The notes under the pieces: generated by a model | The model's input: only the letters and a program-made list of their open reading frames with translations | What the model was told of the DNA's origin: nothing | Databases searched by the model: none | Position numbers and translations under genes: made by a program | Origin: Myxococcota bacterium | GTDB taxonomy: Bacteria > Myxococcota_A > UBA9160 > UBA4427 | Length of the DNA stretch: 64,000 nt | Assembly (NCBI GenBank): GCA_965250285.1 | Contig: OZ252299.1 | Span: 4,128,001 to 4,192,000, forward strand | Direction: 5' to 3' | In this document: piece after piece, positions 1 through 64,000 of the stretch | Position numbering within the stretch: position 1 is the first letter of the stretch | Layout of the letters: each line of letters opens with the position of its first letter

Positions 1-268
1 TCGTGCCGAAGAAGCTCGCGACGGGTGACCAGGTCGTGTACTTCGCCTTCAGCTGCTGAAGCACCTGATCCTCGGCCTTCGAGAGACCGCCGCCGCCGTA
101 CTCGCGCGGCCAGGTGGGCGTCGTGTAGCCGCGTTCGATGTAGGCCTGCTTCCACGCCTCGCGGTCGTCGGCGGTCGCCTCGTTCCCGGGCCGGAGCGAT
201 TGGGGACAGTGGGCGTCGAACCAGGCTTCGAGCTCGGTGCGGAATCCATCCAGCGCATCTTCGGACAC
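1..268 (-). CDS. Acyl-CoA dehydrogenase family protein, N-terminal part (runs off window edge)
   Basis: Not in ORF track. Manual translation from GTG at 268 (AGAGGAG SD 5 nt upstream) gives MSEDALDGFRTELEAWFDAHCP...RGYTTPTWPREYGGGGLS, a typical ACAD N-terminal WPxEYGG motif. Confidence 0.85.
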   Translation of the reverse strand, partial: MSEDALDGFRTELEAWFDAHCPQSLRPGNEATADDREAWKQAYIERGYTTPTWPREYGGGGLSKAEDQVLQQLKAKYTTWSPVASFFGT

Positions 269-605
269 GGACACTCCTCTCGTCTCGGTGAGGCGCCCGC
301 GGTTCTGCGAGGGCGCGCGCGGCCGAGCACGAGATGATCCCTCGGGCGGCGCCCGCGTCAATGGAGTCGGCTGTCGAAAGCCGATCCGATCGAATCGCGG
401 CCGGGAAGGCCCAGAGGCGCCGCGCGCGGGATCCGCAAAATCGAGCCCGGGGACGCTCCCCGCGCCGCGATGGCCGGTTCGGACGCGCAATCGCGGCGGG
501 CGGGGCTCGCACGCGGGCGACCCACGCAGCGCCCGCCGACCCCCCCTGCGAACGGGCGGTCACCGCTCGATCAGCGGCGCACTCTCGCTGGCGCTCCAAA
601 CGGAG

Positions 606-636
606 AGGGCCGCGTCGATCGACTCGACGCGGCCCT
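606..636 (-). terminator. 13-bp GC-rich hairpin downstream of ADH gene, possible terminator
   Basis: agggccgcgtcga-tcgac-tcgacgcggccct perfect stem about 25 nt past the ADH stop; only a weak U-tract. Confidence 0.45.
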
Positions 637-661
637 TGGAGCTTTCTGCGATCACCTCGAC

Positions 662-1750
662 TCAGTCGAAGGTGATCACCTGCCGAGCGACCTGGCCCGA
701 CTTCATCTGCTCGAACGCATCGTTGATGTCGTCGAGCTTGATGCGGGCCGAGATGATCTCGTCGAGGTACAGCCGGCCGTCGAGATAGAAGTCGATGTAC
801 TTGGGCATGTCGAAGCGGAACGCGTTCGAACCCATGTACGAACCGGTCACGTTCTTCTCTTGCAACGTGAGATCCGAAGCCGGGATCGGCACCATCTCAC
901 CCATCGGCACCACGCCGACGAGCACGGCAGTGCCGCCGCGGCCCGCCATTGCGATCGACTGCTGGACGGTCACACCGAGACCGATGCACTCGAAGACGAA
1001 GTCGGCCCCGCCCCCGGTGATCTCGTGCACGGCCGCCACCGGATCGCCATCGCTCGCATCGACGCATTCGGTCGCGCCGAGCTTGCGCGCGAGGTCGAAC
1101 TTCCACTTCTGCGCATCGACCGCGATGATCTTGCCCGCACCGCGAATGCGCGCCCCTTGCAGCGCCGAGAGCCCGACGCCACCGCAGCCGATGATCACGA
1201 CGCTCGCGCCCGCCGGGATGTTCACCGTGTTGAGGGCAGCGCCGAGACCCGTCGTCACACCGCAGCCGATCAGCGAGGCCCGGTCGAGGGGCATGTCGTC
1301 GCGAATCTTCACGAGGGAGCGCTCGGGGCAGAGCATCTGCTCGGCGAATGAAGAAAGGTTGGCGAACTGGAAGATCGGATCGCCGCCCTTCGTACAGATG
1401 CGCGCCTTCATGTCGGGCGGGCGGCCTTCGAACTGGCCGGGGCAGAGATAGGGGCGACCGCCCGTGCAGAACTTGCAGACGCCGCACCAGTTCGTGATGC
1501 AGCCGATCACATGATCACCCGGCTCGAAGTCGGTGACACCCTCACCCACCGCTTCGACGATGCCGGCCGGCTCGTGCCCGAGCACCACCGGCGGCGGCAT
1601 CGGCAGGCTGCCTTCGATCACGTGGAGATCGCTGTGGCAGATGCCGGTGGCGGCCGTCTTCAGCAGCACCTCACCGGGGCCGGGTTCATCGATCTCGAGC
1701 TCTTCGATCTCGAGGGGAGTATTGAATGCGCGCAGCACAGCTGCCTTCAT
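662..1750 (-). CDS. Zn-dependent alcohol dehydrogenase (class III-like MDR)
   Basis: GICHSD, GHE, CGVCKFC..C structural Zn, GCGGVG NAD motif; start MKAAVL at 1750 with AAGGAG SD. Confidence 0.95.
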   Translation of the reverse strand: MKAAVLRAFNTPLEIEELEIDEPGPGEVLLKTAATGICHSDLHVIEGSLPMPPPVVLGHEPAGIVEAVGEGVTDFEPGDHVIGCITNWCGVCKFCTGGRPYLCPGQFEGRPPDMKARICTKGGDPIFQFANLSSFAEQMLCPERSLVKIRDDMPLDRASLIGCGVTTGLGAALNTVNIPAGASVVIIGCGGVGLSALQGARIRGAGKIIAVDAQKWKFDLARKLGATECVDASDGDPVAAVHEITGGGADFVFECIGLGVTVQQSIAMAGRGGTAVLVGVVPMGEMVPIPASDLTLQEKNVTGSYMGSNAFRFDMPKYIDFYLDGRLYLDEIISARIKLDDINDAFEQMKSGQVARQVITFD

Positions 1751-1825
1751 GACGCTTCTCCTTGGCAAAGTCGCTCGACCGATCACAGCGTTGCGAGTCG
1801 GCCGGGTTGAATCGCGTCGGCCGGC

Positions 1826-3298
1826 TCAGCGCCGGTCGTAATCCTCGAGCCTGGGTCGGGCCATCTCGGCCTCGAACCGATCGTAGGTGAATGGCCAGGC
1901 CGTGGGGAGCCCGGTTTCGTCCAGGTACCAGCTGTTGCATCCGCTCGCCCAGAGCGTGTGGGCGGCGGCCGCGCGGCGCTCTTCGTCGAAGCACGCCATG
2001 GCCTCGCGCGATACACAGAGCGAATCACATCGCCCGGCCGCGATCTCGTCGACGAGCTGAAGGATGTAGTCCATCTCGAGCTCGGCGACGTCGATCAGCG
2101 AGAAGTTGCCGACCGGGCCGTTTGGCCCGTTGAGCATGAAGAAGTTGGGCATCTCGGGCACCGAGATCGCGAGATACGCCGAAGGGCCTTTCTCCCACAC
2201 GGCGTCGAGCAGCCGGCCGTCACGCCCCGCCACGTGCATCGGCCGCACGAACGAGTCGACGCGAAACCCGGTCGCCATCACCACGACGTCGAGCTCGTGC
2301 AGCGTGCCGTCGGCCGTGCGGATCCCACGCGGTTCGAAGCGTTCGATCGCCTCGGTGACGACGTCGGCGTTGGGACGCGAGATCGCGGGGTAGAACGTCC
2401 CCGACAGGATCAGCCGCTTGCAGCCCGCACGATAGTCAGGGCGCAGCTTCTCGCGCAGCACGGGGTCGGCCACGCCCTGCTCGAGCGCCTGCTGGCAGGC
2501 GGCGTGCATGGCGTCGAGCAGCGGGTGCTCGCCGTCGACGAGGACGTTCGCGAACCCATCGATGAACTGCGTGCGCACCTCCTGTCGGATCTCGAGCATG
2601 CCGGCGTCATCGCGCTCGAACCCTGCTCGCTGCTCGGGCGTGTAGGGCACGTTCTCCATGGGCATGACCCACTGCGCCGTGCGCTGGAAGAGCTCGAGGT
2701 GATCGACCTGTTCGGCCGTGGCAGCGACGATCTGGATGGCACTCGACCCCGTGCCGATCACGCCGAGGCGCTTGCCCGCGAGGTCGAGATCGTCGGGCCA
2801 TCGAGCGCTGTGAAACGCCTGCCCCTCGAACGCATCGAGCCCATCGAAGGTCGGCTCGTTGATTTGATGGAGCACGCCGGTGGCCGCGATGATCACGTGG
2901 GCCGTGTCCTCGACCCCCGTCGCCGTCTCGACGTGCCACTGCCCCGCTTCGAAGTCGCAGCGCGTCACCTGTTCGCCGAATCGAATGCGGTCGCGCACGT
3001 CGAAGCGGTCGGTGGCACCTTCGAGGTACTGCTGAATCTCGTCGCCCGGCGCGAAGCGCTGGCTCCAGTTCGGGTTCAGCGCAAAAGAGTACGAGTAGAG
3101 GTGCGAGGGCACGTCACAGGCAATGCCGGGGTAGCGATTCTCGCGCCACGTGCCGCCGATGCGGTCGGCCTTCTCGTAGATCACCCAGTCGTCGTAGCCG
3201 GCCTTGCGCAGGCGAATGCCCGCGAGAATGCCGGCCATGCCCGCGCCGATGATGATGAATCGGAGATCCCGCTCGGGCCTGCGCTCGTGATCGGCCAT
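1826..3298 (-). CDS. Flavin-containing monooxygenase (Baeyer-Villiger type)
   Basis: GAGMAG, GGTWRENRYPG, FEGQAFHSARWP (FxGxxxHxxxWP fingerprint), GTGSSA, ATGF. Confidence 0.93.
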   Translation of the reverse strand: MADHERRPERDLRFIIIGAGMAGILAGIRLRKAGYDDWVIYEKADRIGGTWRENRYPGIACDVPSHLYSYSFALNPNWSQRFAPGDEIQQYLEGATDRFDVRDRIRFGEQVTRCDFEAGQWHVETATGVEDTAHVIIAATGVLHQINEPTFDGLDAFEGQAFHSARWPDDLDLAGKRLGVIGTGSSAIQIVAATAEQVDHLELFQRTAQWVMPMENVPYTPEQRAGFERDDAGMLEIRQEVRTQFIDGFANVLVDGEHPLLDAMHAACQQALEQGVADPVLREKLRPDYRAGCKRLILSGTFYPAISRPNADVVTEAIERFEPRGIRTADGTLHELDVVVMATGFRVDSFVRPMHVAGRDGRLLDAVWEKGPSAYLAISVPEMPNFFMLNGPNGPVGNFSLIDVAELEMDYILQLVDEIAAGRCDSLCVSREAMACFDEERRAAAAHTLWASGCNSWYLDETGLPTAWPFTYDRFEAEMARPRLEDYDRR

Positions 3299-3428
3299 GA
3301 CCCGAGTCTAAGCCGCACCCGCCCGCCGTGGAATGGCCTGGCAGCGCGAAGAGGGAGGCTGACGCAGGAAGGCAGTCGGCTCCGGCGCGGGTGCCCGTCT
3401 TCGCGCGGAAGCCCCCGGCGCGACCGGT

Positions 3429-4970
3429 TCAGTCGAGGGGAAGGGGCGCGTCGTCGACCGACGCGAGACCCGCGTGCGTCGCGACGAGGTCGACCCGCCA
3501 CGTGCTGCCGCCGAGATCGGGCTCGAAGGCGCCGCCCTCACCGAGGCGCCAGTAGTGCAGGAGCGCTTCGTCGCCACTCAGGTCGAGCGCGTGACCGCCG
3601 GCGTCGATGGCGGCGATCTCGGCGGCCTCGAGCGGGCGAGCGTAGATCGCCGTGTGGCCGATCCGCCCTGCGTAGCCTTCGCCGATGCGAATCGCGCCGG
3701 TGAGTGCGCTCGGAGCGGCTCCATCGGTCAGCACGGCGACGCTCGACGGCGCGACCGCGGCGCCGGCGATGATCAGTCGGACGGGCGCGCTGGCATCGGG
3801 GTCGATGACCACGGCCACGTGCTGCCAGACGTCGTGCGTGACGGCATCGGCGAAGGTCGCCTCGTAGAGCACGTCTCCAGCCGCACTGCGCAGCGAAACG
3901 AGCAGGGCGGTGCCATCGATCAGGTCGACGTCCAGGGCGCTGTCGTCGACGTCGCTCGAGACCGAGAGGAGACCGCGCAGCTCGTCGGCGCTCGTCCAGG
4001 GCCGCAGCCAGGTCGAAAGCGTGAGACCGCCGTCGATCGCGTCGTCGATCGAACCCACGAGATGAGAGCCGCTGCCGTCGAACTCGATCGAGCGCCAGTC
4101 GCCTTCTACGGTCGTCGTGTCGCGGCGCGCGTCGGCGTTGGCATCACTGCTCGCAGCATCGCCCGTCACCGACGACGCGGCCGGGCTCGCGGTCGTCGGC
4201 GAAGCCATGCCGGCCGAAGGCGCGGCCATCGCAGCGCTCGCCGCCATCGCGTCCTCGATCAGATCGTCGCCCGTCACCGTGATCGTGTTCGACGGTGCCG
4301 ACGTGATGCGATCGCCGTAGGCGTAGAGGGTGAGCTCGTAGTCCTGGTCGGTCTCGAGATCGACCGGATAGCTCAGCCGGTCGTTCGCGATCTCGTTCGC
4401 CGACCCAAGCGGGATGTTCACCGTGCGGTAGTCGCCGCCACCGACCACGTCGATGTCGAGCCGGTAGCCCGCGACGCCTTCAGAGGGCGAGGGCACCCAG
4501 CGAGCGGCATAAGCCACGACCGACGGCACGGCCGGCGCGGGCGGTTCCGGGGCCGGCGGCGGGGGTGCGGGAGGCGCCGGCGGTGCCGGGGCAGGCGGTG
4601 CCGGGGCCGGCGGCGGGGTCGGTGCGTCGCCGCCTCCGTTGGTGACACCACCGCCGCTGCTGCCAGAGCCCGAGTTGCCACCGCCAGTGCTGCCACCCGA
4701 GCCGGAGTTGTCACCGCCGGTGCTACCACCCGAGCCCGAGTTGCCACCGCCGATGCTGACGATGTCTCCGATCTCGAAGGGCGGCGTGTAGCCGGTGTCA
4801 CCGGGCTGCAGCTCCTCGACGAAGCTGCACGCGCCGCTGGTCGCCACGATCAGACTCAGGAGCCCAGCGCGAATCCAGCCCGAAACGGAGGGGCGGCGTC
4901 GGGGCTCGCTCGAGGCGAGGAGATGTGCGTGGCCGGTGACTGTCATCGAAGAACTCATCGCCCCGCCCAC
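3429..4970 (-). CDS. Secreted/lipoprotein with Gly-Ser and Pro-Ala linkers, FN3-like and LamG/concanavalin-like domains (start uncertain)
   Basis: Hydrophobic stretch ending TSGAC (lipobox-like); GGxNSGSGGST x3; Pro-rich linker; WVPSPSEGVAGY...YELTLYAY..SAPSN FN3-like; FDGSGSH, TLSTWLRP, WQHVAVV, IYARPL, YWRLGEG LamG-like. Confidence 0.7.
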   Translation of the reverse strand: MGGAMSSSMTVTGHAHLLASSEPRRRPSVSGWIRAGLLSLIVATSGACSFVEELQPGDTGYTPPFEIGDIVSIGGGNSGSGGSTGGDNSGSGGSTGGGNSGSGSSGGGVTNGGGDAPTPPPAPAPPAPAPPAPPAPPPPAPEPPAPAVPSVVAYAARWVPSPSEGVAGYRLDIDVVGGGDYRTVNIPLGSANEIANDRLSYPVDLETDQDYELTLYAYGDRITSAPSNTITVTGDDLIEDAMAASAAMAAPSAGMASPTTASPAASSVTGDAASSDANADARRDTTTVEGDWRSIEFDGSGSHLVGSIDDAIDGGLTLSTWLRPWTSADELRGLLSVSSDVDDSALDVDLIDGTALLVSLRSAAGDVLYEATFADAVTHDVWQHVAVVIDPDASAPVRLIIAGAAVAPSSVAVLTDGAAPSALTGAIRIGEGYAGRIGHTAIYARPLEAAEIAAIDAGGHALDLSGDEALLHYWRLGEGGAFEPDLGGSTWRVDLVATHAGLASVDDAPLPLD

Positions 4971-5197
4971 CCCGACGCCGGGTGACGGCCGTCACCGGGG
5001 GGTTCGCCCCTCTCTCTTTTTTCGGAATTCTTCGAGCGACCCGATCTGGATCACACTCAGGGCGAACTGAGGGGGTCTAGAGGAAGTCGGCCCACCGAAA
5101 GATGAGCGGTTTCCCCGCGGGTCAAGTCACTTCGGTGCGAACGGCGGGCACCCGATCGCGGCTTGATGGGCCGACCGCCCTGCCCCACGCTGCGGAC

Positions 5198-6007
5198 ATG
5201 CCGATCGACCGCATCCGCGACATCGACCTCTACTGGGAACGCGCCGGCGATGGCCCGCCGCTGCTCTTCATCGGGGGCTCGGGCGGTGATCTGCGGCAGA
5301 AGCCGAACGTGCTCGACGGCCCCTTCCCGCGACACTTCGATGTGGTCGCGTTCGACCAGCGAGGACTTGGCCGGACGAGCCACCCCGACACGCCCTACAC
5401 GATGGCCGACTACGCGCACGACGCGGCGGGTCTGCTCGATACGATCGGTTGGGATCGATGCAACGTCGTCGGCGTCTCGTTCGGCGGCATGGTCGCGCAG
5501 GAGCTCGCTGTGACCTTCCCGGATCGCATCCGGAAGCTCGTGCTGTGCTGCACGTCGAGCGGCGGCGAAGGGGGCGCGTCGTACCCGCTGCACGAGCTCG
5601 AGCGCATGCCGGCCGAAGAGCGCGCCGTTCGCTCCCTCGAGATCGGAGATACCCGGCACGACGCCGCATGGCGAGCGGCCCATCCCGATGTCGCGGCGAA
5701 TCTGATCCAGCTGCAGCACGACATGCAGGCGCTCGGTGCGCACGAACCCGATCGCATGATGGGCTACCGCCGCCAGCTCGAAGCGCGCCGAGATCACGAC
5801 ACCTGGTCGCGTCTGCCGGCGCTCACGATGCCGGTGCTGGTCTGCGGCGGGCGATTCGATGGCATCGCGCCGCCCGCGAATCAGCAAGCGCTCGAGCGAC
5901 AGATCCCGAACGCCACCCTCGAGATGTTCGATGGCGGGCACGTGTTCATGATGCAGGACCGCTCGGCGTTCCCGCGCATGATCGAGTTTCTCGAAGCCGA
6001 GGCTTGA
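5198..6007 (+). CDS. Alpha/beta fold hydrolase
   Basis: FDQRGLGRT, GVSFGG nucleophile elbow, D and GGH triad residues. Confidence 0.92.
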   Translation: MPIDRIRDIDLYWERAGDGPPLLFIGGSGGDLRQKPNVLDGPFPRHFDVVAFDQRGLGRTSHPDTPYTMADYAHDAAGLLDTIGWDRCNVVGVSFGGMVAQELAVTFPDRIRKLVLCCTSSGGEGGASYPLHELERMPAEERAVRSLEIGDTRHDAAWRAAHPDVAANLIQLQHDMQALGAHEPDRMMGYRRQLEARRDHDTWSRLPALTMPVLVCGGRFDGIAPPANQQALERQIPNATLEMFDGGHVFMMQDRSAFPRMIEFLEAEA

Positions 6008-6120
6008 CCCGAGCCCGCGTCAGTGCGCGCCGTGCTCATGACCCGGGGCCGCGTCAGTGCGCGCCGTGCTCATGCGCCGGGGCCGAGTCAGTGCGCGCCG
6101 TGCTCATGCGCCGGGGCCGC
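6005..6120. repeat. 34-bp tandem repeat (about 3 copies) spanning two convergent stop codons
   Basis: tcagtgcgcgccgtgctcatg recurs at 6020, 6054 and 6088; the third copy is the PCuAC gene 3' end. Confidence 0.95.
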
Positions 6121-6570
6121 TGCAGGCGCGCGGCGCACCTCGGCCACGACGACGAGCTCGTCCTGCCCTTCGACGGCGAACCGGATCTCGACCTTCTGGC
6201 CGAGCTCGAGCTTCTCGGGTCGGATGAACATCACGTGCAGCCCACCGGGTTCGAGGACGACCTCGCCGCCGCTCGGCACCTCGATCGCGTCGATGCGGCG
6301 CATGCGCGCGACGCCTTCCTCGACCCAGCTTCGGTGGATCTCGGTGCGCGCCGCCACGTCACTCGCGACGCCGACGACGCGGATCGGCTCGGCGCCGGCG
6401 TTCTCGAACACGAGGTAGCCGGCTGCGTTGGCCCCCGGCGGCGGCTGACGAACCCAGGCGCCCGACACTTCGAGGTCGTCGGCGGAGGCGCCCGTCGTGG
6501 CGCTCATGGCGATCGGCACGAGCGCGAGTAGAGATAGAAGAAGCAGGCGCCCCCCGCCCGGTCGAGCCAT
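6088..6570 (-). CDS. Periplasmic copper chaperone PCu(A)C
   Basis: Signal peptide, AWVR..PPG..AAGY, EIH...RM, LEPGGLHVM, His-rich tail HEHGAH; TGATG-coupled to the SCO gene. Confidence 0.92.
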   Translation of the reverse strand: MARPGGGRLLLLSLLALVPIAMSATTGASADDLEVSGAWVRQPPPGANAAGYLVFENAGAEPIRVVGVASDVAARTEIHRSWVEEGVARMRRIDAIEVPSGGEVVLEPGGLHVMFIRPEKLELGQKVEIRFAVEGQDELVVVAEVRRAPAAAPAHEHGAH

Positions 6571-7250
6571 CACGTATCGCTCCGATCGACGGCCTGAATA
6601 CGGCGCACCAGATCGACGAAGGCCGCAGCGTCGGTCGGTTCGTGCAGGATCGCGTGGAGCCGCGCGTCGGGACCCACGAGAAAGAGAGACGAGGCGTGGT
6701 CGACCAGATAGCCCTCGGCGCCTGGTGTTCGGGGCTGTGCCTTGTTGTAGGCGCCGATGGCGCGCGTCAATCGCTCGATCTCACCGGGCTCTCCCGTCGC
6801 GCCGCGCAGCGCCGGGTGGAAGAACGAGACGTACTCGGCCATGCGGTCGATGTCGTCTCGGGCCGGGTCGACCGAGACGAAGACCACGCTCGGATCACCG
6901 GTCTCGACCAGCAGATCCTGCACGGGCGACAGGCTCTGCAGCGTCGTCGGGCAGATGTCGGGGCAGTACGTGTACCCGAAGAAGAGGAGGCTCCAGCCCC
7001 CCTCGAGCGAGCCGCGGGTGAACGGGGCGCCTTCGTGGTCGACCAGCTCGAACGAGTCGATCGCGAGCGTCACCGGCAACACGTGAACGTCTTGGCCGAA
7101 ATCGGGGACCGGCGGCGGCGCGCTGCGCCAGAGCACGGCACCGAAGCCGACGAGCACGGCGACGACGATCGCGCCCAGCACGATCGCGCTGCGATCGCCC
7201 TCGTCCTGCGGATCCTCGCCGGGCGGTGATGCTTGAAGCGGTTGGGACAT
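6570..7250 (-). CDS. SCO family copper protein
   Basis: N-terminal TM helix, FFGYTYCPDICP (CxxxC), SVDPARD, YLVDH. Confidence 0.95.
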   Translation of the reverse strand: MSQPLQASPPGEDPQDEGDRSAIVLGAIVVAVLVGFGAVLWRSAPPPVPDFGQDVHVLPVTLAIDSFELVDHEGAPFTRGSLEGGWSLLFFGYTYCPDICPTTLQSLSPVQDLLVETGDPSVVFVSVDPARDDIDRMAEYVSFFHPALRGATGEPGEIERLTRAIGAYNKAQPRTPGAEGYLVDHASSLFLVGPDARLHAILHEPTDAAAFVDLVRRIQAVDRSDT

Positions 7251-7475
7251 GAGCCACGTGGTTTGCGCGGGCGGGGGCGCAACGCGCGCGTTCGTTCGAA
7301 GGTAGTGCAGGCACCCGGGAAGCGGCGGGTTCGAACCCGCCACCGAGCGTTGCGACCCGGCAAGCGTTGCGACCCGACCCCGGGGTGCCCACGACGGCCG
7401 CGGCGGCTCGACGCGCTCACGCGGCCGACCCGGGCCGACGAGCGCCGGCCGCGGCCGGTGCCGCGCGGCGCCGGG

Positions 7476-8108
7476 TCAGGCGGCGGTGAAGAGCGCGCGC
7501 ACCCGCTCGACGGTCTCGGGCGACGCGGTGTCGGGCGTCCCCGAATCGAAGGGCGGGCTCGGCGCGTACTCGAGCCCGAGCTGGACCGCGCGCGCCAGAT
7601 CCTCGCCGGCGACCTCGGCCATCAGCGCGAGACCGAAGTCGATGCCGGCGGTCACGCCGCCCCCGGTCGCTCGGTTTCGATCGATCACCCAACGCGAGCG
7701 GACGGGCTTTGCGCCGAACTGCTCGAGCATTTCGAGCGCCATCCAGTGGGTCGTCGCTTCGTGTCCCTCGAGCAGACCCGATGCGCCGAGCACGAGCGCC
7801 CCCGTGCAGACGCTCGTCACCCAGTCGGCCTGGGCGCCGCGCGCGCGCATGAAGTCGGTGACCTCGGCGTCGCCCATCACCGCGAACGTGCCCTCGAGGC
7901 CGCCCGGCGAGAAGATGATGTCGGGGTCGGTCCATGCGTCGTCGAATGCCTGGCCGGGCACGACGGCCATTCCGGTATCGGTCATCACGGGATCGGTCGA
8001 CTTCCATACGGTCTGGGTCTCGGCCTCGGGCCAGAGCGACCACACCTGCAGTGGACCCACGAGGTCGAGCAGGGTCATGCCCGGATACACGAGGAGCTGA
8101 ATCTTCAT
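7476..8108 (-). CDS. DJ-1/PfpI family protein (isonitrile hydratase-like)
   Basis: LDLVGP, SVCTGALVLG, ATTHW, GGVTAGIDF, LEYAPSPPFDSG; start MKIQLL after GGAGG. Confidence 0.9.
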   Translation of the reverse strand: MKIQLLVYPGMTLLDLVGPLQVWSLWPEAETQTVWKSTDPVMTDTGMAVVPGQAFDDAWTDPDIIFSPGGLEGTFAVMGDAEVTDFMRARGAQADWVTSVCTGALVLGASGLLEGHEATTHWMALEMLEQFGAKPVRSRWVIDRNRATGGGVTAGIDFGLALMAEVAGEDLARAVQLGLEYAPSPPFDSGTPDTASPETVERVRALFTAA

Positions 8109-8410
8109 CGTTCGAGACCTCCGCGGCCGTCGCCCGCCGGCGCGGCCGCACCGGTTCATCCCAGCAGTCGCGACGTCTCGCCGAGCCGTGGGGCGGCAGA
8201 TCAAGGTGCGTCGTCGGTCGCCGACGTGCGCCGAGTCGGATGGTATCGACCCCGCCCTTCGGCCGCCGCGCGCTACGGGCACCGAGCATCGGGGGGGCGC
8301 GCGTCGCGCGTCGTCATGCAGGGATCACGCCGTCACCCGTTTCAGGGGGATCGACGCAGAAGGCGTCGTGATACGCTCGAAAGCGTTCCCCGAACCACCA
8401 GGAGCCCCCC

Positions 8411-9901
8411 ATGGCACGCTACGAGCACATCCTCGCCACGATCGGTCGAACGCCCGTCGTCCGCGTTCAGCGTCTCGAGCCCGAGGGCAGCGAGCTCTAC
8501 GTGAAGGTCGAGTCGTTCAATCCCGGTGGCTCGGTGAAGGACCGACTCGCCCTCGGCGTGATCGAGGATGCCGAGCGACGCGGCGCGCTGAAGCCCGGCC
8601 AGACCGTCGTCGAGGCGACGAGCGGCAACACGGGCATCGGCCTCGCGGTGGTGTGCGCCCGCAAGGGCTACCCGCTCGTGGTCACGATGGCCGAGAACTT
8701 CAGCGTCGAGCGACGCAAGCTCATGCGCTTTCTCGGCGCGAAGGTCGTGCTCACGCCGGCCGCGCAGAAGGGCAGCGGCATGCTGCAAAAGGCCGAGGAG
8801 CTCGCCGCCGAGCACGGCTGGTTCCTCGCGCGCCAGTTCGAGAACGAGGCCAACCCCGACATGCACTCGCGCACGACGGCGCGTGAGATCCTCGAAGACT
8901 TCGAAGGCGACGGGCTCGACTACTGGGTCACCGGGTTCGGCACCGGAGGGACGCTGACCGGTGTATCTCGGGTGCTGCGAAAGGAGAGCCCGGCGACGAA
9001 GGTCGTGGTCTGCGAGCCCGACAACGTGCCGCTGCTCGGCAGCGGCGTCGCCCAGGCCCGCACCGACGACGGTCGTCCCGCCGAGAGCCATCCCGCGTTT
9101 CGGCCGCACCTGATGCAGGGCTGGTCCCCCGACTTCATTCCGAAGATCGCGGGCGAGGCCGTCGACGAGTCTCTGATCGACGAGATCCTGCCGGTGGCCG
9201 GCGCCGACGCCCTCGAGGCCGCGCATGCACTCGCGACGCAGGAGGGCATCTTCGTCGGCATCTCGGGCGGCGCGACGTTCGCCGGCGCCGTCGAGGTGGC
9301 GAAGCGCGCGCCGAAGGGCAGTCGCGTGCTCTGCATGCTGCCCGACACGGGCGAGCGCTACCTGACCACCCCGCTCTTCGAGGGGATCGCCGAAGAGATG
9401 ACGGCCGAAGAGATCGCGCTGTCGAAGTCGACCCCGAACGTGCGCTTCGACGTCTCGCCGCCGCCCCCGCCGCCGAGCGACGAAGAAGAAGCCCCCGTCG
9501 CGATCACTCCCGAGGCCCAGGCCTTCCTCGACCGCACGCTCGCCTCGAAGGACGACCCGGTCGTCATGTTCGCGCTCGAGTGGTGCGAGTTCTGCTGGTC
9601 GGTCCGCAAGCTCTTCGCGCGGCTCGACATCCCCTACGAGACGGTCGACCTCGACTCGGCCGCCCATCAGAAGGACGACTGGGGCGCGCAGGTGCGAGCT
9701 GCCCTCACGGCGCAGACGAGCATGAAGACGATCCCGCAGGTGTTCGTCGGCGGCGAGTTCATCGGCGGCGCCACCGAGACGTTCGATGCCTGGAACGAGG
9801 GCCGGCTGAGCGACCTGCTCTCGGGCCTCGGCGTGGGCTTCGACCAGGGCGCCCGGATCGACGCCTATGACTTTCTGCCGAAGTGGCTGCAGCCGCGCTA
9901 G
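8411..9901 (+). CDS. cysK: Cysteine synthase A fused to a C-terminal glutaredoxin domain
   Basis: NPGGSVKDR (PLP Lys), EATSGNTG, GTGGT, GISGGA, PDTGERYL; then WCEFC and TIPQVFVGGEFIGGA. Confidence 0.9.
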   Translation: MARYEHILATIGRTPVVRVQRLEPEGSELYVKVESFNPGGSVKDRLALGVIEDAERRGALKPGQTVVEATSGNTGIGLAVVCARKGYPLVVTMAENFSVERRKLMRFLGAKVVLTPAAQKGSGMLQKAEELAAEHGWFLARQFENEANPDMHSRTTAREILEDFEGDGLDYWVTGFGTGGTLTGVSRVLRKESPATKVVVCEPDNVPLLGSGVAQARTDDGRPAESHPAFRPHLMQGWSPDFIPKIAGEAVDESLIDEILPVAGADALEAAHALATQEGIFVGISGGATFAGAVEVAKRAPKGSRVLCMLPDTGERYLTTPLFEGIAEEMTAEEIALSKSTPNVRFDVSPPPPPPSDEEEAPVAITPEAQAFLDRTLASKDDPVVMFALEWCEFCWSVRKLFARLDIPYETVDLDSAAHQKDDWGAQVRAALTAQTSMKTIPQVFVGGEFIGGATETFDAWNEGRLSDLLSGLGVGFDQGARIDAYDFLPKWLQPR

Positions 9902-9908
9902 CCGGGCT

Positions 9909-10928
9909 TCAGCGGGGCTTCGCCCAGGTCGGTCGCTCCTCGATCACGTAGTCGACCACGAGGTACTCGCCGTCGCGCACGAAGACGAGCTTGACCGGCG
10001 CGTCGACGCCGTACATGTAGAGCCACTTCTGAAAGTCACCCACCGATTCGATGCGGTTGTGCGAGAACTGGACGAGCACGTCGCCGGGCTGGATGCCCAT
10101 GCGCTCAGCAGGCGACTTCGGCCAGACGTGCTCGATGCCGATGCCGCCTCGGTGACCTCGTGAGGCGGGAAACATCGCGCGCTCATCGTCGTTCAGGGAG
10201 CGCACGCTGAAACCCGTCCAGGGCGACTCGAGGCTGCGCTTCTGCTTGATGCTGTCGTAGATGTTGAAGGCGAGAAAGATGGGCAGGATGTGGAGCTCGT
10301 CGGGGTCGTCGACGTGTCCTTCCTCGGCCTCTGGGGCGTAGGCCGTGTAGAGGCCGATCACCGCGCCTTCCTTCGTGAACACCGGCCCTCCGGTCGCGCC
10401 CACCGGCAGCGCGATCTCGGCGCGAAACATCGTCGATGTCAGACTCTCCTGGTAGCACTCCCGCGTATTCAGGCCGGCTACCCGACCGCGCGCCAGCGCC
10501 AGATCCTGGCCATCGAGGGTCGTCGGCACGTAGATCTCACTCCCGACGTCGAGGGCCCGCTCGCGCTTCACGCTCGAAGGCTCGAACGTCTCATCCGAGA
10601 CGATCTCGAGCACGGCGAGGTCGATCGTGGGTTCGACGCCCACGATGCGCGCGGGGAACCGCCGCCCATCTGCTCGCAGCGTCACGGTCAGGTCGGTCAG
10701 GAGCTCGCTCGTATCGGGATCAACGAGCGTGTGATAGGTCGTCAACACGAACCCCTCACGCTCGGTGACGAAGCCCAGGGCGCGGTGCTCGCCCGACGCG
10801 TCGGCGGCCGCATCGACGGTGACGACGGTGGGGACAGGCATCGGTTCAGCTGCTGCGCGCGACGCATCCCCGAGCGCAAGCGCGACGAAACCAATGATGA
10901 TCCAAGCGACTCGCAGCCTCGGGATCAC
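9909..10928 (-). CDS. HtrA/DegP-like trypsin fold plus PDZ domain protein with a non-canonical active site
   Basis: Signal peptide; GFVLTTYH, IDLAVL, GATGGPVF in place of GNSGGPL; PDZ SPAERMGIQPGDVL; GTG start overlaps the cytochrome c stop (GTGA). Confidence 0.85.
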   Translation of the reverse strand: MIPRLRVAWIIIGFVALALGDASRAAAEPMPVPTVVTVDAAADASGEHRALGFVTEREGFVLTTYHTLVDPDTSELLTDLTVTLRADGRRFPARIVGVEPTIDLAVLEIVSDETFEPSSVKRERALDVGSEIYVPTTLDGQDLALARGRVAGLNTRECYQESLTSTMFRAEIALPVGATGGPVFTKEGAVIGLYTAYAPEAEEGHVDDPDELHILPIFLAFNIYDSIKQKRSLESPWTGFSVRSLNDDERAMFPASRGHRGGIGIEHVWPKSPAERMGIQPGDVLVQFSHNRIESVGDFQKWLYMYGVDAPVKLVFVRDGEYLVVDYVIEERPTWAKPR

Positions 10929-11464
10929 GGCGTGAAATCCTGGTTGAAGGGGTTCACGCCGGTGCCGGGCGTGATCTTGATGAACTCGTGCAGGGTCGCG
11001 GCGTGGCACGTGTTGCATGCGTCGATCAGCTGGTTCATCGCCCGCTCGAGCTCCAACTGGTTGCCGCCCGGCGGTGTCTGTTTCGCCAGCTTGGCGAACG
11101 CGAGCGTGGGTGGCAGGCCGTGCCGGTCGATGAGCAGCGCGATCGGCTGACCGTCGTATTCGGGCACGTCGCTCTGAATCTCTTTCAGCTTCTCGATCGA
11201 TTCATAGGCGTAGAACGCCGCGAGCGCGCCGTTCCCGGCCGCGACCGAGAGCGCGAGCTTGTGGGTGAGACGCTGCAGCTCACCCATGTAGGGGGCCAGC
11301 TCGACGCGCAGCTCGCCATCGTCGAGGGGCTTCAGCTCACCGGCAGGCGGATTGGCGACGCCGGCGGTGGCGAGACACACGATGAGCGCCGTGGCCGCCG
11401 CGAGGCAACCGACCCGTCGCCGGTGAGGGGGTTGCCGAGTGGATGTCTTGAGAGACTCGATCAT
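10925..11464 (-). CDS. Periplasmic monoheme cytochrome c (C-terminal CxxCH, cytochrome c'-like)
   Basis: Signal peptide, helical body, CNTCH near the C-terminus; AGGAGG SD. Confidence 0.8.
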   Translation of the reverse strand: MIESLKTSTRQPPHRRRVGCLAAATALIVCLATAGVANPPAGELKPLDDGELRVELAPYMGELQRLTHKLALSVAAGNGALAAFYAYESIEKLKEIQSDVPEYDGQPIALLIDRHGLPPTLAFAKLAKQTPPGGNQLELERAMNQLIDACNTCHAATLHEFIKITPGTGVNPFNQDFTP

Positions 11465-11576
11465 GACCTCCTGAGCTTGCCCGATTCCGAGCCGGGAAAC
11501 GAACGTGGAGCGGCCCACTCCGTCGTCAGATCGGAGTGGGCCGCTCGTGGTCCCGCGAGCGAACGAGCCGCTCGCC

Positions 11577-14500
11577 CTACGCGCGTCGGCGCAGGCGCCT
11601 CCGTGCCGCGATCAGCACAGGCACGATGAAGGCCAGCTCCGCACCGAGACCGCAGAGTCGCAGACCCTTGACCTGGAGATCCATCGTCACCATGCGGTGA
11701 TCGGAGGCGTCCAGTAGATCGGCCGTCAGGTCGGTGGTCAGCGGCCAGTACACGAAGCCCTGCTGTGGGGTCAACGCAGCCTGCGAAGGCAGGACGTAGT
11801 CGGCGCGCAGATTGAAGCTCGCCGTCTTCGTCTCACGCTCGCTGCCCGAAGGCACCTGCTCGAGCGCGCCCTCACTCGTCGGCGTGATGGTCGAGTCGAC
11901 GAAGGGGCTGTCCAGCAGGAGCAGCGCGGGGTTGAAGGTCGCGTCTCCATCCACCGGGTCCGCGTTCTGGTCGCCCATGATCACGAACCGCGCACCCTTC
12001 ATCAGACCGCCGCGGCGCTTGCGCAGCTTGGGTGCCCGACCCTTCTTGTCCCACTCGCGGTCGTCGTAGATGTACGCGCTCTTGTCGGGATCGACGTAGT
12101 CGGCCCAGAAGCGAATCTCATCGTGGTTCCGCAGACCATTCACGTCCGCGACGTTCGGGTCGGGGTAGACCGTGGCCGTCCCGTCGTCGAAGACAGGCGG
12201 GGTCGGGTGGCTGGCGAGCACGTGCAGCACGCCGTGACCCGGGATCCACACCGGCACGTCCATGTGGGTCTTCGACGAGAGGCGGTAGATCTCGAGCTCT
12301 TCGTCCGTGAAGTAGCTCGTGAGGTCGCCGTCGCCGTCCGTGTCGTTCGGGTCGGGCGGCAGGAACGCGCCCGGCATGTCGACCCAGCGGAACTTCTGGA
12401 ACGTCCGCACCCGGTGCTCGAGAATCTCGTGCTTCGAGAGCACGATCATCGCGAACTGACCCGCGTGGTTGCCGAAGCCGAAGGCGTCGCCCGGCCCCCC
12501 GACGCTGCCGTTGTTGTCGAGGTCGAGCCCGGCAGGCACACCGGTGTTCGACGGCGACACGAAGGCGTAGTCGTAGTAGACCGGGTCGGTGTCGTCGGCT
12601 TGGGCGACCTCGAGGTAGTTCGCCTTGAAGTCCTCGATCGTCGCCAGCGTGGCAGCGAGGCCGAACTCGCCATTCTCATCGTAGAGCTGATCGTACTCGT
12701 TGATCAGCACGATGTCGGCGTCGACCCGCTGGATCACCTCGGCCACCTGCTGGATCTGGCCATCGGCCCCCGACGCCAACGCGGTGGCGAGGTCACCCGA
12801 GTTCGGGCGATTCATCGACGTGTTGAAGCTGGCTACGCGCAGATTGCCGAGCTTCTCTGGATCGACGTATTCGGTTACCTCGACCGCATCGACCTGGATC
12901 GCGTCGATGACGCTGCCCTCACTGTCGGTCACCGTGAGCGCGACGGTGTAGACGCCCGCCGCCGCATACTCGTTGGTCGGCCCTTCGGCGTCGGACGTGT
13001 TGCCATCGCCGAAGTCCCAGGCCAGATCGTAGGGCGGCACACCCCCGGTCACCGTCGGAATGAAGGTCACCGAGCCACCGCTCCGCGTGAATGCGAAGCC
13101 GGCCTCGAGCGGTCCGCCGCGCTCGGCGATGCAGACCTGGTCGACGCCAATGCGCTTGGTGGTGCCACCGCTGTCCCCCGCCGACTCGTAGAGGAACGCC
13201 ACTCGAACGTCTTCGCCGGTCAGACCGATGATGTCGGATGACACGTCGATCCAGGCGTCTGAGGTCGATCCGTCGAGCCCGGTCGGCGTGATGTCGACCC
13301 AGCTCGTCGTGGTCGGGTCGCCGGTATAGCTGTTGGTGACCAAGACCGAGAGCGGCTTGTCGATGGTATCGCCGAAGTTCTCGTAGTACTGGAAGTCGAC
13401 GCCCGTGTTCGGGTTGCCGACGAAGATCGGCGGGCTGATCAGCCAATCCTTCGCGGGCGTGCCGCCTTCGATGCCACCGGGCGGCGAGCCGAAGTTGTTG
13501 TTGATCGCGCCCTGCTGGCCGGCTCGGTTGTCGTAGATCCAGCCGAACTCCGAGCTCAGATTGACGATCTCCCACGGCGTCGACGGATCGTCGGCGATGT
13601 CGCTGTTCTCACCGCCTTCGAAGTCGAAGCCACACTGGCCCTTGATGATCACGTCGTCGACGTTGAACCGGACGCTCTGGCCGCCACCCCCGCCCAGGCT
13701 CTGATAGCGATAGGCGATGTACGCCGTGCCATCGATGCCCGAGATGTCGAAGGGGCCCTGCGGCGTCAGCGTGCCGTCTTGCGACGTGTCGATGTTGATG
13801 ACGTTCCACGTCGCCTCGTTCGGATCGGCGTTGCTCAGCGGATCGTAATCAGTCGACCAGAGCACCTCGGGTGCGGGACCGCTGAACGCGATCTGCGCGT
13901 CGTAGGTGAGACTCTCTTCGCTGAAGAAGAGGAAGTTGATCGGATTGGTCGTGATCAGCCAGTCTTCGGTGGGCGTCTCGCCACCGAAGCCGTTGCCCTG
14001 AATCGCGCCCGTGCTCCCGAAGTCCCAGAGGACCCAGGCGAAGTTGCGATCGGGGCCCGCCACGTCGACGGGCGTGAACTGGCCGAAGCTGTCGGGCACC
14101 TCGAAGTTCTCTTCGAAGATCACCGGCAGCAGCGACACGAGGGTCGTGCCCTCGGCCGTCGCGCTGAGCGCGCTTCGGCCGTGGATGTTGACCGCCCAGA
14201 TCCGGTAGCTGTACGTCAAACCCGACTGCACCTCGGTGTCGACGTAGCTCGTGAACGTGCCGGGATACTCCCGCTCGACCACTTCCCAGGCGGCGTCGCC
14301 CGGCGACTGGCGCTCGATGCGGAAGAACTTGGCGTCGCTCTGCCCGTCCCAGGTGAGATCGAGGCTGATCTCGGTCGCGTTGGCGGTCGCCAGGCCGGTC
14401 GGCGTCGCCGGCGCCGTGCCGGCATCGGGCGAGCCCACCCATGCGATCAGCTCGGCGTCGAGGCGAAGATCCGAGCTGCCGTCGTTCTCCTGGTGCACCG

Positions 14501-16547
14501 AGATCGCGAGCACGTTGCCTGTGGCCTGCAGCGGCACGTCGGCGCCGGTAATCGGGATCTGCTTCCAGTCGGTCTCGGCCGACTCGTTCTGGCTGGCGAA
14601 CGTGTCGTTGTCCACCACCAGGTCGAGATTCAGGTTGTAGCGTGCGACCTCGACCCCGTTGACGTACACGACCGCGCCGTCGTCGACCTTCAGGTAGAGG
14701 TCGAAGAGCGCGATGTTGGTCGGATCGGCGAGGTCGAACTCACGCCGGAAGTAGTACGCGGCCGCGCGAGGCGACGGAGGCTGGACGAGATCGGTGGCCA
14801 GGCGACCGGCCGACTCTCCGTAGCCGAGCATCGTCGGCACCGGCCCCGTGGGCGTGCCGTCGGTGGCGACGTTCCACGACGCGTCGGGTACGAAACCGAC
14901 TTCGTTCCAGGATGCGCCCGGGTCGACCCCGTCGACGCGGTAGTCCCAGAGATCTCCATTCGCGATGAGAGGCGTGCGCAGCAGATCGCTGCCGCGGCCG
15001 GCGAGGTTGATCAGCACCAGCTGGCCGTTCTCGACCAGCTCAGCGCTGTCGGAGAGGCCGTTGCTCGTATGCACCTGGATCGACGAGGCATACCAGCCCT
15101 CGCCCAGGATGTCGGCCATGCTGATGACGCCCGACGACTCTTCGTTCGTCGTCAGGAAGGCCGAGCCGCCGTCGAAGAACACCTCGCCATCGTGCTCGGC
15201 GATCTCTTCGAGCTGGCCCGTCGTGATGTCGTACTCCCAGATCTTCGAGAGCCGCGCGTCGCCACCGAGATCTTCCTGGATGTAGAGCTTGGGCAGGCCG
15301 CCCTCGATGCCGAAGCCCATGTTGTCGAGGCTTCCGAGGCGGTTCTCGGGGCCATCGAGGAGCAGGGTCATCGTGCCGCCCAGGGCGGGGTTCGACAGAT
15401 CATCGAACTCGAGCCGCCAGAGGCGGGTCGGGGCGTTCAAGCCACCCGACGACGTCCCCTTGGTGACGAAGTAGAAGGTGTTCTCGAAGCCGGGGCGCGT
15501 ATCCCAAGCGCCGTCTTCGGGCCCGCCCATCTTCAGGCTCTCGAAGGTCTGAGCCGGGTCGACCGGAGTAATGGTGTCGGTGCCGCGGTTCGTGGTGTCG
15601 TTGCCGTCGACCGGGCGGTTGCCGTCGGTCCCGATCAGCTTCAGCGTGAAGGGTTCGACCGTGCCGACGGCCGAAGCGAGGTCGAGGTCGAGCTCGAAGG
15701 GCTTGCCGACGACCGCGATCGCGTAGAGATTGCCGCCGACGAGACCGGCCTTCTCGACGTCGTTGCCCGTGGTCTGCTTGGTGCCGACGTAGACGTAGAC
15801 CTCACCGTTGGTGGCATCATCGAGGAGCACGGCCACCGTCGTATCCTGCTCGAAGGGGCTGAGGACGAGGTTCTCGATGGCCATGAAGCCCAGGTGCTCG
15901 AGGTGGTACGACCGGCCGGCGTCGGGGCCCGTCACGACGTGGCCCATCGCGCGGCCCGTCGAGAAGCTCTCTTCGCCATTGAAGTAGAGGATGTTCTGGG
16001 TGCCCAGGCCCGTCGCCGAGTTGTACAGCGCGGTCGGCGCGGGGCGATCCGAAGAGCAGAAGCGATCGAAGGTGAGAGAGCCCGGGACGAAGGTCTGGGT
16101 CGTCTCGTCCCAGTCGAACGTCTCCTTGATGAGGTCATCGCCCTCAACGACCTCGTGCGTGACCTTGTCGACCTTCCACTTCGACACGAAGGCGCCCGCG
16201 TTGCCGTGGTCTCGCGGGATGCCCTGGGTGCTGTTCAGCTCGTGATTCACGATGAGATAGAAGAAATCGGGCTCCGGCGGCGAGAGCTCGGCGCCATCGA
16301 TCACGCCGATGCCGTCGGGAATGCCCGCGAGGCGCGTCGTGCCGCCCCCCGTCTTCGGCACCGTGCCGTCGTCGACCGTCAGGATCGATTCGATCAGCAC
16401 CCCAGGCACCGAAGGGAGTACGTAGGGGGGCACGGTGGTCGACGGGCTGGTGGTCTGGGCAAGAGCCGAGGCCGACAGCAACAGCGCAAGGACGGCGCCG
16501 AGAAGCACCGCCGTCGGGCGGGTGAGGGAACGGACAGCGTGCGGCAT
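11577..16547 (-). CDS. Large secreted multidomain phosphoesterase: PhoX-like propeller, beta-sandwich, FN3, adhesin-like domains, PKD, EEP domain, C-terminal anchor
   Basis: Sec signal ending ALA-Q; PhoX-like motifs PDG, NHE, RFCS, GEE, EDG, DN, QED, ESSG, QVH; FN3 PATPTGL..YSYRIWAVN; two DWLI(T/S) adhesin-like modules; PKD WDFGDG; EEP motifs SFN, INEYD, HPTPPVFD, GDQNAD, RADYVLPS, SDH; tail LCGLGAELAFIVPVLIAARRRLRRRA. Confidence 0.82.
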   Translation of the reverse strand: MPHAVRSLTRPTAVLLGAVLALLLSASALAQTTSPSTTVPPYVLPSVPGVLIESILTVDDGTVPKTGGGTTRLAGIPDGIGVIDGAELSPPEPDFFYLIVNHELNSTQGIPRDHGNAGAFVSKWKVDKVTHEVVEGDDLIKETFDWDETTQTFVPGSLTFDRFCSSDRPAPTALYNSATGLGTQNILYFNGEESFSTGRAMGHVVTGPDAGRSYHLEHLGFMAIENLVLSPFEQDTTVAVLLDDATNGEVYVYVGTKQTTGNDVEKAGLVGGNLYAIAVVGKPFELDLDLASAVGTVEPFTLKLIGTDGNRPVDGNDTTNRGTDTITPVDPAQTFESLKMGGPEDGAWDTRPGFENTFYFVTKGTSSGGLNAPTRLWRLEFDDLSNPALGGTMTLLLDGPENRLGSLDNMGFGIEGGLPKLYIQEDLGGDARLSKIWEYDITTGQLEEIAEHDGEVFFDGGSAFLTTNEESSGVISMADILGEGWYASSIQVHTSNGLSDSAELVENGQLVLINLAGRGSDLLRTPLIANGDLWDYRVDGVDPGASWNEVGFVPDASWNVATDGTPTGPVPTMLGYGESAGRLATDLVQPPSPRAAAYYFRREFDLADPTNIALFDLYLKVDDGAVVYVNGVEVARYNLNLDLVVDNDTFASQNESAETDWKQIPITGADVPLQATGNVLAISVHQENDGSSDLRLDAELIAWVGSPDAGTAPATPTGLATANATEISLDLTWDGQSDAKFFRIERQSPGDAAWEVVEREYPGTFTSYVDTEVQSGLTYSYRIWAVNIHGRSALSATAEGTTLVSLLPVIFEENFEVPDSFGQFTPVDVAGPDRNFAWVLWDFGSTGAIQGNGFGGETPTEDWLITTNPINFLFFSEESLTYDAQIAFSGPAPEVLWSTDYDPLSNADPNEATWNVINIDTSQDGTLTPQGPFDISGIDGTAYIAYRYQSLGGGGGQSVRFNVDDVIIKGQCGFDFEGGENSDIADDPSTPWEIVNLSSEFGWIYDNRAGQQGAINNNFGSPPGGIEGGTPAKDWLISPPIFVGNPNTGVDFQYYENFGDTIDKPLSVLVTNSYTGDPTTTSWVDITPTGLDGSTSDAWIDVSSDIIGLTGEDVRVAFLYESAGDSGGTTKRIGVDQVCIAERGGPLEAGFAFTRSGGSVTFIPTVTGGVPPYDLAWDFGDGNTSDAEGPTNEYAAAGVYTVALTVTDSEGSVIDAIQVDAVEVTEYVDPEKLGNLRVASFNTSMNRPNSGDLATALASGADGQIQQVAEVIQRVDADIVLINEYDQLYDENGEFGLAATLATIEDFKANYLEVAQADDTDPVYYDYAFVSPSNTGVPAGLDLDNNGSVGGPGDAFGFGNHAGQFAMIVLSKHEILEHRVRTFQKFRWVDMPGAFLPPDPNDTDGDGDLTSYFTDEELEIYRLSSKTHMDVPVWIPGHGVLHVLASHPTPPVFDDGTATVYPDPNVADVNGLRNHDEIRFWADYVDPDKSAYIYDDREWDKKGRAPKLRKRRGGLMKGARFVIMGDQNADPVDGDATFNPALLLLDSPFVDSTITPTSEGALEQVPSGSERETKTASFNLRADYVLPSQAALTPQQGFVYWPLTTDLTADLLDASDHRMVTMDLQVKGLRLCGLGAELAFIVPVLIAARRRLRRRA

Positions 16548-17005
16548 CGCCGGTTTCTCCTGGATGGCCGCGCCTCGGAGGGCGGCTTGGCTCGCGGCGT
16601 AGATGGACGTCATCGAGGCGAGACCTCGCCCACGATGGCCGGCACCCTATCCGTTCGTACGAATTCACGCGGTTGAAAAACGGTGGCCTTCCGGTCGCGC
16701 TCGCCGTGACAGTCGACTCGTTTCGCCGAGTGGTGTGGGCGAAATCGTGGAAGTGCCGTGACGGTCGGCATGGAGAAACACCGTTCGTTCGAGACCCGCG
16801 CGATCCGGCACTGAGCGCAACGCGCCGACTTCTCGCCTGTGTACGGCGACTTGCAACGCCGCGAAGCGATCGGGGTGACGCGCACACGCGCGACGCATGG
16901 AGCGAGAAGTGTGTCGTTCCGGTGTGGGGCGGGATGGCGATGCCATGGATGCAAAGCGTCGGCTGGCCGCCGCGCGCCTATGCTCGCGTCACGGCAGTGC
17001 GGCGA

Positions 17006-18001
17006 TCAGGACACAGAAGCGATTCGAAAGTCTTCGATCTGGATCTCGGCGCCGTAGTCGGCGAAGTCGCCCGCCGAGCGCTGATCGCGAAAGTGTGCCC
17101 ACGAAATCTCGCGAAAGCGCGGTGACTCGCCACGCGCGAGCAGGCCGGGCAGCGGCGCACACACCGTTTCGTAGCTCGGGTTGAAGAAGAAGGGTGCGCT
17201 GCAGCGCACCCGATCGCGATGCACGATCACGCGGTGCAGGGGCGAGCAATAGCGATCGTTGCTCCAGACCTGGAGCATGTCGCCGAGGTTCACGTTGAGC
17301 GCGCCCCGCACGGGCTCGATCGTGACCCAACGCTCGCCGAAGTAGACCTGCAGCCCCTCGACGTCGTCCTGAAAGAGCAGTGTGAACGCGCCCGCATCGG
17401 TGTGATGGTGAACGCCGAGATGCCCGGCCTCGGGAAAGAACGGCGCGTCGGCTTCGGCGGGCTCGTCGCACGTCGCGTAGCGATTGAGGCGGACGAAGCT
17501 CGAGTCGTCTTCGAAGTGGGCGTCGAGTGTATCGGGCGGCAGGTCGAGACTGACACAGAGCGCGTGGAGCAGGCCCTGGGCGACACGCACGCACGCCGCG
17601 TGATGATCGAGCATCGCTCGCCGAAACGTCTCGTCTTCAGCGCCGCGTCCACTCGGCCACTGGTTGACACCATCGCTGTGCCCACCGCCGACGCGGTCGG
17701 CGCCGTAGTCGAAGACCTCCTTCCAATCGGGGCGGTTCTTCGTCAGCTCTTCGTCGTAGTAGCCCCAGGCGTTGTCCCGCGTGCGCAGCAGACGACGTTT
17801 CTCTTCATGGGGCCGATCGAAGAAGGCGTTCATCTGCGCATCGAAGTCGCTCAGCTGGTCGACCGGCACGCCGTGGCCGACGATCTGGAACACGCCCCAC
17901 TCGGCGCAGGGCCCGGGCAGCTCGGCCGCGACGCGCTCGAGCGCACCAGGCTCGCCTTCGGCGAGACCGCTGACATCGAGGACGGGGGGCTGTTCGGCCA
18001 T
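17006..18001 (-). CDS. 2-oxoglutarate/Fe(II) dioxygenase, isopenicillin N synthase family
   Basis: WGVFQIVGHGV, DWKEVFD, HTD...H facial triad, NLGDMLQVWSND, RCS. Confidence 0.93.
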   Translation of the reverse strand: MAEQPPVLDVSGLAEGEPGALERVAAELPGPCAEWGVFQIVGHGVPVDQLSDFDAQMNAFFDRPHEEKRRLLRTRDNAWGYYDEELTKNRPDWKEVFDYGADRVGGGHSDGVNQWPSGRGAEDETFRRAMLDHHAACVRVAQGLLHALCVSLDLPPDTLDAHFEDDSSFVRLNRYATCDEPAEADAPFFPEAGHLGVHHHTDAGAFTLLFQDDVEGLQVYFGERWVTIEPVRGALNVNLGDMLQVWSNDRYCSPLHRVIVHRDRVRCSAPFFFNPSYETVCAPLPGLLARGESPRFREISWAHFRDQRSAGDFADYGAEIQIEDFRIASVS

Positions 18002-18030
18002 GCCCCCAGGATACCGCCGGCGACGGAGGT

Positions 18031-18858
18031 ATGATGGAATGCCTCGTGACCCCCTCGCCGAACGACACACGACCGACGATCCCCGCGCGGGCCGACTACG
18101 GTGGCGGTTGCTATCGGCGCGCGATCGCCCTCGAGGCGGCCCCGGGCGAGGTCCGCGGAGAGCTCGCCGACGACTTCCACCACTTCGCGGTGCGGATCAC
18201 GCACGGCGAGGGCTTGGTGCGATCGGTGGGCGGCGAACCGATCCGTGTGCCGTGGACGACCTGCCCGAGTGCGCTCGTCCCGCTGCGGCGACTCGAAGGC
18301 GCGGCCATCTCGCTGCCCCTGCGCGAGCTGACGCGCCTCACCCCCGCCCGCGAACAGTGCACGCACTGGTACGACCTCGCCTGTCTGGCGATCGCCCATG
18401 CCGCTCGCGTGGAGCGCGGCGGTGAAGAGACACGGCGCTACGACGTCGAGATGCCCGACCGCGTCGATCGCATCACCACCTGCGCACTATCATGCGACGA
18501 CACGCCGCAGCTGCGGTGGCGCATCGAAGGGATGCGCATCAGCGACGCCGACGGCCCCACGTTTCTCGGCACGACGATCGGCCGGCGCGACTTCCGATCG
18601 CGCCTCGATACTCTGACCGATCCCGATGCCTTCGAGGCCGCCTGGATCCTGCAGCGCGCCTGCTTCATCGGGCTCGGTCGCCAGCACGACTTCGAGGCGA
18701 TGCAGACAGCCGAGGCGTTCGGTGCGATGGTGGGCGGCTCGTGCCATACCTACTCTCCCCAGCACATGGCGGCGGGGCTCCGCAACACCGGAACCGTGCG
18801 CGACTTCTCGGCCCTTTCGCGAGCGCCGCTGCGCGCGGACGAGACCGTCGAGCCCTAG
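18031..18858 (+). CDS. DUF2889-like protein
   Basis: DDFHHF, RVPWTTCP, QCTHWYDLA, GSCHTYSP Cys/His pattern resembling DUF2889 proteins; start may be GTG at 18046. Confidence 0.65.
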   Translation: MMECLVTPSPNDTRPTIPARADYGGGCYRRAIALEAAPGEVRGELADDFHHFAVRITHGEGLVRSVGGEPIRVPWTTCPSALVPLRRLEGAAISLPLRELTRLTPAREQCTHWYDLACLAIAHAARVERGGEETRRYDVEMPDRVDRITTCALSCDDTPQLRWRIEGMRISDADGPTFLGTTIGRRDFRSRLDTLTDPDAFEAAWILQRACFIGLGRQHDFEAMQTAEAFGAMVGGSCHTYSPQHMAAGLRNTGTVRDFSALSRAPLRADETVEP

Positions 18859-18886
18859 GGAGCCTCTGCACGGTCCGCGGTGGCAG

Positions 18887-19123
18887 GGCCGGGGCAGGCG
18901 GGGGCACCGTGCTCAGACATTCTCGGCGCGACCTGCCTGGGAAGCTCGCATGTTGCGCCTGTCGCGCCTGCGAACTGCGCGCAGTACCCCCGCCTGCGGT
19001 AGCAGGGCCGGGGCAGGCGGGGGCACCGTGCTCAGACATTCTCGGCGCGACCGACCGGGGAAGCTCGTTTGCTGCGCACGTCGCGCCTGCGAACTGCGCG
19101 CGGTACCCCCGCCTGCCCCGGCC
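18887..19123. repeat. Two tandem copies (119-bp period) of a nested-hairpin REP/MITE-like element
   Basis: Units at 18887 and 19006; outer inverted repeat ggccggggcaggcgggggcacc...ggtacccccgcctgccccggcc, inner stem ggcgcgac...gtcgcgcc; intergenic between convergent genes. Confidence 0.9.
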
Positions 19124-19349
19124 TCGCGACGCTTCGGTCAGAGCGCAGCACGCTCGGTCAGGAAGCGCTCGCGGCGCGGCGTTTCGTGCCGCAGGCCGAG
19201 GCGCCCCAGTAGGAGCATTTGCGTCCGAAGTCATCGCGCGCGCTGTGGGCGGATCCGATCGGGGGCGGCCAGCCGGTCGAGCTGCCGCCATCGATGTCGA
19301 GCGGGTCGGGATCGTCGGCGACCCGCTCGAGGTGCGCTGAACCTCTGCA

Positions 19350-20471
19350 CTACTCCTCGATGAAGGCGTCGAGTCGCTCCATCGTGTCGGCGTACTCGAC
19401 CGCGAACTCTTCCATCACGCTGCGTACGCTCTTCACGTGGTTCATCGAGCCGACGACCTGGCCAACGAAGTAGTTCGCGAGCTGGCGAGCGCCGTCATTG
19501 TTGTGCGCGGTGCGATTGATGCGCGCCTGGTATTCGCGGGTGAGCCGCGGCTGCAGCGGCATCGGCAGCGGGTCGGGGTTCGACTCGTCCTCCCAGGCGT
19601 CGGTCCACGCGCTGCGCAGCTGGCGCGCCGGCTTGCCGGTCAGCGACCGGCTGCGCACAGTGTCGCCCGGGCCGGCCTCGAGGAACTTCTCCTTGACCAC
19701 GGGGTGGGTCTCGGCCTCTTCGGTCGTCAGCCAGACCGAGCCGCACCACACGCCCTGGGCGCCGAGCGCGAGTGAAGCGGTCAGCTGGCGTCCGTTCCCG
19801 ATGCCGCCCGCGGCGAGCACCGGTACGCGATCGCCGACCGCATCGACCACCTCGGGCACGAGCACCATCGTCGAGATCGTGCCGGTGTGGCCGCCCGCCT
19901 CGTAGCCCTGGGCCACCACGATGTCGGCGCCGGCCTCGACGTGGCGCTGCGCGTGCTCGACCGTGCCCGCGAGGGCCGCCACCTTGACCCCCTTCTCGCG
20001 ACCGGTCTCGATCATCCAGGCCGGCGGTGGGCCGAGGGCCGAAGCGATCAGGCTGATCGGGTGATCGAAGAGCATCTCGACCACTTCGCGCTGACTGTCG
20101 GCGCCCACGGCAAACTGCTCGCCGACGGAGGCCCCGTCGGGCAGCTGCGGCACGCCGTGCTGCTCGAGCAGGTCGTCGAGGAACTTTCGATGCGCTTCGG
20201 GGATCCGCTCGTCGAGCTGACCGCCGTCGAACCCACCTCGGTCGCTGCCGGCGAACTTGGTCGGCAACAGCAGGTCGACGCCATAGGGCCGATCACCGAC
20301 GCGCTCTTCGATCCAGCGAAGCTCGGCCTCGAGGCCGTCGGTCGAGTGCGCGGCGACGCCAAAGACGCCCATGCCCCCGGCTTTGCACACCTCGACGACG
20401 ACGTCGCGGCAATGGGTGAAGGCGAAGATCGGAAACTCGAGGCCGAGCTCCTCGGCCAGCGGCGTACGCAT
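19350..20471 (-). CDS. Nitronate monooxygenase family flavoprotein
   Basis: PIFAFTHCRDVV, VAQGYEAGGH, LAAGGIGNGR, GVWCGSVWL. Confidence 0.92.
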   Translation of the reverse strand: MRTPLAEELGLEFPIFAFTHCRDVVVEVCKAGGMGVFGVAAHSTDGLEAELRWIEERVGDRPYGVDLLLPTKFAGSDRGGFDGGQLDERIPEAHRKFLDDLLEQHGVPQLPDGASVGEQFAVGADSQREVVEMLFDHPISLIASALGPPPAWMIETGREKGVKVAALAGTVEHAQRHVEAGADIVVAQGYEAGGHTGTISTMVLVPEVVDAVGDRVPVLAAGGIGNGRQLTASLALGAQGVWCGSVWLTTEEAETHPVVKEKFLEAGPGDTVRSRSLTGKPARQLRSAWTDAWEDESNPDPLPMPLQPRLTREYQARINRTAHNNDGARQLANYFVGQVVGSMNHVKSVRSVMEEFAVEYADTMERLDAFIEE

Positions 20472-20498
20472 GGGTGGATCCTCCGGATGAGTCTCGGG

Positions 20499-21587
20499 TC
20501 AGGATGCCTGGGCGAAGCCCTGCAGCTCGGCGGCCTGGGCTCGCAGCTGCTCGGGCCCGCCGAGCAGGTGACGCGCATTGGCGATGCGCTTGAACCAGAA
20601 GTGGAGGTTCTGCTCGTCGGTCCAGCCGATGCCGCCATGCACCTGCGTCGACACGCTCGCGATCTCGCGGCCGACCTCCGAGACGTGCGCGAGCACCTGT
20701 CGCGCCATGAGCGGCGTCTCATCGGGCACCGCGTCGAAGCTGTGCGCCGCGTACCAGAGCAGGGACCGGGCCGGCTCGACCTCGGCGATCATCTCGGCAC
20801 ACATGTGCTTCACCGCCTGGAACGATCCGATCACGCGATCGAACTGCTTGCGCTCCTTCGCGTAGGCCACGGCCTGATCGACCATCGACTCACAGCAGCC
20901 GAGCGCGTCGGCGGCGAGCGCGATGCGGCCGGCCTCGAGCATGCGGCGGATGGCCTCGCCGGCCCCCTCGACGACGGCGCGGGGCTCGGCGCCGTCGAAC
21001 ACGATCTCGGCGGTGTCGCGGGTCGCGTCGACGGTGAGCAGCCGTTCGACCGACACGCCGGCGGCGTTTCGGTCGACGACCGCGAGCGTCTCATCGTCGA
21101 CGGCCACCAGCAGCAGATCGGCCGCCGTCGCATCCAGCGCCATCATCGCCTTGCCCGAGAGTCGTCCCTGCTCGAGCGACAGGCCCGCCTCTTCGCGCAC
21201 CGAGAAGAGCTCGGTGGCGGCGACGCCGAAGACGACGTCGCCCGTCGCGATGCCCGAGAGCCAGGCCTCTGCATCGGCGCCGCCCAGCTCGCGGAGCGCG
21301 GTCACCGCCATGACCGCCGTCGACAGAAACGGCGCTGGGGTGGCCGCGAAGCCGATGACCCCGGCGACGAGCGCCGCGTCGAGCAGCTTGAGCCCTGCCC
21401 CACCCTGCGCTTCGGGCACGAGCACCCCCGTCACGCCGAGCTCGGCGAGGGCCGACCAGATGCCCCGGTCGTTCGGCTGCGCATCGTGGCGCAGCTCGCG
21501 CACACGCTCGATCGGCACCTGCTCGGCGAGGAACCCGCGCAGGGTCTCTTCGAGCATCTTCTGATCGTCGGAGAGTCCGAAATCCAT
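20499..21587 (-). CDS. Acyl-CoA dehydrogenase (short subunit of a probable heteromeric pair)
   Basis: MDFGLSDDQ, ERKQFDRVIGSFQAVKH, QVHGGIGWT. Confidence 0.92.
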   Translation of the reverse strand: MDFGLSDDQKMLEETLRGFLAEQVPIERVRELRHDAQPNDRGIWSALAELGVTGVLVPEAQGGAGLKLLDAALVAGVIGFAATPAPFLSTAVMAVTALRELGGADAEAWLSGIATGDVVFGVAATELFSVREEAGLSLEQGRLSGKAMMALDATAADLLLVAVDDETLAVVDRNAAGVSVERLLTVDATRDTAEIVFDGAEPRAVVEGAGEAIRRMLEAGRIALAADALGCCESMVDQAVAYAKERKQFDRVIGSFQAVKHMCAEMIAEVEPARSLLWYAAHSFDAVPDETPLMARQVLAHVSEVGREIASVSTQVHGGIGWTDEQNLHFWFKRIANARHLLGGPEQLRAQAAELQGFAQAS

Positions 21588-21600
21588 CGTGCGTACCCCC

Positions 21601-22794
21601 TCAGCCCTTGGCCGGCTTCGGCTCGCGCGGCATGCCGAGGCCGCGCTCGCTGATGATGTTCTTCTGGATCTGTGCCGTGCCGCCCCCGATGATCAGACCG
21701 AGCGAGAACATCGAGTGGGCCTGCCACCAACCGCGATCCCGCTCGTACTTGGTGTGGTCGTAGAGCGCACCGAGCTCGCCCATGGCGTCGATGGCGAGCG
21801 CCGCCATGTCGAAGCTCAGCTGACAGTTCTGCAGCTTCACGATCAAGCCTGCGACGCCGGGGCTCTCGTTCTTGAGCGTGCAGGTCAGCATGCGCATCGA
21901 GTGGTACTTCATCGAAAGCGCGCGCGCGTGCAGCTTCATCAGCCGGTCTCGGTACACCGGGCTGGCCATGAGCGACACGCCGTTCACCGTCTCTCGCTCG
22001 AGCAGCCGGGCGAGCTTCATCCACGTGCCCTCGGCGTTGGCGTTCAGCGAGCTGCGTTCGTGCTTGAGCGTGGTGTTGGCGATCTTCCAACCTTCGCCGC
22101 GCTGCCCCACGACGTTGGCTTTCGGGATTCGCACGTCGGTCAGGAACACCTGATTGAACGAGTTCTCACCGATGTCGCCGCTCATCGTGCGCAGGGGCTG
22201 CACTTCGATCCCCGGCGTCGACATGTCCATCAGGCAGTAGCTGATCCCCTCGTGCTTCTTCGCGTCGGGCTCGGTCCGAATCAGGATGAAGCACATCTGC
22301 GAGAGGTCGGCGGTGCTCGTCCAGATCTTCTGGCCATTGACGATGAAGTCGTCGCCATCTTCGACGGCCGACGTCTGCAGGCTCGCGAGGTCACTGCCCG
22401 AGCCGGGCTCGCTGTAGCCCTGACACCAGACCACCTCGCCGCGCAGCGTGGCGCCGATCCAGCGCTGTTTCTGTTCTTCGGTGCCGTGAGCGAGGAGCGT
22501 GGGCACGAGCATCGACGGCCCCTGAGCCATCGTGCCGCGGGCGACGCCGGCCTTGTTGAACTCTTCGTCCATGATCACGGTCTCGAGCACGTCGGGCGCG
22601 GCGCCAAAGCCGCCGTAGGCCTCGGGGATCGTGCGCGCCCAGTAGCCGTGCTCGATCAGGGTCGAGAGCCACTCGATGCGAGCGGCCTTGCCCTTCTCAT
22701 CCATCCCGATGCGACCGGGCGGCTTGTGCTTCTTCAGGAATTCCTGCACCTCGGCGCGGAACGCGTCGTACCGGGCGTCGATCTCGAGATCCAT
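21601..22794 (-). CDS. Acyl-CoA dehydrogenase (long subunit of a probable heteromeric pair)
   Basis: WCQGYSEPGSGSDLASL, NGQKIWTS, FNQVF, IGGGTAQIQKNII. Confidence 0.93.
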   Translation of the reverse strand: MDLEIDARYDAFRAEVQEFLKKHKPPGRIGMDEKGKAARIEWLSTLIEHGYWARTIPEAYGGFGAAPDVLETVIMDEEFNKAGVARGTMAQGPSMLVPTLLAHGTEEQKQRWIGATLRGEVVWCQGYSEPGSGSDLASLQTSAVEDGDDFIVNGQKIWTSTADLSQMCFILIRTEPDAKKHEGISYCLMDMSTPGIEVQPLRTMSGDIGENSFNQVFLTDVRIPKANVVGQRGEGWKIANTTLKHERSSLNANAEGTWMKLARLLERETVNGVSLMASPVYRDRLMKLHARALSMKYHSMRMLTCTLKNESPGVAGLIVKLQNCQLSFDMAALAIDAMGELGALYDHTKYERDRGWWQAHSMFSLGLIIGGGTAQIQKNIISERGLGMPREPKPAKG

Positions 22795-22816
22795 GGGGCT
22801 CCCCTCTCTCGTCGGT

Positions 22817-22876
22817 TCGGCTGCGCTCAGGCCTTCGGACCGGTCATGGGTCGGCTGCGCTCAGGCCTTCGGACCG
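22817..22876. repeat. 26-bp direct repeat (34-bp period) duplicating a gene 3' end
   Basis: tcggctgcgctcaggccttcggaccg at 22817 and 22851; the second copy holds the stop of the 22861..23661 gene. Confidence 0.92.
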
Positions 22877-23661
22877 CGCGTGCCGGGTGCGGGCGGATCG
22901 ACCGCACCGCCCGCAAAGCACTGTGCGATCGCCATCCATGCGGTTGCGACGGGGCCCGTCACTTCGAGCGCCGTATCGGCGACGTTGCGTCCCTGGGTGA
23001 CGACGTGGCAGAAGTCGATGGCCGTGCCCCGTACGCACTCGGTCTCGCTTGGCTCGCCGAACTCCCAGACCGCGCCCGAAGGCGCCTCGAGTCGGACGTA
23101 GGGCGGCGGGCCCGGCGGCTCCTGCTGACGGTTGATGAACGTCCAGCCGAACGTCTTCACGCCGATCGTCGCGATGTGCTTGATGCGGTCGGTGTAGCCG
23201 CGGGTCGCGCCCGCCAGATCGTAGATCTCCTGACCGTGGGCCCAGGTCTCCATCAACCGAGCGGTCGTGAACATCGGCACGCCCATGTCCGGCCCGAACC
23301 AGGGCAGGCGGCGCTTCGGCGCCGACGCCCCCAACGCGTCGGCGAGCTCGAAGGCGGTCTGCTTCCAGGCGGTGAGCAGACCGGGCGCGTCCAGGTCGCC
23401 GAAGCGCTCGCGCGCGAGCTGCTTGTTCTTCTTGCCCTCGACCAGGGCGGCCATCAGGGTGTCACGTTCGCCTGCGAATGCCTCTTCGCCTGCGAGGGAC
23501 GCCATCGATACGACGTCGAAGTAGTGGAGATGGGCGACCACGTCCCAGGGCGTCCACTCCATGAAGCCCGTCTCTTCGGCCCACTGCTCGGGTGTGAGCT
23601 TCTCGAGAAACGTGTGCAGCTCGTCGACTTCGTCCTTGAAATCCTGACTGATCGGAAGCAC
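22861..23661 (-). CDS. TIGR03084-like metal-binding protein (MDMPI/DinB superfamily)
   Basis: WTPWDVVAHL, PWFGPDM, TARLMETWAHGQEI, DFCHVVTQGR, AQCFAG. Confidence 0.85.
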   Translation of the reverse strand: MLPISQDFKDEVDELHTFLEKLTPEQWAEETGFMEWTPWDVVAHLHYFDVVSMASLAGEEAFAGERDTLMAALVEGKKNKQLARERFGDLDAPGLLTAWKQTAFELADALGASAPKRRLPWFGPDMGVPMFTTARLMETWAHGQEIYDLAGATRGYTDRIKHIATIGVKTFGWTFINRQQEPPGPPPYVRLEAPSGAVWEFGEPSETECVRGTAIDFCHVVTQGRNVADTALEVTGPVATAWMAIAQCFAGGAVDPPAPGTRGPKA

Positions 23662-23691
23662 GTGGCTCCTCCTCGTTCGGGTCCGTGCGCG

Positions 23692-24459
23692 CTACTCGCT
23701 CTGTGCCCAGGGCGGCTTCTCTCGCTTGAGGAAAGCCTTCATACCGGCGGCGGCCTCTTCGCCCTTGAAGAGACCGGCCGAGAGCTCAGACGTCCACGCG
23801 AACGCCGCTTCGCGCTCCATGCCCGGGACCGTGTAGACGAGGCGCTTCGCCTCACCGAGCGCAGTCGGCCCGCCCAGCCGAAGGTCGTCGAGCACCTCAC
23901 CGACCGCTGCATCCAGCTGGGCTTCGGGAACCGCGCGGCTGATGAGACCGTACTCGGCGGCCTTCGCGGCCGTGAAGCGGTTGCCCCGCAGAAAGGCCTC
24001 CATCGCCTCGCCGCGCCGCATCTTCGGCAGGCAGACGACCGAGATGATCGCCGGCGCCACCCCGAGGCGAACCTCGGTGAAGCCGAACTTCACGTCGTCC
24101 TGCGCGATCGCGATGTCGAGCGCCGCCGCAAGGCCGTTGCCGCCACCGACCACGTGCCCGCGGATCTTGCCGACCACCGGCGTCGGCGAGCGTTGGATCA
24201 TCATCAACAGCTCGTCGAGGCCGACCTTCGGGCGCTCGCCGGCCTCGGCCCCCGACTGCTGCTTCAGATTCGCGCCCGCACAGAACGTGTTGCCCTCATT
24301 GGTGAGGACGACGGCCCGGATCGCCGGGTCGTCGTTCGCGCGCTCGAGGCCTTCGTAGATGCCGTTGATGACCGGCGCGCCGAGCGCGTTGCGGTTCTCG
24401 ACATCGGCCAGCGTGATCGTGAGGATGCCGTTCTCGACTTCGCTGCGGACCTCGCCCAT
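23692..24459 (-). CDS. Enoyl-CoA hydratase (methylglutaconyl/isohexenylglutaconyl-CoA hydratase-like)
   Basis: FCAGANL, GGGNGL, FGFTEVRLGVAPAIIS; divergent from the carboxylase genes. Confidence 0.9.
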   Translation of the reverse strand: MGEVRSEVENGILTITLADVENRNALGAPVINGIYEGLERANDDPAIRAVVLTNEGNTFCAGANLKQQSGAEAGERPKVGLDELLMMIQRSPTPVVGKIRGHVVGGGNGLAAALDIAIAQDDVKFGFTEVRLGVAPAIISVVCLPKMRRGEAMEAFLRGNRFTAAKAAEYGLISRAVPEAQLDAAVGEVLDDLRLGGPTALGEAKRLVYTVPGMEREAAFAWTSELSAGLFKGEEAAAGMKAFLKREKPPWAQSE

Positions 24460-24691
24460 GCGCGTGGCTCCTTCCTTCTATCTACCTATGCGACCGGCCG
24501 CGTGCCTCTCGCACCGCCGCCGCGACGCTCGCTGGGGACCTCGGTCGCGGACGGATGAAAATATGACTTGCCTACCATTACCGCAAGCGTTACCTCTCAA
24601 TGGGTCGACGCACAGCCTCAGTCGACGGCCGTCAACCGATCCCCCAGGCCCGGCCCAGGCGCGTGCCCGGCGGATCCTCGCCGGGGATGCC

Positions 24692-26371
24692 ATGCCGACC
24701 TCGCCCACGACACCCGCCCTGCTCGCGCCGCCGCTGCGCTCGAATCTCGACGTGCGCAGCCCCGAGTTCGCCGAGAATCGCGACGCGATGCTGAAGCGCC
24801 TCGAAGAGATCGAGGCGCTGCTCGACGAGGCCGAGCTCGGCGGCGGCGCGTATCACCACGAGCGCCTCGCGAAGCGCGGCAAGCTGCCCGTCCGTGAGCG
24901 GATCGCACTGGCCCTCGACCCCGACTCGCCCTTCCTCGAGATCAGCTCGCTCGCCGGGTACAACAGCGACTACGCCGTGGGCGGTGGCGCCGTCATGGGT
25001 ATCGGGATCATCGCCGGCGTCGAGTGCGTCATCTTCGCGAACGACCCCACCGTGCTCGGCGGCGCGCTCACGCCCTACGTCAGCAAGAAGTGGATGCGCG
25101 CGCTCGAGATCGCGCGCGACAACCACATCCCGTACGTCAGCTTCGTCGAGAGCGCCGGCGCCGATCTACGGATGGGCGGCGACGATGACGACGGGGACAA
25201 GAAGAAAAAGAAGAAGAAGGGCGCCAAGGTCAATCACTTCGCCGAGAGCGGCCGCTTCTTCTACGAGATGATCGAGCTCTCGAAGCTCGAGATCCCGACG
25301 ATCTGCGTGGTGTTCGGCTCGTCGACGGCGGGCGGGGCGTACCAGCCCGGCATGAGCGACTACAACGTCGTCATCAAGAAGCAGTCGAAGATCTTCCTGG
25401 CGGGCCCGCCGCTCGTGAAGATGGCCACCGGCGAGGACAGCGACGACGAGAGCCTCGGCGGCGCGCAGATGCACGCCGACACGTCGGGGCTCGGCGAATA
25501 TCTGGCCGAGGACGAGCCCGACGCGCTGCGGCTCTGTCGCGAGATCGTGTCGCATCTCAACTGGCACAAGCCCGGCCCGGCCGCGTCGCTGGCCGCCGAT
25601 CCGCCGGCGCTCGACGAAGAAGAGCTGCTGGGCATCATCGACCCCGACCTGCGTCGACCGGTCGAGATTCGGGACGTGATCGGGCGCATCGTGGACGGCT
25701 CGCGCTTCGAAGAGTTCAAGCCGCGCTACGGGCCGACCATGGTCTGCGGCTTCGCCTCGATTCAGGGCTACCCGGTGGGCGTGCTCGGGAACAACGGCGT
25801 GATCTATCCCGAGGCCGCCGAGAAGGCCGCGCACTTCATCCAGCTCTGCAATCAGATCGACATGCCCCTCGTCTTCTTGCAGAACCTGACCGGCTTCATC
25901 GTCGGCCGGGCCTTCGAAGAGTCGGGCATCATCAAGAAGGGCTCGCAGCTGATCAACGCGGTCACGAACAGCGAGGTGCCCCACATCACGATCATCGTCG
26001 GCGCCAGCTACGGCGCCGGCACCTACGCCATGAGCGGCCGCGCCTACAACAATCGGTTCACGTTCATTTGGCCGAGCGCGAAGATCGCGGTGATGGGCGG
26101 CAAGCAGATCGCGGGCGTCATGTCGATCGTACGGCGCGGCCAAGCCGCCAGGAAGGGCCTCGAGTTCGATGAGGAGGCCGACACGAAGATTCGAGAAGCC
26201 GTCGAGCGCGCCCAGGAGGCCGGCTCGATCGCGCTCGAAGCGAGCGGCGCGATCAGCGACGACGGCATCATCGACCCGCGCGATACGCGCACCGTCCTCG
26301 GGCTCTGTCTCTCGGTCGTGCGCAACAAGCCCGTCGAAGGCACCGACGGCTACGGAGTGTTCCGGCTGTGA
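24692..26371 (+). CDS. Acyl-CoA carboxylase beta (carboxyltransferase) subunit, AtuC/AccD2-like
   Basis: RGKLPVRERI, ANDPTVLGG, VESAGA, STAGGAYQPGMSD, SYGAGTYAMSG, DDGIIDPRDTR. Confidence 0.93.
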   Translation: MPTSPTTPALLAPPLRSNLDVRSPEFAENRDAMLKRLEEIEALLDEAELGGGAYHHERLAKRGKLPVRERIALALDPDSPFLEISSLAGYNSDYAVGGGAVMGIGIIAGVECVIFANDPTVLGGALTPYVSKKWMRALEIARDNHIPYVSFVESAGADLRMGGDDDDGDKKKKKKKGAKVNHFAESGRFFYEMIELSKLEIPTICVVFGSSTAGGAYQPGMSDYNVVIKKQSKIFLAGPPLVKMATGEDSDDESLGGAQMHADTSGLGEYLAEDEPDALRLCREIVSHLNWHKPGPAASLAADPPALDEEELLGIIDPDLRRPVEIRDVIGRIVDGSRFEEFKPRYGPTMVCGFASIQGYPVGVLGNNGVIYPEAAEKAAHFIQLCNQIDMPLVFLQNLTGFIVGRAFEESGIIKKGSQLINAVTNSEVPHITIIVGASYGAGTYAMSGRAYNNRFTFIWPSAKIAVMGGKQIAGVMSIVRRGQAARKGLEFDEEADTKIREAVERAQEAGSIALEASGAISDDGIIDPRDTRTVLGLCLSVVRNKPVEGTDGYGVFRL

Positions 26372-28302
26372 AGCGAATTCAGACCCTCCTCATCGCGAAC
26401 CGGGGCGAGATCGCGCGACGCATCATGGAGAGCGCCCGCGACATGGGCATTCGCTGTGTTGCGGTCTACACCGATGCCGACGCCGATGCGCCTTTCGTCA
26501 CCGAGGCCGACGAAGCCATGCGGCTGGCGACGTCGTACCTCGACGCCGACGCCGTGTTGGCCGCCACCAAGTCGACCGGCGCCGACGCCGTGCACCCCGG
26601 CTACGGCTTCCTGTCGGAGAACGCCGACTTCGCGCGCGCCGTCGAGACCGCGGGCATCGCATGGGTCGGGCCCTCCCCCGAGGCCATCGAGCAGATGGGC
26701 GACAAGATCGCCGCAAAGGCCCTCGCCGAGAAGGCGCAGGTGCCGACCCTGCCGGGCAGCGAAGACCCGGCCGATGCGGCGAGCGTCGGCTACCCCCTGC
26801 TCGTCAAGGCCGCGGCCGGCGGCGGTGGCAAGGGCATGCGTGTCGTCGAGCGAGCCGAGGATCTCGATGAAGCCGTCGTGGCGGCCAAGCGCGAGGCCCT
26901 CGGCGGCTTCGGCGACGACCGCGTGTTCATCGAGCGCTACGTCTCGCGCGCGCGGCATATCGAGATCCAGATCCTGGGCGACGCGCACGGCGAGATCGTG
27001 CATCTCGGTGAGCGAGAGTGCTCGATCCAGCGGCGCCACCAGAAGATCCTCGAAGAGTCGCCCTCGCCGCGCGTCGACGATGACCTGCGCACGACGATGG
27101 GCGAAGCGGCCCTGCGCCTCGCGGCCGAGCTCGGCTACCGCTCGGCGGGGACGGTCGAGTTCCTCGTCGACGACGACACGGGCGAGTTCTTCTTTCTCGA
27201 GGTGAACACGCGCCTTCAGGTCGAGCACCCGGTGACCGAGCTCGTCACGGGCATCGACCTCGTCCGCGAGCAGCTGCGCATCGCCGCCGGCGAGCCGCTC
27301 GAGGTCGAGCAGGACGAGATCTTCGCCGAAGGCGCGGCCATCGAGGCACGCCTGTACGCCGAAGATCCCGCGAACGACTTCCTCCCCGCAACCGGCCGGC
27401 TCGCCGCGTTCGCGCCGGCCGAGCAGCCGGTCGTGCGCTGGGATTCGGGCGTCGAGCAGGGCTCGGTGGTCGGCACCGACTTCGATCCGATGCTCGCCAA
27501 GGTGATCTCGTTCGCGGCGACGCGCGAAGAGGCCGCGCTGCAGCTCGCGCTCGCGCTCGAGCGCACGCACATCGGCGGCGTGACGACGAACCGCGACTTC
27601 CTCGTGAACGTGCTGCGCACCGACGCGTTCCTCGAGGGCGATACCACGACCGACTTCATCGAGCGGGTGAACCCCCCGCGTCACCACCAACCGACCGAAG
27701 CCGAACGCGAGCTGCTCGCTCGGGTGGCCGCGATGTGGATCCAGGGTGAGAACCGGCGCAACGCCCGGGTCTGGCAGGAGGCCCCGTCGGGCTGGCGCAA
27801 TGCCCGCCTGCCCGACCAGAAGCTCGTGCTCCACGTCGGCGACGCATCGGAGACCGTGCTGTATCGCTCGCAACGCGACGGCCGATTTCGCTTCCCCGAC
27901 GGCGCGACCGCCCGGGTGCACGCCTGGCGCGACGACGGCATCGACGTCGAGATCGGTGGGCGACGCATCGACGCACGCGTCACGCGCGACGGCGACGTCA
28001 TCCACATCGGTGGGCCGAACGGCGACGTGAGCTTCCAGATCGAGCCCCGCTTCAAGCTCCCCGGCGCCGACGACGACGCGGGCGGCTTCGTGGCCCGCAT
28101 GCCGGGCAAGGTGATCGAGCTGCGCGTCGGCGTGGGTGACCGCGTCACGACGGGCGACACCGTGCTCGTGCTCGAGGCGATGAAGATGGAGAACCCGGTG
28201 CGCGCTGCCGAAGACGGCGTCGTCACCGAAGTACGGGTCGCCGAAGGCGATCAGGTCGAGGCGGGGACGGTGCTGATCGTCGTCGAGACCGACGCGAGCT
28301 GA
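26368..28302 (+). CDS. Acyl-CoA carboxylase alpha subunit (biotin carboxylase plus BCCP), AtuF/AccA2-like
   Basis: IANRGEIA, HPGYGFLSEN, GGGGKGMR, RECSIQRRHQK, EVNTRLQVEH, EAMKME biotinylation motif. Confidence 0.96.
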   Translation: MKRIQTLLIANRGEIARRIMESARDMGIRCVAVYTDADADAPFVTEADEAMRLATSYLDADAVLAATKSTGADAVHPGYGFLSENADFARAVETAGIAWVGPSPEAIEQMGDKIAAKALAEKAQVPTLPGSEDPADAASVGYPLLVKAAAGGGGKGMRVVERAEDLDEAVVAAKREALGGFGDDRVFIERYVSRARHIEIQILGDAHGEIVHLGERECSIQRRHQKILEESPSPRVDDDLRTTMGEAALRLAAELGYRSAGTVEFLVDDDTGEFFFLEVNTRLQVEHPVTELVTGIDLVREQLRIAAGEPLEVEQDEIFAEGAAIEARLYAEDPANDFLPATGRLAAFAPAEQPVVRWDSGVEQGSVVGTDFDPMLAKVISFAATREEAALQLALALERTHIGGVTTNRDFLVNVLRTDAFLEGDTTTDFIERVNPPRHHQPTEAERELLARVAAMWIQGENRRNARVWQEAPSGWRNARLPDQKLVLHVGDASETVLYRSQRDGRFRFPDGATARVHAWRDDGIDVEIGGRRIDARVTRDGDVIHIGGPNGDVSFQIEPRFKLPGADDDAGGFVARMPGKVIELRVGVGDRVTTGDTVLVLEAMKMENPVRAAEDGVVTEVRVAEGDQVEAGTVLIVVETDAS

Positions 28303-28377
28303 ACCGGGCGCGGCGCCCGGCGCCGGGCCGAGCCTGCTTCGACCCAGGGCGCGCCGCTGCCCCGAGGAGACCGACCG

Positions 28378-30138
28378 ATGGCCGATCCGATCCGAATCGC
28401 GAACTGCTCTGGCTTCTTCGGCGACCGCCTGACCGCCGCGCAGGAGATGGTCGACGGCGGGCCCATCGACGTGCTGACCGGCGACTGGCTCGCCGAGCTG
28501 ACGATGCTGATCCTGGCCCGCACCCGCGTGAAGCGGCCGAACGGCGGGTACGCGCGCACCTTCGTGACCCAGATGGAGCACGTGATGGGCACGTGCCTCG
28601 ACAAGGGCATCAAGGTGGTCAGCAACGCGGGCGGGCTCGACCCCGACGGCTGCGCCGAGGCGGTTGCCGAGGTCGCCCAGAAGCTCGGGCTCAGCCCGAA
28701 GATCGCCTACGTGCGCGGCGACGATCTGCTGCCGCGAATGCAAGAGCTGATCGCCGCCGACCAGCTGATCCACTTCGAGACGGGAGAGCCGATCAAGGAC
28801 GCGTCGGCGTTCCTCACCGCCAACGCGTACTTCGGGTGCTGGGGCATCGTCGAAGCCCTGGATGCCGGCGCCGACATCGTCATCACCGGACGCGCGACCG
28901 ACGCTGCGATCGTGTGCGGACCGGCGGCGTGGCACCACGGCTGGCAACGCACCGATTGGGACGCGCTCGCGGGCGCCGTCGCCGCCGGCCACGTGATCGA
29001 GTGCGGCACCCAGGCCACGGGCGGCAACTACTCGTTCTTCCAGGAAGTCCCGGGCATGGAGCGCATCGGCTTCCCCTGGGCCGAGGTCGCTGAAGATGGC
29101 TCGACCGTCTTCGGCAAGCACGAAGACCGGTTCGGCGGCGAGGTCTCGATCGGCACCATCACCTCACAGCTGCTCTACGAAATCGGCGGGCCCGAGTACT
29201 TCGGCCCCGACGTGACGACACGCTTCGACACGATCGAGCTCGAGCAGATCGGCCCCAATCGCGTGCGCATGAGCGGTACGCAAGGCGAGCCACCGCCCGA
29301 GACCCTGAAGGTGTGCATCAACCGTCCGGGCGGGTTCCGACAGGATCTCAACATCTGCCTGACCGGCCTCGACATCGAGGCGAAGGCGAAGTGTGTCGAG
29401 GACGCGTTCTGGGCAGCGTGTCCCATCGACGAGAGCGATTTCGATTCGGTGACGAAGAAGCTCGTGCGCACCGACAAGACCAACCCCGCGAGCAACGAAG
29501 AAGCGACGGCCTTCCTCAAGATCTCGCTGAAGGACAAAGATCCCGACAAGGTCGGCCGCGGGGTCTGGAACTCGATGATCGAGCTGGCGCTCGCTTCGAT
29601 CCCCGGTTTCACGAGCGTCGGTGGCGGCGGCAACAGCGGCCGCCCGTTCGGCGTCTACGAGCCAGCGCGCGTGCCCGCGACGATCGTGCCCCAAGAGGTC
29701 GTGATCCTCGGCGGCGACACCACCGAGGTCTCCTCGGTGATCCCCGATGCCCCGGCGAACGTGACCCCGCACCAGGGGCCCGGCGCGACCGCACCGAGCG
29801 GCGCGACGCGGCGCGCGCCGCTGGGCACGCTCTACGGCGCACGTTCAGGCGACAAGGGGGGCAACGCCAACCTCGGCATCTTCGCGCGCAGCGACGCGGC
29901 CTGGGCCTGGCTCGACGGCTTCCTCACCGTCGACAAGATCAAAGAGCTTCTACCCGAGGCAGCCGACCTCGAGGTCGAGCGGTTCCGGCTGCCGGGCATC
30001 CGTTCACTCAACTTCGTGCTGCACGGGTTCTTGCAAGAAGGCGTCGCGTCGTCGACGCGACAGGATGCCCAGGCAAAGAGCCTCGGCGAGTGGCTTCGTG
30101 CGCGGGTCGTCGATCTGCCCGAGGCCCTGTTCGAGTGA
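28378..30138 (+). CDS. atuA: Acyclic terpene utilization AtuA family protein
   Basis: RIANCSGFFGDR, DWLAELTM, ANAYFG, GHVIECG.QATGGNY, GARSGDKGGNAN, DAQAKSLGE. Confidence 0.92.
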   Translation: MADPIRIANCSGFFGDRLTAAQEMVDGGPIDVLTGDWLAELTMLILARTRVKRPNGGYARTFVTQMEHVMGTCLDKGIKVVSNAGGLDPDGCAEAVAEVAQKLGLSPKIAYVRGDDLLPRMQELIAADQLIHFETGEPIKDASAFLTANAYFGCWGIVEALDAGADIVITGRATDAAIVCGPAAWHHGWQRTDWDALAGAVAAGHVIECGTQATGGNYSFFQEVPGMERIGFPWAEVAEDGSTVFGKHEDRFGGEVSIGTITSQLLYEIGGPEYFGPDVTTRFDTIELEQIGPNRVRMSGTQGEPPPETLKVCINRPGGFRQDLNICLTGLDIEAKAKCVEDAFWAACPIDESDFDSVTKKLVRTDKTNPASNEEATAFLKISLKDKDPDKVGRGVWNSMIELALASIPGFTSVGGGGNSGRPFGVYEPARVPATIVPQEVVILGGDTTEVSSVIPDAPANVTPHQGPGATAPSGATRRAPLGTLYGARSGDKGGNANLGIFARSDAAWAWLDGFLTVDKIKELLPEAADLEVERFRLPGIRSLNFVLHGFLQEGVASSTRQDAQAKSLGEWLRARVVDLPEALFE

Positions 30139-30176
30139 GAGACTTCGCTGCGAACACGAAGGCGCCGCTCGAGTGA
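30135..30176 (+). other. Putative 13-codon bridging mini-ORF
   Basis: GTG overlaps the atuA stop (GTGA); its TGA overlaps GTG 30173, which is in frame with TetR. Confidence 0.5.
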
Positions 30177-30829
30177 GCAACGATGCTGTCAACAAGAAAG
30201 CGCACATGCGCTTTCCGGGCGTGCGCGCGCCCAAGCCCCTGCTCTCGCGAGAGGCCGAGCGCCAGCTCTCGGCGCGGCAGCTCGAGTTGCTCGACGCGCT
30301 CGAGGTGAAGCTCGCTCAGAGCGGACTCGGCGAGAAGACGATGGCCGAGATCGCCGGTCTCGTGGGCTGCTCACTGCGCACGCTCTACGCGATCGCACCC
30401 AGCAAGGACGAGCTGCTGCTCACGCTCGCCGATCGCCGGCTTCATCGCATCGGGCGCCAGGCGATCGAAGCGCTCGACTCCGACATGCCGCCCCTCGAGG
30501 CCCTTCGCACCTATCTGCGCATCGCGAACGAGGCCGTCCGGCCCGAAGCCATCGTCGTATCGGCCGACGTGTCGCGGGTCGCGGGGGCGAGCCGAGTGGT
30601 CGACGCGCACGAGGGATACCTGACCGCCGTCGTTCAGAGTCTGCTCGACCGGTCGGTCGCCGAGGGGGCCATCGCCCCGGTCGACACCGCGGCGGTGGCG
30701 CACGTGCTCGGCGGCCTGGGCCGGGAATTCGCTCGGCCAGAGGTCGCCGAGATCGTCGAGGGCACGGCGAACCAGGCGGCCGACTCGGTGACCGACCTGA
30801 TCCTCGAGGGCCTGCTCGCGCGCCGCTGA
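30173..30829 (+). CDS. TetR/AcrR family regulator (start GTG 30173 or ATG 30206)
   Basis: TMAEIAGLVGCSLRTLYAIAPSKDEL HTH. Confidence 0.9.
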   Translation: MSNDAVNKKAHMRFPGVRAPKPLLSREAERQLSARQLELLDALEVKLAQSGLGEKTMAEIAGLVGCSLRTLYAIAPSKDELLLTLADRRLHRIGRQAIEALDSDMPPLEALRTYLRIANEAVRPEAIVVSADVSRVAGASRVVDAHEGYLTAVVQSLLDRSVAEGAIAPVDTAAVAHVLGGLGREFARPEVAEIVEGTANQAADSVTDLILEGLLARR

Positions 30830-30899
30830 TTCGCCATCATCCTGTCGCCCGCGCCTGCGCCGATTCGCCCCGTCACGCGCCCGGTACCGAGGAGCCCCG

Positions 30900-33359
30900 A
30901 TGAGCCAAGAGACGCCGCGCCGCGGCGATCCGATCCACTGGCTGAGCAACGCCTTCGCACGCATTGCCGGCTGGTCGTTCGACCATCGCTGGGCGCTCGT
31001 CGCCCTCTCCGTCGCGCTCGTCGGGGGCATCTTCTGGCTCGCGTCGATGGTGCGGATCGACAACAGCTACGAGTCGTTCTTCGATCCGTCCGACGACACG
31101 TTCACGAAGTACGAGCAGTACCGAGACGACTTCGGTTCGGACGAGATCTCGTACGTGCTCTACGAGGCGCCCGGGGTCGAGCACGGGGTCTTCGACCTCG
31201 ACGTCATGCGCCGCATCGCCCAGCTGTCCGATGCCCTGATCGACGAGGTGCCCTTCGTCTACGACGTCAAGTCGCTGCCCAACGCCGAGCTGACGATCGG
31301 CACCGAAGACGGCATCGAGATCGAGAAGCTCGAGGATGATTTTCCCACGACCCAGGCCCAGCTGCTCGCCCTGCGAGACCGGTATCTCGAGAAGCCTCTG
31401 ATCGTCGGCGGACTTCTCTCGGCCGATGCGAGTCACGCGGCGCTGATCATCGAGATGGACCGGTCGAGCACCGATCCGATCGACCAGATTCAGCTCGACC
31501 CCGAGCTCGGCAGCGCGCTCGAGAACGTCTACCCGCAGGCCACCGAGACGGTCATCGCCGAGATCCTCGCGCGACCCGAGTACGACGGCATCCGCTTCTA
31601 CCACTCGGGCGACGTCCCGCTGAACGCGTACTACGCGCGGGTGATCGAACGAGAGAGCGGCGGCCTGATGCTGGCGATGATCGCCTTCGTCGCGCTGATG
31701 CTCGGCTTCTTCTTCCGATCTGTGGCCGGCGTGGTCGGCCCCATCGTCGTCGTGACCATCGCCTCGATTTCGGTCGCAGCCTTCATCGTCGTCATGGGTT
31801 GGACGATCGACATGACCTTCTCGGGCGTGCCGACGCTGATCGTGGCGATCGGCGTCGCCCACGCCGTACACATTCTCTCCGAGTTTCGACACCGCTTCGT
31901 CGAGCTGGGCGACCGCAGGTCTGCGCTCGTCGAGACGATGCAGCTCGTCGGTGCGCCGGCTCTGCTCACCAGCCTGACGACGGCGGCAGGGTTCGGCTCG
32001 ATGAGCTTCGTCCCGATCAAGGCCATCGCGCACATGGGGGCCTACAGCGCCTTCGGCGTGATGGCCGCGTTCGTTCTCTCGGTCACGCTGTTGATGTCGT
32101 TTCTCTCGTTCGGTCCGCGCGAGCCGACGGCGCGCCAGCGAGCCCGCGTCGACCGAAGCGACGAGGGGCGCACGATGCGCCCGATGCTGCACGCAGCAGC
32201 CAGCGCTGCCATCCGCTGGCGCCGCGCCATCCTGGTGTTGGCCGCGGGCGTCTTCGTCTTTGCGTTCGTCGGCATCTCTCAGATCCACGTCGACTCGAAC
32301 TGGATGGACGACTTCCGCGACGAGGTCGAGCTGAAGCAGATCACACAGCGCGTCGATGACGTCATGGGCGGCACGGCCAACTTCATCTACCTCTTCGAGA
32401 CCGAAGAAGCAGACGGGATCAAGGAGCCCGCGGCGCTCCACGAGATCGACCGGATCCAGACCTTCGTCGAGCGCAACCCCGACCTGGTACGCAAGACGTA
32501 CTCGATCGTCGACATCTTGAAGGACATCAACCGCGCCTTTCACGGGGACGACCCGGCCTACTACCGGATCCCCGAGTCGCGCGAGCTCGTCGCGCAGTAC
32601 CTGCTGCTCTACGAGATGTCGGGGGGCGAGGAGACCGAGAAGATGGTCTCGCCGGACTACCGCCGCGCGGGGCTCGAGCTGCGCATTCGACTCGGTCCGA
32701 CGAGTGAGATCGCCGGTCTGCACCGCGAAGTGATGGCCGAGGTCGAAGCCCACCCACTCGAAGCGACGCAGATGTCGCCCACGGGCATCGGCGCGCTGTG
32801 GCTGCGCCTGATGGACTACATCGTCTCGAGCCAGGTCGAGGGCTTTCTCATCGCCTTCTGCGTGATCGCGGCGATGATGGTGGGCGTCTTCAGCTCGTGG
32901 AAGGTGGGGTTGATCTCGATGGTGCCCAACCTGGCACCGGTCTTTCTCGCGCTCGCTGCGCTCGGCTGGCTCGGGCTGCCCCTCGACTACTCGAAGATCA
33001 GCATTGCGGGCGTGGCCATGGGCATCGCCGTCGACGACACGATCCACCTCGTCTCGCGCTTCAAGCGCGAGTTCGAGCGGCTCGGCCGCTATCACGATGC
33101 GCTCTATGCGGCGATGGGTGACGTCGGTCGCGCGCTCGTCATCACCTCGGTCGCGCTGGTCGCTGGCTTTCTGGTGACGACCCGGTCCGAGCTCGCGAGT
33201 CAGGAGGTGCAGGGCTACCTGCTCGCCGGGACGATCGTCGTCGCCCTCATCGCGGATTTCCTCTTGATGCCCGCGCTGATTCTGACCTTCCGCCCGTTCG
33301 GCCCGGAGACCGCGCAGACGACCCAGTCGACCCAGGCCGAGTTCCACGAGGCCGCCTGA
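30900..33359 (+). CDS. MMPL/RND family lipid transporter
   Basis: Two TM blocks with large extracytoplasmic loops; IGVAHAVH, LTSLTTAAGF, GIAVDDTIH. Confidence 0.92.
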   Translation: MSQETPRRGDPIHWLSNAFARIAGWSFDHRWALVALSVALVGGIFWLASMVRIDNSYESFFDPSDDTFTKYEQYRDDFGSDEISYVLYEAPGVEHGVFDLDVMRRIAQLSDALIDEVPFVYDVKSLPNAELTIGTEDGIEIEKLEDDFPTTQAQLLALRDRYLEKPLIVGGLLSADASHAALIIEMDRSSTDPIDQIQLDPELGSALENVYPQATETVIAEILARPEYDGIRFYHSGDVPLNAYYARVIERESGGLMLAMIAFVALMLGFFFRSVAGVVGPIVVVTIASISVAAFIVVMGWTIDMTFSGVPTLIVAIGVAHAVHILSEFRHRFVELGDRRSALVETMQLVGAPALLTSLTTAAGFGSMSFVPIKAIAHMGAYSAFGVMAAFVLSVTLLMSFLSFGPREPTARQRARVDRSDEGRTMRPMLHAAASAAIRWRRAILVLAAGVFVFAFVGISQIHVDSNWMDDFRDEVELKQITQRVDDVMGGTANFIYLFETEEADGIKEPAALHEIDRIQTFVERNPDLVRKTYSIVDILKDINRAFHGDDPAYYRIPESRELVAQYLLLYEMSGGEETEKMVSPDYRRAGLELRIRLGPTSEIAGLHREVMAEVEAHPLEATQMSPTGIGALWLRLMDYIVSSQVEGFLIAFCVIAAMMVGVFSSWKVGLISMVPNLAPVFLALAALGWLGLPLDYSKISIAGVAMGIAVDDTIHLVSRFKREFERLGRYHDALYAAMGDVGRALVITSVALVAGFLVTTRSELASQEVQGYLLAGTIVVALIADFLLMPALILTFRPFGPETAQTTQSTQAEFHEAA

Positions 33360-33489
33360 GGCCCGAGCGCCGAAGAATTCTACTCACGCGGTGCGGCGTC
33401 GCTTATCATGAGCGGGCCCGTCCCCGATCCGCTCGCGGCACCGACCGAGCGGGCTCGCGCCTTCACCCAACCCCCCGCGACGAGATCGC

Positions 33490-33825
33490 ATGACCGACGA
33501 ACGCGGACCGGGCGACGCACTCGCGGCGCCCGCCCCTCTCGGCGAGGCAGAGCGCGCGCTGATCGATCGCTATTGGCGGCGCAACGTCGCCTTGATGTCG
33601 GGGCTCCTCGCCATCTGGGCCTTCGTCAGCCTCGGCTGTGGCGTGCTCTTCGCCGACCGTCTCAACCCCTGGCACATCGGCGGTTTCCCGCTCGGCTTCT
33701 GGTTCGCGCAGCAGGGCAGCATCATCGTCTTCGTGCTGCTGATCTTCGTCTATGCCTGGGCGATGACGCGGCTCGATCGCGCCCACCATGCCGAGCTCGA
33801 TGCGATGAAGGGGCACGGCGCGTGA
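33490..33825 (+). CDS. DUF4212 small subunit of a solute:sodium symporter
   Basis: YWRRN, GFPLGFWFAQQGSI; GTGA overlap with the symporter. Confidence 0.9.
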   Translation: MTDERGPGDALAAPAPLGEAERALIDRYWRRNVALMSGLLAIWAFVSLGCGVLFADRLNPWHIGGFPLGFWFAQQGSIIVFVLLIFVYAWAMTRLDRAHHAELDAMKGHGA

Positions 33826-35654
33826 GCATCCAGACCTGGACCTTCGTGTTCGTCGGGCTGTCGTTCTCGCTGTATCTCTTCATCGCCTGGCGCTCGCGCG
33901 TGGCCGACACCAAGGGGTTCTACGTCGCCGGCCAAGGCGTGCCCGCGTCGGCGAACGGCATGGCGACGGCCGCCGACTGGATGAGCGCCGCTTCGTTCAT
34001 CTCGATGGCCGGCATCATCTCGTTCATGGGGTACGCCGGTGGCGTCTACCTCATGGGCTGGACGGGCGGCTACGTGCTGCTCGCGCTGCTCCTCGCACCC
34101 TACCTGCGCAAGTTCGGCCACTTCACGGTGCCGGACTTCGTCGGGGACCGATTCGAGTCGAACGTCGCGCGGGTCGTCGCGGTGTGCTGCGCCATCTTCG
34201 TCAGCTTCACCTACGTCGCCGGACAGATGCGCGGGGTCGGCATCGTCTTCTCGAGGTTCCTCGAGGTCGACGTCACGGTGGGCGTCGTCATCGGCATGGC
34301 CATCGTGTTCGTCTACGCCACGCTCGGGGGGATGAAGGGCATCACCTGGACCCAGGTCGCGCAGTACTGGGTGCTGATCACCGCCTTCCTGGTGCCCGCC
34401 ATCGCGATCAGCATCAAGCTGACGGGCCAGCCGCTACCGCAGATCGGGATGGGATCGGACTTGATCGAGGGCGGTATGCCGCTGCTCGACAAGCTCGACG
34501 CGATCCATGAAGACCTCGGCTTCGACCCCTATACCGAGGCGTTCGTCGGCCGATGGGATCGCATCAACGTGCTGTGCACGACCCTCGCCCTGATGGTCGG
34601 CACCGCGGGCCTGCCCCACGTGATCGTTCGCTTCTATACGGTGAAGACCGTCGACGCCGCGCGCTGGAGCGGCTTCTGGGCGCTGCTCTTCATCGCGGCG
34701 CTCTATCTCACGGCACCGGCGACGGCGGCCTTCGCCCGGTACTACATGATCGACAGCCTGAACGACAAGCAGGTGCACGAGCTGCCGGCCTGGTACCGAA
34801 GCTGGAGCCAGACGGGCCTCATCCTCTGGCTCGACGATGGCGACGGTCGCGTGCGCTACACCGGCGGCGAGCGGTCGGCCGAGAACGAGCTGTTTCGAAG
34901 CGGTGGTCTGGGGGCCGCCGAGCTCGCCGAAATTCGCAGCGAGCACCGCGCGTGGATCGAGAGCGGCGGCACGAACGGCGCGGACGGTCGGGAGGAGATG
35001 CGCGCGCTCGGCCTCACGGGCCCCGACCGAGACATCATCGTGCTCGCGACCCCCGAGATGGCCGGCCTCGCGAGCTGGATCATCGCGCTGATGGCGGCCG
35101 GCGGGCTGGCCGCGGCGCTCTCGACGGCGTCGGGGCTGCTGCTCGTCATCTCCTCGAGCGTGGCCCACGACCTCTACTACCGCGTGCTGAAACCCGAGGC
35201 CAGCGAGAGCCAGCGCCTGCTCGTCGGCCGCGCGGTGATCGGCGTGGCCGTCGTCGTCGCCGGACTCTTCGGCATCTTTCCACCCGGCTTCGTCAGCCAG
35301 GTCGTCGCGTTCGCGTTCGGTCTCGCAGCGGCCAGCTTCTTTCCGGTCATCGTGCTCGGAATCTTCTCGAAGCGGGTCTCGACGATTCCCGCAGTGGCGG
35401 GCATGGTCGCGGGCATCGGCTTCACCGCGACGTACATCCTCGGTGCGGTCTACGGCGGCATGCCGCACTGGTGCTTCGGGATCGGACCCCAGGGCATTGG
35501 CACGATCGGGATGCTCGTGAACTTCGCGGTCACGCTGGGGCTGACGCCGCTCTTCCCGCCGCCATCCGAAGAGGTGAAGCGGATGGTCGACGCGATCCGC
35601 GAGCCCGAAGGCGTGGGCCCGGCGGTCGACATCGAGGCCGCGATCGACCACTGA
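33822..35654 (+). CDS. actP: Cation/acetate symporter-like SSS family transporter
   Basis: NGMATAADWMSAASFISMAG, GWTGGYVLL, GTAGLPHVIVRF, AAALSTASGLLL. Confidence 0.88.
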   Translation: MSIQTWTFVFVGLSFSLYLFIAWRSRVADTKGFYVAGQGVPASANGMATAADWMSAASFISMAGIISFMGYAGGVYLMGWTGGYVLLALLLAPYLRKFGHFTVPDFVGDRFESNVARVVAVCCAIFVSFTYVAGQMRGVGIVFSRFLEVDVTVGVVIGMAIVFVYATLGGMKGITWTQVAQYWVLITAFLVPAIAISIKLTGQPLPQIGMGSDLIEGGMPLLDKLDAIHEDLGFDPYTEAFVGRWDRINVLCTTLALMVGTAGLPHVIVRFYTVKTVDAARWSGFWALLFIAALYLTAPATAAFARYYMIDSLNDKQVHELPAWYRSWSQTGLILWLDDGDGRVRYTGGERSAENELFRSGGLGAAELAEIRSEHRAWIESGGTNGADGREEMRALGLTGPDRDIIVLATPEMAGLASWIIALMAAGGLAAALSTASGLLLVISSSVAHDLYYRVLKPEASESQRLLVGRAVIGVAVVVAGLFGIFPPGFVSQVVAFAFGLAAASFFPVIVLGIFSKRVSTIPAVAGMVAGIGFTATYILGAVYGGMPHWCFGIGPQGIGTIGMLVNFAVTLGLTPLFPPPSEEVKRMVDAIREPEGVGPAVDIEAAIDH

Positions 35655-35684
35655 GGGGCGGCGCGCCGCCCTCGGCCGCGCCGC

Positions 35685-37685
35685 TCAGCCTTCGAAGACG
35701 GCCTGCAGCTCGTCGAGCGCCTGCTGCTCGACCGCCGAGACGTGGGGGCTGCGCTCGAGCGCATCGCCCGCCGCCTTCGCCACGCGTTCGGCACGACCGA
35801 GCAGGTTGCGGGCGAGGTTCTCGGCCTCGCCGTCCTTGAGCTCGTGCTTCAGCGCGCCGACGAAGGCCTTCCAGGCGATCAGCAGATCCTCGGGCGGTCG
35901 CTCGAGGGTCCAGATCTCGAGCAAGCGATAGGGGATGCTGTCGCTCTCGAGACCCGCAACCGCGGCGGCCTCGAGCACGGCGGCCCGTTCTCGGACGTCC
36001 ATCTCGCCGTCTGACCAGGCGACGTGCACCAGCGGGAAGAGCGACAGCGCCGACAACGTCTCGACGCGAATCCCGAGGCCCGCCAGCTCGGCCAGCACGG
36101 CCTCGTCGCGAATCCCCGTCGCCTCGGCGATGTGATCGCGCGCCTCGAGCTCTTCGAGCGCCAGCTTCAGGCGCTCGCGCTCGGCGTCGGCCTCACCCGA
36201 GAAGAACGCGTCGCCAAGACGCGCCTGCTCCGAGTCGAGGCCGCCCTGCTCCGCAGTCGGCGCATCGGCGCTCTCGCACGCCGACTGCAGGGCGTCGAAC
36301 GAATCCTGCAGGCACTGCGCGTAGAAGCCCGGGTCGGGCATCATCTCACGGCAGCACGTGATCGCGATGCTGATCTGGCCCGAGTAGCTGAACACCGGGT
36401 GGATCAACCCCATGCCGTCCATGATCGGCCCCATCCCGTGGAGGGCGACCATCTTGGCACCGGTGAAGTAGAGGGGGATCTGCGGCCCGGGCACGTTCGT
36501 GATGATCGTATTGCCGATCGGCTTGATGCGCGTCGCGAGGCCGAGTCGGGTGTACACGCGAGCGGCGAGTCCGGCCAGCATGCCGGGCATGAACTGAGTC
36601 GCGTCGGTCATCGTGCGGGCACCGACGGCCTCCGACGTCGCCTTCGACGCCTTCGTTGAGGCATGGATGCGGCGAAGACGCTCGAGCGGATCGGCGAGAT
36701 CGCTGTGCAGCCCGACGCCCATCATCGAGATCTTGTTGCCCGCGGTGCCCTTCTCTTCTTCGGTGCGCACCGAGATCGGCGCCAGGGCCTTGAGGGGCTC
36801 GCGCGGCAGCTCGCCGTGATGCTCGAGGTATTGGCGCATGGCTCCGCTGCAGATCGCGAGCACGACGTCGTTGACCGTCGCGCCCGGCACACGCTTTCGA
36901 ATGTCGCGGATGTCCTGCAGCGAGAACGACCGGCCCTCGACGACGCGATACGACGACACCCGGCCGTTGAAGCGCGTGCGCGGCACCTCCTCGTCTTCTT
37001 CGTGGTCGACCTCGGCCGTCGGATCGGATCTGAAGAACGTCGACAGCCCGACCGCATTGCGCGTGAGCATGCGAGCGAAGCGGAACGGCGAGCGGACGTT
37101 GTTGGCCGTGGCGCGAATCGTCAACTCGAGCATGCTCGGATCGCGCTCGGGCACCCAGGGCCGCTCGGGCGGCACCACCGTCGCCTCGGGCTCGATGTCG
37201 TGGATCGCCGTCGCGAGCTCGGCGCCCGATACGCCGTCGATGGCCGCGTGGTGGATCTTCGTCATGACCGCAAAGCTGCCCGGCGGCGCGCCCTCGACAT
37301 TGTCGAGGCCCTCGATCACGTACATCTCCCACAGCGGCTTCGACAGATCGAGCGGGCGCGCGTGCAGGCGCGCCACCTGGATGCAGAGCTGTCGCCAGTC
37401 GCCCGGGTGCGGCAACGCGATGTGGCGGATGTGGAACTCGATGTCGAAGTCGGGGTCTTCGATCCAGTACGGGTGGTCGAGGTCGAAGGGCGAGTGGACC
37501 AGCTTCTGCCGGAAGCAGCGCGCCAGATGAAGGCGGCTCTCGACGTTCCTCAGGATGCCCGTGAAGGTGACCTGGCCACCCGGGGCGGTCGACTGATCGT
37601 AGATCGCGAACGAACCGATGTGCGTCGGCGCGTTCGCGGTCTCGAAGTAAAGGAAGGATGCGTCGAGTCCGCTGAGCTGCTCCAC
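35685..37685 (-). CDS. Wax ester/triacylglycerol synthase (WS/DGAT) with an extra C-terminal TerB-like domain
   Basis: LSGLDASFLY.ET, PLWEMYVIEGL, HHAAIDG, TNVPGP; extension with PLVHVAWSDGEMDVRER. Confidence 0.9.
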   Translation of the reverse strand: MEQLSGLDASFLYFETANAPTHIGSFAIYDQSTAPGGQVTFTGILRNVESRLHLARCFRQKLVHSPFDLDHPYWIEDPDFDIEFHIRHIALPHPGDWRQLCIQVARLHARPLDLSKPLWEMYVIEGLDNVEGAPPGSFAVMTKIHHAAIDGVSGAELATAIHDIEPEATVVPPERPWVPERDPSMLELTIRATANNVRSPFRFARMLTRNAVGLSTFFRSDPTAEVDHEEDEEVPRTRFNGRVSSYRVVEGRSFSLQDIRDIRKRVPGATVNDVVLAICSGAMRQYLEHHGELPREPLKALAPISVRTEEEKGTAGNKISMMGVGLHSDLADPLERLRRIHASTKASKATSEAVGARTMTDATQFMPGMLAGLAARVYTRLGLATRIKPIGNTIITNVPGPQIPLYFTGAKMVALHGMGPIMDGMGLIHPVFSYSGQISIAITCCREMMPDPGFYAQCLQDSFDALQSACESADAPTAEQGGLDSEQARLGDAFFSGEADAERERLKLALEELEARDHIAEATGIRDEAVLAELAGLGIRVETLSALSLFPLVHVAWSDGEMDVRERAAVLEAAAVAGLESDSIPYRLLEIWTLERPPEDLLIAWKAFVGALKHELKDGEAENLARNLLGRAERVAKAAGDALERSPHVSAVEQQALDELQAVFEG

Positions 37686-37942
37686 GTTGGTGCCTCCGTC
37701 ACTCCCCCAGGCCCCACGACACTACCGCGGACTGCGCGCTCTGGCCCGGCATCCGACGGTGGCAGGCGCGGACGGGCTCGGAGCCGCTCTCGGGCGGAAA
37801 GGCGCGTGTCGCCACCCCCTCGCCTTGATCGCGACGCTGGCCCGGCAGGCGGTGCGCAGGCCGCGTGCGGAGGCGGACCGGCAGCGCACGTGCAGGCCGC
37901 GAGATCCAACCGACCCCCGCGCCGGCGCGTGCCTGAGCGGCG

Positions 37943-38407
37943 TCAGCGGGCCGCCGCGCGAACGAGCTCGTCGACCAGCGCATCGCCGGCCATGTGTCGG
38001 ATGCAGCGCTCCGAAGCGTAGACACGCTCACCGCCGAGGCGTGGATCGGTCGCAGCGCGTGCCGGGTCGTCGATGAAGAGCACACCGATCACCCGAAACG
38101 CTTCGTCCCGTCCCTCGACGTCGACCACGATCTCGTACTCCTGCGCCACCGAGGTGAGGCTCACCCACTCGTCGAGCAACGTGTAGCCACGGATCGACGG
38201 CATGAACGTCCCGAACAGATGCTCGTAGTAGCGCCGCGCATTCTCCATTCCCTGCATGCGGAGGCCCACCGGCCAGAACTCGTAGACGGGGTCGTCGACG
38301 AGGGTGGCGAGCGTACCGTCGAAGTCGCCCTCGTCTTCGAGCCGCGCGTGCCGCGAGCCGAGCTCGAGCATCCGCTCCACCGTCCAGGCCTGCTGGGCAT
38401 TCGACAC
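37943..38407 (-). CDS. SnoaL/NTF2-like small protein
   Basis: HARLE..GDFDGTLATLVDDPVYE, RRYY, GERVY pattern; GTG start after an AGGGAGG SD. Confidence 0.7.
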   Translation of the reverse strand: MSNAQQAWTVERMLELGSRHARLEDEGDFDGTLATLVDDPVYEFWPVGLRMQGMENARRYYEHLFGTFMPSIRGYTLLDEWVSLTSVAQEYEIVVDVEGRDEAFRVIGVLFIDDPARAATDPRLGGERVYASERCIRHMAGDALVDELVRAAAR

Positions 38408-38592
38408 GCGGATCCCTCCCTGGCCGTTTCGAGGAGGCGTCTGAAGCACGCCCTCGTCGACGGCCGCGGCGCGAGCATAACCGGGTGAGAGCGCAGGGGC
38501 CGGGTCTTTGCGAACCTCGACCGCCTCGACGCGACGCCAGCCAACCCGGTGAGCGTCACCGCCACCGATCGACGAAGAGGAGATTCGAAGAC

Positions 38593-39681
38593 ATGGCCAG
38601 CGACGCACTCGGCGCGATCGTCGTCGGCACCGGCTTCGGTGTCATCACGCATCTGCGCGCGCTGCGGGCGGCGGGCTTCGAGGTGCACGCCCTCGTCGGA
38701 CGCGACCCCGACAAGACCGCGCAACGCGCTGCCGACTTCGGCGTGGCGGCCGGGCTCACGTCGTTGAGCGAGGCCCTCGCGCTGCCAGGGGTCGATGCCG
38801 TGGCCGTGGCGACGCCCCCGCACACGCATGCCGCGATCGTGCTCGAGGCGATCGAAGCCGGGAAGCACGTCGTGTGCGAGAAGCCCTTTGCCCGCAACGC
38901 CGACGAGGGCCGGCAGATGCTCGAGGCAGCCGAGCGGGCCGGCATCGTTCACATGCTCGGAACCGAGTTCCGTTGGTCGACGGGTCAAGCGCTCGCGACG
39001 CGCGCCGTGCATGCGGGTGAGATCGGTGATCCGCGCCTCGCGACCTTCATGCTCCACGTGCCGGCGCTCGCCGAGCCGAGCGGCGAGGTCCCGGCGTGGT
39101 GGGGCCGAGCAGAGGACGGGGGCGGCTGGCTCGGCGCGTACGCCTCGCATGTCATCGATCACATGCGCACGATGTTCGGAGAGATCGTCGGCGTCAGTGC
39201 ATCGCTTCAGCTCATGTCGGCGCGCGACTGGTCGGCCGAGGATACGTACACCGTTCACTTTCGCACCGAACGCGGCGTCGAGGGGGTGCTGCAGAGCTCG
39301 GCCGGCGCGTGGGGGCCGCCGCTCGTCTGTGCCCGCGTCGCGGGATCGAAAGGCACGCTCTGGATCGAAGGCGACCGCGTCCATGTCGGCGATGCAGCGG
39401 GCGCACGCGAGATCGAGTGCCCCGAGGAGCTGAAGCTCGCCGCGCCGATCCCGCCCGATGCTTCGCTGCTGCACACCGCCTACGACATGCTGCACTCCGG
39501 CGGCATCGATCTCGCGCCGTACACGCGACTCTTCGAGATCTTCGCGGCACGCATCCGGGGCGAAGGCGGCGGGGAAGACCCTGCACCCGCCACGTTCGTC
39601 GACGGTCTCGAGGGTCAGCGCGTGCTGGATGCGATTCGTCGTGCGTCGAACGAACGCACATGGATCACGATCGAGCGCTGA
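38593..39681 (+). CDS. Gfo/Idh/MocA family oxidoreductase
   Basis: VGTGFG, VATPPHTH, GKHVVCEKP, GGGWLGAYASHVID. Confidence 0.93.
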   Translation: MASDALGAIVVGTGFGVITHLRALRAAGFEVHALVGRDPDKTAQRAADFGVAAGLTSLSEALALPGVDAVAVATPPHTHAAIVLEAIEAGKHVVCEKPFARNADEGRQMLEAAERAGIVHMLGTEFRWSTGQALATRAVHAGEIGDPRLATFMLHVPALAEPSGEVPAWWGRAEDGGGWLGAYASHVIDHMRTMFGEIVGVSASLQLMSARDWSAEDTYTVHFRTERGVEGVLQSSAGAWGPPLVCARVAGSKGTLWIEGDRVHVGDAAGAREIECPEELKLAAPIPPDASLLHTAYDMLHSGGIDLAPYTRLFEIFAARIRGEGGGEDPAPATFVDGLEGQRVLDAIRRASNERTWITIER

Positions 39682-39799
39682 GCGAGCGCGCCCGAGCGTA
39701 GGCCGCGCCCGAAGCGCGCCCGGCGAGTCGGGCGGGCGAGCGGCGCGTTTGGCCCCGCGCGACCCCGACGAGCGGGGCCGCGCGGAGCCGGGGTGGGTC

Positions 39800-41389
39800 C
39801 TACGCGAGATCGTCGCCGCGGCTCGGGAGCATCAGCCCCCCGGCGGCCAGCAGCAGCAGTCCGAGGGCAAATGCGCCCCACGGACCGACACCCGGCACGA
39901 GGATCTCGATCTCACAGGTGGACGAGCAGCCGTCTTCGTCCGCCGTGTTGCCGTCGTCGCAGACCTCGCCCGGATCGAGCACGCCGTTGCCGCAGACCTC
40001 GGGCTGGCAGACGGCCGAACAGCCGTCGCCGTCGTCGACGTTGCCGTCGTCGCAGCCCTCGCCCGAGTCGATGACGCCATTGCCGCAGCTCTCGAGCTGA
40101 CAGGTCTCGGAGCAGCCATCGCCCCCGATCGCGTTGCCGTCGTCGCAGCTCTCGCCGACGTCGACGATGCTGTTGCCGCAGGCTTCGACGGCGCAAATGG
40201 CCGAGCAGCCATCGCCGCCCATCGTATTGCCGTCATCGCACGCTTCGCCTGGATCGAGCACTGCGTTGCCGCAGACCTCGAGCTGACAGACGGCCGAGCA
40301 GCCATCGCCCCCGGCCGTGTTGCCGTCGTCGCAGGTCTCGCCCACGTCGACGACGTCGTTGCCACAGGCCTCGGCCTGGCACGTGTCGGAGCAGCCGTCG
40401 CCGCCCACCGTGTTGCCGTCGTCACAGGTCTCCCCGACGTCGACCACGCTGTTGCCGCAGGCTTCGATCTCGCAGGTCGCCGAGCAGCCGTCACCGCCAA
40501 CGGTGTTGCCGTCGTCGCACGCCTCGCCTGCATCGACGTTGCCGTCGCCGCACACCTCACCGAGCGAAGGTGCCGTGCCCACGAGCGTCATCTGCACGTC
40601 GTTGTAGACGAGGCTGGTGACGGTGATCTCGACCGTCGTCACGAAGAACAGGCAGCCGATGAAGGTCACCGCGCACTCGTTCACGTCGGTGACGACCGTC
40701 GGCGAGCTGCCCAGGTCGATCAGCATCTGATTGGCCGAGATGTCGAGGATGGTGTCGCCACCGGCCTGGCTGAGCGTGCCCGAGAGCGGCAGATCGCCCG
40801 AGCTGCTGAACGGCTCGGCCCCGATGCCGTAACTGATGATGCCGGTGACGGCGCCGTCCGAGACGCCGGTGAACTCGAAGTTCGGGGTGCCCGAGAAGGC
40901 CCCACCCGCGAGCGGCATCGTCAGCGGTGCATTCAGCTCGAGGCCCTGTTCCACGATGTTGTAGACGAGGTTCAGCGTGAGCAGGTTCGCCCACACCATC
41001 TGCCCCGTGCCCGACTGACCGACGAGCCCGCCAATGCTGAGATCCTCGAGCGTGACCTCGCCGGTCTGCGTATCGAGCGTGACCGTCCCATCGGCGGCGT
41101 AGCCCGGATTCATGACCGTCGCGCTGCCGGTCGTGAACTGCGCTCCGAGCAGTCCGTCGCTGTTCGCGATCACGTCGAAGTTCACCGTGATCGAACCCGA
41201 AGTGAACGTACTCTGCGTCTCGTCTACGTCGAAGACCTGCTGCGCTGCCCCCGCCGACCCCGTGAGGCCAATGCTGGCCAGGGCGACGAGGAACGCAGTG
41301 ACCAGGGCCCCCTTGCCCCGAGCGCTGCGACGCCGCGATCTGCCCAACTGATTCCACTGACTTGCCAACGTCAACATCCGATTCTCCAT
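39800..41389 (-). CDS. Secreted protein with seven Myxococcus-type Cys-rich (DUF4215) repeats and an IPTL-CTERM-like anchor
   Basis: Signal peptide, beta-rich N-domain, 7x CG(N/D)xxxDxGExCDDGNxxxxDGCSxxC, tail [20 protein letters not shown]. Confidence 0.88.
39908..40558 (-). repeat. Coding tandem repeat, 7 x 93 bp
   Basis: 651 bp equals seven 31-aa Cys-rich units. Confidence 0.92.
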
Positions 41390-41813
41390 TCGACCCGGTC
41401 GATCAGCCCACTTCTCGACCGGAGATCAAGATCAGTACCCGGTTCTGCACTGTTCGTCGTTTGCCGTTCGTTCTGGTGCTCGGCTCGAGTCGCGTTCGTG
41501 GTGTCGTCAAAACGCGCGTTCGAACCGCTGTCGATCCTACGCACGCTCGTCGCCGAAGTGGAAAGAAAGCGATCGAACGATCTGCATTCGCTCGACTTGC
41601 CTACCCGATGCGAGTGCGGTCGTTTCATGCGAGAAGCATGCGTTGAACGCACTCGTGTGTTCGTGTCGCCATTCAGGCATCGAAAACCGGCCGATCGGCG
41701 TTCGTGGTACGGTTCTGTCGATGAGCCAGTCCCGCTGGCGTTGTCACACGCCAGCTCGACCCGCACCGATCACACGTGATGTCAGATTCGAAACGCAAAG
41801 GAGATCGTGCGAA

Positions 41814-42767
41814 ATGGCGAGTGACGCAGAAGAAGCCGTGGCGCCGAGGCGGCGCACGCTGACGCGAGCCGAGCGCATCGTCGCCGTCGTCGGCTTTCCG
41901 CTGCTCATCACCGTCGACGTCACGGTGTACATCGCCGCCATCGAGCGCGGCGTCGACGCGAACCTCGCCGCCACCGCGCTGATCGTGATCAGCTTCGCAG
42001 CCATCGCGGTGACGGAGCGTTTCTTTCCATGGCAGCGCAGCTGGCTCAGAGCCCAGGGCGACGTCTTGACCGACATCGGGCTCGCGCTCTCGAACAACGT
42101 CGTGGTCAGCATCGGGGGACCGGCCGTGCTCGCCATCGTGGCGACGCTCGGCGCCGCGGCGTCGGAGGCGATCGGCGCGGGCCTCTGGCCGAGTGCGTGG
42201 CCGTGGGTCGGGCAGCTCGCGCTGGCACTCGTGCTCGCAGAGCTGGGCGAGTATTCGTTTCACCGCGCCATGCACGAGATCCCGTGGCTGTGGCGCCTGC
42301 ACGCGACGCACCACAGCGCGCCGCGGCTCTATTGGCTGAACGCCGCGCGATTCCATCCGCTCGACCTGTTCGTCGTCACGGTTCTAAAAGGGATCCCGCT
42401 GATCCTGCTCGGCGCGCCGCTCGAGGTCTTCGCGCTCGTGAACCTCTTCTCGGCCGTGCACGGCGCGTATCAGCACGCCAACCTGCCGGTGCGGCTCGGA
42501 CCGCTCAACTGGGTCTTCAGCCTCACCGAGCTGCATCGCTGGCATCACTCGCGGCGCATGGAAGAAGCCAACCACAACTACGGCGGCAATCTCATCATCT
42601 GGGACGTCGTCTTCGGCACGCGCTGGCTGCCCGACGACCGCGATCCCCCCGAAGAGATCGGCATCGAGGCCCTGCCCGCGTTTCCGAAGGGCTTCTTCGC
42701 GAACCTGCTGGTGCCCTTCCGGTGGAAGCAGGTCGAGGCCGATGCTTCGCGCGACGCCGCGGGCTGA
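41814..42767 (+). CDS. Sterol desaturase / fatty acid hydroxylase family protein
   Basis: His boxes HRAMH, HATHHS, HAN, HRWHHS, NYG; multiple TM helices. Confidence 0.92.
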   Translation: MASDAEEAVAPRRRTLTRAERIVAVVGFPLLITVDVTVYIAAIERGVDANLAATALIVISFAAIAVTERFFPWQRSWLRAQGDVLTDIGLALSNNVVVSIGGPAVLAIVATLGAAASEAIGAGLWPSAWPWVGQLALALVLAELGEYSFHRAMHEIPWLWRLHATHHSAPRLYWLNAARFHPLDLFVVTVLKGIPLILLGAPLEVFALVNLFSAVHGAYQHANLPVRLGPLNWVFSLTELHRWHHSRRMEEANHNYGGNLIIWDVVFGTRWLPDDRDPPEEIGIEALPAFPKGFFANLLVPFRWKQVEADASRDAAG

Positions 42768-42882
42768 GGACGCGCCGCAAGGGTCGGGCACCCGCCCGCC
42801 GACAGCCGGCTCATCGACCGTGCCGGCCGACGACGGTCGGAGGGAGCCGATCGGAATGGGCGACTCCGCGCGGCGGCGTCGG

Positions 42883-44400
42883 TCAGCTCGGGCTCGACAC
42901 CTCTTCGAGCCCACCGGTCTGAATCTGCTCGACGAGCAGCGCGCGCTGCACCTGACCGGTGGCGGCCGTGCGCGGCAGCGCGTCGATCAGGAAGAGCCGG
43001 CGCGGCTTCTTGAAGCCGGCGAGCTTGCCTTCGAGCGCCGCAGACAGGGCCTCGAGCGAAAGCGCAGCGCCGCCGCGCGCGACCGCCACGGCGCAGACCA
43101 CCTCGCCCCAGTCGACGTCGGGCACACCGACGACGGCGATCTCGTCGACGCCCGGTGCGCCCGCCAGGGCCGCTTCGACCTCGCTCGGCGAGATGCTCTC
43201 GCCCCCACTGCGAATCAGCTCCTTCTTGCGGCCGACGATCGAGAGGTACCCCTCGTCGTCGAACGCCCCGAGGTCGCCGGTGTAGTACCAGCCGTCGCGC
43301 AGGCTGTGGGCCGTCGCGTCGGCATCGTCGAAGTAGCCATCCATGAGAAAGGCGCTGCGGCAGCGAATCTCGCCTTCGTCGGTGAGCTCGACGTCGACGC
43401 CGATCGATGCCGGCCCGACGCTGCCGGGCTTCCGAAGCACGTCTTCGTCGGCGAGGTTCGTCGCCGACCCGCACTCGGTCGAGCCGTAGTAGATGCGCGT
43501 CACGGTGTCTGGGAACCGATCCTTGAGCGACCGCACCAGCTCGATCGGCACTGCCGACGTACCCGTGTCGAGCTCGCGCAGCGCGGATAGATCCCAGCGA
43601 TTCGTATCGAGCGCGAGGATGCGGTTCCACACGAGCGGGATGCAGTAGATGCGATTCGATCGATGACGCTCGGCCGCATCGAGGATCGCCTCGGCCGTCG
43701 CCTGCTCGACGAAGGCGATGTCGCCGCGCGTCTGCCAGGCCGCGAGCGCGAGCGTGAACGCCGCCATGTGAAAGAGCGGAAACATGCAGACGGTCTTCTC
43801 GGGCGCATCTCGAAAGACGCCCTGGAACGTCCGTAGATGATTCGCACGGTGGGAGAGCACGACGCCCTTCGGGCGACCGGTGCTCCCGCTCGTGAAGAAG
43901 ACGACGTGCGGGTCACCCTCGCGCAGGGCCGGCTCGTCGAGATCGCGCGCGTCGTCGAAGCGCGCTGGCTCGAGGATCGGGTCGAAGCCCGAGGCTGCGC
44001 CCGGATAGAACGCAACGCGCTCGATCCCGGCGACCTGTGCGACGCGTTCGGCGTCGCTGGCGCGCACCGCGTCGACCACCAGGAGGGTCGCGCGAGCCAG
44101 CCGGGCGACCTCGGCCGCCTCGTCGGCGCCGAGGCGCGCGTTGAGCGGCGCAAACACCGCGCCGAGCTTCGCGAGCGCGACGAACAGCGGCAGCACGTCG
44201 AGCGAGGTGTCGGCCCACGACACGACGCGGTCGCCGTGCCCGACGCCGAGGGCCCGCAGCGCCCAGGCGAGGCGGTTGCCATTCGCGTCGAGCTCACCGT
44301 GCGTGACGACGCGGTCACCCAGCGAAGCCGCAGGGCGGTCGGGGACGACCCGCGCGTTGCGCCGGAAGAGATCGCCGATGAGGAGCGGTCGGGTTGCCAT
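42883..44400 (-). CDS. Acyl-CoA synthetase (AMP-binding)
   Basis: FTSGSTGRPKG, YGSTE, YTGDLG, GRKKELIRSGGE. Confidence 0.94.
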   Translation of the reverse strand: MATRPLLIGDLFRRNARVVPDRPAASLGDRVVTHGELDANGNRLAWALRALGVGHGDRVVSWADTSLDVLPLFVALAKLGAVFAPLNARLGADEAAEVARLARATLLVVDAVRASDAERVAQVAGIERVAFYPGAASGFDPILEPARFDDARDLDEPALREGDPHVVFFTSGSTGRPKGVVLSHRANHLRTFQGVFRDAPEKTVCMFPLFHMAAFTLALAAWQTRGDIAFVEQATAEAILDAAERHRSNRIYCIPLVWNRILALDTNRWDLSALRELDTGTSAVPIELVRSLKDRFPDTVTRIYYGSTECGSATNLADEDVLRKPGSVGPASIGVDVELTDEGEIRCRSAFLMDGYFDDADATAHSLRDGWYYTGDLGAFDDEGYLSIVGRKKELIRSGGESISPSEVEAALAGAPGVDEIAVVGVPDVDWGEVVCAVAVARGGAALSLEALSAALEGKLAGFKKPRRLFLIDALPRTAATGQVQRALLVEQIQTGGLEEVSSPS

Positions 44401-44412
44401 GAGCCGAGATCC

Positions 44413-44446
44413 AGAATACCATTCTACGCTCTGGGAACAATGTTCT
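44413..44446. promoter_or_regulatory. Candidate tandem TetR operators
   Basis: Related palindromic 13-mers agaataccattct (44413) and ggaacaatgttct (44434), 21 bp apart, in a divergent promoter. Confidence 0.55.
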
Positions 44447-44507
44447 CTCGCGAGATCTCGGGCGCGCCCGGCCGAATGGGCCGCCGACGCCCGATCAGGA
44501 GTCCACC

Positions 44508-45158
44508 TTGGCCGATGCCCTGCCCGCCGCTTCCGCCGTGGTCGAGCGCTCGCTCGCGAGCCGTCGCGCGGCCGCCGAAGCCGAGGTGGGCCGGCTGATC
44601 GAGGCCGCGCTCTCGGTCATCCAGCGTACGGGGCAGCTCGAGCCCCGGGTCGGCGAGATCGTGCGCGAGGCGGGTCTGCACAATCAGGCCTTCTACCGGC
44701 ACTTTCGCTCGAAGCACGAGCTGCTCGCCGCGGTGCTCGATCACGGCATCGCCGTGCTGGCGAGCTACGTCGACCACCGAATGGCCGCCGCCGAGACACC
44801 GAGCGACCGAGTCGAGGCGTGGCTATCGGGGGTACTCGAGCAGGCCCTCGACCCGTCGGGCGCCGACGCGACCCGGCCCTTCGCGCTCGCGCGTGGACGC
44901 CTCGCCGAGGTCTGCCCCGACGAGGTGCGAGAGTCGGAGCGCCGACTCACGGCGCTGCTCGCCCACGCGATCGAAGCAGGTCGCATGTCGGGCGACTTCC
45001 TCGAGGCCGATGCCGAGGGGGATGCCGAGCTCCTCTACACCCTGGCCATGGGCTTCGTCGAGCGCGCACTCGCGGCGAACGCGACGCCGTCACGAGACGA
45101 TGCCGCGCGACTCGTCGACTTCGCGCTGGCCGGTCTGTCGCGCAGCGGCGGTCGGTAA
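44508..45158 (+). CDS. TetR/AcrR family regulator
   Basis: RVGEIVREAGLHNQAFYRHFRSKHELL HTH. Confidence 0.92.
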   Translation: MADALPAASAVVERSLASRRAAAEAEVGRLIEAALSVIQRTGQLEPRVGEIVREAGLHNQAFYRHFRSKHELLAAVLDHGIAVLASYVDHRMAAAETPSDRVEAWLSGVLEQALDPSGADATRPFALARGRLAEVCPDEVRESERRLTALLAHAIEAGRMSGDFLEADAEGDAELLYTLAMGFVERALAANATPSRDDAARLVDFALAGLSRSGGR

Positions 45159-45161
45159 CCG

Positions 45162-45734
45162 ATGGAACGCGAGGTCTTTCTCACCGGCATCGGCGGCCAG
45201 GGCGTCCAGCTCGCCGCGCGCATCCTCGCGCTCGCCGCGATGGAAGAAGGCCGCGAGGTGATGTCGCTCGGGACGTACGGCGGCACGATGCGCGGCGGCA
45301 ACACCGACTCGACCGTCGTCGTCGCCGACACGGGCATCGGCGCGCCCCCGATCGTTGCGCGGGGCTGGTCGGCGCTCGTGATGCACCCGCGCTACTTCGA
45401 GCCGCTGCGCGCGAAGCTGCGCGCCGGCGGCGTGGTCGTCTACGACGCCGGCCTCGTCGAGGGCGAGCTCGACGTCGGCGATGCACGCGCGTTCGGCGTC
45501 GATGCCGGCGCGCTCGCCAAGCAGGCCGACGCCCGCGGCGCAGGCTCGATCGCGCTGCTCGGTGCGTACTGCGGCCTCACGGGTCTCGTCGGGCTCGACG
45601 CGCTTCGCTCGGCCATGAAGGCGGCGGTGCCGCCCTACCGCCACGACCGACTCGAGGCGAACGAACGCGCCCTCGCGCTGGGCTTCGAGACCTTGCCGGC
45701 TGCGCAGATGCCCGCCTGGGAGGACGCCGCATGA
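45162..45734 (+). CDS. 2-oxoacid:ferredoxin oxidoreductase gamma subunit
   Basis: TGIGGQGVQL, YGGTMRGG, N.RAL..G. Confidence 0.92.
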   Translation: MEREVFLTGIGGQGVQLAARILALAAMEEGREVMSLGTYGGTMRGGNTDSTVVVADTGIGAPPIVARGWSALVMHPRYFEPLRAKLRAGGVVVYDAGLVEGELDVGDARAFGVDAGALAKQADARGAGSIALLGAYCGLTGLVGLDALRSAMKAAVPPYRHDRLEANERALALGFETLPAAQMPAWEDAA

Positions 45735-45772
45735 GCCATCGACTCAGCCCCGCGGAAGGAGTCGGCGCATGA
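45731..45772 (+). other. Putative 13-codon bridging mini-ORF (MSHRLSPAEGVGA)
   Basis: ATGA overlap with the gamma stop and ATGA overlap with the delta start; own GGAGG SD. Confidence 0.6.
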
Positions 45773-46017
45773 GCGAGATCGAGTCGCGCGGCACGGTTCG
45801 GATCGCGACTGAGCGCTGCAAGGGCTGCGAGCTCTGCGTGCCCGCCTGTCCGCCGAAGGTGCTCTCGATGTCGGCGACCCAGAACGACGCGGGCTACGCC
45901 GTGCCCGAGCTCGCGCCCGGCTGCACGGGCTGCGGCGCCTGCCTGCTCGTGTGCCCCGACTTCTGCTTCGAGATCTACCGGTACGAGACGCCCATCCGGC
46001 ACGAGGTGAGCTCGTGA
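45769..46017 (+). CDS. 2-oxoacid:ferredoxin oxidoreductase delta subunit (2x[4Fe-4S])
   Basis: CKGCELCVPACP and CTGCGACLLVCP. Confidence 0.94.
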   Translation: MSEIESRGTVRIATERCKGCELCVPACPPKVLSMSATQNDAGYAVPELAPGCTGCGACLLVCPDFCFEIYRYETPIRHEVSS

Positions 46018-46055
46018 CCCCGCGATCCACAGCGCGCGACGAGGTGAGCCGATGA
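46014..46055 (+). other. Putative 13-codon bridging mini-ORF (MTPRSTARDEVSR)
   Basis: GTGA overlap with the delta stop, ATGA overlap with the alpha start; acgaggtgagc repeated at a 38-bp offset. Confidence 0.6.
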
Positions 46056-47152
46056 CGCGACGACTCATGGAGGGCAGCGAGGCGATGGCCGAGGCCGCGA
46101 TCGCGGCCGGCTGTCGTTTCTTCGCAGGCTATCCGATGACGCCCTTCACCGAGCTGCTCGAGGCCTTCGCGAAGCGACTGCCCGAAGAAGGCGGTGCGTG
46201 CATCAACGCCGAGAGCGAGCTCGAGGCGATCGGCCAGGCGTGGGGCGCCGCCGCGACCGGGTCTCGCGCCGCGACCGGCTCGACGGGCCAGGGGCTCTCG
46301 CTCATGCAGGAGTCGATGTCGGAGATCACGCGCGCCGAGATCCCCATCGTGTTCTTCAACATGGCGCGCGGTCAGGGCGACTACTTTCAAGCGACGCGGG
46401 GCGGCGGACACGGCGATTATCGGCACATCGTGCTCGCGCCGATCGACGTGCGCGAAGGCGTCGAGCTCACGCAGCTCGCCTTCCACCTGGCCGATCGCTG
46501 GCGCCACCCCGTGCTGCTGCTGGGCGACTACCTGCTCGCGCATACGGCCGAAGCCGTCGACGTGACACCGATCGAGTTCGACCCGCTGCCCGAGAAGGAT
46601 TGGGCCGTCGACGGGTCGCTCGGCGGCACGGGTCGATCGCGCAACTTGAACCCGATCGGCATGGTCAAGGGCACGAAGGGCATCGACCCCGACGCGTTCT
46701 GGCGGAAGCTGCAGCAGAAGCAGGACCACATCGAGGCGAGTGAGCAGCGCTTCGAAGCCGAGCACACCGAAGACGCCGAGATCCTGATCGTCGCCTACGG
46801 CACGCTCGCCCGGTTCGCGCGGCACGCCGTGCGCGAGCTCCGCGCGGAGGGTATCCGCGCCGGCTACTTCCGACCGATCTCGCTTTGGCCCTTCCCGAGC
46901 GCCGCGCTCGCCGAAGCCGCGCGCGGCGTGGCCCGGGTCGCTTGCCTCGAGCAGAACGCGGGACAGATGATCGACGACGTGCGGCTCTCGGTACTCGGCG
47001 AAGCGCCCGTCGTCCCGATCGGCGGCATCTCGACCGACGCGGCCGGCTTCGGCATCGGACCCCTGCTCGACCCCGAGGTCGTTCGCTCTCGCATCGAGGC
47101 CGCCATCGAAGGCCGGGCCGTCGACGGTGTACTCGGAGGCGCCATCGCATGA
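46052..47152 (+). CDS. 2-oxoacid:ferredoxin oxidoreductase alpha subunit (VOR-like)
   Basis: FFAGYPMTP, AESELEA, GQGLSLMQE, QGDYFQATRGGGHGDY, RPISLWPFP. Confidence 0.93.
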   Translation: MTRRLMEGSEAMAEAAIAAGCRFFAGYPMTPFTELLEAFAKRLPEEGGACINAESELEAIGQAWGAAATGSRAATGSTGQGLSLMQESMSEITRAEIPIVFFNMARGQGDYFQATRGGGHGDYRHIVLAPIDVREGVELTQLAFHLADRWRHPVLLLGDYLLAHTAEAVDVTPIEFDPLPEKDWAVDGSLGGTGRSRNLNPIGMVKGTKGIDPDAFWRKLQQKQDHIEASEQRFEAEHTEDAEILIVAYGTLARFARHAVRELRAEGIRAGYFRPISLWPFPSAALAEAARGVARVACLEQNAGQMIDDVRLSVLGEAPVVPIGGISTDAAGFGIGPLLDPEVVRSRIEAAIEGRAVDGVLGGAIA

Positions 47153-47937
47153 AGATCGATACGAAGACCCAGCCCGAGAACGCCGAGCGCCGCGGAGATT
47201 TCGCGTCGCCGCTGCAGCTGACGACCGACCACGACCTGTGTCCGGGCTGCGGCGAACCGGTCGCGCTGCGCGCCATGCTCGATGCCGTCGAGAAGCTCGA
47301 TCTGCAGCGGCGCACGATCGGCGTGATCGGCATCGGCTGCTACACCGCGCTCACGTCTCTGATCGATCTCGACCTGATCCAGGCGCTGCACGGCCGCGCC
47401 CCGTCGGTCGCGACCGGGGCCAAGCGCATGCGGCCCGACCGGCTCGTCTTCACGCTGCAGGGCGACGGCGACATGGTGAACGAAGGCCTGCAAGAGGTGA
47501 TTCACACCGCGGCACGCGGCGAGAGCGTGACCTGCGTGTTGCTCAACAACGGCGTGTTCGGCGAGACGGGAGGTCACATGACCGCGACCACCGTGATCGG
47601 CCAGCGAACGAAGAACTCGCTCGAGGGCCGCGACCCGAGCTATCACGGACATCCGATCCTGATCTCGGACATGCTCGCCGGGCTGGGGGGGGTCGGCTAC
47701 GTCGCACGAGGTTCGGTGCACGACGCCGCTGGGGTGACGAAGACCCGTCGCTATCTCGAGCGCGCCTTCGAGAGTCAGATGAAGGGCGAGGGCTTCTCGT
47801 TCGTCGAGATCCTCACCATGTGCCCGACGGGCTGGTTCATCGGCACGCCCGAAGGACCGGGCTATCTCGATGAGGTCATGGGCAGCGTGCACGTGACGGG
47901 CGAGCTCAAGGTCGGCGGCGAGCTACAGCCACGCTGA
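47149..47937 (+). CDS. 2-oxoacid:ferredoxin oxidoreductase beta subunit (ThDP-binding)
   Basis: LCPGCG, GIGC, HGRA, QGDGD...NN, TGG, CPTGW; ATGA overlap with alpha. Confidence 0.93.
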   Translation: MKIDTKTQPENAERRGDFASPLQLTTDHDLCPGCGEPVALRAMLDAVEKLDLQRRTIGVIGIGCYTALTSLIDLDLIQALHGRAPSVATGAKRMRPDRLVFTLQGDGDMVNEGLQEVIHTAARGESVTCVLLNNGVFGETGGHMTATTVIGQRTKNSLEGRDPSYHGHPILISDMLAGLGGVGYVARGSVHDAAGVTKTRRYLERAFESQMKGEGFSFVEILTMCPTGWFIGTPEGPGYLDEVMGSVHVTGELKVGGELQPR

Positions 47938-48037
47938 ACACCGAATCTCCACACCTGTCTACAGACGGATCCTCGTCCGGACGAAAGCGTCCGAAGCGGT
48001 GCACGCCGGCATCGCCGGCCGATCGAGGATCTCGACG

Positions 48038-48859
48038 ATGGATGTGAACGCGTACTACAGCCATTCGGGCCGATTCAACCCGGCCGGCGTCGTGCTGATG
48101 ATCGCGGCGGCGCTCGTCGTCGGCCCGCTCCTCGGTGTCGTGTACGGGTACGTCGTCGCGTTCAATCCGTTCATCTACATCAACTTCCTGGCCACCCTCT
48201 TCGCGGGCGGCATCGCCGGCATGCTCGTGGGCAAGATGTCGCGTCCGGGCAAGGTGCGCAGCCTGGGTGTGTGCGCCGTCGCAGGCGTCGTCGCGGGCAT
48301 CGGGTTTCAGTACACGCAGTGGTGGGCGACCCTGCACTACTACGGCGCCGAAGTGGCGATCGATCAGCCGGCGGCGATCTGGTCCTTCATCGGCGAGCTC
48401 GCCGAGCTCGAGCCGTGGACGCTCATGGGCATCTCGCTCGGCTCGACAGGCTTCATGATCCTCTGGGCCATCGAAGGGCTGATCCTGATGGTCGCACCGG
48501 TGACGCTCGCCTGTGCCGAAGGATCGACGCCGTACTGCGAGCGCTGCGACACCTGGGCGGTCGATGCGGAGCCGCTCGGCCCCTTCGACTTCGTGAGCGA
48601 CGTCGACACGCTCAAGGCCCGCGTCGATCGGCGCGACCACGAGCCGCTCAAGGGCTTCGGACGCCCCGAAGCGACCGAGGATCGCTTCAGCACGATCACG
48701 CTGGCCTCGTGTACCGGTTGCCTGGGCCTGCGTCTCGCCACGATCAAGAACGTCGAGATCGAAGTCGAGAAGGACGGCGACACCAAACAGAACGAGTCCG
48801 AGATCTTGACCCACATCGTGCTCGACTCGCCCACCTACGACGCCCTCGCCAAGCTCTAG
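48038..48859 (+). CDS. Hypothetical membrane protein with two CxxC motifs
   Basis: About four TM helices, then YCERC and SCTGC in a soluble C-terminal part. Confidence 0.75.
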   Translation: MDVNAYYSHSGRFNPAGVVLMIAAALVVGPLLGVVYGYVVAFNPFIYINFLATLFAGGIAGMLVGKMSRPGKVRSLGVCAVAGVVAGIGFQYTQWWATLHYYGAEVAIDQPAAIWSFIGELAELEPWTLMGISLGSTGFMILWAIEGLILMVAPVTLACAEGSTPYCERCDTWAVDAEPLGPFDFVSDVDTLKARVDRRDHEPLKGFGRPEATEDRFSTITLASCTGCLGLRLATIKNVEIEVEKDGDTKQNESEILTHIVLDSPTYDALAKL

Positions 48860-48968
48860 TCGCCCCGTCGTGGGGCCCCCAACTCGGCGAGACGGCGAGC
48901 CCCGAAGCGCTTATGATCGAAGGGGGCGGCCGGCGACCCCGCCGGCCTGCCCGCGACGAGGTGCTTCC

Positions 48969-49304
48969 GTGATTGATGATCCCTGGCGCGTCTTCCACGT
49001 TCGCGAGCTGCTCGAGAAGCAGCGAAGCGCCGGGACGCCCTACCTCGAGTTTCTGCGCGTCCCGAACCTGAGCTGCGGGCTCTATGAGCTGAAGGCCGGA
49101 TCCAAGGATCTCCAGAGCCCCCACGACGAGGACGAGGTCTACTTCATCATCGAGGGGCGCGGCCGGCTGCGGGTCGGAGACCACGAACAGGCCGTCGAGC
49201 GCGGCTCCGTGCTCTTCGTCGGCGCGAGCGAAGAGCACAGCTTCTTCGAGATCGAAGAAGACATGACCCTCCTCGTCTTCTTCGCGTCGGGTGGCCCCGA
49301 GTAG
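48969..49304 (+). CDS. Cupin domain protein
   Basis: DLQSPHDEDEVYFIIEGRG and FVGASEEHSF cupin motifs. Confidence 0.9.
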   Translation: MIDDPWRVFHVRELLEKQRSAGTPYLEFLRVPNLSCGLYELKAGSKDLQSPHDEDEVYFIIEGRGRLRVGDHEQAVERGSVLFVGASEEHSFFEIEEDMTLLVFFASGGPE

Positions 49305-49403
49305 CCCCGAGCCCACGCCGTCTGGCGAACGTCGCCGGGATTCTCGATGCTCCCGCTCCACGCAGCGCTCAGCTTCGGGCGCGCGAAGGACGGAGTGACG
49401 GGC

Positions 49404-49988
49404 ATGGCCGACAACGAGCGCGGCGAGGGTGTGGACACGGTCGAGCAGCCCCTGCCTTCGGAGACCGAGGCCGCGCGAGGCGGCTTCTTCCAGCGCCTCG
49501 GCCTCACTTTGCTCCTCGGCTTCGTGCTCTGGGTCGTCGGCGCCTGCGCCGTGCTCTGGTGGCAGCCGAATCGCTTCATCCAGCTCGGCGTCATCGCCGT
49601 CGCCGTCGTCGCAGCGCTGCTGATCCCGAAGCGGCACTTCGACCGCATCCTCGCGGCCTTCGCCTGCCTGCTGCTGATCGGCGCGCTCTTCTACCTGCCT
49701 TCGTATCTGATGACGACGGTGGTCGAGTTTCAGATTCGCAACACCGACCGCGACGCGGCCCGCGAGACCTACCTCATTCACACGAATCGCGGCGCCAAGA
49801 CCCCGAGCGACCCCGGCGAGACGTTCGAGAACATCGATGCGCCGCTCTTGTGGAAGGTGAACTCGTCCGACGTACAGGGGCAGGCCGAGAGCCTGAAGGG
49901 GCAGCGCGTGCGTGCGCGCGTGTTCGGCATTCGCTTCGCCGACTTCAGTCAGTACCGCAACGTGATCTGGCTCGAGCCCGCGACCTGA
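49404..49988 (+). CDS. Membrane protein, DUF1523-like C-terminal domain
   Basis: Three TM helices; FENID....WKVNSSDVQ...FGIR....SQYRN pattern. Confidence 0.65.
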   Translation: MADNERGEGVDTVEQPLPSETEAARGGFFQRLGLTLLLGFVLWVVGACAVLWWQPNRFIQLGVIAVAVVAALLIPKRHFDRILAAFACLLLIGALFYLPSYLMTTVVEFQIRNTDRDAARETYLIHTNRGAKTPSDPGETFENIDAPLLWKVNSSDVQGQAESLKGQRVRARVFGIRFADFSQYRNVIWLEPAT

Positions 49989-49998
49989 CCCACATGCG

Positions 49999-50844
49999 CT
50001 AGTCCGATTCGTCGCGCTCGGCGTCGGCCCGCGGCCAGGCCGGCCAGTCTTTCGCCACCGAGCCCTGCCACTTGGGCGGTCGTCGCTCGACGTACGCGAG
50101 GCCGCCCTCGATGGCGTCGGGCGCCCCCATCAGCACATGGTGCAGCTCGGTCTCGAAGCGCTCGACCTCGTCTCGACTGAGATTCGGGCTCTGCCACAGC
50201 AACCGCTTCGTGATCGCCGCGGAGAGGGGCGCGGTGTTCACCGCGACGTCGCGTGCCATCTCGAGGGCCGCGGGCAGCACCTCGTCGGCGGGCAACGAAC
50301 GCAGGGCGAGGCCCATCGCCGCCGCTTCAGCACCCTTCACTCGCGTGCCCGTCAGCATCAGCCACGCCGCCCGCTCGAAGCCGACGATGCGCGGCAGCGT
50401 GAAGTGACAGCACGCATCGGGCATCACGCCCCGCCGCACCTGCAGGACGCCGTACTTGCCCTCGTCGGCGACGATGCGCACGTCACACTGAAGCGCGAGG
50501 GTCAGCCCGAGCCCCACCGCGTGGCCGTTCACCGCGGCGATGACCGGCTTTCGGACGTCCCAGGGCGCGGGATGAACGGGCGTGGCGCTGAAGCCCGATG
50601 CGTCCTGCTTCGCGAACGTCTCTTCGCCTCCGCTCATGTCTGCGCCGGCACAGAACGCACGCCCCGCCCCCGTCAACACCACGGCGCGCACCGCGTCGTC
50701 GGCATCGCAACGGGCGAGCGCGTCGCCGAGCTCGTCGCCCATGCGACCGCTGAAGCTGTTCATCGCCTCGGGTCGGTCGAGAGTGACGACCGCGACGCCG
50801 TCTTCGAGCTCGAAGCGGATGTCGTCGTAGGTGTCGTCGCTCAT
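49999..50844 (-). CDS. Enoyl-CoA hydratase/isomerase family protein
   Basis: TLDRPEAMN, AFCAGADM, KPVIAAVNGHAVGLG, RRGVMPD. Confidence 0.93.
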   Translation of the reverse strand: MSDDTYDDIRFELEDGVAVVTLDRPEAMNSFSGRMGDELGDALARCDADDAVRAVVLTGAGRAFCAGADMSGGEETFAKQDASGFSATPVHPAPWDVRKPVIAAVNGHAVGLGLTLALQCDVRIVADEGKYGVLQVRRGVMPDACCHFTLPRIVGFERAAWLMLTGTRVKGAEAAAMGLALRSLPADEVLPAALEMARDVAVNTAPLSAAITKRLLWQSPNLSRDEVERFETELHHVLMGAPDAIEGGLAYVERRPPKWQGSVAKDWPAWPRADAERDESD

Positions 50845-50868
50845 GCGCTTGGCCGTCCCCGTCGCCGC

Positions 50869-51723
50869 TCAGTAGGGCGCTTCGCCGTCGATCGTCACGC
50901 GATGGATCGTACGCGGCGCATCCCCATAGTCGGCGACGGCGTAGTGATGCGTCGAGCGATTGTCCCAGATCGCGACGTCGCCCTGGCTCCATCGCCAGCG
51001 GCACTGCAGCTCGGGCTGATTCTGATGCTCGAAGAGGAACGCGAGCACGGCGTCGGCCTCGCCCGGCGGCAGCCCTTCGATGTGTGCGGTGAACGTCGGG
51101 TTGACGAAGAGGATCTTTCGCCCCGTCACCGGATGCGTACGCACGACGGGGTGGATCGCGTGGGGCAGGCTCGACGTGTCGGGCACCTGCCCACCGGGAG
51201 CCTTCGTCTGCTGCGAACGCTCACGCACGATGTTGCGCACGGTTCCGTTCAGATCGTGCAACGCAGTCAGACCCTCGAGGTAGGCCTTCATCCGGTCGGA
51301 GAGCAGGTCGTACGCCGCGGCCATGTCGGCCCACATCGTGTCGCCGCCGTACGGTGGACACTCGACCATGTAGAGCACCGACCCCATCGGCGGCTCGGGC
51401 GAGATCGTGACGTCGCTGTGCCAGACGTTGGCGCGGCCGCCCTTCTGACCTTCGAGCACCACGATCTCACGGTGATCGGGGTGCGTCGGAAGGTACGCGG
51501 GATGGTCGGTGAAGATCGAGCCGAGCTTCGCGCTGAATGCGATCTGCTGCTCGGGCGTGAGCTTCTGGTCGCGGAAGAAGAGCACCTTGTGCTCACACAG
51601 CGCGGCGAGGATCGACTCGGACACGGTGTCGTTCTGATCTTCGCCGACGAGACCGAGGTCGATGTCGCGCACTTCGGCGCCGAGTGCGCCGGATACGGGG
51701 AGGAGGTCGAGCGGGGAGGTCAT
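50869..51723 (-). CDS. TauD/TfdA family 2OG dioxygenase (taurine/alkylsulfate type)
   Basis: WHSDVT, GGDTMWA, HPVVRTHP, WDNRSTHH. Confidence 0.94.
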   Translation of the reverse strand: MTSPLDLLPVSGALGAEVRDIDLGLVGEDQNDTVSESILAALCEHKVLFFRDQKLTPEQQIAFSAKLGSIFTDHPAYLPTHPDHREIVVLEGQKGGRANVWHSDVTISPEPPMGSVLYMVECPPYGGDTMWADMAAAYDLLSDRMKAYLEGLTALHDLNGTVRNIVRERSQQTKAPGGQVPDTSSLPHAIHPVVRTHPVTGRKILFVNPTFTAHIEGLPPGEADAVLAFLFEHQNQPELQCRWRWSQGDVAIWDNRSTHHYAVADYGDAPRTIHRVTIDGEAPY

Positions 51724-51780
51724 GTCGTCTCTCCAGGATCGAGGGGCGGGGCCCCGTGTGGGTGGGTTGCGGCGCAGCGT

Positions 51781-52401
51781 TCAGGCGCCAGGCGCCGGCG
51801 GGGCGACCGGGGCGCTCATGCCCCCGGTCACGAATTCGAGCAGCTCGGACACGTAGGCGTCGAGCCCCTCGCCGAAGGTCGATGGGCCCTGGGCGAGGCT
51901 GAACAGCATCACGTCGATCGCCCACTTGGCCCGCAGCAACAGCAGCGGTTCGGGGACGTCGGGCAACGCGGCGCGCATCAGCGGGCCGAGACGTTCGACC
52001 CCGCCCGCATGCCGGCCGATCACCCATTCGCGGTCGATGTCGCCCTCGGCGTGGAGACGCGAGATCAAACGCAGATAGCGGAGCCCGGCCGGGCCCTGCT
52101 CGCGCAGCAGCTCGGCCATGGGCTGGAGCAGGGTCGACAACACCTGGCGTGCCGTCGGCGGTGTGTCGGCGGCCTCGAGCGCGTCGAGCAGCTCGGCCCG
52201 GCGGCCCATCAGCGCCGGCATGCGCCGCTCGAGCAGCGCCTCGACGAGTGCCTCCTGGGTTCCGAAGTGGTAGTGGAGCGCCGCGGGCGAGAGACCGGCC
52301 TCGGCGTTGATCGCGCGCAGGGAAACGCCCCTCAGGCCGCGCGCGGCGAAGAGGTTCTCGGCGCAGTCGAGGAGGCGCTCTCGCGCAGAGGGGCGGGCCA
52401 T
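51781..52401 (-). CDS. TetR/AcrR family regulator
   Basis: AENLFAARG..VSLRAINAEAG..ALHYHFGT HTH. Confidence 0.93.
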   Translation of the reverse strand: MARPSARERLLDCAENLFAARGLRGVSLRAINAEAGLSPAALHYHFGTQEALVEALLERRMPALMGRRAELLDALEAADTPPTARQVLSTLLQPMAELLREQGPAGLRYLRLISRLHAEGDIDREWVIGRHAGGVERLGPLMRAALPDVPEPLLLLRAKWAIDVMLFSLAQGPSTFGEGLDAYVSELLEFVTGGMSAPVAPPAPGA

Positions 52402-52416
52402 GGCTCGGAACCTAGC

Positions 52417-52445
52417 CTTATCACTTGATTCAATCAAGCGATAAG
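52417..52445. promoter_or_regulatory. Candidate TetR operator (29-bp near-perfect palindrome)
   Basis: cttatcacttgatt-c-aatcaagcgataag, 14-bp arms with one mismatch, AT-rich, 15 bp upstream of the TetR start in a divergent promoter. Confidence 0.8.
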
Positions 52446-52559
52446 TTACTCTGAATCGGCCTTCTGGGGCGGGTGCGCCCGCTCGGGCGGGCCACCATCG
52501 ACCGTCGACCCAGCGCCGGCCTCGCCGCCGGCCCCTGCCCGAAGAGGGAGCGCCCCGAC

Positions 52560-54143
52560 ATGAGCGAGTTCGCACCGGACGTCGTCGTCATTGGAGCCGG
52601 CCACAACGGCCTGGCCACCGCCGCCCTGCTGGCCGACCGCGGCCAACGCGTGCTCGTGCTCGAGAAGAACCGCTACGTCGGCGGGATGGCCGGGACGCGC
52701 GAGATTCTGAAGGGCTGCCGAAACGACGTCGGCGCTTCGCTCCTGTTCCCGCTCGCGAAAGAAGTCACGGACGCGCTCGAACTCGATCGTTGGGGCGTTG
52801 AGCTGCTCGACCTCGACGTCATGTCGTGCACGCTCTCGAGCAAGGACGACCCGCCCGTCGTCTTCTACTCGAACCCGCTCAAGCTCGCCCTCGGCATCCT
52901 GAAGCGATTCGGCTTCAAGGCCTTCGTCGGGTTCGCCAAGCTCGTCGCGTTCACGCGCTACCCCGCCAAGGCCATCGCGCGCTACGCCGCCTGCACCGAA
53001 CCGAAGTCGTACGAGACGCTGCTCGCCGAGGCCCCTAACGAAAAGGCGCGCGAGGCGCTGCGGCTCACGTTCGAGGGCAGCGCGATGGATCTCATCGATC
53101 GCTTCTTCCCCGACGAAGAGCGACATCGCCCGCTGCGAGCCCTGCTGGCGTTCGCAGCCGTGCAGTCGACCTACAAGGGCCCCTACACGCCGGGCAGCGC
53201 CTTCTGCCTCGTCTACACCCTGTCGCCGAACGATTCGGGCGGCATCATGAAGCGCGTCCGCGGCGGAATGGGCTCGCTCAGCGAGGCGCTCGTGCGATCG
53301 ATCGAGGCGAAGGGCGGCGAGGTCCGGCTCGGCCAACCTGCCCGTCGCATCGTCGTCGAGGATGGACGCGCTACGGGCGTCGAGCTGAAGAACGGCCAGG
53401 TCGTGCACGCCCGGCACATCGTCTCGAACCTCGACAAGCAGGCGACGTTCTTCGGCCTCGTCGGCGAAGACGACACGCCCGCCGGCGTCGCCGAGACGAT
53501 CTCGGCGATCGATCATCGCGCGGCCTACGTCCACCTGCTCTTCAAGCTGAAGGGGCTTCCCGAGTACGGGGGTGCGCTCGCGTGGATGAACGACGACCCG
53601 GCCACACGCTTCAACATGTCGCTCTTCGCCGAGCCGCGCGATCTGCAGGCGAGCTACGAGGCGAGCCTCGCCGGTGAGCTGCCCACGAACCCGCCGGCGG
53701 CGCTGCAGATCCCGACCGTGGTCGACCCGACGCTCGCGCCCGAGGGCTTCCACATCGGCACGACCTACGGCTTCTACTTTCCGTTCGACGCCCACAAGGA
53801 CGTGCGCGGCAAGCTGCGCGACGAGATGGCGGAGCGCATCATCAACCGCATCGAGGGCGTGTACCCCGGCTTTCGCGAGCTGATCGTCGAGCAGGCGATC
53901 TTCTCGGCCGACCACTTCGCCACCATGCAGGGCGCGACCGGCGGCGACTTCACGCATGGCCTGCTCCACCCCGACCAGATGCTCGGGGCGCGGACGCTCG
54001 TCGAAGGCTCGGCCCATCGCACCCCCATCGAGGGCCTCTGGCTCTGCGGCGCGAGCTGCCACCCGGGGCCGGGGGTCACGTTCCTCCCAGGCTTCGGCTG
54101 CGCCGCCGAGATCGGCGAGACGCTCGATTCGAGCGACGGCTGA
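52560..54143 (+). CDS. Phytoene desaturase-like FAD-dependent oxidoreductase (PYROXD2-like)
   Basis: IGAGHNGL, VGGMA, GGMGSLS, DPTLAPEG, GGDFTHG, TPIEGLWLCGASCHPGPGV. Confidence 0.9.
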   Translation: MSEFAPDVVVIGAGHNGLATAALLADRGQRVLVLEKNRYVGGMAGTREILKGCRNDVGASLLFPLAKEVTDALELDRWGVELLDLDVMSCTLSSKDDPPVVFYSNPLKLALGILKRFGFKAFVGFAKLVAFTRYPAKAIARYAACTEPKSYETLLAEAPNEKAREALRLTFEGSAMDLIDRFFPDEERHRPLRALLAFAAVQSTYKGPYTPGSAFCLVYTLSPNDSGGIMKRVRGGMGSLSEALVRSIEAKGGEVRLGQPARRIVVEDGRATGVELKNGQVVHARHIVSNLDKQATFFGLVGEDDTPAGVAETISAIDHRAAYVHLLFKLKGLPEYGGALAWMNDDPATRFNMSLFAEPRDLQASYEASLAGELPTNPPAALQIPTVVDPTLAPEGFHIGTTYGFYFPFDAHKDVRGKLRDEMAERIINRIEGVYPGFRELIVEQAIFSADHFATMQGATGGDFTHGLLHPDQMLGARTLVEGSAHRTPIEGLWLCGASCHPGPGVTFLPGFGCAAEIGETLDSSDG

Positions 54144-54228
54144 TCCGACACCCACCGCGAGTACACGCTCGTCGAGTGCGACGATCCGTGAGACGACACC
54201 GAGAGAAAGAGAAGAGGACGCAGGTTCG

Positions 54229-55242
54229 ATGAAGATCGATGGAAACATGCTGGTCGACGACCCCGCCGAAGCCGGCCCGATCGCAGCGACGCTCGAGAGC
54301 AAGGGCTACCACGGCGCGTTCACCTACGAGGGCCGCCACGACCCGTTCTTTCCGCTGGTGGTCGCGGCTCAGTCGACCTCGCGCATCGAGCTGATGACGG
54401 CGATCGCGATCGGCTTCGCGCGCAATCCGATGACCCTCGCAAACATCGGCTACGACCTGCAGCTGATGTCGAAGGGGCGCTTCGTGCTCGGGCTCGGCAC
54501 GCAGATCAAGCCCCATATCGAGCGACGCTTCAGCATGACCTGGTCGAAGCCCGCGGCCCGCATGCGCGAGATGATCCTCGCGATTCGGGCCATCTGGTCG
54601 TGCTGGCAAGAGGACGAGCGACTCGAGTTTCGCGGCGAATTCTACGAGCACACGCTGATGACGCCCGTCTTCAATCCCGGCCCGAATCCATTCGGTGTAC
54701 CGAAGATCTTCGCTGCCGGCGTCGGTCCGCGCATGACCGAGGCCGTCGGCGAGGTGGCCGATGGCTTCTTCGTGCACCCGTTCCACACGACCGACTTCCT
54801 GCGCACGCAGACGACGGCCTGGCTGAGTGCGGGGCTCGAGACCTCTGGGCGGACGCGAAGCGACTTCGAGATCGCCGGCCAGTGCATCATCGTGACCGGC
54901 CGCACCGACGAAGAGTTCGAGACGGCGCGCAACGGTGCTCGCGCCCAGCTCAGCTTCTACGGTTCGACCCCGGCGTACCGGCCGGTGCTCGACCACATCG
55001 GCATGGGCGATCTGCAAGAAGAGCTGAACCGGCTGTCGAAACAGGGCAAGTGGCTCGAGATGGCCGGTCTGATCGACGACGATCTGCTCGCTCAGCTCGC
55101 CGTCGTAGCGCCCCGCGACGGTCTCGCCGAAGAGCTGCGCAAGCGTTACGCCGGCGTCGTCGATCGACTGAGCCTCGTCTCCCACACATCCCCCGACCCC
55201 GATCTGTGGGCCGACGTCGTGCAGGCGCTCGCCGACGCATGA
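54229..55242 (+). CDS. Probable F420-dependent LLM class oxidoreductase (TIGR03617-like)
   Basis: HDPFFPL, IAIGFARNPM, GLGTQIKPHIERRFS, HTLMTPVFNPGP, FYGSTPAY. Confidence 0.88.
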   Translation: MKIDGNMLVDDPAEAGPIAATLESKGYHGAFTYEGRHDPFFPLVVAAQSTSRIELMTAIAIGFARNPMTLANIGYDLQLMSKGRFVLGLGTQIKPHIERRFSMTWSKPAARMREMILAIRAIWSCWQEDERLEFRGEFYEHTLMTPVFNPGPNPFGVPKIFAAGVGPRMTEAVGEVADGFFVHPFHTTDFLRTQTTAWLSAGLETSGRTRSDFEIAGQCIIVTGRTDEEFETARNGARAQLSFYGSTPAYRPVLDHIGMGDLQEELNRLSKQGKWLEMAGLIDDDLLAQLAVVAPRDGLAEELRKRYAGVVDRLSLVSHTSPDPDLWADVVQALADA

Positions 55243-55295
55243 CGGTCGCTGCGCGCAGGGGCGGCCGAGCGGCCCCTGCGGAGCCCTCCCGATGA
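55239..55295 (+). other. Putative 18-codon bridging mini-ORF (MTVAARRGGRAAPAEPSR)
   Basis: ATGA overlaps at both ends; internal 9-bp stem. Confidence 0.55.
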
Positions 55296-56527
55296 GAGAC
55301 CAGTTGATCCTCACGCGAGCCCTCACGCGTGCGCTCGTCGACGTCGGCGTCGATGCGTGCAGCGATCCCTTCGGAGGGGCGCTGCCCCTCACCCCGGCGC
55401 CCTTCACCGACCCGAGCGTGCTCGCGAACCTGTTGCAAGCGCACGGGGTCACACCGTGGCCCGTCGACGAACGCCCCGAACGCATCCGTGAGACAGCGCG
55501 CGAGGCACCGAGCAGCAACTGCCGCAACTCGGTCCTCACGCTCGATTGGGCGAATTCGGCCGGCGCGGACGCACCGGCGTCGATCTTCGTGAAGCAACCG
55601 TCTCCCGATCGACCGACGCGTGTGTTCGCGAACCTGATCGGTTTCTGGAAGATCGAGTGTGCCGTGTGCCGCCACCTCTCTCGACAGCTGCCGATCGCAT
55701 CGCCCCGAATCTGGGCCGTCGACGAGCGACGAAGCCGATTCGTGATCGTGATGGAAGACCTCGCCACGCGACCGAGCGCCCGGCTCTTCGTGAACCGCGC
55801 GATGCTCGAAGGCATCGACATCGAGCTTGCCCGACGGTGCGTGCGCACGCTCGCCAAGCTGCATGCCGGGTTCGAGGGCTGGCCGAGCGAGCGCCGCGAA
55901 GCAGCATTGCCGCTCGCCCTGCATCCCTTCCTCTCGCCGTCGCTCGAGCCCATCATGCTCGCCGTGAATCGCCTCGCCGTTCCGCGCTGCGCAGAACGAT
56001 CGAATGGGATGGTCGGAGACAGCGAAGCCACCCTCGCACACCGCGCCTTCGCACACTGGCCGGCCCTGCAGCGCGCGTGGTACGGCGAACCCTGGACGCT
56101 CGTTCACGGCGACAGCCACATCGGCAACTTCTTCGAGGTCGGTGGCGAGCTGGGCATGCTCGACTTTCAGGGGGCCCACTGGGGGCGGGGGACACGCGAC
56201 GTCGCCTATTTCCTGATGAACTCGATGCGTGCCGACGTGCTCGCCGAGCACGAGCGCTCCATCGTCGAGACCTACTGCGAAGCGCGCGCCGAGCACGGGG
56301 CGCCGCTCGACCCCGAGACCGCGTGGCACGAGTACCGCGGCTTCTCGTTCCAGACGCTGATGACGTCTGTCGTCTCGCTCGGCCTCGGCTCGTTCACGGA
56401 CAGCGACGCCGTCATCGACGCCATGCTCGAACGATCGGTCGCGGCCGTGCGTCGACTCCGGTTCGCCGATTGGCTCGACGAGGCGATCGATCGCGACGCC
56501 TCGGCTCACGAAGGCCTCGCGGCATGA
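55292..56527 (+). CDS. APH/ecdysteroid-kinase-like phosphotransferase
   Basis: IFVK, VMEDL, LVHGDSHIGN, LDFQ, DVAYF. Confidence 0.88.
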   Translation: MRDQLILTRALTRALVDVGVDACSDPFGGALPLTPAPFTDPSVLANLLQAHGVTPWPVDERPERIRETAREAPSSNCRNSVLTLDWANSAGADAPASIFVKQPSPDRPTRVFANLIGFWKIECAVCRHLSRQLPIASPRIWAVDERRSRFVIVMEDLATRPSARLFVNRAMLEGIDIELARRCVRTLAKLHAGFEGWPSERREAALPLALHPFLSPSLEPIMLAVNRLAVPRCAERSNGMVGDSEATLAHRAFAHWPALQRAWYGEPWTLVHGDSHIGNFFEVGGELGMLDFQGAHWGRGTRDVAYFLMNSMRADVLAEHERSIVETYCEARAEHGAPLDPETAWHEYRGFSFQTLMTSVVSLGLGSFTDSDAVIDAMLERSVAAVRRLRFADWLDEAIDRDASAHEGLAA

Positions 56528-56670
56528 GCGATCGCGTCGAATCCGAGAGCGAGATCGTCGGGGCGCGCATGCAGACGCGAGCACCCGGGTTCAGCGCACC
56601 CAACCCTGCGTCGCCGCACCGCCTGCGGCGCGCCCCATCACCCCCGGTCGAGTCAGGAGAATCCGAATGA
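56524..56670 (+). other. Putative 48-codon bridging mini-ORF
   Basis: ATGA overlap with the kinase stop and ATGA overlap with the sulfatase start; open throughout. Confidence 0.45.
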
Positions 56671-58331
56671 ACGCCCAACCCACCGCGCGACGCACGGGTC
56701 GCACGGCGCAGATCGCCCGCGTCGTCTGTGGCGCTCTCGGGCTCGCCTCGGCGCCCTTCGCCGCGATGCCCGCCATGGCGGCTCCCGATCAGCCGAACGT
56801 GATCATCTTTCTTGCGGACGATCTCGGCTGGTCGGACGTCGGCTACCACGGCGAAGAGGTGATCGAGACGCCTTCGCTCGATCGGCTCGCGGCAGAGGGT
56901 GTTCAGCTCGATCGCTTCTACACAACGCCGATCTGCTCCCCCACGCGCGCGGCGCTGATGACGGGGCGCGACCCCATTCGACTCGGCGTCGCCTACGGCG
57001 TGATCATGCCCTGGCACACCAACGGCATTCACCCCGACGAACGCTTCATGCCCGAGAGCTTCCGCGATGCGGGCTATCAGACGGCCATGGTCGGCAAGTG
57101 GCACCTGGGCCATGCGCAAAGCACCTATCACCCGAACGAGCGCGGGTTCGAGCACTTCTATGGCCACCTCCACACCGAGGTCGGGTACTTCCCGCCCTTC
57201 GCGAATCAGGGCGGTAAGGACTTTCAGCGCAACGGCGAGTCGATCAGCGACGAGGGCTATGAGACGTTCCTGCTGGCCGACGAAGCTTCTCGCTATATCC
57301 GTGAACGAGACCCCGAGAAGCCCTTCTTTCTGTACGTGCCCTTCATCGCACCGCATACGCCACTCGACGCGCCCGACGATCTGAAGGCGAAGTACGCCGA
57401 CATGGACGACGACCGCAAGGCGGCGCGCAGCAAGAACACCGACCAGTCACGCCAGATCGCCAAGCTGATGATGCGCCCGAGCGCCCGGCCGATGTACGCA
57501 GCCGTCGTCGACGCGATGGATCAGGCCGTCGGCCGAGTGCTCGACACGCTCGATGAGCAGGGGATCGCCGACGACACGATCGTCCTCTTCTTCAGCGACA
57601 ACGGCGGCGCAGCCTACGCGACCGGCGGCGCCGACAACGTGCCGCTGCGGGGTGGCAAGGGCGAGACCTTCGAGGGCGGCATCCGCGTCGTTTCGGTCAT
57701 GCGCTGGCCCGATCAGCTCGAAGCAGGAACGAAATTCGAGAGCATCATGAGCGTGATGGACGTCTTCCCGACTCTGGCTGCCGCGGCCGGCGTCGACCCG
57801 CAGCCGAACTTCGAGCTCGATGGGAACGACCTCTGGGCCGCCATTCGGGAGGGCGAACCGGCGCCGCGCGACGAATACGTCTTCTTTGCGTCAGAGACCC
57901 CGATCCATGGGCGCTTCAGCATCACGGCCTTCGACGACGAGTGGAAGCTCGTTCAGCAGATCGAGCAGGGCCTGCTGTCGGCCGACGTCGAGAATTACCT
58001 GTTCCGCATCTCCGACGATCCGAACGAGCACAACAACCTCGCCGACAAACACCCCGAGGTCGTGCAGAAGATGGCGGAGGCCATTCACCACTGGCGAACC
58101 ATGTACCCGGTGGCCGGCACCCGGCACGAGCTCGTACCGCCGCCGGGCTGGCGAGCCCCGAAGGACTGGGTCGACTATCCCGTGCCCGTCGAGGATCTCC
58201 AGGATACGCCCGCCCCCGGCATGCCCCCGCCGTATGCCCTGCGGCCGCTCGACTGGCAGCACGGAGAGGTCGGGCGTCTCATCTACGACTGCGAGCCCTA
58301 CGCCTGGATCGGTGGCGGCCTCTGCAAGTAG
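56667..58331 (+). CDS. Secreted formylglycine-dependent arylsulfatase
   Basis: Signal peptide, PNVIIFLADDLG, CSPTRAALMTGR, GKWHLG, SDNGG, GKG..FEGGIRV. Confidence 0.95.
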   Translation: MNAQPTARRTGRTAQIARVVCGALGLASAPFAAMPAMAAPDQPNVIIFLADDLGWSDVGYHGEEVIETPSLDRLAAEGVQLDRFYTTPICSPTRAALMTGRDPIRLGVAYGVIMPWHTNGIHPDERFMPESFRDAGYQTAMVGKWHLGHAQSTYHPNERGFEHFYGHLHTEVGYFPPFANQGGKDFQRNGESISDEGYETFLLADEASRYIRERDPEKPFFLYVPFIAPHTPLDAPDDLKAKYADMDDDRKAARSKNTDQSRQIAKLMMRPSARPMYAAVVDAMDQAVGRVLDTLDEQGIADDTIVLFFSDNGGAAYATGGADNVPLRGGKGETFEGGIRVVSVMRWPDQLEAGTKFESIMSVMDVFPTLAAAAGVDPQPNFELDGNDLWAAIREGEPAPRDEYVFFASETPIHGRFSITAFDDEWKLVQQIEQGLLSADVENYLFRISDDPNEHNNLADKHPEVVQKMAEAIHHWRTMYPVAGTRHELVPPPGWRAPKDWVDYPVPVEDLQDTPAPGMPPPYALRPLDWQHGEVGRLIYDCEPYAWIGGGLCK

Positions 58332-58370
58332 CCGAGCGACGGCGCGCGGCGCCGAGTCAAGGGAGACGAC

Positions 58371-59141
58371 ATGGCTTCACTGCAGCGAGAGACGAGCACG
58401 GACGGGGTCTGCACGCTGACCCTCGACCGCCCCGAGCGCAAGAACGCAATCGACTTCGACCTGGCCGACGAGCTCGATAGGGCGCTGCATCAGGCCGAGG
58501 CCGATGCGGGCGTGCGCGTCGTCGTACTGACGGGCGCGAACGAGACGTTCAGCGCCGGGGGCGATCTGGGAGGCGGCGGCGACGAGGGCCACATGATGTC
58601 GACGATGCGTCGCATCACGGCGCCCGCCCTCACGCTCCATCACTTCTCGAAGCCGACGATCGCGAAGGTCGACGGCACCGCGGCCGGGGCCGGGTGGAAC
58701 ATCGCACTCGGCTGCGATCTCGTCGTTGCGAGCGACCGCGCTCGCTTCTGCCAGATCTTCGCGAAGCGAGCGCTCTCGGTGGACTACGGAGGCACGTGGC
58801 TCTTGCCGCGGCTCGTCGGCCTCCACAAGGCCAAAGAGCTCGCGATGCTCGCCGAGTTCGTCCCGGCCGAAGAGGCACATCGCCTCGGGCTCGTCAATCG
58901 AGTCGTGCCCGCTGCCGAGCTCGACGCCTTCGTCGACGACTGGGCGAGCCGACTCGCCGCCGGCCCACCCATCGCTCTGTCGCTCACGAAGCGCATGCTG
59001 ACCGATGCTTCGTCGCGCACGTTCGACGATGCGATCGACGCCGAGAACGTCTCGCAATCGGTGAACATCGCGACCGAGGATACGCGCGAAGGCCTCACCG
59101 CGTTCTTTCAGAAGCGCGCGCCCGTCTTCAAGGGGCGCTGA
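58371..59141 (+). CDS. Enoyl-CoA hydratase/isomerase family protein
   Basis: TLDRPERKNA, FSAGGDL, KPTIAKVDGTAAGAG, DYGGTWLLPRLVG. Confidence 0.93.
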   Translation: MASLQRETSTDGVCTLTLDRPERKNAIDFDLADELDRALHQAEADAGVRVVVLTGANETFSAGGDLGGGGDEGHMMSTMRRITAPALTLHHFSKPTIAKVDGTAAGAGWNIALGCDLVVASDRARFCQIFAKRALSVDYGGTWLLPRLVGLHKAKELAMLAEFVPAEEAHRLGLVNRVVPAAELDAFVDDWASRLAAGPPIALSLTKRMLTDASSRTFDDAIDAENVSQSVNIATEDTREGLTAFFQKRAPVFKGR

Positions 59142-59186
59142 AGCCGAGCGGTGCTCGTCTCGAGCCGCGCCCGAGCTCGGCTCGGA

Positions 59187-59822
59187 TCACATCGCGGGCA
59201 CAGCTCGCAGGATGATCTCGGTGCGACGGTTGCGTGCACGGTTCTCGGGCGAATCGTTCGGCACGAGCGGGGCGAAGGGACCGCGCGAGACCGCGCGCAG
59301 TCGCGTCGGATCGACACCGTTCTCGGAGAGCTCACGCACGACCAGGGCAGCGCGTGCGCCCGCAAGCTCCCAGTTCGTGGGGTAGCGAGCGCGCAGGCTC
59401 TTGCCCACCGGCACGTCGTCGGTGTGACCCTCGACGAAGATGATCGCGTCTTCGTCCTTGATCTGACCGGCGACGCGCGCGATCAACGAGGTCCCGGTCT
59501 CACCGATCGTCGTGCCGCCCGAGCTGAACAGCAGCTCGTCGGAGACACCCAGGCGGATCCCGTCGACGACCTCCTGGATCGTGATCTGACCGGCTTCGAC
59601 CTCCGACTGCAGCTCGCGGACGAGCTCACCGTAGGTGCTCTTCATCTCTTCGTTCTCGGCCCGCAGGCTCTCGAGCTGACCCGCGATCTCGGTCTGCTCC
59701 GCGGCGAGCGCATCGCGCTCGGCTTCGAGCTCGTTGTACTTGCCCGAGGAAACGCAGCCGATGGACGTCACGGCCGTCAGCGCCACGGCGAAAGCGAGAG
59801 AAAGGATCTTTCGATGATGCAT
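59187..59822 (-). CDS. OmpA/MotB-like peptidoglycan-binding lipoprotein
   Basis: Lipobox IGCVS, coiled coil, EGHTDDVP, NWELAGARA, RARNRRTEI. Confidence 0.92.
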   Translation of the reverse strand: MHHRKILSLAFAVALTAVTSIGCVSSGKYNELEAERDALAAEQTEIAGQLESLRAENEEMKSTYGELVRELQSEVEAGQITIQEVVDGIRLGVSDELLFSSGGTTIGETGTSLIARVAGQIKDEDAIIFVEGHTDDVPVGKSLRARYPTNWELAGARAALVVRELSENGVDPTRLRAVSRGPFAPLVPNDSPENRARNRRTEIILRAVPAM

Positions 59823-59989
59823 GTCAGGACCTCCAGGCCGGGACGATGCCACTCCTCCAATCGAGCGCAACGCCGGTGGGTGTTGATCGTGACCCGAGTC
59901 ACCCCCGACTGCATCACGTCGATCTCTGAGTGGGGGCGTTTCGCGTCGCCCGCGTGGGCCGCGCTAGGCTCTTTTGCCCTGGAGGCTTC

Positions 59990-61195
59990 ATGCAAGACCC
60001 GATCGAGCGCTGTTTCTCGCCCGCCCGTGTGCGCGGTCTCACGCTGCGCAATCGCCTGATCAAGGCCGCCACCTCGCTCGGCATGAGTGAGAACGGGATC
60101 CCCGGTGATCAGCTGACGCGAGTCCACGAACGCATCGGCGAGGGCGGGATCGGGATGACGACCCTCGCATACTGCGCGGCCGAGAACGATGGGCGGCTGC
60201 ATGAACACATGCTCTACATGCACGAAGGCATCCGCCCCGAGCTCGAACGCCTGATCGGCCGAGTGCATGCGACGGGCGCAGCCGTCTCGGGCCAGCTCGG
60301 TCACGCAGGTGCATTCACGAAGAACAAGCAGCTCGACGGCCGCCGGCCGCTCGGCCCGAGCCGCGGTCTGAACAGCCTCGGGGTCGCGGCGGGCATGCCC
60401 TTCGCCGGTGCGCTCACGATCCCGCAGATTCGCGAGCGGGTCGCGGTGTTCGCCGAGGCCGCGCGCTTCATGAAGAGCGTCGGGTTCGACGCGATCGAGA
60501 TTCACTTCGGCCACGGCTACGGAATCAGCCAGTTCATCAGCCCCCGCACGAACAGGCGCAAGGATGCCTACGGGGGCTCGCTCACGAACCGCATGCGCTT
60601 TCCCCTCGAGGTGCTCGAAGCGGTGCGCGGCGCTGTGGGCGACGACTTCCCCCTGCTGGGCAAGATCAGCATGCACGACGGTGTGAGCGGCGGCATCGAC
60701 TGGGACGACTCGGTCGAGATCGCGGCCTTGCTCGAGCAGAGCTCGCTCGATGTCATCGTCTGCAGCGGCGGCACGAGCAGCATGAACCCGATGATGCTGT
60801 TTCGCGGCGACTCGCTGTACCAGGGGATGCTCGAGAACGAGACGAACCCGATCATGCGCCTCGGCCTGCGCCTCGTCGGGCCGCGCCTCTTTCGCGACTA
60901 CCCCTACGAAGAGCTCTTCTTCTTCGATCACGCCCGCCGCATTCGCGACCGGGTGCAGTGTGGGGTCTGCTACATCGGTGGCGTGTGCAGCACCGAGAGC
61001 ATCGCGAACGTCATGCAAGCCGGCTTCGACTTCATCCAGCTCGGACGCCCGCTGATCTACGACCCCGACTTCCCGAAGCGCGCCGAGGCCGACCCAAAGC
61101 ACGTGAACGGATGCAGCCACTGCAACCGCTGCGCCACGCTGATCGAGGCCCCGGGCGGCGTGCACTGTGTCGAGCGCCCACGCAGCCTCGAGTAG
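59990..61195 (+). CDS. NADH:flavin oxidoreductase (old yellow enzyme family)
   Basis: LRNRLIKAAT, QLGHAG, GFDAIEIHFGHGY, NRRKDAYGGSLTNRMRF, CSHCNRC. Confidence 0.93.
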   Translation: MQDPIERCFSPARVRGLTLRNRLIKAATSLGMSENGIPGDQLTRVHERIGEGGIGMTTLAYCAAENDGRLHEHMLYMHEGIRPELERLIGRVHATGAAVSGQLGHAGAFTKNKQLDGRRPLGPSRGLNSLGVAAGMPFAGALTIPQIRERVAVFAEAARFMKSVGFDAIEIHFGHGYGISQFISPRTNRRKDAYGGSLTNRMRFPLEVLEAVRGAVGDDFPLLGKISMHDGVSGGIDWDDSVEIAALLEQSSLDVIVCSGGTSSMNPMMLFRGDSLYQGMLENETNPIMRLGLRLVGPRLFRDYPYEELFFFDHARRIRDRVQCGVCYIGGVCSTESIANVMQAGFDFIQLGRPLIYDPDFPKRAEADPKHVNGCSHCNRCATLIEAPGGVHCVERPRSLE

Positions 61196-61242
61196 AGCTT
61201 CGACGGGCGATTCGTCGGCGCCGCGCGACCGTGTCACCCCGC

Positions 61243-62130
61243 TCAGGCGTCATCGCGGACGCGCTCGAGCGTGGACCGACCGATCTCGGCGTGGGCGGGA
61301 TGATCGACGAGTCCGGTGTCGAGGAGCACGGCCCCGAAGAGGACGGCCCAGCCCCTGGCCCGCGCAACGGTGGCGGCGTCGACGCCACCCGCGGATGCGA
61401 TCGCGCGCTCGCGCGCGCGACGCGTCCCAAGGAGCATCCAGATCGACGCGAGATCGGTCGCACGGTCTCCGGCCGCAAGGTCTCCCCAATCGATCACCGC
61501 CCGCAGTCGACCATCGGTCACGAGGACGTTTCGAGGGTGGAGATCGCCGTGCAGCCAGGTGCGCACGGTATCGACCGGGGCCGCGAGCGCGTCGCGCCAC
61601 ACGCGACCGACCGCCTCGTCGACACACTCGACTCTTTCGGCCAGCCGCGCGAGCCGCTCTTCGACGGCGTCGCGACGCGCGGCGAGCGGAACGCCCCGAA
61701 CCGGGTTGAACGGAGCATCCGCAGGCGCCGCGACGTGCAGCGCGGCGAGGAGGGCACCGAGACGCTCCGCCTCTTCGTCTGCGAGGGGTGCGATGTTCGC
61801 CGTCTGCCCCTCGAACCAGGGCACGATGCTCCAGCGCCACGGGTGTGCGGCGTCGCCTTGGCCGACCCGCACCGGCGCAGGCACGTCGACGGGGAGCATC
61901 GACGCGAGCACGGGCAGCCAGCGCTGCTCGTGCTCGATCAGCTTCGCGGCCGCCGCTCGGCGCGGAATGCGCATCACGAGCCCATCGCCGACGCGCACCA
62001 TCGCGTTGTCCCAGCCCTCGCCCGCGAGGGCCAGCGGCATCTCGGCCAGGTCGGGGTGTTGACGCTCGAGGAGCGTGCGCGCCAAGTCGGTGTCGACGTC
62101 GATCTCGGCTTCGGGCGTGCCGCGGGTCAT
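61243..62130 (-). CDS. Aminoglycoside phosphotransferase family protein
   Basis: GWDN, RIPRR, EQRWLP, WLHGDLHPRNVL, IDWGD. Confidence 0.9.
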   Translation of the reverse strand: MTRGTPEAEIDVDTDLARTLLERQHPDLAEMPLALAGEGWDNAMVRVGDGLVMRIPRRAAAAKLIEHEQRWLPVLASMLPVDVPAPVRVGQGDAAHPWRWSIVPWFEGQTANIAPLADEEAERLGALLAALHVAAPADAPFNPVRGVPLAARRDAVEERLARLAERVECVDEAVGRVWRDALAAPVDTVRTWLHGDLHPRNVLVTDGRLRAVIDWGDLAAGDRATDLASIWMLLGTRRARERAIASAGGVDAATVARARGWAVLFGAVLLDTGLVDHPAHAEIGRSTLERVRDDA

Positions 62131-62261
62131 GGCCAAAGGTTGCCACGTCCCTGTACGAGTTCCATCCAGCTGGAGGCGAGGCGCGCGTGCGACACCCAAC
62201 GGTGTGCAAACTCACGCAGTTCGCGCGATTCGCCGATGAACGGTGCAGGGAGGAGCCTGGC

Positions 62262-63383
62262 ATGGTGCCTGGGTCCGACACGTCACCGCCTCGTTCTGGA
62301 GGCGAGCCCTGGCGCTCGAGCGACGTCACGCAGCTCGAGCCCGGGATGGATGCGCGCCTGCGCCGGATCGTGCTGCTCACGGCGGCATGTGTCGCGACCG
62401 CCCTGTCGGGCACCTTCTGGCTGATCGGCGCCGCCAAGGACGTATCGTCCTCTGAGCGCGTGATCGTGCCGATGCTCACGCTGCTCTTCGGCACCGTCGG
62501 TCTCATCACCTGGCGCGGCCATCTTCGCCACGCCGAGCTGCTGCTGCTCTCGGTCGGCGGTGGCGTCCTGATCGAGCGAGTCCACTTCACGACGATGCAG
62601 GGCCGACCCGGCCTGATGCCGATCACCGACGCCTACGAGCTCTTCATCTGGTTCCCGTGCGTGTTCGTCTTCGCATTCCTGCTGCTCGAGCGGCGGGAGG
62701 CCATCCTCTTCAATCTCGCCGTGCTGGGCGGCGGCATCTTCGTCGTTCGAGACTGGCTCGTGCCCGGCGGCGAGATCTACCACGCCGATCTGAGCGAGTT
62801 CTTCATCGGCCTGCTCGGGTGCGCGGGCATCCTCTACGCGTTCGCCTACATGCGCGAGCGCTTGATCGACACCCACCGGATGGCCGTCGACCTACGCGCA
62901 TTCGCCGAGACCGACTTTCTGACGGGCATCGCGAATCGGCGCGCCATCACGACCCACCTGGAGCGCGAGATCAAGCGGGCGTCGCGCGATGCGACACCGC
63001 TCGCCGTCCTGCTCTTCGATCTCGACCGGTTCAAGCGGATCAACGACGGGTACGGCCATGACGAGGGCGATCGCGCGCTGCGGCGGGTGAGCCTCGTCGT
63101 CGACCGTGCGCGGCGCGACACCGACTTCTTCGGCCGCTGGGGCGGCGAGGAGTTTCTGATCGTGGCGCCGGGCCTCGATCTCGATCGGGGCGAGCAGGTC
63201 GCCGAGCGCCTGCGCGGCGTGATCGAGGCAAGCGCAGCTGGCGGCGCCATCGCCGTCACCGCCAGCTTCGGGGTGAGCGAGTACCGCTTCGGCGACGATG
63301 GCGCCAGCATGGTGAAGCGGGCCGACGAGGCGATGATTCGCGCCAAGGAATCGGGGCGAAACCGCGTCTGCCGCGAAGCGTGA
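62262..63383 (+). CDS. Membrane-bound diguanylate cyclase (GGDEF)
   Basis: Several TM helices; TDFLTG..NRR, DLDRFKRIND.YGH..GD, RWGGEEF with an RDTD I-site; start 62262 or 62346. Confidence 0.93.
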   Translation: MVPGSDTSPPRSGGEPWRSSDVTQLEPGMDARLRRIVLLTAACVATALSGTFWLIGAAKDVSSSERVIVPMLTLLFGTVGLITWRGHLRHAELLLLSVGGGVLIERVHFTTMQGRPGLMPITDAYELFIWFPCVFVFAFLLLERREAILFNLAVLGGGIFVVRDWLVPGGEIYHADLSEFFIGLLGCAGILYAFAYMRERLIDTHRMAVDLRAFAETDFLTGIANRRAITTHLEREIKRASRDATPLAVLLFDLDRFKRINDGYGHDEGDRALRRVSLVVDRARRDTDFFGRWGGEEFLIVAPGLDLDRGEQVAERLRGVIEASAAGGAIAVTASFGVSEYRFGDDGASMVKRADEAMIRAKESGRNRVCREA

Positions 63384-63486
63384 CGAGCCTCGCCGAGACG
63401 AACGCGCAGCGAGTCAGCTCGCCATCAGGTGAAGCGTGACGAGCCTCGCCGAGACGAACGCGCAGCGAGTCAGCTCGCCATCAGGT
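63375..63486. repeat. Perfect 56-bp tandem duplication spanning two convergent stop codons
   Basis: 63375-63430 is identical to 63431-63486. Confidence 0.95.
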
Positions 63487-64000
63487 CCCGAATCATCGCG
63501 ATCGTGTCGCCGACGGTAAACCAGAGGATCGCGACCAGGATCGCCGGGACGACGAAGCGCAACAGCACGCGCCAACCGAAGAGCAAAGACGCGAAGCTCG
63601 ACCCCTCTGACGCCTCTTCGAGGGCGTTCGGCATGAACCAGCCGACGAAGAGGGAGAGCATCAACCCACCGAGGATCAGCAGAAGGTTGCCGCCGATCTG
63701 ATCCATCAGGCCGAGCACGTCCAGTGAGAACGCCGCCGGCACACCGAGCAGCGCAATGCCCGCGCCACACGCGATCGCGGCACTGCGTCGGCTCACACCG
63801 AGCGAGTCGATGGCCGACGAAACGACGACCTCGAGCAGCGAGATCGCGCTCGTGAGGCCGCCAACGAGCAGGGCGAAGAAGAACGCAACGCCCACGAAGG
63901 CGCCCACGCCGCCCATCTGACCGAAGGCGCCCGGCAGCGTGATGAAGAGCGCGCCCAGCGTGCTCGCACCGACGTCTTCTTGCAGGCCGAGCGCGAACAA
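63470..64000 (-). CDS. Sodium-dependent transporter, NSS/SNF family (C-terminal part)
   Basis: LFITLP.AF, FF.AL..GLTSAISLLE, LFVGW, RFVVP. Confidence 0.9.
   Translation of the reverse strand: MFALGLQEDVGASTLGALFITLPGAFGQMGGVGAFVGVAFFFALLVGGLTSAISLLEVVVSSAIDSLGVSRRSAAIACGAGIALLGVPAAFSLDVLGLMDQIGGNLLLILGGLMLSLFVGWFMPNALEEASEGSSFASLLFGWRVLLRFVVPAILVAILWFTVGDTIAMIRDLMAS

Follow-up and report, generated by a model that had tools for sequence, protein, structure and literature searches.

Fe3+ is used by PhoX, PhoD and purple acid phosphatase (PAP) alike. Export by the Tat route has been proposed to let PhoX and PhoD acquire this iron in the cytoplasm (PMC4223295), so that PhoX-like enzymes exported by the Sec route must obtain it elsewhere. 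Psip1 of Prochlorococcus MED4 is a Fe- and Ca-dependent, PhoB-regulated enzyme of the PhoX fold with predicted Sec export; made in E. coli it was active after addition of Fe3+ and Ca2+, and the accessible sections of its description mention no helper genes (PMC11098088). Metal handling by a proteolytic fold is known from the magnetosome island, where MamO, an HtrA-fold pseudoprotease, binds transition metals through surface histidines (the di-histidine site H148/H263; PMC4794232) and works beside the cytochrome c proteins MamP and MamE, of which MamP is described as an iron oxidase (PMC5476634). Haem proteins are also found in iron-uptake modules of the imelysin/di-haem (Efe-like) and cytochrome c/FTR1 types (PMC3143127).

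The window analysed here, a 64,000-nucleotide stretch of a Myxococcota genome, brings several of these components together: a giant phosphoesterase with a PhoX-like domain, a c-type cytochrome and a degenerate HtrA-like protein. A literature search, whose coverage excluded most subscription papers, found nothing relevant on this combination.

A giant phosphoesterase gene followed by a cytochrome and a pseudoprotease gene

The three genes are co-oriented on the minus strand, to which all coordinates below refer. The large gene (11577..16547) encodes 1656 aa from an ATG after a GGAG site and is separated by 112 nt from the cytochrome gene (10925..11464, 179 aa), which overlaps the gene of the HtrA-like protein (9909..10928, 339 aa, with the motif GATGGP) by GTGA. 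Hydrophobic Sec-type N-terminal peptides were recognised by eye on all three proteins; in gene order, coupling and export signals the locus is as the preliminary description gave it. A scan of the region for promoters and terminators gave no sigma-70 site; the hairpins it detected, near 11521-11505, are weak.

The large protein is a Sec-type exported multidomain phosphoesterase. Its signal peptide (residues 1-30, 16458..16547, assigned by eye) has no twin-arginine consensus, although the host genome encodes TatC and two twin-arginine PhoX proteins. Residues 31-520 (14988..16457) form a PhoX-like beta-propeller according to a structure model (pLDDT 95), a profile match to PhoX (E 9e-6, acidic motifs aligned) and putative ligands. 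The closest structure is PhoX of Pseudomonas fluorescens, a six-bladed propeller (PDB 3zwu/4amf; for 3zwu Z 25.8, rmsd 3.4, 391 residues aligned), followed by matches with Z of at most 24.9 and 242-312 aligned residues. In contrast to that PhoX, the propeller is only 14% identical to it, lies below Pfam detection (no match of the 1656-aa protein to PF05787 above cut-off), carries a Sec-type signal and is part of an EEP fusion. PF05787 does match its relatives in three other loci (L026, L037 and L040). Single-sequence searches missed the homology, and they detected PhoX-like genes in 19/47 cases as against 36/47 with a profile; the Sec-type PhoX-like family comprises 1558 representatives at 50% identity.

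Ten positions of the propeller (E103, C164, E193, E225, D244, E344, D408, E425/D426 and E470) are invariant in 57/57 relatives, and five of them align to PhoX motifs in the profile match; we regard them as a putative Fe/Ca ligand set of one Cys and a Glu/Asp cluster. The position of the phosphate-binding Arg385 of PhoX is occupied by Gly342, as in 7/57 relatives, whereas 48/57 have Arg; Lys339 might stand in for the missing residue. The structure prediction that had been suggested earlier as a check returned a PhoX fold, and in the alignment all putative ligands are in place but with Gly for Arg385. Psip1 resembles the propeller in fold and, by eye only (supplement Fig. S7), in motif order; it has 694 aa, no D292 equivalent and a Lys at the Arg385 position that the window protein does not share (PMC11098088).

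Behind the propeller follow an FN3-like spacer (residues 715-799, 14151..14405; weak, E 0.03), a choice-of-anchor J (adhesin-like) domain (986-1139, 13131..13592; the better of two such stretches), a PKD domain found by Pfam search (1157-1219, 12891..13079) and the EEP phosphoesterase domain (1240-1617, 11697..12830; E 1.4e-16; PF03372 at 61.4 bits, cut-off 24.5), whose catalytic motifs FNTS, INEYD, SHPT, GDQNAD, ADYV and SDH are present and conserved in relatives. Judged from the sequence, a C-terminal hydrophobic helix with a basic tail (11580..11654) is a probable surface anchor; full-length orthologues (L032, L036, L039, L065, L068, L089, L095, L152 and L168) vary here, some having a PEP-CTERM-like tail, some a different one and some no tail at all. 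The earlier picture of two phosphoesterase folds joined by FN3, adhesin-like and PKD spacers and ending in an anchor agrees with the domain searches and the propeller model, the FN3 spacer and the anchor being its less certain parts, and the absence of a twin-arginine signal also holds.

The second protein is a monohaem cytochrome c with its haem motif CNTCH at residues 150-154. A four-helix bundle with a C-terminal CxxCH places it in class II, together with cytochrome c', cb562 and Kusta0087, although a structural likeness of this size (Z 12.8) is not unusual among helical bundles and neither Pfam nor PDB sequences gave a match. With a limit of E 0.001, Foldseek returned nothing for the model; the fold matches of the cytochrome include cytochrome c' structures, and the Atlas matches were unnamed clusters and one cluster with 14% PF01322. 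Met60 and His68 are invariant in the family, and Met60 stands at the start of helix 1 in 50/50 cytochromes, where it is the candidate sixth haem ligand, a feature that together with the spin state separates c' from c556 types.

The third protein combines a trypsin-like domain with one PDZ domain, as do DegP, DegS and DegQ, from which it differs by the loss of the triad in 77/77 relatives: the full triad occurs in 0/77, Ser in 0/77, His in 2/77 and Asp in 16/77. By these sequences the family is catalytically dead, and residual protease activity is ruled out. The protein had been described as a degenerate HtrA, which is borne out family-wide, yet the His at the catalytic position here is incidental. 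It is about 25% identical to the ordinary HtrA proteins of the host genome, and its best-conserved parts are the PDZ domain, the linker and loop L3 (0.75-0.85). Cys158, its sole Cys, begins a Cys-Tyr-Gln motif that is invariant in all three pseudoprotease clades; His205 (70/77), Glu211 and His213 (76/77) are near-invariant in the near clade, and this His/Glu cluster was not found in the sister clades. Compared with MamO, the protein lacks a TauE fusion at 339 aa and scores 42.6 against the NCBIfam MamO cut-off of 800; its partner is a class II cytochrome and not a magnetochrome, its context is that of a phosphatase, and its metal binding is only putative.

Linkage of the pair to phosphatases and Pho-type promoters

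The cytochrome is tightly coupled to the pseudoprotease in 76/85 loci, and the pseudoprotease lies directly downstream of it in 48/70 cytochrome loci. Among 40 non-redundant near-clade pseudoprotease loci of at least 10 kb, 39 contain the cytochrome and 26 a PhoX-like, PhoD or PAP gene, compared with 0/18 cytochrome-only control loci. The exact three-gene order recurs in records titled Myxococcota, Deltaproteobacteria and Gammaproteobacteria, with near variants in Verrucomicrobia, so that the co-occurrence of the small genes with PhoX-like genes expected earlier was found in several phyla. Across 251 genomes of one Verrucomicrobiota order, a PhoX-like domain occurs in 14/17 genomes with the pseudoprotease and in 26/234 others (Fisher p 4e-10, overstated because kin genomes are not independent); the search profiles A3 and A5 were derived from pair-associated loci. 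The three remaining pseudoprotease genomes have a PhoD giant nearby (L062) or a PAP with a Tyr ligand (L044, L070). Where PhoX-like and EEP domains share one ORF, 14/15 genomes of this sample carry the cytochrome, the pseudoprotease or both, and in the class of the window 4/4 giant fusions adjoin it. The EEP domain is ruled out as sole determinant of the pair, since it occurs in 45/251 genomes, mostly stand-alone and without the pair.

The association is incomplete on both sides. Any phosphoesterase is present in 30 of the 40 near-clade loci and none in 10, and non-iron enzymes are common (EEP 23, endonuclease I 17, phytase-like 7). Conversely, the pseudoprotease is missing from 26/40 PhoX-like genomes of the Verrucomicrobiota sample, among them G087, whose cytochrome gene lies where a contig ends, and 3/7 PhoX-like genomes of the window's class lack the cytochrome; the pair was found near none of 15 pair-less PhoX-like loci, only one of which has imelysin and di-haem genes. 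In G169 and G309 the pair is broken up or lacks a member. Among 60 relatives, an orthologous pseudoprotease occurs only in G008, where the pair accompanies a short inverted EEP remnant and the contig has no intact phosphatase.

The sister clades of the pseudoprotease are linked to iron as well. In one of them the pseudoprotease forms a fusion with the cytochrome domain that makes up the N-terminus of cytochrome c/FTR1 iron permeases. In 6 related loci, members of another immediately precede PhoX-like genes of the stand-alone kind and are oriented divergently to genes for imelysin and di-haem proteins. Unlike these iron-uptake modules, the pair of the window comes without a permease, imelysin or peroxidase. 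The preliminary description had proposed a dedicated PhoX maturation module: the linkage to PhoX-like genes and the iron-handling haem proteins of the sister clades speak for maturation, whereas PhoD and PAP giants are also neighbours, and a PhoX-only client range is ruled out by them. Nor does Sec export call for such a module, as the Tat motif is absent in 45/47 representatives of the propeller family; together with the pair-less PhoX-like loci, this excludes a strict need of Sec-exported propellers for the pair.

Upstream of the cytochrome, the motif YGTCAC was found in 28/34 loci in which the pair has its own promoter and in 1/12 operon-internal loci (32/238 control ORF starts; shuffle mean 3.8). 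The same dyad precedes pstS in 4/5 pstS loci scanned and the best phoB-like gene in 5/5 genomes, and in relatives an 11-bp dyad is common to the promoters of the pair and of pstS/phoB; a CRP-type reading is ruled out by the half-site spacing of 11 and the presence at pstS. From these promoters we predict that phosphate starvation induces the pair. For the operon of the window itself, no Pho box reaches significance: the best dyad upstream of the operon (16747..16763) scores 8.0 bits, not above background, with 2147 genome sites scoring as high, compared with 17.5 at the pstS site of the host genome.

Possible functions of the pair

We tentatively favour the reading that the pair is a phosphate-starvation accessory module which, outside the cytoplasm, supplies Fe(III) to large phosphatases exported by the Sec route; in this locus the recipient would be the PhoX-like propeller of the giant protein. 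The pseudoprotease would hold either the enzyme during folding or an iron ion, with Cys158, His205, Glu211 and His213 as candidate residues, and the predicted Met/His-ligated cytochrome would accept the electron given up in the oxidation of Fe(II) to Fe(III). At the cell surface, the giant enzyme itself would probably free phosphate from organic esters, with diesters as likely substrates of the EEP domain and monoesters as those of the propeller. As many related enzymes occur without the pair, it would improve maturation rather than enable it. A complex prediction lends weak support, with a score of 0.42 against 0.00 for the best control, at least 86% of contacts shared between runs and partner pLDDT of at least 86; the mark it passed was reached by 116/157 solved and 2/215 mismatched pairs, and among pairs passing at 0.60 or below were 18 solved pairs and both of these mismatches.

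Given the many non-iron neighbour enzymes and the 10/40 loci without a phosphoesterase, the pair may be tied to phosphate scavenging as such, or to exported proteins of giant size generally. DegP has chaperone activity, and the pseudoprotease might serve as a folding chaperone or holdase of very large surface proteins that are made under phosphate starvation and exported by the Sec route, with passive iron uptake and an unrelated or minor redox role for the cytochrome. The clients are multidomain proteins of 1600-3300 aa, autotransporter-repeat (PATR) proteins are often encoded nearby, in L070 and L096 the pseudoprotease is followed by a SurA-like PPIase, the most conserved parts are those named above, and G309 has the pseudoprotease without the cytochrome. 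We nevertheless consider this unlikely, because it leaves unexplained the tight cytochrome coupling, the FTR1-type cytochrome fusion and the linkage of a sister clade to small stand-alone PhoX-like genes. Cys164 and Cys158 are the only Cys of propeller and pseudoprotease, the Cys-Tyr-Gln motif is invariant, and PhoD activity needs a Cys (C180A, PMC4223295), so one could also imagine that Cys158 and a haem electron relay protect or repair the lone active-site Cys of PhoX-like and PhoD domains in an oxidising periplasm. This is quite improbable, as no Cys was found among the ligand motifs of the PAP neighbours, the majority of PhoX-like genes sharing this Cys occur without the pair, and a Met/His cytochrome would be unusual as a thiol reductant.

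An equally improbable role, parallel to the phosphatases instead of on them, would be that of a redox module under Pho control, which would liberate phosphate from Fe(III)-phosphate or deal with the iron set free along with it. The Pho-box-like promoter that the pair has even without an adjacent phosphatase and the iron-uptake links of the sister clades fit such a role, whereas the loci contain no recurring outer-membrane electron conduit or multihaem protein, and presence of the pair follows particular enzyme fusions. There is little to recommend a DegS-like sensor or scaffold, in which C-terminal peptides would be recognised by the PDZ domain, and a redox or gas signal by the haem, to tune enzyme export or expression: it would suit the conserved loop L3 and PDZ domain and the cytochrome c' fold matches, but the proteins have no membrane anchor past the signal peptide, the loci no recurring receptor or regulator, and Met60 would fill the sixth haem site. 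The linkage might finally be mere hitch-hiking on a mobile phosphate-scavenging island. The patchy distribution of the pair (17/251 genomes of the Verrucomicrobiota order; both genes in 5/225 of the window's class) and propeller identities of 62-76% across phyla do point to horizontal transfer; hitch-hiking without a functional tie is nonetheless the least probable explanation, as the link outlasts rearrangement (upstream, downstream, divergent, convergent) and holds for two propeller subtypes (27% identical to each other), for three enzyme folds and also in a sister clade of its own.

PhoX and PhoD are major microbial phosphatases, and their iron need ties the phosphorus and iron cycles together; the locus offers two small soluble proteins as candidates for iron supply outside the cytoplasm. 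A bolder and rather doubtful extension is that the pair is the first of a new class of extracytoplasmic Fe(III)-insertion machines, made of a cytochrome electron sink and a pseudo-HtrA metallochaperone, which would free PhoX-, PhoD- and PAP-type phosphatases from the Tat route for use in giant Sec-exported surface enzymes, as a counterpart of MamO/MamP chemistry outside magnetosomes. With this locus, magnetosomes are joined by a second setting in which a dead HtrA protein seems to be teamed with a c-type cytochrome for metal chemistry.

The locus and its giant enzyme

The three genes are co-oriented on the minus strand and encode a 1656-aa multidomain protein (16547-11577), a 179-aa cytochrome c with CNTCH (11464-10925) and a 339-aa HtrA-like protein (10928-9909). 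The large gene is separated from the cytochrome gene by 112 nt, and the latter overlaps the HtrA-like gene by GTGA. Each is present in one copy in the genome, and their GC (0.66) and third-position GC (0.85-0.89) are like those of adjoining genes. Convergent with the HtrA-like gene lies a plus-strand gene (8411-9901) for a 496-aa protein without matches in Pfam or NCBIfam; it has a C-terminal glutaredoxin-like domain with WCEFC and an N-terminal part which we take, by motif, to be cysteine synthase-like. Coupled SCO1/SenC and PCuAC copper chaperone genes (6088-7343, minus strand) lie 2.5 kb from the operon, with no recurrence seen among the neighbours of the small-gene pair, and another minus-strand gene (3429-4970) encodes an exported protein of 513 aa that contains a laminin G domain as well as repeats rich in Gly/Ser and in Pro.

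Pfam and NCBIfam placed an EEP domain at residues 1240-1617 of the giant enzyme, together with PKD, a weak FN3 and two choice-of-anchor J stretches, and matched nothing in residues 31-520. A 15-relative profile of this propeller had PhoX as its sole match in the PDB (E 9e-6), and the AlphaFold model (pLDDT 95) best matched P. fluorescens PhoX (Z 25.8, rmsd 3.4, 391 residues aligned; 242-312 for other propeller structures). E103, C164, E193, E225, D244, E344, D408, E425, D426 and E470 are invariant in all 57 propeller sequences; they are putative Fe/Ca ligands. R385 and D292 are among the PhoX positions named in PMC11098088. The position of Arg385 holds Gly in the window protein and in 7 of the 57, and Arg in 48. 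The family comprises 1558 representatives, and 45 of 47 representatives with an N-terminal propeller have no Tat motif. The genome encodes TatC and three further PhoX genes (two twin-Arg, one Sec-type), none adjoining the pair. Compared with PhoX and Psip1, the window propeller is predicted to work likewise, although it lacks a Tat motif, a Pfam match and Arg385. Elsewhere, giants of 2600-3300 aa stack PhoD, phytase-like, choice-of-anchor I and at times PhoX-like domains (L062 2-9832; L061 2-8827; L028 3-7970; L164 9275-18802).

The pseudoprotease and the cytochrome

In the 77 aligned homologues of the HtrA-like protein (201 found), no complete catalytic triad and no Ser at the nucleophile site occur; Cys158 is invariant, His205, Glu211 and His213 are present in 70, 71 and 76, respectively, and conservation is highest in loop L3, the linker and the PDZ domain. 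This establishes the protein, at the level of sequence, as a dead HtrA, no protease in contrast to HtrA proteases, and it is not a MamO. The ordinary HtrA genes of the genome are about 25% identical to it. In the cytochrome (50 sequences aligned, 197 found), CNxCH, Met60 and His68 are invariant. The predicted fold is a four-helix bundle matching Kusta0087 (Z 12.8, rmsd 2.4, 105 aligned) and cytochromes c' and cb562, with scores usual for bundles; it is a class II cytochrome with a putative sixth ligand. A complex prediction scored 0.42 (best control 0.00), with runs sharing at least 86% of contacts and a partner pLDDT of at least 86. The calibration was passed by 116 of 157 solved and 2 of 215 mismatched pairs, and scores up to 0.60, the range of our value, comprise only 18 solved pairs and both passing mismatches; the prediction hints that a complex may form.

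A metagenome scan found sister pseudoproteases at 29-38% identity. In one group the pseudoprotease is fused behind a cytochrome c domain (5/5 scanned). Among plasmid sequences this domain best matches, at 35-44% identity, proteins annotated cytochrome c/FTR1 family iron permease; these loci contain no phosphatase. Such fusions, in which a dead HtrA-PDZ follows the N-terminal cytochrome c domain of FTR1 permeases and the permease itself is absent, occur in L171, L173, L176, L185, L187 and L190 (by Pfam, except L176), and the searches made found no description of them. In a second group (six closely related loci) the gene that directly follows the pseudoprotease is PhoX-like, stand-alone and Sec-type; on contigs that extend far enough, imelysin and di-haem oxidoreductase genes run divergently from the pseudoprotease, an iron-uptake arrangement according to PMC3143127. 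In two lineages imelysin and di-haem genes adjoin a stand-alone PhoX-like gene, whether or not a pseudoprotease is present (L182 7276-12891; L189; L191; L211 6164-11200). What all pseudoprotease clades have in common is limited to Cys-Tyr-Gln, the SPW linker and PDZ residues, and does not include the His/Glu cluster.

Linkage to phosphatases and Pho boxes

In species genomes the pseudoprotease gene lies directly downstream of the cytochrome gene in 48 of 70 cytochrome loci; with metagenome loci added, the cytochrome is present in 76 of 85 near-clade pseudoprotease loci, the misses being mostly short contigs. The three-gene order was found again in L032, L036 and L089 (record titles Myxococcota or Deltaproteobacteria) and in L065 and L068 (Gammaproteobacteria), and with one small gene inserted in L039 (Verrucomicrobiota). 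The pseudoprotease genes of L036 and L089 are frameshifted and, by score, not among the 85; in L089 about 1.2 kb also interrupts the cytochrome gene (9322-10981). Verrucomicrobial records mostly have another propeller (27% identical) in fusion with EEP and endonuclease I; the fusion gene lies upstream or downstream of the pair or is divergent from it.

Collapsed at 90% identity and limited to at least 10 kb, the near-clade loci number 40: 26 have a PhoX-like (22), PhoD (6) or PAP (2) gene, 30 any phosphoesterase and 10 none. The co-occurrence of the small genes with PhoX-like genes elsewhere is thereby confirmed. The preliminary description had proposed a maturation module dedicated to the Sec-exported PhoX-like domain; the linkage does recur, but PhoD and PAP are also neighbours and the majority of PhoX-like genomes lack the pair. 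PhoX-like, PhoD or PAP genes are absent from all 18 of the 25 cytochrome-only loci that reach 10 kb. Immediately upstream of the cytochrome gene of L021 is a short inverted EEP coding remnant (3027-3242), which suggests recent loss of the giant gene. In L074, L075, L077, L078 and L084, distant cytochromes of the family occur without the pseudoprotease; their cluster includes a gene for a MauG/CCP-like di-haem protein and one that is thioredoxin-like.

Among 251 genomes (at least 85% complete) of the verrucomicrobial order of G075, 17 have the pseudoprotease, 40 a PhoX-like domain, 14 both and 45 the window-type EEP family, in counts that include non-independent kin, incomplete genomes and possibly some genomes under two handles, and that use profiles derived from pair-linked loci. 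In the three pair genomes that lack a PhoX-like domain, either a PhoD giant (L062) or a PAP bearing the GDxxY motif (L044, L070) lies nearby. PhoX-like and EEP domains share a single ORF in 15 genomes, 14 of them with at least one pair member (G300 has neither, G309 the pseudoprotease alone, G169 both, apart, and G087 the cytochrome at a contig end). In 225 genomes of the window's class, counted under the same limits, the cytochrome occurs in nine and the propeller in seven; all four giant fusions, but none of the three other propellers, adjoin the pair. No pseudoprotease occurs in the stretches examined around four cytochromes that are more distant. The pair was near the PhoX-like gene in none of 15 loci checked from pair-less genomes, one of which (L211) has imelysin and di-haem genes.

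About 50-200 nt before the cytochrome start, YGTCAC is present in 28 of 34 own-promoter loci; it precedes the cytochrome in 1 of 12 loci where that gene comes after a giant one in the same orientation, and 32 of the 238 ORF starts used as controls (shuffle controls: mean 3.8, maximum 10; a duplicate, L027, and an incomplete locus, L066, are left out). A matrix from these sites detects an 11-bp dyad before pstS in four of the five pstS loci scanned, the exception being the second pstS of the window genome; the dyad also precedes the best phoB-like gene in 5 of 5 genomes (other response regulators, 1/4). The dyad's sequence fits a Pho box. The best dyad upstream of the window operon has 8.0 bits, equalled by 2147 sites in the genome, and L032, L036 and L089 share a CGCAAT-N5-CGTCAY-like dyad. 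In the window's genome, a phoB-like gene and pstS diverge from an intergenic region that holds a triple 11-bp Pho-box-like repeat (G000:C1:1118279-1118306).

Possible role of the pair

The pair is a coupled dead HtrA and monohaem cytochrome; in relatives it is linked to Pho boxes, and it is tied to three phosphatase folds that use Fe(III) and are unrelated to one another. These folds sit within proteins that are Sec-type and too large to take the usual Tat route. PhoX, PhoD and PAP are Fe3+ enzymes, and Tat export has been proposed to permit insertion of iron before the protein leaves the cytoplasm (PMC4223295); the HtrA pseudoprotease MamO binds metal via two His residues (PMC4794232), and a review (PMC5476634) describes MamP as an iron oxidase. 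Our tentative preference is that the pair would bind Fe(II) or the folding client and oxidise the iron at delivery. Against iron loading stand the activation of Psip1 by Fe3+ plus Ca2+ alone (PMC11098088), the many PhoX-like genes without the pair, and non-iron enzymes, which are equally common among its neighbours. That the pair is instead a chaperone for giant exports seems rather unlikely. Thiol protection and iron-phosphate mobilisation are each improbable, a sensor function somewhat more so, and least probable is linkage by mere hitch-hiking.

Our literature searches found no description of this cytochrome/pseudoprotease/phosphatase combination. The three-gene finding is real and conserved, and the link of the pair to phosphate scavenging is well supported; iron loading by the pair is what we infer, in a form that can be tested.
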